Made by a program: the position numbers and the translations under genes
Notes under the pieces: model-generated
Databases searched by the model: none
Told to the model about the DNA's origin: nothing
Seen by the model: only the letters and a program-made list of their open reading frames with translations
DNA from: Eukaryota sp. TZLM1-RC
Taxonomy: Eukaryota; Protista; Metamonada: BaSk clade
NCBI GenBank assembly: GCA_040285825.1
Contig: JAUPSS010000002.1
Coordinates: 372,001-436,000, forward strand
Direction of reading: 5' to 3'
Length of the DNA: 64,000 nucleotides
In this document: positions 1 through 64,000 of the stretch, in pieces
Layout: every line of letters starts with the position of its first letter
Numbering within the stretch: the stretch's first letter is position 1

Positions 1-197
1 ATAGGTAAATCAAATTTATGGGTAAATCAAATCAAATCGATTTTTCAAAATTTTTAAATCAAAGTTGATTAAGTTGTGATTCAATAAACAATGTGGTTGA
101 TAATTACCAATAATATTTGCAAAGCTTCTCCGTTATCGAACAATTCTGACTGTACATTTATATCAATTTCAGGTAAACTTGTAATTTGAGGACTCAT

Positions 198-333
198 TGA
201 TGCTGTAAGGTTAGACATGTGCAGTAGAAAGAGATAAGATTAATTATGGAATTTCACCGGGCCTTACAAAGGCCACCACTAGTGAAGTATCTATGATAAT
301 ATATATACTAGACTAATTGTCCATAGTACAACA
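198..333 (-). repeat. 3' LTR
   Basis: tgatgctgtaaggttagacatg...gtacaaca; homologous to 4146-4284 and 23052-23186. Confidence 0.85.
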
Positions 334-364
334 TTTTCCCTCTCTTAGCTCTTGTACGAGAGCT

Positions 365-1235
365 TTAAAAATTAACTGCAGAGGAATTAATTTTAGATTT
401 AGCATTGGAATTCACTTTCCGTTCATTGGTAGTGCGAGGTCCAAGGGTACGCAAATATGATTGGTATGCATCAGTGCTTTTGACGTCAGCAACTGCGACA
501 GACGGTGTCTCGCCGCCATACCAAATTGCGGTGCAATAGGTAATCTTATTATTATTCGAGTCTAAAATCCAAGTGATCTTTAAACTTAATAATTGCAGAT
601 TCTTCGATATCACCAGCAGCAATGTTCTTATGTCAATCTAAATCTTCCTTAGAGAAGTCAAGGAAATATAACTTACAATGATTAATACTTGCCGTGGACA
701 CCGAACCAGTGACAAGATTCTTGAGTATTAAACTTCTATTGGATTTCACTTCTTCGATAAAAAAGGGCAAGCGAAGCAACCATGGAGTTCATTATTAGTC
801 TTTTATTGCAAAGCTAAGTCACCTTTATTAAAAGGGTTGCTATGTTTGTTAACTTCAGGCAGTTGATGAGCTTGCCTGAGCTTTGCATCTTTTCTCTTCT
901 TTGAAATCCTTTCAAGTTCTGCTTCAAGATCTTTAACAAAGGGAATATTAACATTAGCTGATTATATTAGTTCAAACATATTACTAGGATCGGCTCTAGG
1001 ACTGTAATCGCTACCAAACATTAAATTGTAAGGCGAATGACCAGTAACTCTACTGATAGTTGAACTAATTTGAAGTTGTACAATTGAAATATATTGACTC
1101 CAATTGCTGTAATCACCAGAATCCACCAGAATCTCTTTTAGACTTTGGAAAATATCTCTGTGACGTCTTTTTACTAAACCGTTCCTTTGTGAAAAGCCAG
1201 TTAGTAAACGACTTACTTCGATATTCAATAGATTG
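365..1235 (-). pseudogene. Gypsy integrase C-terminus with chromodomain-like tail (disrupted)
   Basis: SQRNGLVKRRHRDI..GHSPYNLMFG integrase core; tail ITYCTAIWYGGETPSVAV; close nucleotide homologue of 15625-16330 plus 13395-13537. Confidence 0.75.
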
Positions 1236-1239
1236 CATA

Positions 1240-2640
1240 TGTTGCTTTTCATGCATTAAACATCAACAAAAACAGAAGTTTATGGACAGAATACAAGAAA
1301 TCAACAAATAAAACTAAATACTAGAATTTAAAACTATGATGACGTGCTCCACTTTCCTAAAAGGAAAAGTCACGTTTAGCCACAGTCAACACTGCCTTTT
1401 CTTTTTTTTCAACGGGTTTTTGGAGAATCAGCGGTAAGCTTAATGTATCTAGAGTACGCAACAGTGTTTCAGATCGAGTCAACGGGCTGAACGGTGGTGG
1501 TTTTATCGGACCAGAGGACAAGTAGCGGAATTAGCAGAGACACCAACTATGGCATCGAGAATCAATTCACCTGAGTGGGCATCCACATATACGTTCAAGA
1601 TATTCGGGGGTAAGGAAAACAAGCAGGGTTTTACGAGATGGATAGCAGTCTTGAGAGAGGAGCCTGAGATGGGATTCTGGACCAGAAGAGAGCTACGTGG
1701 TAGGATCTTGAGAAATACGTGCCTACAAAGTGGCCGTGGAGCTTGTCTGGCCTCTCGCGCAGAACAAGGACTCAGTCGTTTCGTTGACCTGAGGACAATA
1801 GGCGGGTTTGAGCATGTCGACAGGATACTGGTTGGCAGACAGGGTTTCTTTACATGAGGCAGTGAGTTTTTTTGACAAGACTTGCAGGTGTTCAATGAAC
1901 TCAAGTTTGTTCGGAGGAAGAGGATGGGTAGGCAAGAAACTCAACAGCTGGTTGGGCAGTAAACGGGGAGAAGTGTCGGATCCAAAAATGAGGCAGATTG
2001 GAGAGGCGTTCAGAGCTTTTCTTTCTTGGGAGTTCAATACCATCTGACATAGTCGAACATAGTCGGACCATTTGTGGCAATCAGAGAAATCAAGCAGCAT
2101 TCGACGGATTTTTTGGAGGAAGCTTCGATGTTGGCGCTCAACCAATACATTCGATTGGTGGTAATGACGCAGAAACTGAGAGTGTTTATATTCAGGAATT
2201 GACAGATCAAACTGAAGATCTTGTTGGCAAATTCTGGGCCGTCATCCGTGTGGATACGGCGGGGAGCACCAAAGATTGAGTAGACAAAAGAAATCAGAGC
2301 ATTGACAACGGTAGTGGTTTTGAGGTCTTTAGTGGGAACAAGGATACTAAACTTGGAGAAGGCATCAACGAAGTGAACTATTTATTTATGGCCGTAAGTG
2401 TCGACAGAGAACGGGCCAATGGAGTCGCAGTGCAAACTTTTAAAAGGGCGACGGACAGCATTCAGAGACCCGGTTGATGAGATAAGAGTCTTAAGGACAT
2501 GAGCGGTTTTTTGACAGGGTATACAGGAGTTGACGTGAGTCAACAAATCATTGCGTATGTTGGGCCAATAAAAATCAGATCGCTGTAATGACTCCCAGCA
2601 GAGGGCGAATGGAGATTTCAATTTCTTAAAGAAGGCGTGC
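1240..2640 (-). mobile_element. Nested, 5'-deleted Gypsy element: 3' LTR (1240-1391), PPT and integrase remnant
   Basis: tgttg...caaca followed by ctgccttttctttt (PPT on minus); ORFs with YWPNIRNDL..CIPCQK, PFKSLHCDSIGPF and VERQHRS integrase motifs. Confidence 0.7.
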
Positions 2641-4138
2641 CTGAGAGCATATATAGCGTCACCCAATTTGCTAACGTTTCTACTACTTTGGTCTTTTTGA
2701 GTCTTTGCTAAATTAGCGAAATTGACTATAAAGTCGAAAATTTTGTTGGAATCTATTTCATCATCCAGTTTTTTCAATTGTCTTTCCGTTTTTCCGATTT
2801 TTTGATTAGTTTTTCCTCATCAATTACAGGTTTGTCATATAAGCATCTGGAAAAAACAAGAGAATCTCTCGGTGCTGTAGGTGCTTATGAACTGCCTGTA
2901 GCTACCCCTACAGTTTACGGGCTCTACCCATGCCTTGAGTTTCGCGATCCATGCGTCAGAATACACCAATTCAATCTTGTTGGGTCCGACTCGTTGTTCT
3001 TTCAATTCGATGATTTTGGTTCCCTTAGTTTTAGCAAAGGTTTCCTTATGATGAAATTGGATAGTATCACCTCTATCTGCAACAAATCGACCTTCCAACA
3101 GCAACAGAACGTCGATCATTCTGTCTTTTGGGTGGACATTTTCTACCAGAAAATACCTTACTGTTCCTCTGAGTATACGATTTTCGTGATGGTGAGGATA
3201 CATCTTGGCAATCCAAAACAACATACTCATCACTTCCGCGGAAATAATGTTTTCCCGTGCGGGGTCGTTCGTCAGGAATGGCATTCCTTTGCCAAAATGC
3301 AGGCTTCGGAGTAGCTGCTTGGTATTTCGTACGCGGTGCGTCAAAGTAACATTTTCCAGGATCTTCAGCTACAAAACTGACAGAGCTCTCTGAGCATTGA
3401 TCTAATCGATCCAAAAACTCAACATCTTGATCTTGTTGTTCGTGAACTAAATCGTCCTGCGTGTATCCACGTGAACTGTGAAATGGGAAAGGTCAACGTT
3501 TCCTTAGAAACTCTTCTCTTTGCTCTACACAAGAAGAATCCATAATGGCAGCCACAAACTCATTATCGCTCCAATCTCTGAGATCATCAGGTGGACTAGC
3601 AATGACGGACTAGAAGAAGTCTCTAACCATATGGGCGACTTTCTTCTTCAATTCTTGACAATACCTCTCTTCAGAAATATGGTATTCTTTTTCTGTCCAT
3701 TGAATCTCAGAAGGGGAATTTATCACCATCCCCATCTCCAGTCCCATCGTTTGGGTTAGATGTTTCCGTCTGAGAGGAGGTAACAGTAACGGAAGACGAG
3801 TCTTCATGAGCTTCTTCGAACAGGGAGGAAAGAGGGTTCGTGTTAGAGGTATCTTCTCCATTTTCCTCCCTCATTTTAGAAGAAAGCTGTTGATTTCCCA
3901 CACCAAGAAGTAACTTCATCTCATTTGGGAGAATGTTGTCTGGGTCATAGGTGTGGTCGCTTATGTTACTCTCAGTAGAAGGAGTGTTCTTCGCAGGCGA
4001 AGTGCTTCTTTCCTTAGAGGGAGGATTACTCTTTCGAATGGAAGGACTAGTCTTACCGAAATAAAAGATTACTCTCCTTTCTAGGAGGACTTTCCTTGTG
4101 AGGAGGATTGCTGTTAATGTCTTGAACGACTGAGCCAA
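2640..4138 (-). pseudogene. gag-like remnants of the outer LTR element
   Basis: Lies directly after the 5' LTR; peptide IELKEQRVGPNKIELVY..AW.AKLK.W recurs at ~4600-4700 (+) and 21691-21918 (-). Confidence 0.55.
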
Positions 4139-4145
4139 TAATTAA

Positions 4146-4284
4146 TGATGCTGTAAGGTTAGACATGTACTGTAATAGAAAAAAATTAGATAATTTATTG
4201 AATTTCACCGGCCCTTGTGGAGGCCATCCCTAATGAAGTTTTTATGATAGTAAATGTACTAGACTAATTGTATACAGTTCAACA
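4146..4284 (-). repeat. 5' LTR
   Basis: Homologous to 198-333; followed by TSD TCAT. Confidence 0.85.
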
Positions 4285-4288
4285 TCAT

Positions 4289-4890
4289 TTTTTTATGTAG
4301 CGAATAATGATTTCCAAATAGAAATTGTGTTGGTCAAACCTTCCAATTACAAAGCAAATTAAAGACAGATTATGGAACAGCCTATGATAGATTTTTTTAG
4401 AAAGCCAAGGTGTATTTACATGACCAACAAGGTAGAAACCATGGAGGCGTTGTAAGACATTTCCTAGTGGGAAATGTTCACCCAAAAGATTCCATAGCAT
4501 TCATTTTACTTTCGATCGGGGGGTGGGGGGGTAGATTCGATTAATTTCGAGGTTACGCTCTTCAATTTCATTTTAAAGAATCCCATATTAGAGAAATTGG
4601 TACAATGGTAATTGAATTGACAGAACAACGTGTCGACCCTAACAAATTGAAATTAGTTTATTTTGATTCATGGATGGCAAAACTTAAGCCATGGGTTGAT
4701 AGCTGGCCCGACACAAAAGTTCTTGAGAATGTCTTGATAAAAAATATTAAAGAGTCTTCCATGTGATCCAACAACTTTGAAACAAAGTTGATAAGATATC
4801 AAAGGAACCGTGAAACAAAATGTTTTATGGAAACAAAAAATTTTCATTGATAACACGATTTTGGAACTCATTTTGTGTAGTGCACAGTGT
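4289..4890 (+). pseudogene. gag-like fragment in opposite orientation
   Basis: Plus strand encodes GTMVIELTEQRVDPNKLKLVYFDSWMAKLKPWVD, homologous to 21691-21918. Confidence 0.55.
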
Positions 4891-4895
4891 TGATT

Positions 4896-6278
4896 TGTAA
4901 ACGTAAGTCTAATGAGATTAAAGAAAACTTGAGATAATATGAATGAGGAAAAGTTAATGTTTTTTCTGTGTATATTGTATAAGCCTTGTGGCGCCAACAC
5001 TGCATTTCCCCTTTTAATAAATAAATCAGCTTATATGAACATGAAACTAAAACTATGAACAAAAAACCAAATTACTATAAATACTAAGTTCTAATGTTTT
5101 TTATTGTCTACAATTATTTTTGCAGTGATTGGGATTCACACAAACACTGTTTTTACATTTTCAAGATCGACAATTGATGTACTATGGCTCTCCCACAATA
5201 ACGTTAGCATAAGGTAGTAAGCAGTAACTGAAAAGGGCCTCGTACCAGGATCTGTGTGCTTTGATAGTTTGTTGTGTATGTTCTAATCGCTACATAAAGA
5301 CGCCCCGCTTCTTCCCTTTTTAGTAAACGGTTATCGTGGTGATGTCGTTTAGTAAAGGTATCATGGAATCGAAGAATGAATTCACTAATGATCATGTAGG
5401 GTCTATGTTGGATCAAAAACAACAATAAGCGAAGTAACAAACTTCAAAAACCTGAGAACGGCGTCTTTTGTTGTTAAAGTACTGCCTTTATGACTAGAAT
5501 AACAGAGGCGCAAAAACCGTTTCCTTGCTTTGTAGTACAGCAATAGTGGAGGTGAAGTCTCTGCTCGTAACCTCGTATGTAGTCGACTTTTTTTGTGTTT
5601 AGCTCGTTAAGGGAGGGAGCTGTTCGAATGGATAACAAGTCCATTGATTCGAGGTAAGGCTTAGCGTCCTTGGCAGGAGTTTGTAGCATCCATTACTGGA
5701 TTCATCTTCCCCTTGTTATCTAGTTATCTCTGCTAAGGGGGTCGACTTAGTTAAGGTGGGATTTTCATTCGTTACCTTACTGACAGATTCTACATTTCGG
5801 AGGGGAGAGGAAGCCGGGTCCGTTCTCGTTACCTCGTTCTTTGTTTTGAAAGATAAGGTGGAATCTAGTTCCACTCCTGTTCCATCCGAAACTACTTTTG
5901 TGGAAGGAGGAACCTTGTCCACTCCTTCGTCTTTTTTTTGTTAAAAAGGAGGTGGGAGCCGGGTCTGCTGCCTCGTTGTCCCTTTTATTTTGTGTAGGTG
6001 TATGTTGTGTTTGTTTTTCCTGATCCTGTTGCATTTGAAAGGATGAAGATGGCTGAATGTCAGAAATATCTTTTTCTGAGATGTCTGACATGTTAAAATA
6101 TCTTGCTGGTTGAGTGTTGAAATTTGCTAGAGTTAGTAATGGTATTCTTTGACTTTAAAATGGCCAATAATTATTGTAGCCGTAAGCCTAAAGAGATTAA
6201 AGAAAGCTTGAGATAATATGAATGAGGAAAAATTGATTTATTTTCTAATCATATTAAATAAGACATGGGGTGCCGACA
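4896..6278 (-). mobile_element. Non-autonomous LTR element (~1.4 kb, diverged LTRs 4896-4999 and 6175-6278)
   Basis: Diverged TG..CA direct repeats, PPT, junction motif ggccaataattat; internal region homologous to 16894-18268. Confidence 0.75.
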
Positions 6279-6329
6279 AATTCGAATTCCTCCTTTTTAT
6301 TCATTTTTTCACTTGGACATCAAGATGTG

Positions 6330-6700
6330 ATAAAAATATCAGCTCGAAACGAATTAAACAAGCAATTCATAATGATTCTTTAGTAGTCAGAATGAGTAAA
6401 TTTTTAAAATCTAAACGAAGAAAACTGTGAAATTCAATGGTTTTGCTATTTCTCTGAATGGACGACTAGGACCTAAGGCAACCTTGTTGTTGCGTAAATT
6501 TAATAATTTCATCATTAAAACGCCCTACATTTAGGTTAAATTTCTGGATCAATCGAATTGTCTTCAGCTTATAAAAAGGTCTTGGTAAAATGGTTGAGGT
6601 TGTGGATTATGTTCTTGCTCAACACGTGTTTCACAAAGTAGGTGGAGATTACTCTCATTTGAGGAAGTAATTAGTTGATGTTTAAAGAGTTTTTCCCTAG
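6330..6700 (+). pseudogene. Non-LTR retrotransposon RLE C-terminal fragment (family E)
   Basis: Homologous to 42590-42745; KFLKSKRRK..FNGFAISLNGRLGP resembles the other RLE C-termini. Confidence 0.5.
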
Positions 6701-6868
6701 CTAATAAATAGGTATACACTACTTCCTTTGGCAATTGCAAAAGGTATTTTGTAGTTAATTTCCTTCACAAATCTGTGTCAAAACTGTGGTTTCAAATTGT
6801 ATTATTAATGCTAATAAGTGAATTATTGTTTTCAACGGACCAAAATCAGATGAAATCTCAAAAATCTT

Positions 6869-9245
6869 GTGATAAACGATTCTATTGTCCCTTTTACTAA
6901 TTATAGTAGTGATGCTTTTAAGTTCCTTGGTTGTTGGTTAGGAAACGTGCCTCAAATTCAGAATGAATTGCAAGTTATTTTGGAAAAAATTAAAATTGAA
7001 CTTGATTCAATTTCTTCTTTAGATATAGAAAAGCATATTAAATTTTTCATGCTTAAAATTTGCTGCACTGGGAGAATAACCCACATTTTGAGATCTTGTG
7101 CTCCTTCCATAGCATTAGATTTTTGTCGTTCATTTAATTCATTGAGAACAGAATTTTTTGCTGATTTATTGGATGTAGAACCAGGAATGTTGAAAAGTCA
7201 CTTATTTTCTTCAGCAAATTTGGGTGGTATTGGATTTACTAAATCTTCAATTTTGTGTCAATCAGCATTCTTGGGTGGTGGCAAAAATTTTATTTATGAA
7301 TTTTCTCGTAGATTTCCTGATGATTCTCATCTGTTAGTTCCCAATTGCAGTCCCTATTTGTATGAGTTATCTTGTGAACTTGAAAAATTGCCGCCACAAA
7401 TTTGGACCAAATGTTTTCCTCAATCAATTCAAGAAATTCCAAACCGATCTCTTTTTAATTTACAGTTTTGCTGTAAAAAGCTTCAACAAAAATTGTCAAA
7501 GATTTTTGAAAGCTTGGATTTTGATGTTAGACTGTTGTTGTTGAACTCATATTGAATTAGTAGGTTTCTTTGTATTTCGACTGATGACGTGATACTCATT
7601 TATGAATCAGTTTTATTAATAAACTTAGATTTCTCTCTCTCCTTCGTGTGTTCATCTGCCTAACGGCATCAATAATTATTGGCCCTTCTTATTTCAGATG
7701 ACTGTACCCTCTGTCAACCTCCCGTCTCTTTCTTCCATCAAAATTGAAAGTGTTCTTCTGTTCTTACAGAAATGAAAGATTTATTCTTCGGTGACTCCTA
7801 AGAAAGAGCTTGTTCCAGCAAGACTCTTGGTCGATTCTTTTCTGTTAGAGTCCTATCTCTCCAGAAATCCGACGTCTCATCCAGTGACGATGTTCTTCTC
7901 AGACATCTACAATCTGTCGTATCGTTCGTCACGTACGAAGATTTTAGTCTGGCTATGTCAGAACTGAAGCTTGATGTCCGTATTGGTGACGTCCGAGAAC
8001 GCATGTCCTGTTACCTGCGACGTTTCCTCCAGGTAAAGAGTAGGGCTTCCGGACTGAAGTTGCCAGACGTAGCTTTTCTGAACCGATTTGCCAGAGGAAT
8101 TCTTCCCGTACGTCTCCAACGTTCTCATACCAACGATGCACCGGAGAATTTAACAAACCCCATATCTTCCCTCTATTGAGCCAGTACTGTATTTGTCCTC
8201 AGAAAAGTGGGAAAAAGTAGTGTTGTTGTTGAACTCATATTGAATTAGTAGGTTTCTTTGTATTTCGACTGATGACGTGATACTCATTTATGAATCAGTT
8301 TTATTAATAAACTTAGATTTCTCTCTCTCCTTCGTGTGTTCATCTGCCTAACGGCATCAAGACTTGGCTTGGCAAAGAAAAAGAATCCCGCTTTTGCAAA
8401 TCTTTTACAAGATATGTGTGACAGTACTTCTTCTGCCTTAGTAACAACAATTCCCCAAGTTTATGGTACTCTTTTAACCGATTCTGCTTGGACTCTGAAC
8501 ATGAGATTTCGTTCCTTTATCTGGCCTGATAATTTACCTCATAATTTAATTTGTAAATGTTCTCGAGACATTACAATTACTCATTTGTTAAATTGTCAAC
8601 ATTTTATTACTTTTAGAAGCAAGGTTCATAATGCTGTAAGAGACCAGTTATATTGTATGTGTAAATCTCATAGAATTGAATCCTTCTTGGAACCTCTGTT
8701 GTCAAATCTGTTTGATGCTGAAGATGATTTTCATAAGAATAATAGAGGTGATGGTATATTACCTGGATTAGATGGAAGTTTCATTTTATTGGATATAATG
8801 TCTGTTGATCCTTGTAATGCCTCAAATGAAAGGCTAGTTAATTCTGAAATTCATAATCCCCTTTCAAATGCTGAAAATTTTAAATTCAAAAAATACAATG
8901 AACCTTTGTCCAAATTGGCCAGTCAACAGCATGCAAAATACAATTTGTATCCATTTGTATTTTCCCTTTTTGGTTCACTTGCACCAACTGCTTTACGTTT
9001 TTTGGATGATTTTGAAATGATTGTAAAGAGAAGAACTGGCAGAAATTTCAACAGTTTGTTTTGGCAAAATAGAATTGTGTTTTCTATTTTTAAGGGGATG
9101 TTGAAGATGGTTTCTGATGCTTTGCTTTCTCTTGGATCTCACTATGAGAGAGTTGCATCTAGTGTTTTTGTTCTGGGAGAGATGGATTTTTTAGATGTTG
9201 ATTTATTGGTTTTGAATAAAATTAAAATTTTGGTCAAAAAAAATC
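6869..9245 (+). mobile_element. 5'-truncated RLE-type (CRE-like) non-LTR retrotransposon, family A, split by a TRIM
   Basis: ORFs 6869-7555 and 8336-9259 join as FDVR|LGLAKKKNPAF, matching the uninterrupted copy at 52494-53600; C-x-C..HLLNC knuckle, RGD..D..K..KY RLE motif, A-rich tail. Confidence 0.9.
7533..8359 (+). mobile_element. TRIM-like non-autonomous LTR element (827 bp)
   Basis: Apparently identical 139-bp LTRs 7533-7671 and 8221-8359, TSD AGAC, PPT agaaaagtgggaaaaagtag at 8201-8220, disrupted internal ORF. Confidence 0.93.
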
Positions 9246-9459
9246 TCAAAAATACTTAATGAAACCCAAATTTTGTTCAGGGCAATATTTGTCTTGCAAA
9301 TCGATTTTGAAAGGAAGCCAGGATAAAATAAGTCTCACTGAGACTTATTTACTATTGAGACCAATTTTGCACCGATACAAACTACTTCCAGAAGTGTACT
9401 TAAATGTGTTGAATTTTCAAATTCTCTTATTTTACCGAAGAATGATGGTAGTTAAATTT

Positions 9460-10560
9460 GAAACCAAGTTATTCAATTGATGCTATTCGTCATCGATGTT
9501 AGTTTTTAGGGAATACTGATGAAATCTCCAATTAGTTGTTTGATCAGATTGGTTGTAGGAGATTTTATCAAATGCCAAAATAATGAAATTCAAGTCCATT
9601 TGTAGTCCACACTAAGGTGCTTTATGGTGGACTAAAATTTCAATTCTTTATTCCGGTGGTTATATTGCAGAAATGCCTTACCTGAGTTTTCAGAAAGGTT
9701 TGCAGATTGGCAAAATTTATCATAAACAACTCAAAGCTCAACTATTTCTCCACTAAATAACGAAATTTAAATAAATTGATGTTGGAAAATGGAATCGAAG
9801 CGTGATTTCTCCAATTACTAAATGGCAGTACACCTGAATAGCATAATTGGAATTTAAACGACAATCTTCGAACTTTACAAAAACAATTAACCAGAATGTA
9901 TGAAAATGATCGTTTTAAAAAATGTGCAACTCAGCTGCTATAGATCAAGATCTTCATTCATTGTTATTGGAAAACGGTGTATGTAAGTCAACAGATTCAT
10001 CACTATTGGTGACCATTGTGCCACGAAGATTTGGCCTTTGTGCAAATAATGAAGCGTTTGTAACAAATCTGAGTTTGATAACTCATCGTTTGTCATTACA
10101 AGATGCCATCAGGGACACTGTTTTAAAATTGCAAGAAAGGCAAGAATCTCTTGTATCTATGGGCGCCTACTGAAAGAAACACTGTCATTGAACTATATTG
10201 GTTCTGATAAAGGGGGCGATATTTATTGCTATAGATAGCTATTGATAACTCTGAAGCTGTTATTGCATTGTTACAAATAAGACTTTGATATAAAGAAGAA
10301 AACATAAACCTGTTGATGCTATTGCATTTGAGGGAAAAAATATAGAAATTATGACAAACAACTGGCAGAAAATTATTTATTAATTCTTAATCTTTTGGGT
10401 AAATACAACAGGAAATATATTGAATACACAATTTTCAACCGAATTGGAGAAGCAATAGTGAGAATCCATGTAGATCAGCATTTTGTAGAGGAAATCTTGG
10501 TTCAAGGAGTTTCGTCTAATTTGTTGTGAGTTTATTTTATGAAGTGTAGAAGTTCCATAA
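9460..10560 (+). pseudogene. Degenerate non-LTR retrotransposon, family C
   Basis: Collinear homology to 32540-34070 (QDLHSLLLE.GVC..DSSL.VTIVPRRFGLC; ends ttttgtagaggaaatcttggttcaa). Confidence 0.8.
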
Positions 10561-10723
10561 AATATCTATTTACAGCTACTAAAATTTACAGTATAAAAAT
10601 AAGTTTTACCAACATGCATTTGTATCAGCGTGAGGCCAAGGGGTGGTGAATCAAGTGGTGTAGTGGGAGAGAGGAGTTGATGATGATTATTCAAACACCA
10701 TCAAGGTCGAAGGATTTTCTCAC

Positions 10724-11467
10724 ATGAATGTTCGGTCCTTTTCCTCTGATAGGTCATCAGCGGGAACACCCTCTCTTAGGCGTATTTATGAATCTAAGTT
10801 CTCTGCTCTCAATAAACCGCTTCAGGCCGAGCGACAACAAATACAACACTATCTTCACACATTGAACCGTGATTGTAATGGGTCCCGATTGCGTACTCCT
10901 TCTCCTGCTTGTCCCTCACGACCTCATACTTCTTTTTCTTCCTCTCCCAGTCGTCGTTGTAGTGCACATAGTCCTTATACAGCTCCTCTCAAAGTAAATC
11001 CCAAAACTTTTGCTGCTGAAATAAGCACAATGGCGAGTACAACCAACAATATCAGGCAAAAAAGCAGGCAACAAGTCAAGCGTATAAAACAGCAAGAAGA
11101 TACAAAGCTCAAACGACTTTTGTATTCTTCTAGCTTGCACGTGTCTTATTTTGCACGTGATTTGGTCCAAAATCAATCATCATCAAAGAAGGTCAAAGGG
11201 GATAACAATGCGAATGAAGATCATGTGATGAGGGATGATGTCATCATTATGAGAAAGAGGAAACTTCTACAAATGAAGGGTTCCAAACCTCCTATGGCGT
11301 CACAACACGGCACATCAACTTCCAAATCAAAAAATCGATCATCAGTTGATGACAGTGCAGTTCATCCACAACGATTTTCTCTTCCCCCAATGAGCAGAGC
11401 TGGGAGATGTGTCTCAGCACCATTGTACAGGGGGTCTGAGTTATCAAGGGAGTTTGTTAAAAGGTGA
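10724..11467 (+). CDS. Hypothetical basic Ser/Arg-rich protein (247 aa)
   Basis: Uninterrupted ORF with host-like composition; no recognisable domain; may extend 5'. Confidence 0.6.
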   Translation: MNVRSFSSDRSSAGTPSLRRIYESKFSALNKPLQAERQQIQHYLHTLNRDCNGSRLRTPSPACPSRPHTSFSSSPSRRCSAHSPYTAPLKVNPKTFAAEISTMASTTNNIRQKSRQQVKRIKQQEDTKLKRLLYSSSLHVSYFARDLVQNQSSSKKVKGDNNANEDHVMRDDVIIMRKRKLLQMKGSKPPMASQHGTSTSKSKNRSSVDDSAVHPQRFSLPPMSRAGRCVSAPLYRGSELSREFVKR

Positions 11468-11593
11468 TTGTAAATAATGTATAATCTTGTGTAAATAATG
11501 TTTGATTAGTATTATGATTAATTGCGGATTTTTTTGATAAATTGTATTAAATGTTAAAACTAGTGTTTATTTTTTATTGATTTTATACAATAT

Positions 11594-12658
11594 TTACAAG
11601 TTGTCTAAAAGCTTTACAACATCCAATCTATCAACATTTTCAAACAAATCTAACTCAAAATCACACAAGGAGTCTAGGAACAATTTAAATTTGGATGAAA
11701 AAGGAACTTCTTTTCCAGCAGGGACAACAGAAAGTTCAACTGTTCTAGAAGAAACATTAGGCACACGTGATACTTTCCTATTCCAGCCAGCACCTTCCAC
11801 ATTAGGAAAGACCCTGACTTTCATTTCAGTCAATAAATCTGGAGGAACCGTTTTTCCGGAGTAATCACTGCTGACACTACCTAGCGACCCTGTAGAGTCT
11901 GACCTATTCCGTGTCCTGGGAGAAGAGAGAGGCATTGAACGGGATGGAGTAAGGGAATGTCTGCGAGGAGGGATAGAGGTGTCAAGCGTTGTTGGGCTGA
12001 GATAGTTGTCAAGAACTGGTGTGGGAAGAGAGACAAGAGCGGGAGGAAGAGGGTCTGAGAAGCTTATGGTGAGGGAGAGGCAACCGCATAGGGTAATGAC
12101 GGAAGTGACCTGAGAGCGAGGGGAATAGAAAGAGAGTGTTGAGGAAGAGGAGAAGGAGTGAACATCGGGGAGTTTGGTGGGGTAGTTTGAAGAAACGTGC
12201 AGCTGGCGGAAAGAATGTTCAGAGAGAGAAGACACTGGCAGAGTGTTGAAGATGATAGGTAGTGAGCGGAGAAGGGTAGTGAGTTTGGAGAGAGAGTGAA
12301 TGTACGAGGTACGGTTCTCTTTGTTGACATTGGCATCAGAGAAAACAAGCGAGGATGGAGAAAAGGAAAAGGTAAACATGGTGACTGGTGTGAGTTTGGA
12401 TGCATTTGGGGTGCATAAAGAATAAAGAACGTGCCAATCTTGTGTTAAAGTTCCGGGGACACTGATTGATTGTTGAGAAGATTGATGTTGATGAACATCT
12501 TCGGAAAAAGAAGTGTGCAGCTCACTGAGAGATGATTCAAGAGAGAATGAAGTAGATGAATGCAGAGAAGCTGGTACTAACAGCAGTTCAGATGCATGTG
12601 AGAGAAAGTCTGCAATGGCCACAAGAGTGCTTTTGAAGGGGTTGTGTATCACAGGCAT
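11594..12658 (-). CDS. Hypothetical Ser-rich protein (354 aa)
   Basis: Long uninterrupted ORF, convergent with the previous gene. Confidence 0.7.
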   Translation of the reverse strand: MPVIHNPFKSTLVAIADFLSHASELLLVPASLHSSTSFSLESSLSELHTSFSEDVHQHQSSQQSISVPGTLTQDWHVLYSLCTPNASKLTPVTMFTFSFSPSSLVFSDANVNKENRTSYIHSLSKLTTLLRSLPIIFNTLPVSSLSEHSFRQLHVSSNYPTKLPDVHSFSSSSTLSFYSPRSQVTSVITLCGCLSLTISFSDPLPPALVSLPTPVLDNYLSPTTLDTSIPPRRHSLTPSRSMPLSSPRTRNRSDSTGSLGSVSSDYSGKTVPPDLLTEMKVRVFPNVEGAGWNRKVSRVPNVSSRTVELSVVPAGKEVPFSSKFKLFLDSLCDFELDLFENVDRLDVVKLLDNL

Positions 12659-12701
12659 CTATTCTATGGTCATATTAAGCAAAACTGAAGGATGGGAATT
12701 C

Positions 12702-13392
12702 CTACTGTGAAATTCTATCAAAACGCACTTCTGGCTTTTGACATTGAGGGCAAACAAACTTATCATGGTTCACCCTCCCATCATCGTGATACACCTTTTG
12801 ATTGAATACCTTACAGCAATTCGTTTTGGCAGATGTGTAGAATTCATCTCCATTAGGCTTCACATATGTAAAATGTTTCAAAATCTCCTTCAAAAAGCGC
12901 TTCCTTGGGGTTTTCACAGCTTGTCTTGATGGCCCATCACCTCCACTGCCAAACCAAATTATGGTTTCTCTTCCATTAGCCATTAGTTTAATTTTTTCAA
13001 TTAATCCCATTATCCTTTTGCCTTCTTATTAAGAAATCAAACTTGTTGCGGCGCAGGGCTCGGCGATCTCCATTCCTCAGCAGTTTGTCTAGTATAGTTC
13101 TCGGACGGAAGTCGGGATTGCTGATTTCTTCCTGTGTCGGTACCCACATCAAAGGCGTTGCTATTTCATACAAATATTCCCGGAAATTCTGTACGAAATA
13201 GCAATTTGGTGATGCATGGGTCATGACAGGCGGTTGAATAATATTCTTTGCCTTTGGATTTAAAACAAGGCCCGAAAGTTGATGGTTCACATTATTATCA
13301 TCCATTCTTGATCCAATTGAATACCCACACAAATTGTTGTGGTTAAGATCAATTGCACAAAATGAATATTCAATTGGATCAACTGGAGGATG
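12702..13392 (-). mobile_element. Fanzor family B, truncated and internally deleted copy with intact right end
   Basis: RuvC-I FCAIDLNHN, IIWFGSGG, GDEFYTSAKTNCC and CPQCQ; near-identical to 25320-27010; deletion joins CPQCQ to the terminal hairpin; ends agaatttcacagtag. Confidence 0.85.
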
Positions 13393-13537
13393 CTTGGAAT
13401 TCACCTTTCCGTTTCCTGGTAGTGCGAGGACCAAGGGTACTCCAATATGATTGGTATGCCTCAGTGCTTTTGACGTCAGCAACTGGGACAGACGATGTCT
13501 CGCCGTCATACCAAACTGCGGTGCAATAAGGAACTTT

Positions 13538-15612
13538 TGATAATTGATAAAAAGACAATTGATGGTGCTTCTTCTGCTGCTCTTTCGTCGGATGTGTTTT
13601 TTAATTCTAGTGATTCTAATTACATCTTCAATTTAGATTTTAAGAATGCTTTCAATTCTGTATCTCGTTCTTCCATTTTACCTTTGCTGCAAAAGCATTT
13701 TCCTGAAGTTGAGTCTTTTTTCTATTCATTTTATGGAAAATCATCCACATTGGTCTATGAAAACTTTGACCTGCTTTCGTCTTCAGGTGTTAAACAAGGT
13801 TATCCACTTGGTCCTTTTTTCTTTTGTCTGGCAATTCATCCATTAATGTGCGAATTGAAAGAAAAATTCCCAGAAATAGATATTGTAGCATATATGGATG
13901 ACTTTTCTGTAATTGCTCCTATTACAATTCTGAAACAAATAGCAACTTTTATCCAACAGCGTTATGAAGATATTGGTCTCTCATTGAATATCTCCAAATA
14001 TTTGATTATTGGCCGTGAACCAATTGATTTTTTTCATTAATGATGTCAATGTCCCCTTTATCAATTTTGATCAGTCTGGTTTTCGTTTTTTGGGTTGTTA
14101 TCTCGGAAATATTGATGAAGTCAAAAGCCAACTTTCGACTCTGTTGACTCAATTTGGAAATGAATTAGAATCAATAGAAAATTTAAATATTGAGAAACAT
14201 TTGAAATTCTTTTTCCTAAAAATCTGTTATTCTGGAAAATTTACTCATATTTTGAGATCAACATCACCATCAATTTCTTTGGAGTTTTGTCGCATTTTTA
14301 ATGAACAAAGAACCAATTGTTTAGCAAAATTATTGGAAATTGATGCATCTCAGTTACGAAGCCACATTTTTTGTGGTACAAATTTTGGTGGTGTTGATTT
14401 TCATAAATCAAGCTACCTTTGTAAAGCTGCCTTTATTGGAGGTGGAAAGAATTTTATTTATGAATTTGTGAATCGTTTTCCTGAAAAAATTCATCTCATT
14501 GAAAATTGTGGCAGCTCTTATCTTATTTCATTGCAACAGGAAATTGAAACTCTTTCACCCAATATTTGGGCTAAATGTTTCCCCTCTGATATTGTGGAAC
14601 TTCCTTCAAGAAGCTTGCTCTCCTTACCACTGGCTTTTGCAAAATTGCAGAAAAAAATCTTGAAAGTTTTAGAAAACTTGGATTATATTGTACGTCTTAG
14701 CTTGGCTAAGGAAAAAAATCCCGTTTTTGCAAACTTTTTGATTGATCTTGAAGACAGTTGCTCAAGTTGCCTAATCTCCCAAATTCCCAACATTTATGGC
14801 CTTCTACTTAATGATCACCAATGGACCACTGCAATGAGAATGAGATGTTTTCTGTGGCCTTGTTCATTACCAAATGATTTAATTTGTCGCTGCAAGAGTG
14901 TTGTTACGCTTTCCCATATTTTAAACTGTAAGTATTTTATAACTTATCGCTCACTTGTTCATGACTCAGTTCGTGATCAATTATATGCCATGTGCAAAAG
15001 TTTCAATATAGAGGCATTTATTGAGCCACTAGTACGTAAGCTGTCTTCAGATCAAACTGATGATTCCTTTGGTAAAAGAAGGGCAGATTTAGTAGCTCCA
15101 GGGATCGATGGTGTTCTCAATGTTGTAGACGTTGTCTCAGTGGATGTTTGCAAAAATTCTGCTGCTCGTTTAGTGTATTCCGCTGATTCGCCGTTATCTA
15201 ACGCCGAAAAAAAGAAGATAAAAAAATATGAAGAACCTTTGGCACAGTTAGGTAGAGTGGAACATGTGAAATATCAGTTTGTGCCGTTTGCAATTTCTCT
15301 TTTTGGCAATATTGGACCTTCAGGGTTGCACTTTATTGAAAATTTCAGAAAAGTGTTACTGAATAGGTCTGGTAAAACAATGAACTCCACTTTCTGGTTA
15401 AATAGAATTGTTTTTTGCATTTTCAAGTCTATTCCAACAATGATTTCAAAGGCACTTTTAGCTATTGGTGTAGAATATGAACGTAATGCTGTGAGTAGGT
15501 TCAGTAATAGTGACGCTTGTTTGGAGGATATTGAATTCTAGATGGGTTTTTTATCTCAATAATTATTCCAGTTTTAAAAATAAATAAATAAAATGCAAAA
15601 AAAAGATTTTTT
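13538..15612 (+). mobile_element. RLE-type non-LTR retrotransposon, family B (RT + RLE, 5'-truncated, one frameshift)
   Basis: DFKNAFNS, GVKQGYPLGP, YMDD, CRC..HILNC, RADL..D..KIKKY; A-tail; 12-bp TSD ATAAGGAACTTT at 13526-13537 and 15613-15624. Confidence 0.93.
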
Positions 15613-15711
15613 ATAAGGAACTTTATTGTTATTCGAGTCTACAAAATCGAAGTGATCTATAATCTTCAAAATTACAGATTCTTCCATATTACCAGTAGCA
15701 ACGTTCTTATG

Positions 15712-16760
15712 TCAATCAATTTTTTCATTAGGGAAGTCAGAGAGGTATAGTTTACAATGATTAGTACTAGCCATCAACATCGAACCAGTGACAAGATTTT
15801 TGAGTAATAAACTCTTATTGGTTTTCACTTCTTCAATAAGAAAAGGGTCAGTGAAACAACCATGGAGTTCACCATTAGTCTTTAACCGCAAAACTAAATC
15901 ACCTTTATTAACAGGGTTCCGATGTTTGCTAACTTCAGGATGTTGTTGAGCTTGTCTGAGCTTTGCCTCTTCTCTCTTCTTTGAAATTCTTTCCAGTTTT
16001 GCTCCAAGATCTTGAACAAAGGGAATATTAACATTAGCTGATTTTAACAGTTCAAACATATTACTAGGATCAACTCTAGGGCTGTGGTCGCTACCAAACA
16101 TTAAATTGTAGGGCGAATGACCAGTAACTCTACTAATAGTTGAATTGATTTGAAGTTGTACAATTGGGATATATTCACTCCAATTGCTATAATCGCCATA
16201 GTCCACCAAAATCTTTCTTAGACTTTGTAAAATGTCTCTGTGTCGTCTTTCTACTAAACCATTGCTTTGTGAAAAGCTAGTTAGTGAACGACTTACTTCA
16301 ATGTTTAATAAATCGCATAACCCTTTGAATATGGCATTTGCAAATTCAATACCATTGTCACTATGAATCAACAGTGGGATACCAAAAATTGATACTACAC
16401 TCCATAGCAGGTGATTGGTTGCCTCCACTGCATTTAATTCCTTTGCAGGGCAAATGATCGTATACCTAGTGAACGAATCTACAAAAACTATTAAATATTT
16501 GAATCCATTATCATCTTGTTGTTATGGTCCAATAGTGTCTGCGTTTAATCGTGCAAAAGGTCGATCAGCCCAAAGAGAGCCAGATGATTCAATGACATTT
16601 TTAGGCACATGTGCCGTCTTTTGACATGCTGGACATCTCTTAATGTGATTAATCGTGTCTTTGCGCATGTCGGGCCAAAAGTAGTCACTATTGAGTAATT
16701 TCTTTACGCTAGTCGTCACACTAGGATGGCCAACATCTGCATGTCCATGAATGATAGTTA
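15712..16760 (-). pseudogene. Gypsy integrase (HHCC zinc finger + rve core)
   Basis: GHP..YFWPDMRKD..CPACQK, PFARLNADTIGP, HSDNGIEFAN, SNGLVERRHR; in-frame stop. Confidence 0.9.
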
Positions 16761-16783
16761 AAGTCTGCTTCCTTAAACTATCT

Positions 16784-18378
16784 TGTTGCCTTAGGTTGCA
16801 AAAGTGGTTGAGATAGAGATGATTGACATAAAGTGCATGACATAAAGTTGATTTATTTTGCCCTTATTCTATTTAAGCCTAAAGGCGCCAACACTACTTC
16901 TTCCCTTTTTCAAAATTAATTAACTTTAAACTAATAACTAAACTATAAATATACAAAATACTAATAACTAAATTCTAATGTTTCCTGATGTCTACTATTA
17001 TTTTCTCACGTCTTACTTCTTGATAGTTGATGTATTATATTCCTTTAACAATAATGTAGAATAAAGGAGTGAGCAATAACGTAAAAGAACTGGTTCCAAG
17101 ATCCATGTGTTAGAATACTTTGTTGTATTAGCTTTAGTCGTTACATAATGACGTTCTGCTTTTTCCTTTTTTCGTAGACGAGTAACGTGGTAGTGTCGTT
17201 TAGTAAAGTTATTATGGAATCGAATAATGGATTCGCTAATAAATATGCAGGGTCTATGATGGACTGAAAACAACAGTAAACAAAGTAACAAAGTTCAAAA
17301 ATCTGAAAAAGGCATCATTTGTTGTTAAAGTACTGCCTATCTACAAAAATTGTTAAAGTGGGAGGGTTAAAATACATCGTCGTTCCCATTCGCTGGAAGA
17401 GGTGAGCTCGATGACTGTACCTGTATCCCATTACTTAACCTTGACTTTTTTTTAAAAAGGAAGGGGGGAGGGAGCAACTTCCGTATATCTGCCCTTGTGA
17501 TTCATTATTGTTGGAGGTGGAGTTTGTAATCGTAACCTCGTACATTGAGTGGGGGAGGAGGATTCTACACTAGAACCCTCGTAACCCGGTTTTTTTGTTG
17601 TCGTTTTGATGGAGGAGGGGTCTATACCCGTAGCCTCATTTCCAGTGTTTGAAATCCAACGTTTCTACCTCTCTTTTGGATTTGCTTCCATAAAGAAGGA
17701 AGCTGCTCAAGCAAACAGTAATCTGTAGGTTCAAGGTGGGCTTCCGCGTCCTTCATTATCTGTTGGCGAAGCTCTTTCTCTTCGTCGTCCATTTCTTCTA
17801 AGACGGACTGAAGTTCTTCGTAGTCCTTTAGAGCAGACGAAGTATCTGAGCTTAACCCAACATTTTCTTTAGGTGAGGAGGGGGGTGGTCCCGTTCCTGA
17901 AACCTTATCTGGTTTGTTGGACATGGAAGAGGCAGGAGGTGGTTCCGTGCCTGGTTCCATTGTTTTTGATTTGGAAGAGGCGGGAGGTGGTTCCGTGCCT
18001 GGTTCCATATCTTTCTCATGAGGAGGGGCGGAGGATGGTCTCGAGCCCGAGTCCTCTTCTTTATTTGACTCTTCAGTCCCTGCTGTTGTTCTATATATGC
18101 TCAAAGCATCTCTGTCGTACTGTTGCATCTGTCTAATGTAAAAAATTTGGCTGGAGTCAGTGTCCTGGCGAGGAGAGACTGACATGATATCCGCTGAAGA
18201 TATCCTCTGTTTGATAGCTGTGAGTTGTGTGAACGGTATACCTATAACCTAATACGGCCAATAATTATTGTTGCCTTAGGTTGCAAAAGTGGTTGAGATA
18301 AAGATGATTGACATAAAGTGCATGACATAAAGTTGATTTATTTTGCCCTTATTCTATTTAAGCCTAAAGGCGCCAACA
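16784..18378 (-). mobile_element. Non-autonomous LTR element inserted in the integrase
   Basis: 110-bp LTRs 16784-16893 and 18269-18378 (one mismatch seen), TSD ATCT, PPT aaaaagggaagaagtag; 187-aa ORF 17622-18185 with MEPGTEPPPASS repeats. Confidence 0.93.
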
Positions 18379-18504
18379 ATCTGGGATAACAATCTTCCCA
18401 CGATTGTTGGTATACAATTGAATATCTGAATTATAATTGTAATCTTTATAATAATTAGGATTTGAATCAACATCTATAAGTTGTTCTTGCCTAATCTTTG
18501 AGAT

Positions 18505-20625
18505 TCAAGTGTCAAATAAATCAAATTTAGTGTCCTCAACTGCTTCTTTCAGTGCAGATAAGCTATTGATTGTGGGTAGCTCAATTGTGGACGGTTGAGT
18601 AATATCATCCCTTAACAAATTAACTCTAGTTAATAAATTTAAATGGGGTAATTGTTCTTCAACACTGTGAGGTGCCAAGTTTCTCACTTGTTGGACTCGA
18701 GGAGTTTTGGGTTTGGTATCAACCAATCTAGACAACATGTCTGCCCAATAATTCTCCTCGCCTGCAGTGTGGACTACATCATAATTGAATTCTGACAATA
18801 TTGGTAGCCACCTCTTCACAATTCTGTTCTTTTCAGGAGCTGATATGAGGTATGCTAAATTTCTATGATCAGTGAAAATAGTTAATTTCCTCGAAATTAA
18901 ATAATTTTCTAAACTACTGTCAGTGAGAATTAGTAAAATTGCATACAACTCTTTCTGAAGTACAGACCATGTCTTTTGTGAAGTTGATAATAATTTGCTA
19001 AAGAAGGCAATAGGTAAAACCTTTCTCTTAATTAGCGGAGTCGTAGGATCTTTAGGTGGGTTAGTTTCTTCCCATATTACTCCACCTACAGCCACATCAG
19101 ACGCGTCAGCACTTATTAAAATATGCTTGTCTTCTGAGGGCAATTCAAGAGGGATATTTGTTTTAATGAGATTTATAATCTTATCAAAAGCCTCGTCATG
19201 ATCAGAAGTCCATTTGATTTTTGACGGTTTGTTTCTGGTTAAATTGTTGTTTGGTTCTATCAAATCAGACAAGTTTGGCAACCAGTCACGTATACAGTTA
19301 AATGAACCTATAAAACTCCTAACTGAAGGCAATGTCCTTGGTTTGGGTAGGTTAAATAAGCCTTCAATCTTTGCATCATCAATATTACGGGTTTTATTTA
19401 AAAATATACTACCTAAAATTTTATTTCATGATTACAAGTGGTAAAGTGCCACTTGGATAGGCCAAGGTTAACTCTAAAACGTTTGGCGGGTTCTAGAACC
19501 GAACCTACTCTAGACGAAACTTCATTCAAGGTCGAAGCTACTATTATAATATCATCGATATATATAAATGCAATCAAATATTTCCATCATAATGTTTGAA
19601 AACATTGCATGAACGTTCTTTAATCCAAAACAAGCCCTTTTAAAACTGATCGACATCCCGGGAATTGATACGGTAGTTTATTCAATATCCCCTTTTGCTA
19701 TTTTGAGCTGCCAAAATGCCTTAGGTAAATATAGAGTTGCCATATAATTACTATTTATAGCCATTCATTAATGGTAGAGTTGCTATATAATTAGTTTTAC
19801 TTAGAAACTCCAAAATGTCGCTAATCCTGGGCAAATTTGCCACTACAGGTTTAGTTAAATTATTGATTCCACTTATACCACTCAAACGCCGGTTAATCTT
19901 GGTTTTCTGTGATCAGAGTAAATTACGAGACAAATGGGACTACTGAATTGAGACTTTGCGGGCACAGCAAAACCATTACGGATCAATTCGTTAAAAATTT
20001 CCTCGGCTACCCGTTGTTTTTCTGGGTTTAATCTTCGAGGTTTCCATTTGACGACCTTACTTTCGTCATAAAATGAAATGGTCATCGGCTGACAATCAAT
20101 TCCATCCGGGTGAGGTAGCTCACTAAATACATCTCTGTATTTTTCGAGTAGCACGACTGGGCGTTCCTCATCCCTAATGTCGTCCAGGCATATTCTACAG
20201 CCCAACTTATCTAAATTATGTCTGAATGTGAAATGCCCAAAATCATTAGCTAAGTCTGATTTATTACTCAATTCTTCTATGAATCTAATTGGTTGACAGA
20301 TTCTATTATCAAACTCACATTCAGCATTTAAGATGGTGCGGTGTTCGCGATCCAAATTAATATTGAAACCGTGCTCCGTGCGTAACCCCAAGGTTTGTAA
20401 TAAGTCTCGTTCGATCAACAAATTGTTGGTGTAACAGGTATGATTTAAAATTCGATTCCAAAAAAATACTTGAGTAATCAAGCTACTCACATTTACAGCG
20501 AGAACACCACTTGCACATCCTAGGGTCGTGGAGCCAATGCCATTTGCCGATGAGTATTCGACGGTTTTATTGTCATTAATTATCTTATTACATTTTAAGC
20601 ATACCTGGGCATGACTTCTTGACAA
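18505..20625 (-). pseudogene. Gypsy protease/RT/RNase H region (frameshifted)
   Basis: ORFs 19882-20625 and 18505-19332; VRSFIG, DASD, TDH and NYWADMLSR motifs. Confidence 0.88.
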
Positions 20626-20634
20626 TCAACACTT

Positions 20635-20979
20635 CTGTCATGGTGTCATGACAAATTGAATTTTTTGTACAAAACATACACGTTAAATCAACAAAGACAC
20701 ATTAATTCATCAACTTCATGTAGTCAACTGTGAACACAACAACACTCACTGAGGGCTTCAAACTACACGTCTTTCAAAACTGTACACATTCGGCATGGAT
20801 CCTCGTCTTTGAAACTTATGCAGACGAAAAAGAAGAGAGTTTGATTGTTTGCAGAAGTTGTGTTGTTTGTTTAATTTAGTTTGATTCAAATAAAACAAAA
20901 TAAATTTAATTAAAGATAAATACAATAACGTTGTTTCAAGTACAGTGTTATGTCTGTCATAACAGTCATGTCATGACAG
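20635..20979. mobile_element. Possible MITE inserted in the Gypsy pol region
   Basis: Terminal inverted CTGTCATG/CATGACAG with repeated tgtcat(g)/catgac units at both ends; no TSD seen. Confidence 0.4.
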
Positions 20980-23051
20980 ATAAGAGTAGTTTTCATGTCC
21001 AGGTATGATTTTAAGGCTAAATTCATTGACAATGCTGAAAATGCAGCTCCATTATTATTTTCGCCTTGTACTTTCACGTTATTTATAGTGCAAGTTAATC
21101 AGAGTTCCCCGTTAGAATTGCTTGCATACTTGATACCCTGGAAAGTATTACGCTGTGGATAGAACCTACTGGACTGAAGGACTCTCTAAATCTCTTTAAT
21201 GGATTTAGGTGTTTGCAAACCAAATCAGTTTTGCTTATATCAAATATGGTAGTGATTGTGTTTTGTGTAAGGTTGTCGTTATTTAAAGATGTGTTGTTAC
21301 TCATCTGGTTTATTTGCACTACGCTTACTATCGTGTTTTTCACCTACCTGACGCTTTTTTCCACTGCTTCAAAGCATTTTTCCTCGGAATGTTTATAAGT
21401 TTTACATAGCCTACACCATTGATCGGACAATTTGGGTCGACCACTTCTAAAACTATTTTTGGAGCTGTTAAAAGAACCGTGTGACAGGCTTTATGCTTTT
21501 TGCGCAGGGGTTTGTATACCAAAAACTGTTCTAATTAGGGTTCTTCCTGCACAGGGATAGTTTGAGCTGGTGATCTCATATTTAGCCAGTCCGGTGCATC
21601 TTTGGATCCACTAAAGACTCCTGCTAATTTGTGATCATATTAAAGGCAACTTTTCTTCATTAAGACATTCTCAGGAACATTTTGGTCGGGTCAGTTATCA
21701 ACACATGGCTTAAGTTTTGCCATCCATGCATCAAAATAAACTAATTGCAACTTGTTAGGGCCGACACGTTGTTCTTTCAATTCGATTACCATTGTACCTA
21801 TTTCTCTAACATAGGATTCTTTGGAATGAAATTGAAGAGAGTCGCCTCGAGATTCATCGAATCTACCCCCAACATTGACAAAATTTTTGCACTGGAGTTT
21901 TTTGGGTGAAAATTGCACTAAAAATGCCTTACCACACCTCTAAGGTTTTTACCTTACTGGTTATGTGGATACATTTTGGCTATTCAAAATAACCTATTGT
22001 AGGGTTCTTGATTGCCATTATAATGAATTTCGTGGTCATCAATTGCATTCCTATTCCATTTGGCAAGTTTGGAAGTAGCAGCTTGATATTTTGAACGAGG
22101 AGCACTAAAATAGCAAGCTTCGAGTGCATCCATCTCGCAGGAGACCGCCGAATCAGTTGAATCATCTTACTTCTTTAAGAGTATAGAACTGTGATCGTAA
22201 CTCTCATAAGCGACATCGTCACGTGTTTTGCTGTGGGCTTTTCCAAAAAGGATGGGCCAGCGTTTTGCTAAATAGTCGCACCTGGCCTTTTCACATTCGG
22301 CTGGATCTACGTCTTTTCGAAAAACGTTCCGCGTCTTTCTCAGCCATTTGAAATAACTCATCGTCGTTTCAATCCATTGTATTATCGGGAGGACTGGCGA
22401 TGAGGTCCAATAAAAAATCCCTGGTCAAAGCCTCAACTGTCATCGCTGATTTTCTTCGGCAGAACCCTTGGGTGATTCTTTTCGTAGAAGCACAAAACGG
22501 AGTTGAATTGGAAGGTTTAATTCGACGAGGAAGTTCATCGTCACTTTCGTCCCCTTTTCTGCTGTTATCTAGATTTTGGGTTCCTTGGGTAACAATTTGA
22601 GGTCCCCTACTGGAGTTAGTCTCAGAAGTAGATGGCGAGGGAGTCTTATGGGAAGATTCAGTCTTGAACTGTTGTTAATCTCCTTCGCCCTCTGTTAATT
22701 CCGTGGAATGGTTAAAATACGCTGACAAACCATACTTAAATAGTTCGCTCGGAGTAAGAAAACTCTTCGTGTTAGGAAGGATTCCCAAAGAAGTGTATGG
22801 GTACGGGTCTACTGGAGTATCCTCTTCAGGATGACTGTCTCCTTGTCAGAGAAATAACTTCCTTTTTAAGAGGTAAGGCTCTTTTCAGCGGGGAGCTCAC
22901 TCTTCATTGGAGGACTCTGCTTATGAAAAGGATTACTCTTCCTGACGGAAGGACTTTTACCAGAGGAAGGATTACTCTTCTTTGCAGGAGGACTACTCTT
23001 CCGTATGGAAGGATCACTGTTAATGCCATGCCCGTAGAAGCCATTAATTAA

Positions 23052-23186
23052 TAATGCTGTAAGGTTAGACATTTATACAGATAAGGAATAAGATATTTAT
23101 TAAATTTCACCGGCCCCTATAAAAGTCATCACTAGTAAAGTATGTACGATGATAAATGTAGTAGATTAATTGTTGACAGTACAACA
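23052..23186 (-). repeat. 5' LTR (same family as 198-333 and 4146-4284)
   Basis: atgctgtaaggttagacat...cagtacaaca. Confidence 0.8.
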
Positions 23187-23840
23187 TTTGTTAATTTGCA
23201 AACATTTTATTATTTTTAGAAGCAAGGTTCACGATGCTGTAAGAAACCAATTATATTGTATGTGTGAGTCTCATAGAATTGAATCCTTTATGGAACCTCT
23301 GTTGCCAAATCTGTTTGATGCAGAAGCTGATTCTCATAAGAATAATAGAGCTGATGTCATATTACCTGGATTAGATGGAACCTTCATTTTATTGAATGTA
23401 ATGTCTGTTGATGCTTTTTATGCCTCAAATGAAGGGCTTGCTAATTCTGAAATTCATAATCTTCTCTCAAATGCTGAGAATTTCAAAATCAAAAAATGCA
23501 ATGAACCTTTGTCCAAATCGTCCAGCCAACAGCATGCGAAAACCAATTTGTATCTAATTGTATTTTCTCTATTTGGTTCACTTGCTCCCACTGCCACACG
23601 TTTTTTGGCAGATTTTGAAAAGATTGTGAAGAAACGAACAGAAATTTCGACAGATTGTTTTGGCAAAATAGAATTGTGTTTTCTATTCTTAAAGGAATGC
23701 TAAAGATAATTTCAAATGCTTTGCTTTTTTTTGAATTTCACTATGAGAAAGTTGCATCTGGTTGTTTTGTTTTGAGAGAGAAGGATTATTCAGATGTTGA
23801 TTTATAAGTTTTCTAATAAATAATTATAATTTAAAAAAAA
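23187..23840 (+). pseudogene. Non-LTR family A 3' fragment (RLE)
   Basis: Homologous to 8585-9200, frameshifted, A-tail. Confidence 0.85.
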
Positions 23841-25696
23841 GACTTATTTCTATTTACATTAATGCATTGAATCACAATATTATTTTTGAGTAGCTTAATT
23901 GTTGTAATACCAATAAAATAAATTTAATTTATAGCATTTGGAAAATGAGATCCAAAAAGGTAAAAACAAATCTTGAAAACAAAATGACACTACTGGGAAA
24001 ACAACATTTAAATAAATGAGGAATGTGACAATCTGATCTTTTGTTAATGAGAGGTTGTTGCAAAGTTGTTGCAATGGGTCTTCTTAAAGGATTACCCTTC
24101 TCAGGAATTAATGAAAATGATTTAGAAAGATTTTTCTCAAAGAAATTAATAAACACTTTTCAAATAAAAAGTCCGTGATTAATACTTGGCTTCACCAGAA
24201 AAACCTTAAAAATAGATTTATCACATAAATAAATTTTTTTGGAAAGCGGACTTCGTCATTGCTGTCACTACGAAGGTGGGGAAAGATTCACCTTCATTAA
24301 ATTGTTGTTTACCACTTTTGTGGCATTGGGGTTCTGTAAATTTACAAGAGAATTGACAAGTCTGGTAGTTCTAGAGACAATGCCGTTATTACCCGTTGAT
24401 AACTCAGCTTGCTTCACTTTTTTTACGGAAATGATGTCTGAAAGTACTAGCTTGTTCCCTCGGGACAATCAAACTAAGAAAAATAGTGAGAACAACTACC
24501 CATGGAGAAATAGAAAAATCTATCTATTGTTCAGAATTAAAATCAACAAGTTCAGACGATGGAATGTTTCTCATCAACAGTAGACGAATAACTAAACCAC
24601 AAACAATAGCTGCAGTCACACCCAAGAAGTACAGTAACTGCATCTTGTTTTGTCAGGGGAAGTTGAGTGGCGACGAAGTGTAATGATAAGCAAAATTGGC
24701 GACAACAACAATTAGACCATTTTGCATTCGATTAACAACGATTTTCTGCCTTGATGTAATGACGATTCATCTAACTTTAGCACCCAATACTGAGAAAATC
24801 GAATATTACCTGCAAGTAGGTGACCTTGCTAGGATCCAAGACCTTTTGAAAGAAACGGACCTTCAACTGAACACTGCAACAATGACCTTTTTCTTCTCCG
24901 CCGGCCTCCGTATTTTGTCCTTTTTCGAGAATATGGCGGGTGAAACAATGGAAAAACATGCTCTGGCTCCCTCCGCAAGTTAATTTCCTGGCTTTATATC
25001 ATTCAGCCAGCAATTGGAAATACACTTTTTACGATTGAACCCAGACCAACAACTTCGGGGGAACCCATTCAAACATTCAATAAAAGGACTTTTCCACATA
25101 AACCCTTGCATCGGATGGTTTATCAGTCAAGGTAATCTAAAAAGACAACCCCCAAGAAAACCAAAAATCTTCACACAACCAGAAAAATCGCAACCGCCAG
25201 AACCAGTGGAGAACACGATATGCCTACCAAGAGTCCAAAGCGAAAGTCTAGACTTCAATGACAAATTCATCCTAGGCAACATTGGAGAACTGATGACCCT
25301 ATTAGCCTTCTGCCGTTGATGTAATTGAATACTCATTTTGTGCAATTGATCCTAACCACAATCAAAATCGTGTGGTTATTCAATTGAAACAAGAATAGAA
25401 TAACAAGAATGTTGACCATCAACTTTCGGAGCTTGTTCTAAATGCAAAGGCAAAGAAAAATATTCACCCACCCGTCTTGACCCACGCATCACCAAACTGC
25501 TATTTCGTACAGAATTTCCATGCATATCTGTATAGAATAGCAACGCTAATAGCATGGGTACCAACACATGAAGAAATCAAGAATCCCGACTTCCGTCCGA
25601 GAACTATACTGAACCAACTGCTGATAAATGGAAACCACCGAGCCCTGCGACGCAACAAGTTTGATTTTTTTATGAGAAGGCAAAAAACGAATAATG

Positions 25697-26628
25697 AGAA
25701 TTATCTTCATCTTACTGTTGTGAAATTACAGAAGTCTGTTTCAAATGGTTTTGAAGACCTGGATTTTTCTAACGACTTAGTGTGACTACAATAAATAATC
25801 CCGTCTTTGCTGCCTTTTTGTCAGACATCCAAAATTGCACTAGTTTAAGTTCTCAGCAACCAAGTCCATTTGGTGTTCACTTAGCAAATGAAGCTTGGAA
25901 ACAAAACAAGCGTTTGAGATTAGGGTTGTATCCAAGCGGACTTTTGGATAATTCTACTTGTATTTGCAATGAAAAACTGTAAGCCAATTTTCGTCATATT
26001 GAGAGTTGTAAGAAGTTTCTTCAATATTGGTCAGTTCTTCATAATGCTGTTCGTGATGTGACCTTCGAAATGTTCAAGTGTTACAATTTCAATTGCAAAG
26101 TAGAACCCTTGTTGAAGCATTATAGCGATAATAATTTGTTTGATTCTCGTCGTGGTGATTTAATTGCTCCTTTTGTGGATTCCTCTCAGGTTGTTGTTGA
26201 TTTTTTTACTGTTGATCCCTTTGCTTCAATTTATCGTGATGATGTCTTTGTTAGTTTTAGTGGCCACTTGGACAAGGCTGAGGTTTGTAAACGAGACAAA
26301 ATGATGAGTTATTGAATGATTTAAATCAGAACTTTTACTTAAAGTTTTTTTTGTTCCTATTGCCTCCTCGATTTTTGGTAGTCTGGCAGTCTGGTTTGAA
26401 TTTTCTCCATAATTTTGATATTCTTTGTCGTTTAAATGGTAAGAATTTTGCTGGGTATTTATGGAAGAATTGTGTCATTTTTGCTTTGTGTAGAAATGTT
26501 CCCAAGTATTTAAATTTAATGATGTCTAAGCTTTACAAGGATTCTTCAAGAGTTGATGTGGAGAATTTTGTTTCTTATGTGTTTTAGTTTGTTTTGTTTT
26601 GTAATTACGTAGTAAATAAAATTATCGA
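25697..26628 (+). mobile_element. Degenerate non-LTR retrotransposon 3' part (family D) inserted in the Fanzor ORF
   Basis: CIC..HI..C, HNAVRD, VEPLL, RRGDL..VDF RLE motifs; splits RRQK..|MGLIEK, which is contiguous near 13000; AATG duplicated at both junctions. Confidence 0.8.
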
Positions 26629-27010
26629 AATGGGATTAATTGAAAAAATTAAACCAATGGCTAATGGAAGAGAAACCATAATTTGGTTTGGCAGTGGAGG
26701 TAATGGGCCCTCAAGACAAGCTGTGAAAACCCCAAGGAAACGCTTTTTGAAGGAGATTCAGAAACATTTTACATATGTGATTCCTAATGGAGATGAACTC
26801 TACACATCTGCCAAAACGAATTGCTGTAAGGTATTCAATCAAAAGGTGTATCACGATGATGGGAGGGTGACCAATGATAAGTTTGTTTGCCCTCAATGTC
26901 AGACACTCTGGTCGAGGGACATCTCAGCCTCCAGAAACCAGCTAGAGATGGCCATAAGTGAGCACTACTACAATGACAGACCCGAGGCGTTCCGGAGACC
27001 CAATAGATAA

Positions 27011-27179
27011 ATGTTTTTTTATGTATTGCGTACCTGGATGCGTATTATGATGTTGCTGCTTTAACTATCATTTGATCGTGATATCATATTGTGATGGATC
27101 TAAAGTATGCTTAACGTCTATCAAGATTGCATGAATTGGTCAAAAGCCAGAAATGTGTTTTGACAGAATTTCTCAGTAG
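27011..27179 (+). ncRNA. Putative Fanzor family B omega-RNA scaffold
   Basis: Lies between the Fanzor stop and the right end; terminal hairpin GTCAAAA/TTTTGAC conserved in the 12702 copy. Confidence 0.6.
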
Positions 27180-27182
27180 TCG

Positions 27183-28895
27183 ATGACGTCGCCCAGTTCG
27201 TTTAACACTGCTAGCCTGGCTAAGCAGTTTGTTCCAATGTTTGTGACTTCTGATGCTGACACTGATTCTTCTGAGTGTGAGTCAGATACTCCCAGCCTGG
27301 CACCTTCTCTTGGAAGTCTCAACGATTACACTCATATCCTTTCTGGGAGTCGTAGCAACACAGACCCTACCGTCAATTTCAATCCTCGTCAGCCCAGTTC
27401 TGTCACATCAAAATTACAACAATTTACTGTCCGTCGTTCCAATTCCGAGTCCTCCATAGATCCGATTGGTGTCCTTCACCAACCATTCACCAACCCATCT
27501 CCCCCAAGCTCAGTGCCTATTGAACCAAAACCCGTAATTCCAACGTCGTTCAACTCTCTTCCTGCATCCCCTATCCTCTCAGCTTCTTGCTCGCCTATTC
27601 TTCCAGTCAATGACAAACCACAGCCCCATGCATCCCGCACTCTTTTTGTGAGCGGTCCCTTTGCCTCTCTTTCTGCAGCTACCATTCGTGAGATATTCTC
27701 TGACTTTGGTGATATAATGACCTTTCACATTGACTGCAAGGATCGAGGTTTTGTCTTGGTAACTTATTTTGATCTAAATCAAGCCAGGGTAGCTCAAAAG
27801 TCCCTAAATGGAACAAGATTGCCATTGACTGAAGACTCTAGTCAATTGAGCGATGAACCTTTAATTGCCAAGTTTTCTGTCCCTGCGGAGGGAGAATCTT
27901 CTAATCACCATGGAACTTTGGTTGTTTTTAACTTAACATCTACTGTATTGGACTCTGAATTAATGTCAGTGTTTGGAGCTTTTGGTCCTATTAAAGAAAT
28001 TAGACAAACACCTCACAAAAATCACCATCGATTTATTGAATTTTTCGACATTAGACATGCAAAAAGAGCTCAACAAACCCTCAATAAATCTGAAATATTT
28101 GGTAGAAGGGTTAAGATTGAAGCTTCAAAGCCAGGAAGTCGACGTTACCAACAGCAACAAATTCTTTTGGAATCACAACTTAAACCTTTCTGCCAGGGTT
28201 GTTCTCATTATCTAAAAGGAAATTGTCTGTGTCGCAATTTTTCCTCAACTGTACCTGCAAAATCAAGTTTGTTATCCACAGTAGGAGGTGATTCTGTTAG
28301 TGATTTGGACTCTTCATTAGGTCAGAATGATGACATGATGTTCAAAAGAAAACCTATGACTTTTCGCCGAAATTCTGATAGGTCAAATACAGATATTATA
28401 TTTGATCTTAATTTGGACAAAATCAAATCTGGTGAAGAAGTTCGTTGTACTTTGATGATAAAAAACATTCCAAACAAGTACCAAACTTCAATGTTACTTT
28501 CAGCAATTAATCAAAACCATGCTGGAAGTTTTAACTTTTTCTATTTGCCAATTGACTTTAAGAACCTTTGTAATTATGGCTATGCGTTTATAAATTTCAG
28601 GAATCCAAAATTTATCATCCCTTTTTACGAAGAATTCAATGGTAGACGATGGGAGCATTTTAATTCAACCAAACTTTGTGAACTCAAGTTTGCCCGTCTT
28701 CAGGGTCTTTCGGCTTTGTTTACACATTTCAAGAATTCTTCTCTACTCTCGGAGGGAAATAAGTATAGACCGTTGGTGATTCATTACCCAAATGACGAGG
28801 ATATGTCTTTTCCTGTTGAAGTTCCTCTTTCACCATCTATTAATTCTCTGGAAGATATTGAAAAAATTGCAGCCAGCCGCCGTTTTTGTCAATAA
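27183..28895 (+). CDS. mei2: Mei2-like RNA-binding protein (RRM1, RRM2, C-terminal RRM3)
   Basis: SRTLFV..RGFVLVTYFD; GTLVVFNL..EIRQTPHKNHHRFIEFFDIR; CTLMIKNIPNKY..FFYLPIDFKNLCNYGYAFINF..ARLQG. Confidence 0.95.
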   Translation: MTSPSSFNTASLAKQFVPMFVTSDADTDSSECESDTPSLAPSLGSLNDYTHILSGSRSNTDPTVNFNPRQPSSVTSKLQQFTVRRSNSESSIDPIGVLHQPFTNPSPPSSVPIEPKPVIPTSFNSLPASPILSASCSPILPVNDKPQPHASRTLFVSGPFASLSAATIREIFSDFGDIMTFHIDCKDRGFVLVTYFDLNQARVAQKSLNGTRLPLTEDSSQLSDEPLIAKFSVPAEGESSNHHGTLVVFNLTSTVLDSELMSVFGAFGPIKEIRQTPHKNHHRFIEFFDIRHAKRAQQTLNKSEIFGRRVKIEASKPGSRRYQQQQILLESQLKPFCQGCSHYLKGNCLCRNFSSTVPAKSSLLSTVGGDSVSDLDSSLGQNDDMMFKRKPMTFRRNSDRSNTDIIFDLNLDKIKSGEEVRCTLMIKNIPNKYQTSMLLSAINQNHAGSFNFFYLPIDFKNLCNYGYAFINFRNPKFIIPFYEEFNGRRWEHFNSTKLCELKFARLQGLSALFTHFKNSSLLSEGNKYRPLVIHYPNDEDMSFPVEVPLSPSINSLEDIEKIAASRRFCQ

Positions 28896-28970
28896 TTGTT
28901 GTTTTTAATTTATTTTGCTAGTTTTTTGATGTATAAATATGATTCTTTATTAAATTCATTATATTCAAAA

Positions 28971-30479
28971 CTATGGCATAATTCTGCCAACTAATCTAGG
29001 ATATAAAGTCACATCTCTGATATGATGAACACCTAATATCCAGCAAATAAATCTCTCCAAGCCAAGACCCCAACCTCCATGAGGAACGGAACCAAATCTG
29101 CGTTGATCAATATACCAGTAATATGACTCTTCCGATAGTCCTTCATTCTTGAAGTTTTCTACCAATAGATCAAGGTCATATACTCTCATTGAACCACCAA
29201 CAATCTCTCCAACAGTTGGGACTAAAAGATCCACAGATTCAGTTACAAGGTGGTCTCCTTCCTTCACTCTTTGCATGTAGAAAGGTTTTTGAGAAGAAGG
29301 AAAATGTGTTAAAAAAATAAACTCGCCAATGGTATCGACCATTTTTCTTTCGGGCAGTTCCGGAATATCATCACCCCACTCATAAAAAGTCTTGGCTTCC
29401 TCATCTTTATAAATTTCGTGCTCTTTCAACCATTCAATCGCCTCAGAGTATCTCATCCTCCTAAAACCTTTTCTTGGACGGACAAAATCAGGATTCATTT
29501 CCAAAATTTCAGCAGCACATCGAGGGTCACTCATGGTCCTATCCACGGTGGAAACGACCATATCTTCAATAGTGTTGAGCAAGTCATCAAATGATATAAA
29601 AGGACACTCACCTTCAACATGAGCGAATTCAGACAAATGCCTTCTTGTTCTTGAAAGCTCAGCTCTATAAGAAGGCATTATACAAAAAACATCCCCCAAA
29701 GAAGGAAGTAGCGACTCAAGGTAAAGTTGAGAAGATTGGGTGAGATAGGCTTCTTCACCATAGTAGTCGAGCTTAAATAGAGTTGAACCACCTTCTACCT
29801 GACCCTTAACCAGTGTGGGGGGCATGACTTCATGAAATCCCTTGTCAAAGAAATGTTCTCGCAAATGGTGGGTAATAAATGATCGTAGTCTAATGATACG
29901 GGAAGCGTTGGTTCCACGAAGGGTTAAATGTCTATTGGTGAGCAGTTGGTCGACAGATGAGTCAGGGGTAATGATGGAATCAAAAGAAGAATCGGCTATT
30001 GAAATAATGCTGTAATAATCAACTTGGAGCTCGACACCGTTGGGTGCTCTGGGATCGCGGGCAAGTTTTCCATACAGAGTGATAGAGGACTCATTTGTGA
30101 GACCCTTAAAGTAAGCATACTTGGCTAGCGGACCGTTGAGTACACATTGGAGGAATCCCGTGCCATCACGTAGGATGATGAACATGAGAGACTTTCCCTC
30201 AGCACGGAGACGATGGACCCAACCGTTGATGATTAGGCGATCATCTGTAATGGTACATTCTTCGGATGTAGGTAGAACTTTGGAGATTTTTGTTTTACGT
30301 GCTTCTGCAAGACTTGGATCGGGTTGAGGAGCAGGAACATCAACAGCTTTCTGAGCTTGATCTTGAGCTTGCTTGTTGGCTTGTTTAGCAGCAGCCTTGG
30401 CAGCCTTTTTAGCTTCGATCATGGCTTGCTTCGCAAGTTTCTTTTGAGCAGACTTTGAAAGCTCTTGAGGTTCAGACAT
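28971..30479 (-). CDS. NARS1: Asparagine--tRNA ligase, cytosolic type
   Basis: GWVHRLR..LRDGTGFLQCVL, QVEGGSTLFKLDYYGEEAYLTQSSQLYLE, YRAE.SRTRRHLSE, PHGGWGLGLERF, LYPR. Confidence 0.97.
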   Translation of the reverse strand: MSEPQELSKSAQKKLAKQAMIEAKKAAKAAAKQANKQAQDQAQKAVDVPAPQPDPSLAEARKTKISKVLPTSEECTITDDRLIINGWVHRLRAEGKSLMFIILRDGTGFLQCVLNGPLAKYAYFKGLTNESSITLYGKLARDPRAPNGVELQVDYYSIISIADSSFDSIITPDSSVDQLLTNRHLTLRGTNASRIIRLRSFITHHLREHFFDKGFHEVMPPTLVKGQVEGGSTLFKLDYYGEEAYLTQSSQLYLESLLPSLGDVFCIMPSYRAELSRTRRHLSEFAHVEGECPFISFDDLLNTIEDMVVSTVDRTMSDPRCAAEILEMNPDFVRPRKGFRRMRYSEAIEWLKEHEIYKDEEAKTFYEWGDDIPELPERKMVDTIGEFIFLTHFPSSQKPFYMQRVKEGDHLVTESVDLLVPTVGEIVGGSMRVYDLDLLVENFKNEGLSEESYYWYIDQRRFGSVPHGGWGLGLERFICWILGVHHIRDVTLYPRLVGRIMP

Positions 30480-30668
30480 CGATTAATATCAAAAAGGGAT
30501 GATAGGATGTTGTGAAATGGACTCTTATTGGGAGAATCTAATTTTATTTGATTTTATTTGAAAAAATAATGTAGTCCTGGAACAGACACATTTTAAAACT
30601 CAACCAAAAACCCTAACTGAAACTTTTACCTACTCAAAGGCCATTAATTGAATGACAAGAGATTTTCG

Positions 30669-30970
30669 CTATTCACTTGAATTGCATATCGCTTGTTCTA
30701 AAACTCCGCAATGTTCAAATGTATTCGAAATGGAGTTAATATAACGAAGAAGCGCTTTTAATAAAAAATAAAAAATACATTTGTGTTCTTCCAAATCAAA
30801 AAAATCAAATGTACGACCACTTTTTTCGAGAAGTTTTCCTAAATCATCTAAAATAATGAAACCTTCACTTTCAATGGTACCAAAAATTGAAATAGCAAGT
30901 GGGACAAAGTTGATGTTTCTGCCTCTTGCGCCATTGAGTTGTTGAAGAAGGACGTCGTTTTTTGTTATCT
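30669..30970 (-). pseudogene. Non-LTR RLE C-terminal fragment
   Basis: NFVPLAISIFGTI..EG..ILDDL pattern shared with the other RLE copies. Confidence 0.55.
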
Positions 30971-32219
30971 TGGACAGCACTGCAACTTTGAGTAAATGTT
31001 GAATGTCAGAATGGAACTTCTTCTCCACGGAGATACGGTGGTACAATCCATTAGACTTTTAAGCACCCAGCATGTGCATTTTGTTAATAAATCTACTTTG
31101 ACAACTGTATTGTGAAAGTAAAAAGTGATTAGTCATCAGTTTAAACAAAATCAAGGGCACATGCATAAAACTACTAAGTTTTGGGTCAATCTCTTTAATT
31201 ATACTTGAACTGATTCTTCTCTAAACAAAATTCGCTATTGTTGAAGTTGATTATTGTATTTTCACCACATAAACAATACTTTATTCATTACGTTGAGCTG
31301 TTCTCCTTTTGTATATTTGATATCTGTTAGTGATTTTGAGGAGGTTCCAAAATTAACAACAGTCTATCAGTGCTAATTTTTGCAAAATACTGCTAATTAT
31401 ACAAAATTTAGGATGAGCATCAGGTGTTGTCTTGATAATGAGTACTTTCAAACTCAGTAAATTCCGCATGAACAATGTGTTCTCTACCCCAATTGAGACG
31501 ATGCAAACTATAAATGATTTTTTTTCATGTTATTACTTTATGGCTCGTTTTTTGGATCAGAAGCAATCAATACATTATTGCAAGATCAATTACTTAAATA
31601 CATAGAATTAATTCTGAATTCACTTTTGAAGAGACAAATGTCGTGAGCTGTTTTCTGGTCTCTTCTGGGAATGGTCAAACAGCAAAAAAAGTTGTACCCA
31701 ATGATCTCACATACCAAAGATAGGAGGTTTTGCTGAAGTAGAATATTGAGCCGCTCCAACGTCTATTGATGTTAGCTCTATCGTAGTCACCATGGCCTGG
31801 TTGAAGGTTTTTTTCAGAACCAAACAAATGATCTGTGTGGTATACCCCATGTCGATTTTCAAATTTGTCCATTTGCTGTTTCTTTGTATGGACGTCTTGG
31901 AAAACTGCTTTAAAATTTATTGATGATAGTGAGAGTCTGGTAAAAAGAATTAATAAGCGTTTTGATTGTCGTTTGTGATTAAATCGTGTTGATTACGTAA
32001 ATAAATTGATGTTGGATATAGATTGCTGATTTACTAAAGTAAGCTGTGGTGACACTTCGGTTCCATCCATTGTGTACTTCGATGTAACGGTACAACAGAA
32101 TCTAAAAGGACAGTCTATCTGGAATGTACATGCATTTAACGAAGTACCAAACAGAAGTAACTTCATCAATGATGTCAAATATGATTGAACAACAGTGGAA
32201 GAAGTTTTAGAATGCAAGA

Positions 32220-34068
32220 CATATTCTAATTTACATTTTGGTAACAACATTTTGAGTTCATCAAGTGGCGTAAAGCAAGGAGATCCGTTAGGACCTCTTT
32301 TGTTTTGTTTGGCCATTCATCCTATTTTACTGCAAATTCAAGAGATGTTTCCTTCACTAAAAATGATTGCATATATGGATGATGTTGTGGTTATTGGTGA
32401 TTTAAATATTGTGAAACAAGCAACTGTATGTTTTAAAGAATTATTTACCAAAATTGGTCTCCAACTTCATTTACTTAAATGTGTTTTGTTATCGAATTCT
32501 CCAGTTTCCAAAATAGTTGATGATATTGAAATTCAAGCCAAATTATATTCAATTGATGCTATTCGTCATTTGGGTTCGTGTTTAGGAAATAATGATGAAA
32601 TTACCAAAAAATTGTTTGAAAAGTTGAACTCAATTTCTGACAAAATTGACCGAATGATGAATTTAGATATAAAAAAACACATCAGATTTACCATTATAAG
32701 ACTGTGTTTTAGTTCCAATTTTAACCATATATTTCGATCTACAAATCCTCTCGTCACTAGAACCTTGGCTCAAAAGTTTAATGAGTTACGTGCAAAAGTT
32801 CTGTCTCAATTACTGGGATGTAAAATGTTTCAAATTCCAGATCATGCTTACCTTAGTCCACATTATGGTGGTTTAGGGTGGACGAAGGCTTCTATTCTTA
32901 CCTCATGTGCTTTTGTTGGTGGATGCAGAAATGCAATCTTTGAGTTTTCCGAAAGATTTGCAGATTGGGAAGATTTATTGATGACAACGCAAAGTTCCAC
33001 TGTTTTTGCATTAAATGAAGAAATTTCAAGAATTGATGTAGAAAAATGGGGTCGATGTTTTCCCCAATCATTCAATGGCAATATTCCAGAAAAAAATGTT
33101 TTAAATTTGAAGTACACTCTTCGAACATTACAGAAAAGATTGACTGGAATGTATGAAAAAGATCTTTATAATAATATATGCAGCTCGGCTGTTTTAAATC
33201 AAGATCTTCACTCATTGTTGTTGGAAAAGGGTGTTTGTGAAAACAAGTCATCAGATTCTTCACTTTTTGTAACCATTGTACCGCGAAGATTTGGATTGTG
33301 TGCCACTAATGAAGCATTTGTAACAAAAATGAGATTATATTTGAACATCCCCATTAATCAATTATTATCAAAAGAAAAATGTATTTGTTCGAATTCACCT
33401 CAACTCACTTTGCGCCATGCTCTGAATTGCTCTAAATTGATAACTTATCGTTCTTAATTACATGATGCTGTTAGAGACACTGTTTTCAATATGGCACAAA
33501 CTGCAAGGATATCGTGTATCAAAGAGCCCTTGCTGAAGGAAACACTTTCTCTGAATAATTTTGGTTCTGATGATAGAGGTGATGTATACTGTGATTGGAT
33601 TGATAATTCTGAAGCTATTGTTGACTTTGTCTCATGTAATGTTGCAAATGATACTTTGGTTCACAGAAGAAAACTTAATCCGGTGGCAGCTCTGGATTTC
33701 AAAGCAAAAGAGAAACATAGAAAATATGATAAAGATATTGAAGAGGCAAATGTCGATAGAAATACACAGCTGGTTTTTATTGCTTTCCCATTTTCGATAA
33801 ATGGAATATTATCAGTTGAAGCAGAAACTTTTTTGGATGACTTCCAAAAAATGGTGCAAGAAAAAACAATGAAAAGATTTGATATTTTTTTATGGCGTTC
33901 ACGGATTCAATTTGCCATTATTAATAGATTACCGCGGTTTTTCAATCGAATTAGAGAAGCTTTAGCTAGACAGCAAGCAAATCAAGATTTTGTAGAGGAA
34001 ATCTTGGTTCAATGATAGTCGTCCCATTAGTTATGATTTAATTTAATTGAGTGCAAATTCAATAAATA
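32220..34068 (+). mobile_element. RLE-type non-LTR retrotransposon, family C (5'-truncated, one in-frame stop at 33455)
   Basis: GVKQGDPLGPLLFCL, YMDD, CIC..HALNC, RGDV..D..KHRKY; TSD AATGCAAGA at 32211-32219 and 34069-34077. Confidence 0.93.
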
Positions 34069-34205
34069 AATGCAAGATGATTAATTTCCCTATTTTGCAG
34101 GGAATTTCAACTGCTGGTAACCACATCACAAAAAGGATCAACCACGGCTATTCTTCATTCACGGGGTGAAGGCCTGAGTAGTTACCATCAAATTAATTGT
34201 TCACA

Positions 34206-35450
34206 ATGGATGATCTCAATGTTGAACAACTTAGACCCAGTTTTCTCTACTTAGCTGCTGCTACCTCAGGATCACCTCCGGTACTGAGCAAGTATCCACT
34301 CATTTGCACATGCTGCTCTAGTTTACCCTCCCAACTTTTTGTATGTGTTTTTTGTTCTTTTCGAGGGTGTATCAAGGCCTGTTCACGACACTCAGACACG
34401 CATCATTGTTCTCTTTTCGTACATTATTCTTGCAAGTATTTTTACTTCCCATCCTTCCATTCTATAACCCCAGTTTCTTCATTTCCTCACATACAAGAAT
34501 ACACTGAAGGCGTACTGGATTCGTACTTTTCCAGTACTGCATCTGTGCTCTCCATCCCCAGAGGTGTTGCCAACCTTGGGTCATCATGTTACATGGGTTC
34601 TGTTCTCCAATCACTCTCCATGATACCTTCCTTTGTCTCTTTCTTTCTATCCGAGCAACACGTGGGTTGTATCTTGCCCAATTGTGTGGCCTGTGAGTTT
34701 GACAGGTTTCTCCAAGCAAAGTTTTACCCTTCAGCCAACCTCTCTGCTCCAGTCCTTCCTTCCTCCATGCTGTTCAAGGTATGGTGCACAATACCCTCAT
34801 TTGCTGGCCATGCTCAACAGGATTCACACGAGTTTTTTCTTGAGTTTTTAAATGTGCTTCATGAGAACCTTTCTGATGGGAATACCCCGTGTGATTGTGT
34901 GGTTCACAGACTCTTTGGTGGAGAATTGACTTCGCTGGTGTCTTGCTCGATGTGCGACCATGAAGTTTCAAGACAGGTTGAACCCTTTCTTGAGCTTTCT
35001 CTTCCAATTCTTGATACTATTGATCTTTGTTTTGAGCACTTCACTAATTCAGAGGCATTGGATTTAAAAAATTCTGATTTTAACTGTATTAATTGTCAAG
35101 AGGATGCTAAATTTCGGAAATCGATAATTTTATCAAGCTTGCCAGAAATTTTAGTAATACAGCTCAATAGGTTTACAGTGACATCCAATGGATCGGTCGT
35201 AAAAAATTTCACAAAAGTCGACATTCCCCAACAAGTCAATCTGAATAGACAATCCTATTGTCTCTCATCTTTAATATGTCATCGGGGTAATGAACTTCAT
35301 ACTGGACATTACCTATCTTATCTCCGTAGAGAAGGTTTCTGGTTCATGGCAGATGATGATTGCGTATCAGTGGTTGATTTTGACCAAGCTGTAAAGGACA
35401 CTCCTTATTTGCTGTTTTTAATAAAAGACAAGGTTAATTACTATTTATAG
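34206..35450 (+). CDS. Ubiquitin-specific protease, USP22/Ubp8-like (zf-UBP + peptidase C19)
   Basis: GVANLGSSCYMGSVLQ Cys box, QQDSHEFF, HRG..TGHY His box, N-terminal Cys/His finger. Confidence 0.9.
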   Translation: MDDLNVEQLRPSFLYLAAATSGSPPVLSKYPLICTCCSSLPSQLFVCVFCSFRGCIKACSRHSDTHHCSLFVHYSCKYFYFPSFHSITPVSSFPHIQEYTEGVLDSYFSSTASVLSIPRGVANLGSSCYMGSVLQSLSMIPSFVSFFLSEQHVGCILPNCVACEFDRFLQAKFYPSANLSAPVLPSSMLFKVWCTIPSFAGHAQQDSHEFFLEFLNVLHENLSDGNTPCDCVVHRLFGGELTSLVSCSMCDHEVSRQVEPFLELSLPILDTIDLCFEHFTNSEALDLKNSDFNCINCQEDAKFRKSIILSSLPEILVIQLNRFTVTSNGSVVKNFTKVDIPQQVNLNRQSYCLSSLICHRGNELHTGHYLSYLRREGFWFMADDDCVSVVDFDQAVKDTPYLLFLIKDKVNYYL

Positions 35451-36269
35451 TTTCCATTTGAGTTTTGAGTTGCTTGAAATTCCAATTATATATTCAGAAG
35501 AAACACTGACGGCTTGCAAGTTTATCCTTTGTTGAACCACTTTGGGTTTGCAGGCACCACAGTTTGAGTCAATGTCATAGACCAACAACCTACCATTGAT
35601 ATCAACAAGAAAGAGGTGCCCGTCACTAGATCTAGGTTCCAAATACAAAACCCTGCCCAAATTTGACAATTGTTGGGGCTTCTGGTTGAATGAATCCCAA
35701 CACCAAACACGTTGCTTAAGATCTATTGCAAACACCAGTGAACAGCACACACAAATTTGGTAGATGAAAGGAACTCGAACAACAGTGACCAATCCAGTGG
35801 AGAGATTCATTGTGTAAACAGAGCCTTCGTTGGTGAGGAAAGCAGCTGTATGGTAATCACAGTCTGCCATGATGACATTAGAGAGGGACAGTTTCGAAAC
35901 ATGACCTCTTTGGAAGACAAACACATCATTTTTAATGGAAACAGCAAAGATATTGAAGAAAGAAGAGCATGTACTTCTGATTTCTTGTGGAAAAGGAATA
36001 TGAGTAAGCGAATCGTCAGTACTAAATCCACAGCCTGCAGCAAACACATGCCCCTCACATGTGGTGACCAAGATGTGAGGAAGAAAAGTGTCATTGAGGC
36101 AGAACATATGCGATACGTTGTGGAGTATTGATCTCTCTCCATCATTATGAACTGAATTTGAGAAGGAACAGTGTCCAATAAGATAAACCTTTGAATCAGT
36201 AAGGATGTAAGTGCAGTTTGGCCCAGAGACAAGCGAGTACCTTCGCGAAACTAGTTCAGTATCAGTCAT
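35445..36269 (-). CDS. RCC1/BLIP-II-like beta-propeller protein
   Basis: Degenerate RCC1 repeats (VSGPNCTYILT..VYLIG; CDYHTAAFLTNEGSVY). Confidence 0.65.
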   Translation of the reverse strand: MTDTELVSRRYSLVSGPNCTYILTDSKVYLIGHCSFSNSVHNDGERSILHNVSHMFCLNDTFLPHILVTTCEGHVFAAGCGFSTDDSLTHIPFPQEIRSTCSSFFNIFAVSIKNDVFVFQRGHVSKLSLSNVIMADCDYHTAAFLTNEGSVYTMNLSTGLVTVVRVPFIYQICVCCSLVFAIDLKQRVWCWDSFNQKPQQLSNLGRVLYLEPRSSDGHLFLVDINGRLLVYDIDSNCGACKPKVVQQRINLQAVSVSSEYIIGISSNSKLKWKL

Positions 36270-37059
36270 GAGCCTGGAATGTTTCTATCATAATAGTTCT
36301 ACGTTCCAACATAAGTGTGACATGTGACAAGTTAGACAAGACAATTTTGGTCATTATTTTTTATTAACGCATCATCAACAAACGTGCGTGCAACGTATTT
36401 TTGATCAAATAATTCTCAAATTATATAAACAGAACAATTAAAATCATAATTCAATTAAATAAAATTAATAAATTATAGAGCAGCAATGATACAATACATA
36501 AACACGCACTGAGAATATGTGTCAGATGTGGATGTTTTTTACAACCAAATTTGTCAAATTAGTGTTACAACAAGCCACAAACTTGATCTTTGGAAACTTG
36601 AATCTTAACTATATTGAATCTCAGCTATAGATTAACTTGAAAATCACAGAAAAACAATCAATGTGGTAAATACCCTTTTAGTTCACTTAAACGATCGGAT
36701 GTCTTTGAACGCTTGGGTTTCAAACACTGCCCAGAATCATTCCAAAAAAGCTATCTAATCATTCCAGCTATTGTCCCAAAAAAACTGTTGTTCATTAAAA
36801 TGTTCAATAAAATTTACTGTGGTTTTCACTTTGGTTGCATTTTGGTGTATTTTTTTCACCAACCAGATCTTGCACCAACGTCTGCTTTCTCCCTACGACA
36901 TCTATGGGCCTTAGTTTTCAACTTTTACTTAATGGTGTAGACATAAAACACAGAAAACCTAGGACACACAGTTCAGGAGCTTCTTTGCATAATAAAGTGC
37001 CAATAATGTTCAAATATACAACAAAAAAACATCAACTATTGATTTACAAAAACACTTTA

Positions 37060-37314
37060 TTACAGATTATCTAAATGAACAGAGATATCTTCATAAGTAC
37101 TGAAAAGGGCTTCCAGCTCTCGTTCGTTTAGCTCAATGTTAACATTTTCCTTCGAGATGCCATTGATAAGCTTCAAACCAAGTAAAACGCTAGGGACAGA
37201 AGCGTTTTTGTTTGATGAATGACTAACAGTTTTGTTTAACTTCCAATCAGAGCTTCCAAGGACAGTTTTCCTGGTATTATTACCGGATGAGCGAGGAGCA
37301 GGAGGTGTGTACAT
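37060..37314 (-). CDS. COMM-domain protein (C-terminal domain; 5' end uncertain, frame open to 37434)
   Basis: SDWKLNKTVSHSS..PSVLLGL..VNIELNERELEALF...L matches the COMM W..P..E pattern. Confidence 0.65.
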   Translation of the reverse strand: MYTPPAPRSSGNNTRKTVLGSSDWKLNKTVSHSSNKNASVPSVLLGLKLINGISKENVNIELNERELEALFSTYEDISVHLDNL

Positions 37315-38800
37315 GGACTGTACCGGTTGAGGCGTCGGTGGTAGAGCAGCATAAGTTACAGTTTGTGGAGGGCCAGTAGTGGGGTCATGAACTGAGGGAG
37401 TAATAGAAAGAAGTTGAAAGATTACAGGGGAGTCCTAAAGCTCGGAAAAGAAAATAAGTGAGGAAAATAAGAACCTAGTTTATGAAGTGAGGGGAAAGTG
37501 TGGGAATAGTGAAAACCTTTCGAAACCACGTTCAGGGTTAAAAACCTCCCAGAACAGGCAACCAGAAGTCGAAAATGGGGTGAAAAGTGTAAAATTTGAT
37601 AGATGAGCTCTTTATTCTTATTACATGTCAGACACCCACTCTGTGTCACGTGTATTCAGTCGGTCTGGTGCACTTAACTCGCTGCTGACCCCTACAGCGG
37701 TGCAACAAATTCGGACTGACCTTCCTTTGGTCACCGAGATTTGTCATGAAGCTTCTTTATTGCTTCAATCTTTTCTTCTAAATTTTCTGTTGGCATCTAG
37801 AGATTTAGGGGAACAGGATGTATGGTATCTGTTTATGACCGTCATCACCACTGATTCTTTTACAAAGCCTTTCACATCTAAAGGCCAACATTCAATTACT
37901 CCATATCTTTTACAGTGGATTTCTTCCTGAATGCCCACAAGACAGGTCTCTTGTTTCTTCATGGGAAAATTCTTTGGTGTTTTATAGAAATTCATTCAAT
38001 TTTTTTCTCAATGCTTGGCTGCAGTCTCAGAATTGTAATTTTATCAATACAAAAGGACTTTGACCTTACCTTGCTTGTCGGGCTCGTCAATTGGCGTCTA
38101 ACGTGAAAACAAGTTTACCTAAAATTTGTCAATCCTGGACAAAAAACTTTATTCGTGCTCATTGTAGAGCTCTAGATAAAACAAATGTCTTTGCCAATAA
38201 CATTCTCTCTCTTTTGCCAGATAAATCATTAGCCCAACCCGAGGAAGTAGTTGTTGATTCTGTTCTTGAACACTACATCAATTTCAATCTGAATAATTCA
38301 AGAGAAAGATTCTTTTTATTAAATGCATGTAAGTTTATCTTGAATCCCGTGAAAGAAAGCCCCGTCGAAGACGTAGACATCCAGTCGAAATTTTACCTGA
38401 AAAGCCCCTTATTGGTGTTGATCTGGGCAAATCAAGATTATGTGGTTACTTCTTAGATGATAATCAATGTGGAGTTATCCCTTGTCCAGAAAATGGTTGT
38501 GTTATCAAAAGGACGTGAAGCACTTGTCAACCAGTGAATTTAATACATGCAAACTGTCAAGTTGTTGCATGGCCGAGAATATTCAAGCAGGCTCATGGCA
38601 GATGCGTATTTGTACTGAGTGTCAAATAGTATATGACAGAGATATTTCCGCTGCAAAAAATATTCAAATTAAGAAGAAAGCGGAATTGTGACCGGAAAGA
38701 TACATTTGCCCAGATGCTCTGTTAAGGAAATGAATGGGGATCCTGAGCATACGGAAACAAAAACTTTTTAAAAACTGATATTTTATTTTGAGTTATTTCA

Positions 38801-40243
38801 AAATAATTGATGGTTCTTTCAGATTTAAATATTGAAAAACATCTTAAATTTTTCTTAATCAGAATATGTTATTCAGGGAAATTTACTCATGTTTTACGAT
38901 AAACATCACCATCTATATCTCTCAAATTTTGCAGAATTTTTAATGAATTAAGAACAAAATATTTGGCTAATTTGCTCGATATTGATTCTTCTTTTTTACG
39001 TAGTCATATTTTTTGTAGCACAGAATTGGGAGGTTTGGATTTTCACAAATCAAAATATTCGTGTAAAGCCGCATTCATCGGTGGAGGAAAAAATTTCGTT
39101 TTTGAATTTTTGAAACGTTTTTTTGAAAACCAGCATTTAATAGAATGTTGTGTTAGTGACTATTTAGTGTCCTTGCAGAGTGAAATTGAATGCATCTCTC
39201 CTCACATATGGTCCAAATGCTTTCCTGCTGATATTCAAGAAATTCCACCCAGGAGTTTGATTTCCTTGAAATTTGCATATGCTAAATTGCAGAAAAAGAT
39301 ATTAAAAGTTTTTGAAAACTTGGATTTCACTGTTCGTCTTAGCTTGGCTAAAGAAAAGAATCCCGTTTTTGCAAACTTTTTAATTGACCTCAAGGATAGT
39401 AGCTCAAGTTGTCTTATTTCCCAGATTCCAAATGTATATGGTCTATTATTAAATGATCATCAATGGACAACTGCTTTCAGGATGAGGTGTTTTCTGTGGC
39501 CATGTAGTGTGCCAAATGATTTGATTTGTCGTTGTGGTCAGCTCATTAATCTGAATCATTTATTTAATTGCAAATTTAATATTACCTATCGCTCAGTAGT
39601 TCACGATGCTGTTAGAGACCAACTATACGCTATGTGCAAAAGTCATAACATTGAAGCTTTTGTTGAACCACTTGTGCGAAGGTTGTCATCTGAAAATGAA
39701 GATGAAAATACTTTTGGGAAACGCCGTGCTGATTTAATTACCCCTGGGTCTGATGGTGTTATTAAAGTTGTTGATGTTGTCACTGTTGATGTTTGTAAAG
39801 ACTCAGCAATTGATTTTGCTAAAAGAGATGAAACTCCACTTTGCTTTGCTGAAAAGAGCAAAATCAAAAAGTACAATGAACCCTTATCTCAGCTGGGACG
39901 TGTTGAGCATGTCAAGTATCAGTTGGTTTCATTTGCTGTTTCTCTTTTTGGTAACATTGGAATATCTGGCATTCAATTTCTTGAAGGTTTCAGAAGTTTA
40001 ATAAAAGAAAGAGCAGGAAAAGAATTGAACTTCAATTTCTGGCACAATAGAATTGTTTTTGGTATTCTTAAAGCAATTCCAGAAATGTTGACCAAAGCAC
40101 TGTTACAATTAGGAATAGAGTATGAAAATCGCGCGCTCAAAAGATTTGATGATGTTGATGCATGTATTGAGGATATTGAGTTCTAGTTTTTTGTTTGATG
40201 TTTTGTTAGCGTTGAAAATAAATTTCAAATCGATGAAAAAAAA
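38801..40243 (+). mobile_element. Non-LTR family B 3' part inserted just downstream of the Fanzor ORF
   Basis: 407-aa ORF 38963-40186 ending ACIEDIEF; poly-A; TSD AGTTATTTCA at 38791-38800 and 40244-40253. Confidence 0.92.
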
Positions 40244-40253
40244 AGTTATTTCA

Positions 40254-40499
40254 GAAACTGAAACTTTTGAGACCGATCTACAAATGCCTTAGTAGCATTT
40301 GGTAGATCCACTTAGATACATCAAGTCGCGAGGCTTTGTTCTGTGAAAGCAGTAGGTGAGGTAGCCCATTGATGAAGATCATGATTGTCTTTGTCAAATG
40401 ATGCTACATGTCTCCTACAGCCAGTGAGTAGACATTGAGAAAGTTGAAAACAGGAATGAATTTCACAGGGGAATGCATGATAAATGAAATTCACAGTAG
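40254..40499 (+). ncRNA. Putative omega-RNA scaffold of Fanzor A copy 1
   Basis: High identity to 56485-56741; similarity stops sharply after CAGTAG. Confidence 0.7.
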
Positions 40500-40699
40500 A
40501 GTCTAAAACATGTCATCCCACTTTTCTGAAAGCAGAACTAATTAGAAGAATTCTCTAATTTTAATAACTTTTCTACCCAATTCCTTTATGGTAACTATTC
40601 ACATCATAAAGAAATTGATCACTTCGGTGTTTCATACTACATCAATGACTGCGTAAAGGATTTTGGGATGTAACTCCAATTTGGAGGTTTTTTTTCTAA

Positions 40700-42190
40700 T
40701 AGGATAAAAATCTTTTATCAACACAATGAAATTTTCAAAAAAAAATTGTCTATAGAAAAGTTGGTAAGAAAACTGGCTTTATCAGGACGTTTTGGCTCTG
40801 CTAAACAATGCTTATTTTTTTCCAAATTAGCTGAATGCAATGAGAATACATTGTCACAATTAAATAATCTTCATCCGGAAGAAAGTTTTCAATTGTCCCA
40901 AACCAGATTCAGTTGAATATTGATGGAAAAATCCTGTCAGTGCTTCAGAGGTGTCAAAACTCATTAATCATAGTCCTTCTGGAAAAGCTCCAGGTCCATC
41001 AATGTTAAATTTTGATATGATAGTATCAGCTGTTGGACAATGTCCACAAATTGTTGATATTCTCGTCCATCTCTTCAACAAACTTTTGACCCTGAAAATA
41101 AAAGTTCCGCATGAGATGACTAATTCTCGTTTACTTTCCCTCAAAAAAATCTATCAAAAACTTGTGCAATTGCAATAGGAGAGTCGTTTGCCAAAATTCT
41201 TGCTTCTTTGGTTTTCAATAGAATTGGAAAAATAACCAAAGAATTTTTTAGTCCTTTTTTAATTTGGAATCAAGACAATTGATGGTGCTTCTGCTGCTGT
41301 TCTTTCGTCTGATGTTTTCATCAATTCTAATAATTCTAATTGCATATCTAATTTAGATTTTAAAGATGCTTTTACTTCTGTATCCCGTTCTTCTATTTTC
41401 TTTTTATTGCCAAAGCATTTTCCCACAGTTGAGTCCTTTTTCTATTCTTTTTATGAAAAATCATCAACACTGGTCTACGAAAATTTTGACCTGCTTTCTT
41501 CATTATGTGTTAAACAGGGTGATCGTTTTGCTACTTTTTTCTTTTGTTTGGCGATTCATCCATTGATGTAAGAATTAAAACAAAAATTTCCAGAAATTGA
41601 TATTGCAGCATATATGGATGACATTTCTGTCATTGCTCCTATTGCAGTTCTCAAAGAAACAGCAACTTTTATTCAACAGCGTTATGAAGATATTGGTCTT
41701 TCATTAAGTATTGCCAAATGTTTGATTATTAGCCATGAACCAATTTTTTTTCATTAATAACATGAAGGTCCCTTTTATCAGTTACGATCAGTCTGGTTTT
41801 CCGTTTTTGGAATGCTACCTTGAAAATAGTGATGGTGTCAAGAGCCAACTTTCAAATTTGTTGACTCAAGCAGGATATGAATTACAATCCATTGAGAATT
41901 TAAATATTGAAAAACATTAAAAATTCTTTTTTTCTTAGGGTATGTTATTCTGGTAAGTTTACACATATTTTGAGATCAACATCACCGTCAATTTTTTTGG
42001 AATTTTGTCGTATTTTCAATGAATAAACAACCAATTTTTAGCCCGATTAATAGAAATTGATGCATCAATTACAAAGTCTCATTTTCTGTGGTACGAATCT
42101 TGGTGGAGTTGATTTTCATAAATCAAGCTACCATTGTAAAGCATATTGGAGGTGGTAAAAATTTTGTCTTTGAATTTGTGAATCTCATCA
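40700..42190 (+). pseudogene. Degenerate non-LTR family B (RT region)
   Basis: PSGKAPGPS pre-RT motif, YMDD; homologous to 13550-14470. Confidence 0.85.
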
Positions 42191-42192
42191 TT

Positions 42193-42553
42193 TTTTTTAA
42201 AATTTAATTTTATTCTAAACCTATAAATCAACATCTAAAAAATCCATCTCTCCCAAAACAAAAACACTAGATGCAACTCTCTCATAGTGAGATCCAAGAG
42301 AAAGCAAAGCATCAGAAACCATCTTCAACATCCCCTTAAAAATAGAAAACACAATTCTATTTTGCCAAAACAATCTGTTGAAATTTCTGCCAGATCTTCT
42401 CTTTACAATCATTTCAAAATCATCCAAAAAACGTAAAGCAGTTGGTGCAAGTGAACCAAAAAGGGAAAATAGAAATGGATACAAATTGTATTTTGCATGC
42501 TGTAGACTGGCCAATTTGGACAAAGGTTCATTGTATTTTTTGAATTTAAAAAA
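42193..42553 (-). mobile_element. Short 5'-truncated non-LTR family A copy
   Basis: Ends VLGEMDFLDVDL; TSD GAATCTCATCATT at 42180-42192 and 42554-42566. Confidence 0.9.
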
Positions 42554-43053
42554 GAATCTCATCATTGAATATGTTTGGAGACTTATGCTGTGTCAACAAT
42601 ATTAGCTCATAACGAATTAATCAAGCACAATCGTTATGATCCCTTGGTACTCAAAATGAATAAATTTTTGAAATCTAAAAGAAGAAAAACGGTAAGATTC
42701 AATGGTTTTGCTATTTCTCTGAATTGACGATTAAGACCTGAGGCTTTTCTACTACAGGCTCTTTTTCATAGTTAGTTATCTCGTCTCCATTCATAACTTC
42801 TTGGATTCTACAAGACGCCACCTTTTGGAGGAACGACAATGGTTGAACTAATATTGAACTGAATATTTACTTAGTGGTCTGTATGGTGGAGTGAATCACA
42901 GTAAAAATCAACTCTATACTCAACTTTTAGAAAAGAACAAGAACAATATTTATTCCCATATCTTTAAAAAGGCAAAATCTTGCATTATCAGATAAATTAA
43001 ACCAGCTTATAAATAAATAAATTAAATCAATAATAGCTATAACTTTGAAAAAA

Positions 43054-44637
43054 TCACACCCTTCCCATTTTCCTTGGGGTTTGACCCCCTTTTTTCCTTT
43101 TTCCGGATGCTGGCTGGCTAATCATTTGCTCTGTCCTGTAATGATGAGTATAAAGCCACAAATGATGAGCCGAGTCGTACTTCATGCAAGGATCCGATTC
43201 ACCTTGAAGACGATCCAAAGCGCCAGAAACAACGTTTCTAGCGGCTTCTTCTGTTCCCTTCACATACTGTGAAGGCAACAATAAAGCTACAACATCGCTC
43301 CTAGTCCCCATGCCATTCGGAAGACGAGCAGCAGCGTCCCTGACACAAGAGACCACTGTGACGTGTTGTGGCCTATCAGTATGGAGGAAAGAGTGCTCCT
43401 TAGCCTTTGGTCCAGCACTGGCCCTGGACCCCGCCTTCACAGCAGGAGAAACAGGAAAGCGATCACCCCTGATGACAAAAGTAAAAGAAGAAAAGGGCAT
43501 TGAATACCGCTCAACCTCTTGCCATTGGTATTCTCTTGATAGCTCATGATCATAATACTCAATGGTTTGAGGACTCTTTGTTTTCAATGCTTCAAATGGC
43601 ATTCTGGTAAAGTTCTCAGAGACCGGCACAGGCGGTTCAGCCAGCGCAGAACAACATCGACCAATAAAGTCAACGTGGAGCTTGGCCATAAACTGCTGGC
43701 TTGGGGGTTCTACAGGTCCGACCCATTTCCATGGAGCTCCTGGCTGCAAGGAAGACCTCTCTACCCATTTAACGTACATTATAGAAGGTGGAGGAGATGA
43801 CAGATAGAAGAGAGCCATTCGAGCCACTTCTTCTGGCTTATAATGATTTGGCCTAGTTCTATCATTGTTTAGGTTGGCAACAATTTCAGGTTTTTGACAA
43901 ACAAAAGCAACCAATGGTTCGAGTGGACATGAATGGTTTGGGAGGGAGAGTAGGGTGTCTCTAACAGCGACTATGAAGGATGCAGGGTAGGTTGCTTGTA
44001 GTTGATCAAAATCAAACGACATTTGTGACTTTAATAAATCAACAATAGAGACTTTGGGTTCTTCTTTTACAGATTTCTTTTGTGGCACAACTGGTTCTGA
44101 TGGTCTTACAGGGGGTGGAACAAGTAGCTTGTGTTTCGTGTCATAAACACTTATTAACAGATTGAGATGGTTACCTCTACATCGTTGTCTGTACAGCTGT
44201 TCTTGCATTTCTAACATTCGATGGCGAGACTTGGCGACTCGGGGATGGTATAAGCCACCTCGAAGTCTATTAAAGAAGGAAGTTAACAGAGAATTGCCGA
44301 AACAAAGAAGTGAATCAGATAAGAGGAGTTCAGCTGATTCAAGAGCAAGATTTGGGTCTTGGGTACTACCAGGGAGTAGAGGGATGAAAGACCGTTGGAG
44401 ATGTGTGGGGAGTTGTTGGAAAGCATAGAGCAGTACGTCTGATAGTGAGGGTACTTGATAAAGAGCTATTGGTAGATTTAAATTGATAGAGTTTATTATG
44501 GCTGGCTCCATATGCATAGGAACATTGTGATGAGGTGGGAGATATTCATCGTCAGAAAAGCTAAACTCATCGGGATCTACGTCTACTTCACGATCTGATA
44601 GAGTAAAAGATTGTACTTGAGGTGCAGTTGCTGACAT
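43054..44637 (-). CDS. NFRKB: NFRKB/INO80G-like protein (DEUBAD + winged-helix region)
   Basis: RP.HVTV.S.VRDAAARLPNG.GTRSDV..LL..SQY, VSGALDRL..E.DPC.KYD..LWLY.H; N-terminal FGN..FF.RLRGGLYHP. Confidence 0.9.
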   Translation of the reverse strand: MSATAPQVQSFTLSDREVDVDPDEFSFSDDEYLPPHHNVPMHMEPAIINSINLNLPIALYQVPSLSDVLLYAFQQLPTHLQRSFIPLLPGSTQDPNLALESAELLLSDSLLCFGNSLLTSFFNRLRGGLYHPRVAKSRHRMLEMQEQLYRQRCRGNHLNLLISVYDTKHKLLVPPPVRPSEPVVPQKKSVKEEPKVSIVDLLKSQMSFDFDQLQATYPASFIVAVRDTLLSLPNHSCPLEPLVAFVCQKPEIVANLNNDRTRPNHYKPEEVARMALFYLSSPPPSIMYVKWVERSSLQPGAPWKWVGPVEPPSQQFMAKLHVDFIGRCCSALAEPPVPVSENFTRMPFEALKTKSPQTIEYYDHELSREYQWQEVERYSMPFSSFTFVIRGDRFPVSPAVKAGSRASAGPKAKEHSFLHTDRPQHVTVVSCVRDAAARLPNGMGTRSDVVALLLPSQYVKGTEEAARNVVSGALDRLQGESDPCMKYDSAHHLWLYTHHYRTEQMISQPASGKRKKGGQTPRKMGRV

Positions 44638-44679
44638 CGGTTGAGATTAAAAACTTTTCAAAACTTGAAGCCTTTCAAA

Positions 44680-44995
44680 GACTTATTTTCAAATTCATTC
44701 ATCCATTTTGTGCCAAACCTCTCTGTGGCCATGAATCTTCTTAGTTTCATGACTCTCAATTCTTTATTAAAGTAAAAAGCTCCAACATAGAGAGAAGAGT
44801 TGCTTTTTGCCTTGCAGTATTATAGGAATTCTTCATGATCTAGAGTTTTCTTTGAAGATTGTATTAGTTGTTCCTACTCCTTTACAGTTTTGTTTTTAAT
44901 AATCCACGTTTTTTTAGCATTTTTATGGAATTATGCATTTTGATGGTCTTTGCTCAGAGTTTCTCTTCTTCTTTGAGGGGCAATAAGCCTAAAAG
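44680..44995 (-). pseudogene. Fanzor family D fragment (canonical Fanzor1-type central region)
   Basis: One frame with three stops: FRLIAPQRRRETLSK...SSKKTLDHEEFL*YCKAK...FYFNKELRVMKLRRFMATERFGTKWMNEF, resembling the Fanzor1 segment between RuvC-I and RuvC-II. Confidence 0.65.
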
Positions 44996-45420
44996 AAAAA
45001 AGCAATAAAAACAAGTGGTCTATTTCTATCAGCTTTAGCTTCTTCGATATCTTTGTCATATTTTCTATGTTTCTCTTTATCTTTAAATTCAAGAGCAGCA
45101 ACAGGATTAAGTTTTCTTCTTTGAACCAAAGTGTCATTTGCAACATTACAGGAGACATAATCATCAGCAACTTCAGAGTTCTCAATCCAATCACAGTAAA
45201 TAACAACTCTATCATCAGAACCAAAATTATTCAATGACAATGCTCTTTAATACATGAGATTCTTGCATTTCTTGCCAAATTAAAAACAATCTCCCTGTCA
45301 GCATTATGTAATGAAGAACGATAAGTTATCAGTTTAAGACATATTAAGCATAATGTAAGGTGAGCTGTGAGGATTTCGAACATATACATGCTTCTTTTAA
45401 TAGAAGTTGGTCAATTGGAT
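44996..45420 (-). pseudogene. Non-LTR family C fragment
   Basis: SLNNFGSDDR..CDWIENSE..KHRKYDKDIEEA. Confidence 0.85.
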
Positions 45421-45905
45421 TGTTCAGATATAATCTCGGTTTTGCAACAAGAGCTTCAAATCGAGAATCGAATTAAAGAGAATAGAGAGATGGTAATTAC
45501 ATCATACCTACAAGTATTTCTGCCTTTTGATATTAGACCAGTCGATTCGTGTAAGATATCAGTCACATATCAGCGCGTTCCACCGATGATCGCCAAGCAG
45601 TAGTAGCTTTCAACTTGATTGATGAGAATTATAAACATGAATCATAAGTGACTTGACCTTGATAATGCATAAGTAAACCACTTGACTTGAACAAATTTCA
45701 AATAATTTGACATCAGTATATTTATTGGTCTATACAGAGTAAGTAATTAATTAAGAATAAAATTACAGGAATTCTAATCATGAAGATTCACTTTTAATAT
45801 AGCATTCAATTTATTAATAATTTTTTCAATTTATTATTTAATATTAGTCACTAAAGTTATAATACATATAGATGGAACAGCACAAAACCATTTTTAAACT
45901 TAATC

Positions 45906-48491
45906 CTAAAATTTCAACCATTTTACATCAGAATTTGAACAAATAATCAAGTAACCATTAATAGTCTCCAGCAGATGCTTATTGGCAACAAGTGACATTT
46001 CAATAGCATATTTACCAGGATCTAAATCAAAATAAATAACTTGCTTTCCGCGATTTTCAATCAAATCAGATTCACTGGCCAGAGTTTGAATAGTAATTTT
46101 AAACTCAATATTGTCTGTACAATAAAAGCAGCCCTGGCTATGAGACAAACAGTCGATCTCTGTGATTAAGGTGGAACTTTTTGAAAAATTAAAATGCCTG
46201 CAAAAATAAACATCATAAAAATGAATTCGTTCAATTTCAATTTCAAAATTATCTTCAGAAAAAATTAATAAATTACCATTCAAATTGAATGGAACACTTG
46301 AAACTTGAACAGACATATTACTTTGAGATGGGATTGTTAAAATTTTATCGGCATCAAGAAAGTGTTTGTTACAACAACTCAAATGATCAATGCCGCCATG
46401 GTTAGTAAAAGGGGTGCTAGTCTTCACCAACAACTTTGAATTTGCAAAATTTTTAAGCTGGAATCTGGGATAAAAAAGACGCCAAATTAATTCCAAATTA
46501 ATAAAGTCGAAAAAATGAAATGAGGAAAGGTCAATCAAGGGCAATTCAAAGTTACCATTGAAGTACACGGAACTAATAGGTTCGGGGTTAAAGTGAAACA
46601 AATTTTCCTGAGAATAACAGAATTTTAAAGAAAAATTAACATTGCACTTAAATAAACTTGAAACAGAAATGATGGTTTTACCTGGTTTAATTAAAAGAAA
46701 AGTAATCAAATTTGATTGAATGAGCTCATCATAAGGGTCACAATACACCAAACTTTCCAGAATTGAATACTTTTCACCCAGACAAGTTGCGGAAACTTTG
46801 ATCGGATCATAAAAAAGTTTTCCCTTTTCATCAAGAAAGCCTGAAATATTTACCACACAAACAACATACTCACTAGATTCAACCAAGAATACAGCATCAG
46901 GAATTAAATCAAAACCAGAGCAATCCAAATCAAATTCAAAATATTTAGATTTAGATTCAGTATTAAAATGAAGTAGAGAAAAAAGATCAACATCGTCTTT
47001 TTTTAATTTCCTTTCCAATAAATCACGAGGGTGGGTTCTATAATTGGAATAAAGGGTGATGTCATCACCATCAATCAACACGTCATAAACACGTGATCTA
47101 TCAACAGCAACTGTTTTAAAATCAATCCAATCAAATGATTGAAGTATATTGACCTTTTCTATGTCATTGACACGTTGCATGACGTGACCAGTTACCGTGA
47201 ACATCAGAGCTTCTACTGTGAACTGCTTCAATACTCCAAAATTCCCATACAACGAAGCAATTCCCTTTTCAATAAGAGCACAACATAGAACTGGTGAACC
47301 TTCATCGGTATAAGCAATAGAAAGAGCGGGGTGGTTGGTGGATGTGACCGGAAGCACGTTATCAATCAAAAAAGATTGGCGACTTCCAAGAGAGTCAAAT
47401 AAAACAAGATTGGATGACTGAGAGCAATAGTCTTGGAAAATCAAGCAATCAATCATTAATTTTGAGCTAACCACGTATCCAATGACAGAAACGGCTTGAC
47501 TACTAGAAAGTCTTCCCTGTTCTATCAAATATGACCTTCTCGACGTATCACTGAGTAACTGACAAGCCAAATGGGCTCTACTCTTACTGTGAACTTCTGC
47601 TACAGTTGGTAATCCTAAATTAACTGATTGATTAGAACTCAATTCTTTGTGAACAGACCTAGTTGATCGATGCACGGGTGATCTAGAAATTCTGGGGGAA
47701 GCTGAAACTGGTCTAGAAGGAGAGGAAATAGGGTCAGGGTTGGGGTCAGGGTTGGGGTTTGATTCAACCAAAGCGCATTTCAACTCCACTGCCTCGCCTA
47801 CAATAACCGTTGCATCTTCACTTCTTTTGTATCTCATTCTGTTGCAGACACTGGGATTCTTAGTCAATGGATTAACCAACAGATGCTGATTTGAAAACAC
47901 CTCTTCAAGTTTGGCCAGAAAGAATGAGCAAACAAGAGAGAATCCTGCAGTAGAAGACTCAGAGTCCCTGGCAAAGGTTCGAAATAAATCCAGTATTCGA
48001 TCACCATTCAGCAATAGATTTTGAGACAGTAGGGGAGGGGGGTCAGAAAAAGGACGGAAGCAAGTGACGAGGGTAGAGAGACGTTGATAAAGAGAAAGAA
48101 GGAAAGGGTGGGGCAGGGTTGAGGTTGTTAGTTTGTACAAAAGGGAGACAATTAGTTGCCGATCATGATTCCATGATGGGGTGATGAATGATGGTTTAAT
48201 TGAGCAAAGGAGGATTACTATTGCCGAAGCATGGGATAAGTCACAATCAGTGTTGAGTAGTGAAAACCAGTGTTTGGAAAAGTTTTGGAACTGAGGACGA
48301 AAACATGCAGGAAGTAGACTCTTCTGTAGCTTTAATACAAGGTGTGGAACATCAGGAATAGAAGAGAGGGAAGACAGCCAGACTGATTCATATGAAGTCC
48401 AGGCAGCCACAAAAGAACTTGAGGGAAGGGACCTATGACAATGTAGTAACAGCTCTGTGTTGATCATTCTACGAAATAAGTGCCCCTGCAT
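45906..48491 (-). CDS. Hypothetical protein (861 aa)
   Basis: Long uninterrupted ORF; no domain recognised. Confidence 0.8.
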   Translation of the reverse strand: MQGHLFRRMINTELLLHCHRSLPSSSFVAAWTSYESVWLSSLSSIPDVPHLVLKLQKSLLPACFRPQFQNFSKHWFSLLNTDCDLSHASAIVILLCSIKPSFITPSWNHDRQLIVSLLYKLTTSTLPHPFLLSLYQRLSTLVTCFRPFSDPPPLLSQNLLLNGDRILDLFRTFARDSESSTAGFSLVCSFFLAKLEEVFSNQHLLVNPLTKNPSVCNRMRYKRSEDATVIVGEAVELKCALVESNPNPDPNPDPISSPSRPVSASPRISRSPVHRSTRSVHKELSSNQSVNLGLPTVAEVHSKSRAHLACQLLSDTSRRSYLIEQGRLSSSQAVSVIGYVVSSKLMIDCLIFQDYCSQSSNLVLFDSLGSRQSFLIDNVLPVTSTNHPALSIAYTDEGSPVLCCALIEKGIASLYGNFGVLKQFTVEALMFTVTGHVMQRVNDIEKVNILQSFDWIDFKTVAVDRSRVYDVLIDGDDITLYSNYRTHPRDLLERKLKKDDVDLFSLLHFNTESKSKYFEFDLDCSGFDLIPDAVFLVESSEYVVCVVNISGFLDEKGKLFYDPIKVSATCLGEKYSILESLVYCDPYDELIQSNLITFLLIKPGKTIISVSSLFKCNVNFSLKFCYSQENLFHFNPEPISSVYFNGNFELPLIDLSSFHFFDFINLELIWRLFYPRFQLKNFANSKLLVKTSTPFTNHGGIDHLSCCNKHFLDADKILTIPSQSNMSVQVSSVPFNLNGNLLIFSEDNFEIEIERIHFYDVYFCRHFNFSKSSTLITEIDCLSHSQGCFYCTDNIEFKITIQTLASESDLIENRGKQVIYFDLDPGKYAIEMSLVANKHLLETINGYLIICSNSDVKWLKF

Positions 48492-48581
48492 AGTAGAGAC
48501 TTTTATATTTGATTTGATTCCAGAATCAATCCTGTATTCTCAACAGATTACCACTATTTGACATTTTTGTGCTATTAGCAG

Positions 48582-49370
48582 ATGTCCAAACATAAACAAC
48601 AGAAAATAACGGATATGTTCTCTCCTGTTCGAACACGCAGTCGGTCGAGTCGCACAGCTCCAGCTACACCCATTACATCTTTACCTGATGACCCTGTGAT
48701 TATCGATACATCCCCTTCTCCTAAAGAAAAATCATCAGATGTAGAATTTATTGATAATGACATTCCTACACCTTCTATAGTAAAATCACCACCACCTAAA
48801 CCCAGGAGGGCAAATACTGCTAAAACATCTTCTGCACCCCCTAAAAAACGGGGTAGAAAGCCCAAGAAGAAGGAATTATGTAGTGAAGAAGACCCACCTC
48901 CAAATGACCGCAGCCTGGATCTAAGACAACTGGATCAATCCGGGAAGCAATACAACAAAAACAAAAGAAACACATGCCAATATTCGCTTTCAAGTCTTCT
49001 CGATGATGAACCTCTCATCAATCTAACCAAGGATCAACCGTCAGGTCCATTAGTTATTGATTCTTCGTGTCGATTGGTTCGTCCTTCAAATCCTTCTGAT
49101 TTAATCCACAGAATAAGTTGTTCCCTATCATTGCTTAAAAGTATATGTGATTCACATAATTCATTACAAATCACTAGTGTTTTGATTAAATTAACCTGCC
49201 TTGACCCTCAGCTGGTTACACAGTTTTCACCATTAGTCGAGAGGTTTTTAACTGACCAATCAAGTGAAGATGATCTGATTGAAGAACTGAAGAAACTTGA
49301 AGGTTTATTCTTTTTAGAAACCAAGGTTCCTTCCATAGATGAGGGACCTTTTGTTGGACTTTTTGGATAA
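48582..49370 (+). CDS. Hypothetical nuclear protein with AT-hook-like and PIP-box-like motifs
   Basis: KKRGRKPKK; N-terminal KQQKITDMF; divergent from the previous gene across 90 bp. Confidence 0.7.
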   Translation: MSKHKQQKITDMFSPVRTRSRSSRTAPATPITSLPDDPVIIDTSPSPKEKSSDVEFIDNDIPTPSIVKSPPPKPRRANTAKTSSAPPKKRGRKPKKKELCSEEDPPPNDRSLDLRQLDQSGKQYNKNKRNTCQYSLSSLLDDEPLINLTKDQPSGPLVIDSSCRLVRPSNPSDLIHRISCSLSLLKSICDSHNSLQITSVLIKLTCLDPQLVTQFSPLVERFLTDQSSEDDLIEELKKLEGLFFLETKVPSIDEGPFVGLFG

Positions 49371-49503
49371 TATTTCTATATAATTTATTTTTAGGTTTTG
49401 TTTTATAATTTTATTTGAAAAATTTGAAATTGATATGAATTATTTATTTTACAAATTTATTTATTTTATATTTACAATGACTAAAACTTAAATTCCAAGT
49501 AAG

Positions 49504-51108
49504 TTATAAAGACAAGCTTCGTTTGAATCTGCTTTCATCAAAAATTTCTCCATTTTCAATCGCTTTCTTTCTTGCTTTTGCCACAACAAGACACTTTTTA
49601 AACTTTGATACAGCCAAATTAACCAACAGAGTGGTTGCTACAATGTTGTGCCACTTCTGCTCTTTATCTGCACTAATTCGAGATCTATATTTGGCTAACG
49701 ATTCCACGAATCTCTTTAAGACTGGATCATTGAACAAAGACTGGGTGCCGGGAACTTTTAGATTGAACTTATCCAAAAGAGGCCTCGGATCTGCACCCTT
49801 CTCAATCAAATACTTTACAATGATTCGATGGCCAGATTCACATGCGATGCTCAATGGAGAAGGCAGTCTGGGAACTTTAATACATCCGAATACAGTTTCT
49901 GAAGCATCAGCCCTGGGGATATGGGGTGAAGCTTTGTGATTGACACCATTCTTGACTAGGATCTTGACACACTCTAACGACCCAGACCTACAAGCAAGCA
50001 TTAGAGGAGTGAATCCATTAGCGATTGGGTTAGTGTTAGGTTTGAAGGTTAAAAACTTGGAAAGAATGGTTGGTTTGTCTGAAATGCAACAGACATGGAG
50101 AGGAGAAAATGAGTTGAAATGTATTGAGGGTTGTGTCAATGATGAAGAAAGGAATTTTTTGTCAAGGTCTTTAAAAGAGATCATTGACAAGTCATTGACA
50201 AGTGCTGAATGACAAAGTTTGGTTGGAAGGTCTGAATCATTGGGTAAGGGTTCTGGTTGACAAATAGAGCTCAACAATTTTGGGTTGTTGAAAATTTCAT
50301 TCAATTGATCCTTCTTGAACTTACCAGGTTCAATATGCTCATATTCAAAAGGATTTCCTGTAAAGTCGACCCAATTTAATTCCTCTACGGACATCAATTC
50401 TTTATTGAAATATTTTATTCGATTAAAAGCCAAGTCAATTTTAGACAGCTTTGGAGGCACCACATTCGGAGCAAACTCTGTTAACCTATTATCAGAAGCA
50501 ATCAAGGAAGACAGTTTGGGAAAGGTTGCTAAACATTTGAAATTGAGTTTTGTCAGTTGGTTGTTTCTCAAGTCAAGTCCTTCAAGCCTAGGAAGGTTCT
50601 TAAGGTTCTCTGGATATGATAAAAAGAAATTTGAAGAAATATCCAAGACTTCCAAAAACTTTAGTGTAGAAATGTCATCAGGAAGAGATGAAAGGTTGTT
50701 GTTAGAGATATCCATTACCTTGAGTGACCTTAAAGAAAGAAGAGGTGGAAGTTTTGTAAGGCAGCAATGTTCAATGAGCATAGACTCGAGGAAGGGAGTG
50801 AAAAGCTCAGGGGTGAGACGATGGCCAAGGTCCATTCCGATAAGTTCTAAGTTGATGAGACGTTTGAGAGAAGCAAAGTTACGTGGAATGATGACATAAT
50901 CTTCATCTTTCAAGAAACAACGCCGTAGATTGAGTTGTTGTAAATGGCCAAAATATGGCATGATATTGGTGACCTCGAGAAGATCAGCATTGCGGAGTGT
51001 GAGGGTATAGCCATTTTTGGCAATATCAATTGATTGTTTAACATCAGGATCTTGGAAGTGAAAATCGGGTATTGATGTGTTTTTCGAACAGCTACATGAT
51101 GCACCCAT
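49504..51108 (-). CDS. Leucine-rich-repeat + ankyrin-repeat protein, predicted N-acylated
   Basis: LxxLDISNNNLSSLP repeats; GFTPLMLACRSG and SPLSIACESGH ankyrins; N-terminus MGASCSC. Confidence 0.9.
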   Translation of the reverse strand: MGASCSCSKNTSIPDFHFQDPDVKQSIDIAKNGYTLTLRNADLLEVTNIMPYFGHLQQLNLRRCFLKDEDYVIIPRNFASLKRLINLELIGMDLGHRLTPELFTPFLESMLIEHCCLTKLPPLLSLRSLKVMDISNNNLSSLPDDISTLKFLEVLDISSNFFLSYPENLKNLPRLEGLDLRNNQLTKLNFKCLATFPKLSSLIASDNRLTEFAPNVVPPKLSKIDLAFNRIKYFNKELMSVEELNWVDFTGNPFEYEHIEPGKFKKDQLNEIFNNPKLLSSICQPEPLPNDSDLPTKLCHSALVNDLSMISFKDLDKKFLSSSLTQPSIHFNSFSPLHVCCISDKPTILSKFLTFKPNTNPIANGFTPLMLACRSGSLECVKILVKNGVNHKASPHIPRADASETVFGCIKVPRLPSPLSIACESGHRIIVKYLIEKGADPRPLLDKFNLKVPGTQSLFNDPVLKRFVESLAKYRSRISADKEQKWHNIVATTLLVNLAVSKFKKCLVVAKARKKAIENGEIFDESRFKRSLSL

Positions 51109-51206
51109 TGCTGATATATTTGATACCGAGTTGAAAAGTTAGAAATGGAAAGAAATCTTTTTCGAGATTGGCCAAAAGTTTTTTTTTCTGTGGTTGAATT
51201 TTAGGT

Positions 51207-51804
51207 CAATCATTGTATTTATTGAATTTGGACACTTGATTAAATTAAATCATAACTAATGGGTCGACTATCATTAAACCAAGATTTCCTCTACAAAATC
51301 TTGATTTGCTTGCTGTCTAGCTAAAGCTTCTCTAATTCGATTGAAAAACCGCGGTAATCTATTAATAATATCAAATTGAATCCGTGAACGCCATAAAAAA
51401 ATATCAAATCTTTTCATTGTTTTTTCTTTCACCATTTTTTGGAAGTCATCCAAAAAAGTTTCTGCTTCAACTGATAATCTTCCATTTATCGAAAATGGGA
51501 AAGCAATAAAAACCAGCTGTGTATTTCTATCGACATTTGCATCTTCAATTTCTTTATCATATTTTCTATGTTTTTCTTTTGCTTTAAAATCCAGAGCAGC
51601 CACAGGATTAAGTTTTCTTCTGTGAACCAAAGTATCGTTTGCAACATTACATGAGACAAAGTCAACAATAGCTTCAGAATTATCAATCCAATCACAGTAT
51701 ACATCACCTCTATCATCAGAACCAAAATTATTCAGAGAAAGTGTTTCCTTCAGCAGGGGCTCTTTGATACACGATATCCTTGCAGTTTGTGCCATATTGA
51801 AAAC
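51207..51804 (-). mobile_element. 5'-truncated non-LTR family C copy
   Basis: Near-identical to 33480-34070; TSD ATTTTAGGT at 51198-51206 and 51805-51813. Confidence 0.92.
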
Positions 51805-51893
51805 ATTTTAGGTTGAATACAAATCCCTTTTTTTCCCTTCCCTCCCTAATCCCTCCCTAATCCCTTTTTTGTGTTTCTGACCTATTGAGATAA

Positions 51894-52188
51894 ACACTTG
51901 CTCAAAACTCTGGTCTTGATGCTGAAGAGACTATTATCAACTTGCAAGAAGAAGCCGAAGAGGGTGGCATTGTTGGTTTAGATGTCTTTTCTGGAGAAGC
52001 CTGTGATCCAAAAGAACTTGGAATTTGGGACAACTATTGTGTTTTAAGAAATATGATTCGTTCATCTGCTGTTATTTCTTCTCAATTATTGTTGTGTGAT
52101 GAAATTATAGCTGCTGGTTTGTTACCTTATGATCATTCTGTTAACTTTAGGAAGAAGCTTGTCAATGAAAGCTCAACAACAAGGATAG
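51894..52188 (+). pseudogene. CCT6: 3' fragment of chaperonin CCT6 (zeta) with a 34-nt intron (52117-52150)
   Basis: TLAQNSGLD..VGLD..GE..DP..GIWDNYCV..QLLL.DEI..AG; removing GT..TAG gives GRSLSMKAQQQG*; the 5' part of the gene is absent. Confidence 0.8.
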
Positions 52189-52446
52189 TTGGATTTGTAT
52201 TGCATAGAAATAAATATGGCTTAATTATTTGATTTTAATGTTTTAGCATTGACATGCTGTCACAACAGTGTAAATATGTGAATCTTTTGTTGGCTGTTTT
52301 AATGTTTTTCTCATTAATAGAGGATTTATAATTGCTGTTCATAAAAGGATGGTTGTGTGTTCATCAAAACAACTGAAGCTTCATGATAACATACATACAG
52401 AAATCTTTTCACTGTTTCGCAGAACTCAATAATTGTTAACAAACTT

Positions 52447-53604
52447 TTTTTTCAAGAAATTTTTTTTTATTTCATTTTAATTTTATTCAAAACCTATAAA
52501 TCAACATCTAAAAAATCCATCTCTCCCAGAACAAAAACACTAGATGCAACTCTCTCATAGTGAGATCCAAGAGAAAGCAAAGCATCAGAAACCATCTTCA
52601 ACATCCCCTTAAAAATAGAAAACACAATTCTATTTTGCCAAAACAATCTGTTGAAATTTCTGCCAGTTCTTCTCTTTACAATCATTTCAAAATCATCCAA
52701 AAAACGTAAAGCAGTTGGTGCAAGTGAACCAAAAAGGGAAAATACAAATGGATACAAATTGTATTTTGCATGCTGTTGACTGGCCAATTTGGACAAAGGT
52801 TCATTGTATTTTTTGAATTTAAAATTTTCAGCATTTGAAAGGGGATTATGAATTTCAGAATTAACTAGCCTTTCATTTGAGGCATTACAAGGATCAACAG
52901 ACATTATATCCAATAAAATGAAACTTCCATCTAATCCAGGTAATATACCATCACCTCTATTATTCTTATGAAAATCATCTTCAGCATCAAACAGATTTGA
53001 CAACAGAGGTTCCAAGAAGGATTCAATTCTATGAGATTTACACATACAATATAACTGGTCTCTTACAGCATTATGAACCTTGCTTCTAAAAGTAATAAAA
53101 TGTTGACAATTTAACAAATGAGTAGTTGTAATTTCTCGAGAACATTTACAAATTAAATTATGAGGTAAATTATCAGGCCAGATAAAGGAACGAAATCTCA
53201 TATTCAGAGTCCAAGCAGAATCGGATAAGAGAGTACCATAAACTTGTGGAATTGTTGTTAATAAGGCAGAAGAAGTACTGTCACACATATCTTGTAAAAG
53301 ATTTGCAAAAGCGGGATTCTTTTTCTTGGCCAAGCCAAGTCTAACATCAAAATCCAAGCTTTCAAAAATCTTTGACAATTTTTGTTGAAGCTTTTTACAG
53401 CAAAACTGTAAATTAAAAAGAGATCGGTTTGGAATTTCTTGAATTGATTGGGGAAAACATTTGGTCCAAATTTGTGGCGGCAATTTTTCAAGTTCACAAG
53501 ATAACTCATACAAATAGGGACTGCAATTGGGAACTAACAGATGAGAATCATCAGGAAATCTACGAGAAAATTCAAAAATAAAATTTTTGCCACCACCCAA
53601 GAAT
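52447..53604 (-). mobile_element. 5'-truncated non-LTR family A copy
   Basis: 368-aa ORF near-identical to 7270-9200; A-tail; TSD CAAACTT at 52440-52446 and 53605-53611. Confidence 0.92.
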
Positions 53605-53611
53605 CAAACTT

Positions 53612-53706
53612 CAATCATTATTGATAGTATCATTTCTGTGGAATTATCCCGGATACATCACAATTGAAGCAAGTAGCTAATCAATAATAACATGAAATCT
53701 CAGTAG
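53612..53706 (+). other. Probable solo Fanzor right-end/omega-RNA remnant
   Basis: Stem TTATTGAT/ATCAATAA followed by tgaaatctcagtag, matching the family A/B right-end motif. Confidence 0.45.
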
Positions 53707-53834
53707 ATGATGAACACTAACTACCTTTATGCCACTTGACAAACCTTATCCACACGTGTCGTATAGCATTTCGACTTTTGGTTTTCTCCAGGGTTCATTT
53801 AGGATAGATAAATTGATTGAATTTCTTAAAAATC

Positions 53835-54302
53835 TTAGGAAAACGGATTTGAAAGTGCTGCTTTGGGGGTAGTTGTTGCCAAATTGGTAGATTTGTTCAG
53901 ACCAAATCCATAGCAATTACCACAAGCAGTGAGTGCCAATGTATGATGAACACCTACACTACAAGAAACAATGTTAGAGAAGAAGGGTAACATGAAATTC
54001 TTTCTACCAGTAGCATGAGGAGGAAAATATCGGGAGAGAACACCAGGTGTTGGAGATGAGAATAAAGAAACAGAAGGTGCAACAGAGCCAATAAGGTTGA
54101 TTCGTTTTGTGCGAGACCAGAGAATTGAGTTTCCTTTAGATATGTAGCGAATTCTGTGAGATGGTACAGATAAGGCAAGAAAATCGTGAAGAGGGAGGAA
54201 GAATACACCGCCAAATCTATCCTCAAAACCAACAAAGAAACGTTCTTTAGACAAAGAAGTATCGTGGACTAATCTGTTGATGATGCTGAGAGCGTCTTTC
54301 AT
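53835..54302 (-). CDS. MJ1316/DUF504 domain fused to an RCC1-like repeat (probably frameshifted or truncated)
   Basis: INRL.HD..FFVGFEDRFGG..VPSHRIRY..ILWSR, then VSCSVGVHHTLALT..GNCYGFGLN. Confidence 0.7.
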   Translation of the reverse strand: MKDALSIINRLVHDTSLSKERFFVGFEDRFGGVFFLPLHDFLALSVPSHRIRYISKGNSILWSRTKRINLIGSVAPSVSLFSSPTPGVLSRYFPPHATGRKNFMLPFFSNIVSCSVGVHHTLALTACGNCYGFGLNKSTNLATTTPKAALSNPFS

Positions 54303-54509
54303 GAGTTACATAGAGTTGAAATTCCAGAAACTTTTACAAAGGATACCTAGTTTATGAACCTAGTTGATGAAGTGAGGGGAAAGTGTGGGAATAGTGAAAA
54401 CCTCCCAAAACCAAGTTGAGGGTTAAAAACCTCCCAGAACAGGCAACCAGAAGTCGAAAATGGGGTGACAAGTGTAAAATTTGATAGATGAGCTCTTTAT
54501 TCTCACTAC

Positions 54510-56465
54510 ATAACAGACACCCACTCTGTGTCACGTGTATTCACTCGGTCTTGTGCACTTAACTCGCTGCTGACCCTTGCAGCGGTGCAACAAATTCGGA
54601 CTGACCTTCCTGTGGTCACCGAGATTTGTCATGAAGCTTCTTTATTACTTCAATCTTTTCTTCTGAATTTTCCGTTGGCATCTAGAGCTTTAGTGGAACA
54701 GGATGTATGGTATCTGTTTATGACCGTCATCACCACTGGTTCTTTTCCTAAGCCTTCCACATCTAAAGGCCAACGCCAATTACTCCATATCTTTTACAAT
54801 GGATTTCTTCCTGAATGCCCACAAGACAGGTCTCTTGTTTCTGTGTGGGAAAATTCTTTAGTGCCTTACAGAAATTCATTAAATCTTTTTCTCAATGCTT
54901 GGCTGCAATCTCAGAATTGTAATTTTATCAATAGAAAAGAGCTTTCTCCTTACCTTGCTTGTCGGGCTCGTCAATTGGCCTCCAACGTTAAGACAAGTCT
55001 ACCTAAAATTTGTCAATCCTGGACAAAAAACTTTATTCGTGCTCATTGTAGAGCCCTGAATAAAACAAATGTCTTTGCAAATAATATTCTTTCACTTTTG
55101 CCAGATGAACCACTAGCCCAACCCGAGGAAGTAGTAGTTCATTCTGTTCTTGAATACCTCATCAATTTCAATTTGAATAATTCAAGAGAAAGATTCTTTT
55201 TATTAAATGCATGTAAGTTTATCTTGAATCTCCTTCAAAGATTTCCTACCACTGCCTCCCTACTGTCCTCACATGATAAAATCACTTTTTCATCAAAGGA
55301 AATTGGTGAGCTATTTCTCTTCAATCTTAAAATTTCACAATACTTACTCACTTTCTTTTCTCATATGCATTGCTGGAAGAAATTTAGAATAATACCTTTA
55401 GCTTCTCATAAAGGTTCTAAATTTATTGAGGTACCTTCACAAATTTTCCACTCTGTGAAAAAATTTCCAATTATTGAAGGATCATCTTCCAAAACAAAGT
55501 TTATCAAAAATACATGTCTGAAACGAATATTCAAACAATGTCCTTACCAAAAATTCAATATCAACAGAAAAAGTTTGAAAAATAGATTTAACAAAATTTT
55601 ATTGAAAACTAATGGTAATGAACTGCTTTTGACCTTTGAAGGTAAAAATAATGACTCAGAAAACACAGATGAGCTGGATGACCCACCGAAAAAGAAAAGA
55701 AGATCAAAAAATGAAATGAAAAGTGACCCTAATGCCAACAAAACCAGAGAAACACAGTTGAAGGGTACTAAAAAAATGCCCCGTCGAAGACGTAGACATC
55801 CAGTCGAAATTTTACCTGAAAGGCCCCTTATTGGTGTTGATCTTGGCCAATCAAGATTATGTGGTTACTTCTTAAATGATAATCAATGTGGAGTTATCCC
55901 TTGTCCAACTGGCAGAAGATACATGACAAAACCTTCACCCAGTAAACACTCTCCCAACCAATATTCCGTTCAAAATTTCAACCAATATTTGAACCATTGG
56001 AATTTGGTCAGGAGGAAAGTGTATTTGGAAAATAATCGCCAGAAATGGAAAATAATTAAATTTGATAACCGCAGACGAAAAGAGAGACGGTTCAGAGAGA
56101 GTCTCAACAAATTTCAAAGGCTGGCTGGACATCCTGAAAAACTCTATCTTGCTGTGGGTTCTGCTAATTTCCCTTCTCATTGCCGAAAAGTCAATCGATA
56201 TGGATCAGCAAGGGCTTTCAGAAAATGGTTGTGTTATCAAAAGGACGTGAAGCACTTGTCAACCAGTGAATTTAATACAAGCAAAATGTCAAGTTGTTGC
56301 ATGGCCGAGAATATTCAAGCAGGCTCATGGCAGATGCGTATTTGTACTGAGTGTCAAATAGTATATGACAGAGATATTTCCGCTGCAAAAAATATTCAAA
56401 TTAAGAAGAAAGCGGAATTGTGGCCGGAAAGATACATTTGCCCAGATGCTCTGTTGAGAAGATGA
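54510..56465 (+). CDS. Fanzor RNA-guided RuvC endonuclease (eukaryotic TnpB homologue); start codon reads ATA in this copy
   Basis: RuvC-I LIGVDLG, LAVGS plus rearranged RuvC-II SEFNTSKMSSCC, Zn finger CTEC, RuvC-III YDRDISAAKNI; NLS-like PKKKRR and PRRRRR; the sister copy has ATG at 37625. Confidence 0.92.
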   Translation: MTDTHSVSRVFTRSCALNSLLTLAAVQQIRTDLPVVTEICHEASLLLQSFLLNFPLASRALVEQDVWYLFMTVITTGSFPKPSTSKGQRQLLHIFYNGFLPECPQDRSLVSVWENSLVPYRNSLNLFLNAWLQSQNCNFINRKELSPYLACRARQLASNVKTSLPKICQSWTKNFIRAHCRALNKTNVFANNILSLLPDEPLAQPEEVVVHSVLEYLINFNLNNSRERFFLLNACKFILNLLQRFPTTASLLSSHDKITFSSKEIGELFLFNLKISQYLLTFFSHMHCWKKFRIIPLASHKGSKFIEVPSQIFHSVKKFPIIEGSSSKTKFIKNTCLKRIFKQCPYQKFNINRKSLKNRFNKILLKTNGNELLLTFEGKNNDSENTDELDDPPKKKRRSKNEMKSDPNANKTRETQLKGTKKMPRRRRRHPVEILPERPLIGVDLGQSRLCGYFLNDNQCGVIPCPTGRRYMTKPSPSKHSPNQYSVQNFNQYLNHWNLVRRKVYLENNRQKWKIIKFDNRRRKERRFRESLNKFQRLAGHPEKLYLAVGSANFPSHCRKVNRYGSARAFRKWLCYQKDVKHLSTSEFNTSKMSSCCMAENIQAGSWQMRICTECQIVYDRDISAAKNIQIKKKAELWPERYICPDALLRR

Positions 56466-56741
56466 ATGGGGAACCTGAGCATCCAGAAACAAAAACTTTT
56501 GAGACCGATCTACAAATGCCTAAGTAGCATTTGATAGATTCACTTAGATACATCAAGTCGCGAGGCTTTGTTCTGTGAAAGCAGTAGGTGTATTTAAGTG
56601 AGGTAGCCCATTGATGAAGATCATGATTGTCTTTGTCAAATGATGCTACATGTCTCTTACAGCCTGTGAGTAGACACTGAGGGAGTTGAAAACAGGAGTG
56701 AATTTCACAGGGGAATGCATGATAAGTGAAATTCACAGTAG
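56466..56741 (+). ncRNA. Putative omega-RNA scaffold of Fanzor A (guide would start at 56742)
   Basis: Conserved between copies; several hairpins; terminal stem GTGAATTTCAC/GTGAAATTCAC followed by AGTAG. Confidence 0.75.
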
Positions 56742-56836
56742 TCGGTGTTATTAAAAAAATCACGAATTAAAAAACCTACGAATCAGGTATCAGAGTTAAT
56801 ATTACATCACTTCCGTTTCTTTTGTCTTTTGATCTA

Positions 56837-57193
56837 ATGTCACATATCAGCAAAAAAATAGAAGAGAAATTCAAAAAACCTGATGAGAAGAGACTCCATG
56901 CCGTCTCATCATGTGATCAATGCATAGAGTTACCGTCTGAAACAGCAGTTGCCACCGTTGAAACAAGCGATTCAGCTACTGAAGAACAGCAAATGTATTA
57001 TGAACCAATTCTTAGATCAAAGCTAACACATCAGAACTATGACCGCATTACCAGAATTGATGAACCCATTACTGAAGAAGAATCTGCCTTGAAAGCGGAA
57101 GTGAAAATATCAGAACCTATTAAACGTCCCAGGGGTTACACTTCTCAAGTTATCAGGGAACAGAAAGCAAGAGGAAAAAGAGTGAATCAGTAA
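56837..57193 (+). CDS. Hypothetical protein or transposon-derived fragment
   Basis: 118-aa ORF from ATG; no firm domain. Confidence 0.3.
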   Translation: MSHISKKIEEKFKKPDEKRLHAVSSCDQCIELPSETAVATVETSDSATEEQQMYYEPILRSKLTHQNYDRITRIDEPITEEESALKAEVKISEPIKRPRGYTSQVIREQKARGKRVNQ

Positions 57194-57329
57194 ACTTCAC
57201 TGATGAAACAGTTTTCCAAATTATTGATTTATCGAATATGGATAAAAAAATATTAATAAAATAATAATAATAAATAAATAAATAATAAAATATTAATATG
57301 AATTATTGATTTATCGAATATGAATAAAA

Positions 57330-57683
57330 AAACATTAAATACACACGTAAAGCTCCACATATTCAAAATCTGCCTCCCCTACATCGAAACAATTATTTAC
57401 TAGTTATTCAGAAAATTTTCCAAAAGAAGCGAGTGAATCAGAAAGTAAGTTCATCATTCCCTTGAAATAGAAAAGACAATCCTGCTTTGCCAGTAAACAA
57501 GACTGAAAATTCTTCCAGTTCTTTCATTTACAACTACATTAATATCATCCAGGAAACCCATAGCAGCCTTACCTAAAGATCCGAGCAAGGAAAAAACAAA
57601 GCGATAGAAATTATATTGGGCATGAGAATTCATTGACAGACAGGAGAAATTGGTTTGGCGTATTTAGCAATTTTGTATTTTTC
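57330..57683 (-). pseudogene. Non-LTR RLE 3' fragment (family A-related)
   Basis: HAQYNFYRFVFSLLGSLGKAAMGFLDD..RTGRIF..YWQ. Confidence 0.7.
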
Positions 57684-58195
57684 AGGTTCAGTTCAGTTCA
57701 GTTCAAGAATAATAGGTTCAGGTTCCGAACTAGTTTGAACTGGTTCTGAACCAGTTCACCCAATGTCTCAGATTGTTTTTCTTCTACTGTCTATAACTTT
57801 TTTTCAGTTATTGCAATGACATAAAATAAATGAGTAAACCCAGTAATTAATAAATATATGCTTATTTTTTGTTTAATTTGGTTTTTCAATCTGTCAAATC
57901 AAAATTTATATTTTGCATTTGACTTCTTTCGTTGTGTGATGAGAGTTTCGAGACATGAGTCTCTCTAAAGGAATGGAAAAGATATTTAGGAAATTAGTTT
58001 GTATTGTTTTCAAAATAAAGATATTTTTTAAAAAAAGACTATTCTTTTATTATTCGGAACTGGTTCAGTACAGTACAGTTCAGGTTCAGTCTTATTAGGT
58101 TCAGTTCAGTTCAGTTCAGTTCAATTCATAGGGACAGTGGTTCAGTTCAGGTTCAAAAAAATTTTTCTGAACTGAACTGAACTTGGACAGCCCTA
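57684..58195. mobile_element. hAT-like MITE or transposon end with (GTTCA)n subterminal repeats
   Basis: Arrays of gttca/tgaac; terminus cagcccta (TAGGGCTG on minus); the other end is not evident. Confidence 0.55.
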
Positions 58196-58291
58196 TAATT
58201 CTTAAGAAGGAAGATTCAAGAATTTGTTGAAAGTTGCAAATATAAATGAATTTATTTTTTTAACTAAATCAACCGAAATAAATGACAAAAA

Positions 58292-61200
58292 CTACAAATT
58301 AAGCAATTCAGAAATATAAACTTCTTCACTCTGAGCCGTTTCCTTAAACTCTGCATTCTGTTTCAGTTTTTCCACATGTAACCTATACTTGTCAACAATG
58401 AACCTTGCAGCATACATTTCTCTCAAAGAAAGTTCATTTTGGGTGAAATTAAATCGAATCATGGCCTTGACTCGCTTTTTCTGACTGAGTTTGATAGTTC
58501 GTTCGACGTTTTTAGGAATATTCAAAGTGGTAGGGCCTAGTAATCTGATAATAATACTAGGTAGCAAATCATACACACAGATATACATTGGCTCAAGGTG
58601 ATTGGACTCATCACCTTTCTTATTGTACAACGGAACATCTAGAGACCTTAGTACCGTGTTAACAACTTCTACATTGGCTCCTGGACTAAGAGGAGGTTTC
58701 AGCGAACAAAAAAGCTCTTCAAGTTTGGTGACATTAATAAACCCAACACCATCTGGGTCGAGTGAACCCCAAATAGAAATGAAATCAGAAATATCAGAGG
58801 GAGTAATGACTGCCAAAAAGTCCTTGGAAGCAGTGACAAAAGCATCAACAATAGCTGCAGAAATTAAATTTAAAATAATGAACCTACACAAATAAATCAT
58901 TGGAATGAAAAATAAAGTAGAAGTAAGAGTTCCGTTACAATCAGGGGTATCAATTGGACAAGCAGCCGCATTGACCATCAACCCTTGCCATTCCTCACCG
59001 GAAGTAGCCATCACCAGTGTAAACATTGCAGAAAAGAAGTTCCTAAAGTGGACAATTGGTTCATACAGACCATCATTGACAATTCCAGTAGGAACATCAG
59101 CAAAAAATCTCATTCCATAGACGGCAAAGACAAAGAAGATCACCATTGCTACCACAGAGACTCCAGCCAGTGCAGGAAGGGCAATTGTGGTGGTTCTAAT
59201 AATCTTTCTAATTGAAGTTAGTCTTCTGGACAACCTCACAATCCTGAGTACTCGAAGCAACCTGAACAAAACAATGAAAGAGCCATAAGAAGAACCAACA
59301 AAGAAGGCACCAGACGTTGCAAGGACCACGAACAGGTCAAAAATATTCCAATAATCCGCCAAAAACATTTTACCAAAACCAATGATCTTGACTGTGATTT
59401 CAATAGCAAAAATGATGGTGAACACATCTCCAATTTGCCTAAAGAGAACAACCAAATCATCACTCATCCCCGCATGATAAGAGGCCAATAGAAGGGCATT
59501 TACAAGAATTAAAACAGTGACGAAAGAGTCAAAGTACTTCCAGTGGCCAATCTTAAAACAGACCTTCCTCAAAACAAAAGAATCGGAACAGGGTCTTATA
59601 GGTGCGCAAATAGATTTCGTTACACTGCTCAAAACCATTCTTGCCCTTCTTACTTCATCTGTTTCACCAGCCTTGGCTCTGATTTTGGCAGCTGAATCAG
59701 AAAATTCTTCAGTCAAAAGAGAGATGAATACATTGGTGATAATCCAAAACCCAAATACCATATAAGAAACAAAATAAATCATGGAAGAAATATCTGTAAC
59801 GTAGTATCTGAAAGCCGCAGGAAGGTACTCTTGGGTGGTGTAAGAAAAGAGAGAATACACTGCTTGAGGAACGTTATCAAACCCCAACAAAACACCAAAA
59901 TCATAATCACCTTGAAATGACGCAAGCCCTCCAAACATCTGAACTCCAACAATGCCAAAAACTGTTAAAAAGACCAAAAACAGCAAAGTTGCATTGAAAA
60001 TGGCAGGGGACGCCAATGCCAATGCCTGTGTCACAAGTTTGCCACTCTTGGAAAGCGACAGCAACCGTAAAGGACGCAGGGCTCTAAGGGAACGAAGCAA
60101 AGCCAAGGGGGAACCAGAAGGAACAAACACTTCGATAGCAGTAATGATAATAATGACTGAATCAAATGCAATAAAAGGAGTTCGAAACACGCCATTAACT
60201 CCGAATAAAGAAAGGGCAATCGAATTAATGACCAATTCCCCGAGGAAAACCAAGGCCAAGATATTTAAAATAAACTCAGAATGTCTTCTGGTCCAATGAT
60301 CAGGACTAACATCAGGTTGTTGAAGTGCCATTACAACACATGAAACAAAAACAAGAAAGTAAATAAAGGTGGTGAAGACAGTGGAAGAATTGAGCTTGAG
60401 ACATATTCTCCTGATTGGGTTGTCAAGGTGGAAGTAATTAAAAGAGTATTGGGCTCTTTCTTGAGGACTTCTCTTGACTTTCTTTGACTTTCTGGCCTTT
60501 TTGGTATCAATCACGTTAACATCCGTGTCTATAAGCTCACAATCAAACTGAATTGATTGATTCTTGATTTTCTCGGCTTCCCTTGCATTAACAAAGTTGT
60601 CGACAATAATTCCAATCAACAAATTCATTAACAAGAAAGTAAATACAACAATAATTGCAATGAAAAAAACACCAGCAATGAATGGATCCTTTGCATAGTC
60701 AAGGGTATCTGCAGCTAGATCATTCCAGTCCTCCCCAGTGGAGGTAAGCCAAGTGTTCTCTAACGAACGAATGAAGTTTGCAAAGTAAAATGAAGAAGGG
60801 TCATCAAGGGTAGCAATCTTTTCCGGATCAAAGACTTCAACTCCGATTGCGCTAAAGATAAACAAAAGGATTGTTACTATTGTAATAAAGGGAAGTAATT
60901 GCTTCATTGACGCAGCAATTGTGTTCAAAAGGCGGTGAAAAGATTTCCATGACCTTGACAGGGAGAAGATACGCAATACTCTTGCCAACCTAAATACCCT
61001 TAGAACTGAAAAACCTTGGAATTGAGGGAGATAAACCAAAAGTTCAATAACACCAAAGGTTACAATAACAATGTCAAATCCATCAAAAAAAGACTTTTTG
61101 AAATGTTTAACAATACTTCCAGTGGCACAAATTCTAAATAAAACTTCAATTAAAAACAATAGGGTGATGACTTGGTTAGCGGTAGACAACTTGGATTCAA

Positions 61201-62494
61201 GCGAATCACTCATTCCATAGTGGATGATTGAAAGAACGATCATATTGGAGAGCACGAAAACAGTTGATAACAATTCAAAAGTAAAAGTCATTACAATCTT
61301 TGAACAAAACTTTTTAATAAAATGAACCTGTTCCTTCTTAAAGATACTATTGACTTCATCGCCATCTACTTCCTCCGTCTGTACTTCTTGGCTCACATTG
61401 TAAAGGTTCTTAGAATGCTCAGTAGCCACCACTAGGTTGTAATCCCCGGTAAACTCATCCTTTACTAATATATATTCTTCCTTGGCTTCAACTTCACCAT
61501 ATTTGGTTGCAATAATGGCAGTAAAAAGATTCAAGACATAAAAAGCTCCGCCTATGCACACAAGAAACACATACCAATAACCAACAGAACCCATTGCTTC
61601 ATACGCAAAGGAGGTTTGATGAGCCCATCCCTCTAGAGTGAGCCCCCAAAAAATATTTAAAATTGCAATGAAAACATTATCAAAGGAGAGCCAATTTTCC
61701 TCAGGATTGGGAAAACCGTCCCTACATTCGTGACCAGGTACATCACAAGCCTGGCCAAGTCCAGAGGCAGAACAAATAAAGAAATCATCTTCCCAATCAT
61801 CCAAATCCATCACGTCATCATTAGACAGGTTGATTGGAACGCATCGGTAATGTAAGGCTCCCCGTAACAGTTGAACCCCAAACACAGCTGACACAAAGAC
61901 AAAGAAGAATAGGAAAATTAGAACAGGCCAAATAGCAGGGAACGTCCTAGCTAGTGATCTAGTGACCTTTTTCAGGGCAGGGACGGCATTGAGTGAACGG
62001 AGGGGACGAAAGACACGTAAAAGTCGAAAGATTGTTGGACGGCTGGAAAACCATGGTGAAAAGCTGATGATTGATAAAAGAACAATAATAAAGTCCATGC
62101 ATGAAAAGGCATCACGTAACAGAGACTTTGGTGACGCATAGAGTCCGACAGCAATTGCTCGAATGATGATCTCAATGGTAAAAAATATAGTAAAGAGCAC
62201 ATCCATCCACAACAAGGAGGATTCGTGTTCAATTGCTTGTTCATGGGAGAGAAAGAACAGTGGAGCTACAGAGAGCAATATGACCATTAACACGAACCAA
62301 TCGAAGAATGGATGAAATACCAATTTCAGACAGGTGGTTCGAGTAGTCCCATTCATATCAAAAATTCCTAATGAGCGTTGAGGGAGCATTTGTCGGATAG
62401 CATCCAAAGAAGTAGATTCTGCTCGTTTGAGCAGATCCTTCTGCTGCTGAGGAAGAACGGGTATGGGCTGAATAGGTTGGACGTCAGCCAACAT
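58292..62494 (-). CDS. Four-domain voltage-gated Ca2+ channel alpha-1-like subunit (1400 aa)
   Basis: Four S4 helices (RxxRxxR); pore loops TLEGW, TGEDW, TQEYL, SGEEW; C-terminal EF-hand-like W..LDP.G.GFI and IQ-like segment. Confidence 0.93.
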   Translation of the reverse strand: MLADVQPIQPIPVLPQQQKDLLKRAESTSLDAIRQMLPQRSLGIFDMNGTTRTTCLKLVFHPFFDWFVLMVILLSVAPLFFLSHEQAIEHESSLLWMDVLFTIFFTIEIIIRAIAVGLYASPKSLLRDAFSCMDFIIVLLSIISFSPWFSSRPTIFRLLRVFRPLRSLNAVPALKKVTRSLARTFPAIWPVLIFLFFFVFVSAVFGVQLLRGALHYRCVPINLSNDDVMDLDDWEDDFFICSASGLGQACDVPGHECRDGFPNPEENWLSFDNVFIAILNIFWGLTLEGWAHQTSFAYEAMGSVGYWYVFLVCIGGAFYVLNLFTAIIATKYGEVEAKEEYILVKDEFTGDYNLVVATEHSKNLYNVSQEVQTEEVDGDEVNSIFKKEQVHFIKKFCSKIVMTFTFELLSTVFVLSNMIVLSIIHYGMSDSLESKLSTANQVITLLFLIEVLFRICATGSIVKHFKKSFFDGFDIVIVTFGVIELLVYLPQFQGFSVLRVFRLARVLRIFSLSRSWKSFHRLLNTIAASMKQLLPFITIVTILLFIFSAIGVEVFDPEKIATLDDPSSFYFANFIRSLENTWLTSTGEDWNDLAADTLDYAKDPFIAGVFFIAIIVVFTFLLMNLLIGIIVDNFVNAREAEKIKNQSIQFDCELIDTDVNVIDTKKARKSKKVKRSPQERAQYSFNYFHLDNPIRRICLKLNSSTVFTTFIYFLVFVSCVVMALQQPDVSPDHWTRRHSEFILNILALVFLGELVINSIALSLFGVNGVFRTPFIAFDSVIIIITAIEVFVPSGSPLALLRSLRALRPLRLLSLSKSGKLVTQALALASPAIFNATLLFLVFLTVFGIVGVQMFGGLASFQGDYDFGVLLGFDNVPQAVYSLFSYTTQEYLPAAFRYYVTDISSMIYFVSYMVFGFWIITNVFISLLTEEFSDSAAKIRAKAGETDEVRRARMVLSSVTKSICAPIRPCSDSFVLRKVCFKIGHWKYFDSFVTVLILVNALLLASYHAGMSDDLVVLFRQIGDVFTIIFAIEITVKIIGFGKMFLADYWNIFDLFVVLATSGAFFVGSSYGSFIVLFRLLRVLRIVRLSRRLTSIRKIIRTTTIALPALAGVSVVAMVIFFVFAVYGMRFFADVPTGIVNDGLYEPIVHFRNFFSAMFTLVMATSGEEWQGLMVNAAACPIDTPDCNGTLTSTLFFIPMIYLCRFIILNLISAAIVDAFVTASKDFLAVITPSDISDFISIWGSLDPDGVGFINVTKLEELFCSLKPPLSPGANVEVVNTVLRSLDVPLYNKKGDESNHLEPMYICVYDLLPSIIIRLLGPTTLNIPKNVERTIKLSQKKRVKAMIRFNFTQNELSLREMYAARFIVDKYRLHVEKLKQNAEFKETAQSEEVYISELLNL

Positions 62495-62497
62495 ATT

Positions 62498-64000
62498 CTA
62501 TCAATATTGTACAAAGAATTTCACACAGTGTGAATATATTATTGAATTTGCACACTTAATTACATTAACTCAATACTAATGGGACGACTATCATTGAACC
62601 GAGATTTCCTCTACAAAATCTTGATCTGCTTGCTGTCTAGCTAAAGCTTCTCTTATTCGATTGAAAAACTGCGGTGTGAATATTGAATAAATATCCCTAA
62701 GAATTGTGTAAACTTCTCACCACCAAGGGTTAGTATACACTGAACACCTTGGAAATACGTTGATCAAAACAGCTACTGCTGTCTTCTTAGACGTCTCACA
62801 CGCCTTGGCCTTCTGAATGGTTCTGGCCTAGTACCAGTGAAGTACTCACTAATTGCAATCTCCAGCTGGTTTCTGGAGGCTGAGATGTCCCTAGACCAGT
62901 TGGTCTGATATCGAGGGCAATCGAACTTAGCGTTATTTACCCTTCCGTCATCATGATAGATCTTTCTATGAAAGACCTTACAGCAATTCACTTTTGCTGA
63001 GGTCATAAACTCGTCCCCCACTTTGACGCTTTCAAAGTGTTTTTTGATTTGGTTGAGAAATCTTTTTCGGGGGGGGGGTATTTCACAGATTGACGAGAGG
63101 GACCACCACCGCCATTGCCGAACCAAACTATAGTGTTTCTTCCTTCAGACAAGCGTTTAATTTTGTTAATAAAACTAGTTAGTCTCTTTTGTTTTCGTAT
63201 GAAGAAATCAAACTTATTTCTTCTCAGCTTTTTTCTTGCACCACGCTGCACATTTCCAGACATAATTGAAGCATATTCAGGCTCTTCCTCAGATTCAGGA
63301 ACATAAGGTAAACTTATTTCAATCAGATACTTTTGGAAGCTCTGAGCGGAATACGTGTTAGGAGTTGCTTGAGTGAGAGAAGGCTGGTGATTTAGTCTTC
63401 GTTCTTTTGGATTCAGTAGCAGTCCAGAACGTTCAAAAACAGGTGCAGAATTTCGGAAAGAACCAGTAGTCCAACCACAAAGATTGCTGTGGTTGGGATC
63501 AATGGCTACAAAAAACAAATTTTCATCAGGATCTCTGTAATTGGGCTGTTGTTCCACTGGTAACCGCGCTCTTCTCTGTGGATTTGCTCTTCTATGGACA
63601 TTAGATTTTCGTTTCCTTTCAGAGTTATGAAAATCATAATTTCCAGAGACTCGCCTGGGCTCAAATTCCGCTCTATTTGGCCTATTATAAGTTTTTCTTT
63701 CCTTCTGGGTAAACGTAAACCGCAAGGAATCACCATTCGAAAAAATGGTATAGTTAATAAATTTCGATTTATTAAAAAACCGATAAGGGTTGTTCAGAAG
63801 CTCTTTGTTTGCATTTAGTTTTGTGAAATAAGCTTCTGCTTCTTTAGTCAAGCTGCAGAAGCATGAAGACCAACTGGACAGTGGAAGGAGAGTGCCTTTT
63901 CATCACATCAGGGCAGTTATCTTCTAAAAAAGATAAAATGTGCAAGCCAGATTGAACGATTGTTGCAGCAGACTCCATATTGATGGGAAACCGTTCGTTT
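62498..64000 (-). mobile_element. Fanzor family C (frameshifted; runs off the window end) with 3' putative omega-RNA region
   Basis: FVAIDPNHSN, IVWFGNGG, GDEFMTSAKVNCC, WSRDISASRN; frameshifts at the G-run 63069-63078 and near 63885; ORF ends at 62773. Confidence 0.88.
62538..62673 (-). mobile_element. ~135-bp 3' stub of non-LTR family C inserted in the Fanzor C 3' region
   Basis: Encodes NRIREALARQQADQDFVEEISVQ*; TSD GTGTGAATAT at 62528-62537 and 62674-62683. Confidence 0.88.

Follow-up and report, generated by a model that had tools for sequence, protein, structure and literature searches.

TnpB and Fanzor nucleases generally take their guide from the 3' flank of the element, and cutting of the empty site is their known role (PMC13565253; PMC10530073). 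The Fanzor elements analysed here come from Skoliomonas litria, a soda-lake flagellate and free-living metamonad. They resemble the Fanzor1 of non-autonomous elements such as that of SfAV (Yoon et al., 10.1101/2023.08.09.552727), by a protein of 600-650 aa with a D-P-x RuvC-I motif, a glutamate six residues before the zinc finger and an RD RuvC-III motif. As in Fanzor1, the element is devoid of transposase and a structured (here predicted) non-coding 3' region closes at the right end (10.1101/2023.08.09.552727). In the S. litria elements, unlike Fanzor1, no clear TIRs or TSD are seen with the two left ends located, AGTAG/TAG recurs as a direct repeat at the two junctions, the right ends are ragged and the copies cluster before host start codons. 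With IS607/Fanzor2 and IStrons (10.1101/2023.11.20.567912) they share a short core repeated at both junctions, a similar TAM (putative here) and right-end motif, a 3'-flank guide and tolerated insertion into genes. They differ from these by a larger protein, by the absence of a group I intron and by the absence of a serine recombinase (TnpA) among the called genes and ORFs beside 16 copies; tolerance would be achieved via the promoter and not via splicing. Short direct terminal repeats, a right-end hairpin, the lack of a fixed TSD and a host-gene fragment captured at one left end (locus L012) recall Replitrons, Helitrons and Cryptons (PMC10288648; PMC13565253). In contrast to these groups, no HUH or tyrosine recombinase partner was identified for the S. 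litria elements. Promoter-seeking elements such as Tf1, the P element and Mutator, as well as bacterial IS that carry outward promoters, likewise gather upstream of genes and can supply a promoter. The S. litria element differs from all of them in having an RNA-guided nuclease, the guide of which is the leader and start codon of the gene. Finally, a guide complementary to the 5' region of a gene is also found in TldR repressors (10.1101/2023.11.30.569447), which are nuclease-dead, domesticated and conserved, whereas catalytic residues are kept in the S. litria family, the copy studied is decaying and its guide is merely its flank.

The window analysed is a stretch of 64,000 nucleotides of contig JAUPSS010000002.1 (GCA_040285825.1), whose proteins are labelled Eukaryota sp. 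TZLM1-RC, i.e. S. litria. Tightly packed host genes alternate in it with nests of LINEs, LTR elements and Fanzors. The S. litria genome paper contains one mention of transposons and nothing further on such elements (10.1101/2023.05.03.539051). No description of Fanzor clustering before host start codons was found in our literature searches, and the tendency of Fanzor right ends to settle at gene starts across the genome is apparently undescribed. We focused on the Fanzor copy B1, on the second copy B2, which borders the same nest of TEs (14.5 kb) on its opposite side, and on the Mei2-like gene that B1 adjoins (Table 1). Spliced or frameshifted Fanzor models were compared piecewise, without a joined or repaired protein.

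Table 1. Features of the B1-Mei2 junction and of copy B2 (window positions)
Feature	Positions	Strand	Basis
Fanzor B1, N-terminal/RuvC-I part, 5'-truncated, with frameshifts and stops; RuvC-I AIDPN	24813..25687	+	tblastn to P0162/P0167/P0212
Degenerate RLE-type non-LTR retrotransposon fragment, 941 nt, within the Fanzor ORF	25688..26628	+	frames, alignment with uninterrupted copies
B1 C-terminal part: RuvC-II E (DELYTS), CC..CPQC zinc finger, RuvC-III RD; stop 27008-27010	26629..27010	+	
Right end of ~170 nt, conserved and non-coding; candidate scaffold of the omega-RNA, with three stems predicted	27008..27179	+	alignment, fold
Upstream ORF of 8 codons (MCFDRISQ*), sharing the Mei2 frame; its stop is the TAG at the element end	27153..27179	+	
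Terminal motif GAATTTCTCAGTAG; family consensus GAAATTCACAGTAG	27166..27179	+	copy alignments, end-pattern search
3' flank, predicted guide: TCG + first 17 nt of the Mei2 CDS	27180..27199	+	
Intact Mei2-like gene, 570 aa, RRM_1 x2 + RRM_2	27183..28895	+	domain search, ortholog alignment
Fanzor B2; a deletion within the element brings the zinc finger next to the last 41 nt	12702..13394	-	

The junction reads as an earlier note on this DNA had described it: the family-B right end (…CTCAGTAG) closes at 27179 and bases 27166-27185 are GAATTTCTCAGTAG TCG ATG, the ATG being that of an intact, co-oriented Mei2-like ORF. The encoded protein has two N-terminal RRMs and a C-terminal RRM_2 (PF04059), and its best distant matches are plant MEI2-like proteins. 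As its N-terminus aligns with the orthologues of Skoliomonas RCL and GEMRC, the ATG at 27183 is the native start and the gene was not decapitated. In RCL, Mei2 shares a 48-nt bidirectional spacer with INCENP; no Fanzor end of any modelled family was detected at the Mei2 loci of these two sister species. Upstream of GEMRC Mei2, a hairpin similar to the B end was rejected: its z was -0.1, and searches by blastn, tblastn and nhmmer linked it to none of the modelled families.

That note had also relied on B2 to support the boundary. B2 (12742-12702, minus strand) does have its last 41 nt in common with B1 at 90 % and diverges from it after CAGTAG; however, seven further copies stop 1, 1, 3, 4, 4, 6 and 6 nt short of this full end. 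The full CAGTAG is thus kept in two of the nine subfamily copies, B1 and B2, and GTAG is whole in two of nine, while the core present in all copies ends AAATTCA/CACA, i.e. at 27173-27175 in B1. Counted from the fullest end, the distance to the Mei2 ATG is 3 nt; counted from the core that no copy has lost, it is 7-9 nt. The B1 boundary is uncertain by up to 6 nt, an uncertainty that bears on the last 4-6 nt of the element and hence on the first guide bases. A 23-nt end pattern matched the B1 and B2 places only (0 matches in 100 shuffles). The terminal motif was also found in family A (CACAGTAG in three of four copies) and in a GEMRC element (CACAGTAC); because it is common to them, it is probably encoded by the element, the CAGTAG-type motif probably being the full end and the shorter copies trimmed. 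CAGTAG is unlikely to be a host promoter or target motif: no such motif is evident ahead of 41 host ATGs, and different families and species share it. The terminal core could be partly target-derived.

Comparison of the nine subfamily copies showed that ~170 nt after the stop codon are common whereas the flanks are unrelated. The two family-B left ends located (L010:8922; L012:20659, minus) read AGTAG followed by CGAAAGCGAAAG and repeat the right-end terminus: their AGTAG before CGAAAG, set against GAAATTCACAGTAG at the right end, forms a direct 5-nt repeat. Family members have the catalytic layout AIDPN / DEFYTSAKTNCC / CPQC..RDIS (DELYTS..NCC in B1), i.e. a RuvC triad whose RuvC-II Glu has shifted to six residues before the zinc finger, the Fanzor arrangement. 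The TnpB-type C-terminal TNB domain was recovered on this eukaryotic contig by PF07282 above cut-off and by an Atlas score of 0.98 to TNB clusters, and the nearest Atlas clusters were giant-virus TNB proteins of 620-800 aa. Rfam, PDB sequence and NCBIfam searches returned no match above threshold. For the predicted omega-RNA, the consensus fold comprised 55 pairs with no compensatory change, the B1 z was about -2 and Rfam gave no match.

B1 lacks ~160 N-terminal residues, its longest open stretch is 140 aa and it holds no intact nuclease ORF; judged from these frames, it is dead and cannot make the nuclease. Its C-terminal part matches PF07282 (E 6.8e-6) and is 88-92 % identical to P0155/P0160/P0161. 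When 24700-30500 (5,801 letters) was compared with public contigs (three sets, one sample, presumed DNA), uninterrupted B copies were confirmed, a Logan contig directly joining 25687 to 26629. Among the contigs listed for this segment in that one sample, none spans 27179, and depth is zero over 27222-27415. Identity of B1 to the consensus is 60-84 % in the 5' half, 90-97 % in the 3' half and 90-93 % in the right-end region, a pattern which identifies it as a mosaic. Likewise, family-B copies (window 24813-27175, B2 and one at L005) are 90-99 % alike in their 3' halves vs 60-91 % in their 5' halves, which suggests recombination or conversion among 3' ends. Private substitutions in B1 amount to 3.2 %, the second highest value among nine copies, and we found no sign that sequence was preserved in its right end beside Mei2.

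Near-intact relatives exist elsewhere, namely a B3-type copy and a B copy that is open over 527 aa and carries a single homopolymer frameshift. Two B3-type Fanzors (window 63863-63884, minus, and L012 ~10771-10792) share a 22-nt GT..AG segment at the point of frame shift; this may be a genuine, very short intron, in which case the nuclease of the L012 copy would be intact. On a contig other than that of the window, L012:9349-9601, immediately before the left end of a B3-type Fanzor that is near-intact, is a 99.5-100 % copy, with 107 nt missing, of the 5' coding part of an 861-aa gene (window 48093-48307 and 48415-48453); it represents a recent capture of host sequence at a left end. At window 62539-62675, a LINE 3' end lies inside a B3 omega-RNA region with a short duplication (ATATTCACAC), after which the B3 element resumes and ends ~20 nt before a Ca-channel ATG. 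An isolated C-terminal fragment in a TE nest (51942-52232) is CCT/TCP-1 chaperonin-like by eye. In Skoliomonas sp. RCL, the P0175 cluster groups 41 near-identical B-like Fanzors, several of them full length (596 aa), and is a young family suited to defining ends and TAM.

The distances between right ends and gene starts were considered on 16 right ends of families A, B, B3 and candidate C, leaving out a candidate 'family D' end before NFRKB and a degenerate L012 copy. Thirteen of the 16 lie before a co-oriented called ATG, host ATGs apart from that of Mei2 being automatic gene calls, at 3, 7, 20, 21, 22, 24, 29, 42, 43, 51, 58, 63 and 95 nt (median 29). The genes behind them are unrelated (EPL1, Nup96, DHHC, DnaJ, Ca channel, amino-acid transporter, AAA ATPase). 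Eight of the nine B-subfamily copies end before a called host ATG, at 3, 21, 22, 29, 43 (B2, ATG at 12658), 51, 58 and 63 nt; as the distance is not fixed, base-precise docking of family B at the start codon was rejected. Right ends are closer to ATGs than 10 LINE or other TE ends (median 29 vs 110 nt, Mann-Whitney p=6e-4), the LINE distances being hand-read and liable to conceal unmodelled Fanzor ends. ATG-adjoining ends are 13/16 for right ends vs 1-2/6 for left ends (p=0.01-0.05). Spacers expanded beyond 500 nt are 16/18 of divergent vs 6/14 of convergent ones (p=0.008), a tally biased by the choice of loci via Fanzor proteins and based on small samples. Fanzor right ends just before gene starts are thus a real, genome-wide habit. 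In the simplest reading, the right end is tolerated where it replaces a promoter, or is aimed there, the figures fitting a preference of insertion and a selective survival of copies alike.

Other ends deserve mention. At L010:2862(-), L010:13395(-) and L012:7378(+), CTGTAAGA immediately precedes the ATG of three genes unrelated to one another, two of them with TTATCTGTAAGA; these ends probably belong to another, precisely docked element family. A candidate right end of another family (GAAATCTCAGTAG, window 53605-53706) faces a stop codon 129 nt away and is a counter-example to the ATG rule. On the minus strand, 44638-44990 holds a decayed RuvC-II-like frame, a candidate Fanzor, whose end AATCTCA lies 4 nt before an NFRKB-like ATG. 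The family-A copy at 54345-56741 (open 645-aa ORF; family cluster of 82 members) occupies a bidirectional spacer, its left end ~50 nt from one ATG and its right end 95 nt from the other.

The native promoter of Mei2 has most likely been displaced, as the earlier note had proposed, since 3 nt of host DNA remain vs 48-137 nt (~100 nt) in TE-free head-to-head spacers of three Skoliomonas genomes. AT content is 0.64-0.67 in the right end and 0.69 in the native spacer. It had further been suggested that Mei2 transcription may start inside the omega-RNA region, and this appears acceptable for the last ~30 nt of the element only. Nine upstream ATGs are present at 27011-27153 in the B1 end, the last at 27153, and with leaders from 27060-27115 the Mei2 AUG is almost fully paired in the fold model; a productive start deep in the omega-RNA is for these reasons improbable. 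In Giardia, transcripts begin within degenerate AT-rich patches lying 3-25 nt ahead of the ATG, and translation requires short leaders (PMC1885649). Applying the rules of this related metamonad, we place the Mei2 start most likely within 27154-27182, i.e. the final stem arm and the AATTTCTCA motif. The still open Mei2 frame is weak evidence of expression, with a 20 % chance of remaining so anyway after 3 % neutral change.

Taken together, these data lead us to favour, as fairly probable, the view that B1 is a dead Fanzor1-like copy in the promoter spacer of Mei2 and one case of the genome-wide habit, with Mei2 probably starting in the element end and no device controlling Mei2. B1 belongs, as a dead copy, to a Fanzor1-like family of S. 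litria elements devoid of transposase, whose copies occupy short spacers upstream of genes with the right end outermost, beside the start codon. It would have entered the ~50-140-nt Mei2 promoter spacer; later insertions would have piled into and behind it to form the present nest, and the native promoter would have been cut off. As its frame was kept, Mei2 would probably be transcribed from a loosely defined AT-rich initiator within the interval given above, yielding a short leader without upstream AUGs. Under this explanation, and with the same degree of confidence, the 3-nt gap would be the near tail of a broad distribution and would reflect neither start-codon docking nor Mei2 control. If insertion into TE-free divergent spacers were uniform, one or more of 13 ends would fall at ≤3 nt with P≈0.42. 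In a head-to-head spacer, a right end comes to lie before an ATG whichever way the element is oriented; hence no special cause has to be invoked at Mei2, be it for the 3 nt or for the co-orientation. The single distance is not beyond chance; right ends as a group do lie closer to ATGs than LINE ends.

The same figures leave some room for geometry and selection alone, in which insertion occurs anywhere, copies survive only in the ~100-nt non-coding spacers, the right end does not act as a promoter and Mei2 either starts from an AT-rich patch present by chance or is expressed at a low level. Distances are only marginally shorter than uniform (P(mean ≤ observed)=0.03-0.08), ~9/13 ends lie in head-to-head spacers, right ends in tandem spacers face an ATG three times and a stop twice, and the right end is not AT-richer than the native spacer. 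This account is nevertheless unlikely in our opinion, given the far greater distance of LINE ends, the adjacency usual for right ends and seldom seen for left ends, and the loss by B2 of all but its last 41 nt beside its gene. Another proposal explains the ragged ends by self-cutting: with AGTAG at both family-B junctions, the filled site would resemble TAM plus target, a nuclease acting in trans would cut it, and repair would trim TAG and flank towards the ATG until stopped by selection or motif loss, B1 and B2 keeping TAG owing to damaged scaffolds. At L010 and L012, AGTAG does stand before the common left end; an intact TAG is present in 2/11 B-type ends vs 3/4 family-A ends, whose left flank CCTAG is unlike the right end (p=0.08), and IS607 TnpB escapes self-cleavage by a TAM/right-end difference (10.1101/2023.11.20.567912). 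Against it, only two left ends are available, the TAM is putative, and ragged ends may equally arise from imprecise integration or a partly target-derived core; we hold this proposal to be improbable.

Regulation, the last possibility, had been raised by the earlier note, as had homing onto empty alleles. In this reading, the right end would make an omega-RNA with the Mei2 guide, and a Fanzor made elsewhere would use it to bind or cut the Mei2 start, thereby controlling a gene related to meiosis, or, during sex, to home onto alleles that are empty. The predicted guide indeed equals Mei2 5' sequence and covers the ATG, as claimed, but this is automatic, since every TnpB/Fanzor guide is its 3' flank. 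It has no other match at ≤2 mismatches over 14 nt in the ~200 kb examined; partial matches inside family-A ORFs (3 mismatches in 14) were treated as chance. Near-intact nucleases do exist elsewhere, in the B and B3-type copies named above, and nuclease-dead TnpB repressors are known in bacteria (10.1101/2023.11.30.569447). However, the same layout occurs at many unrelated genes, the orthologous loci are without detectable element, the scaffold is decaying in one of the most decayed copies and not conserved, and the catalytic D/E/D residues are kept, unlike in TldR. Mei2-like proteins are moreover widespread in plants, and a meiotic role of the present one is hypothetical. For regulation after the manner of TldR, scaffold and target should both be conserved and the protein should not cut; as none of this was seen, a Mei2- or meiosis-specific role of the junction is not supported, and we consider it very improbable. 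Homing onto an empty Mei2 allele would be a generic Fanzor expectation only.

Returning to the favoured view of B1 as one case of a general habit, it could be extended, tentatively and with more doubt than belief, to the Fanzor right end as a portable core promoter. The element would colonise gene starts, and its last ~30 nt would replace the native promoter and keep the host gene on, while the leader and start codon of the gene, taken as guide, would provide a conserved, hard-to-escape homing target. If true, the element would achieve by a promoter what IStrons achieve by self-splicing, and Mei2 would be the gene to which a family-B copy has docked most closely. The Mei2 locus yields a sharp prediction, a transcription start in 27154-27182, and does not alone indicate control of meiosis; as the genome authors sequenced S. 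litria RNA, start-site mapping is within reach. Fanzor insertion sites and their tolerance by the host are poorly known. A family that settles at gene starts and may replace promoters would account for the spread of an RNA-guided nuclease element through a genome dense in genes, and many host promoters would then be Fanzor-derived.
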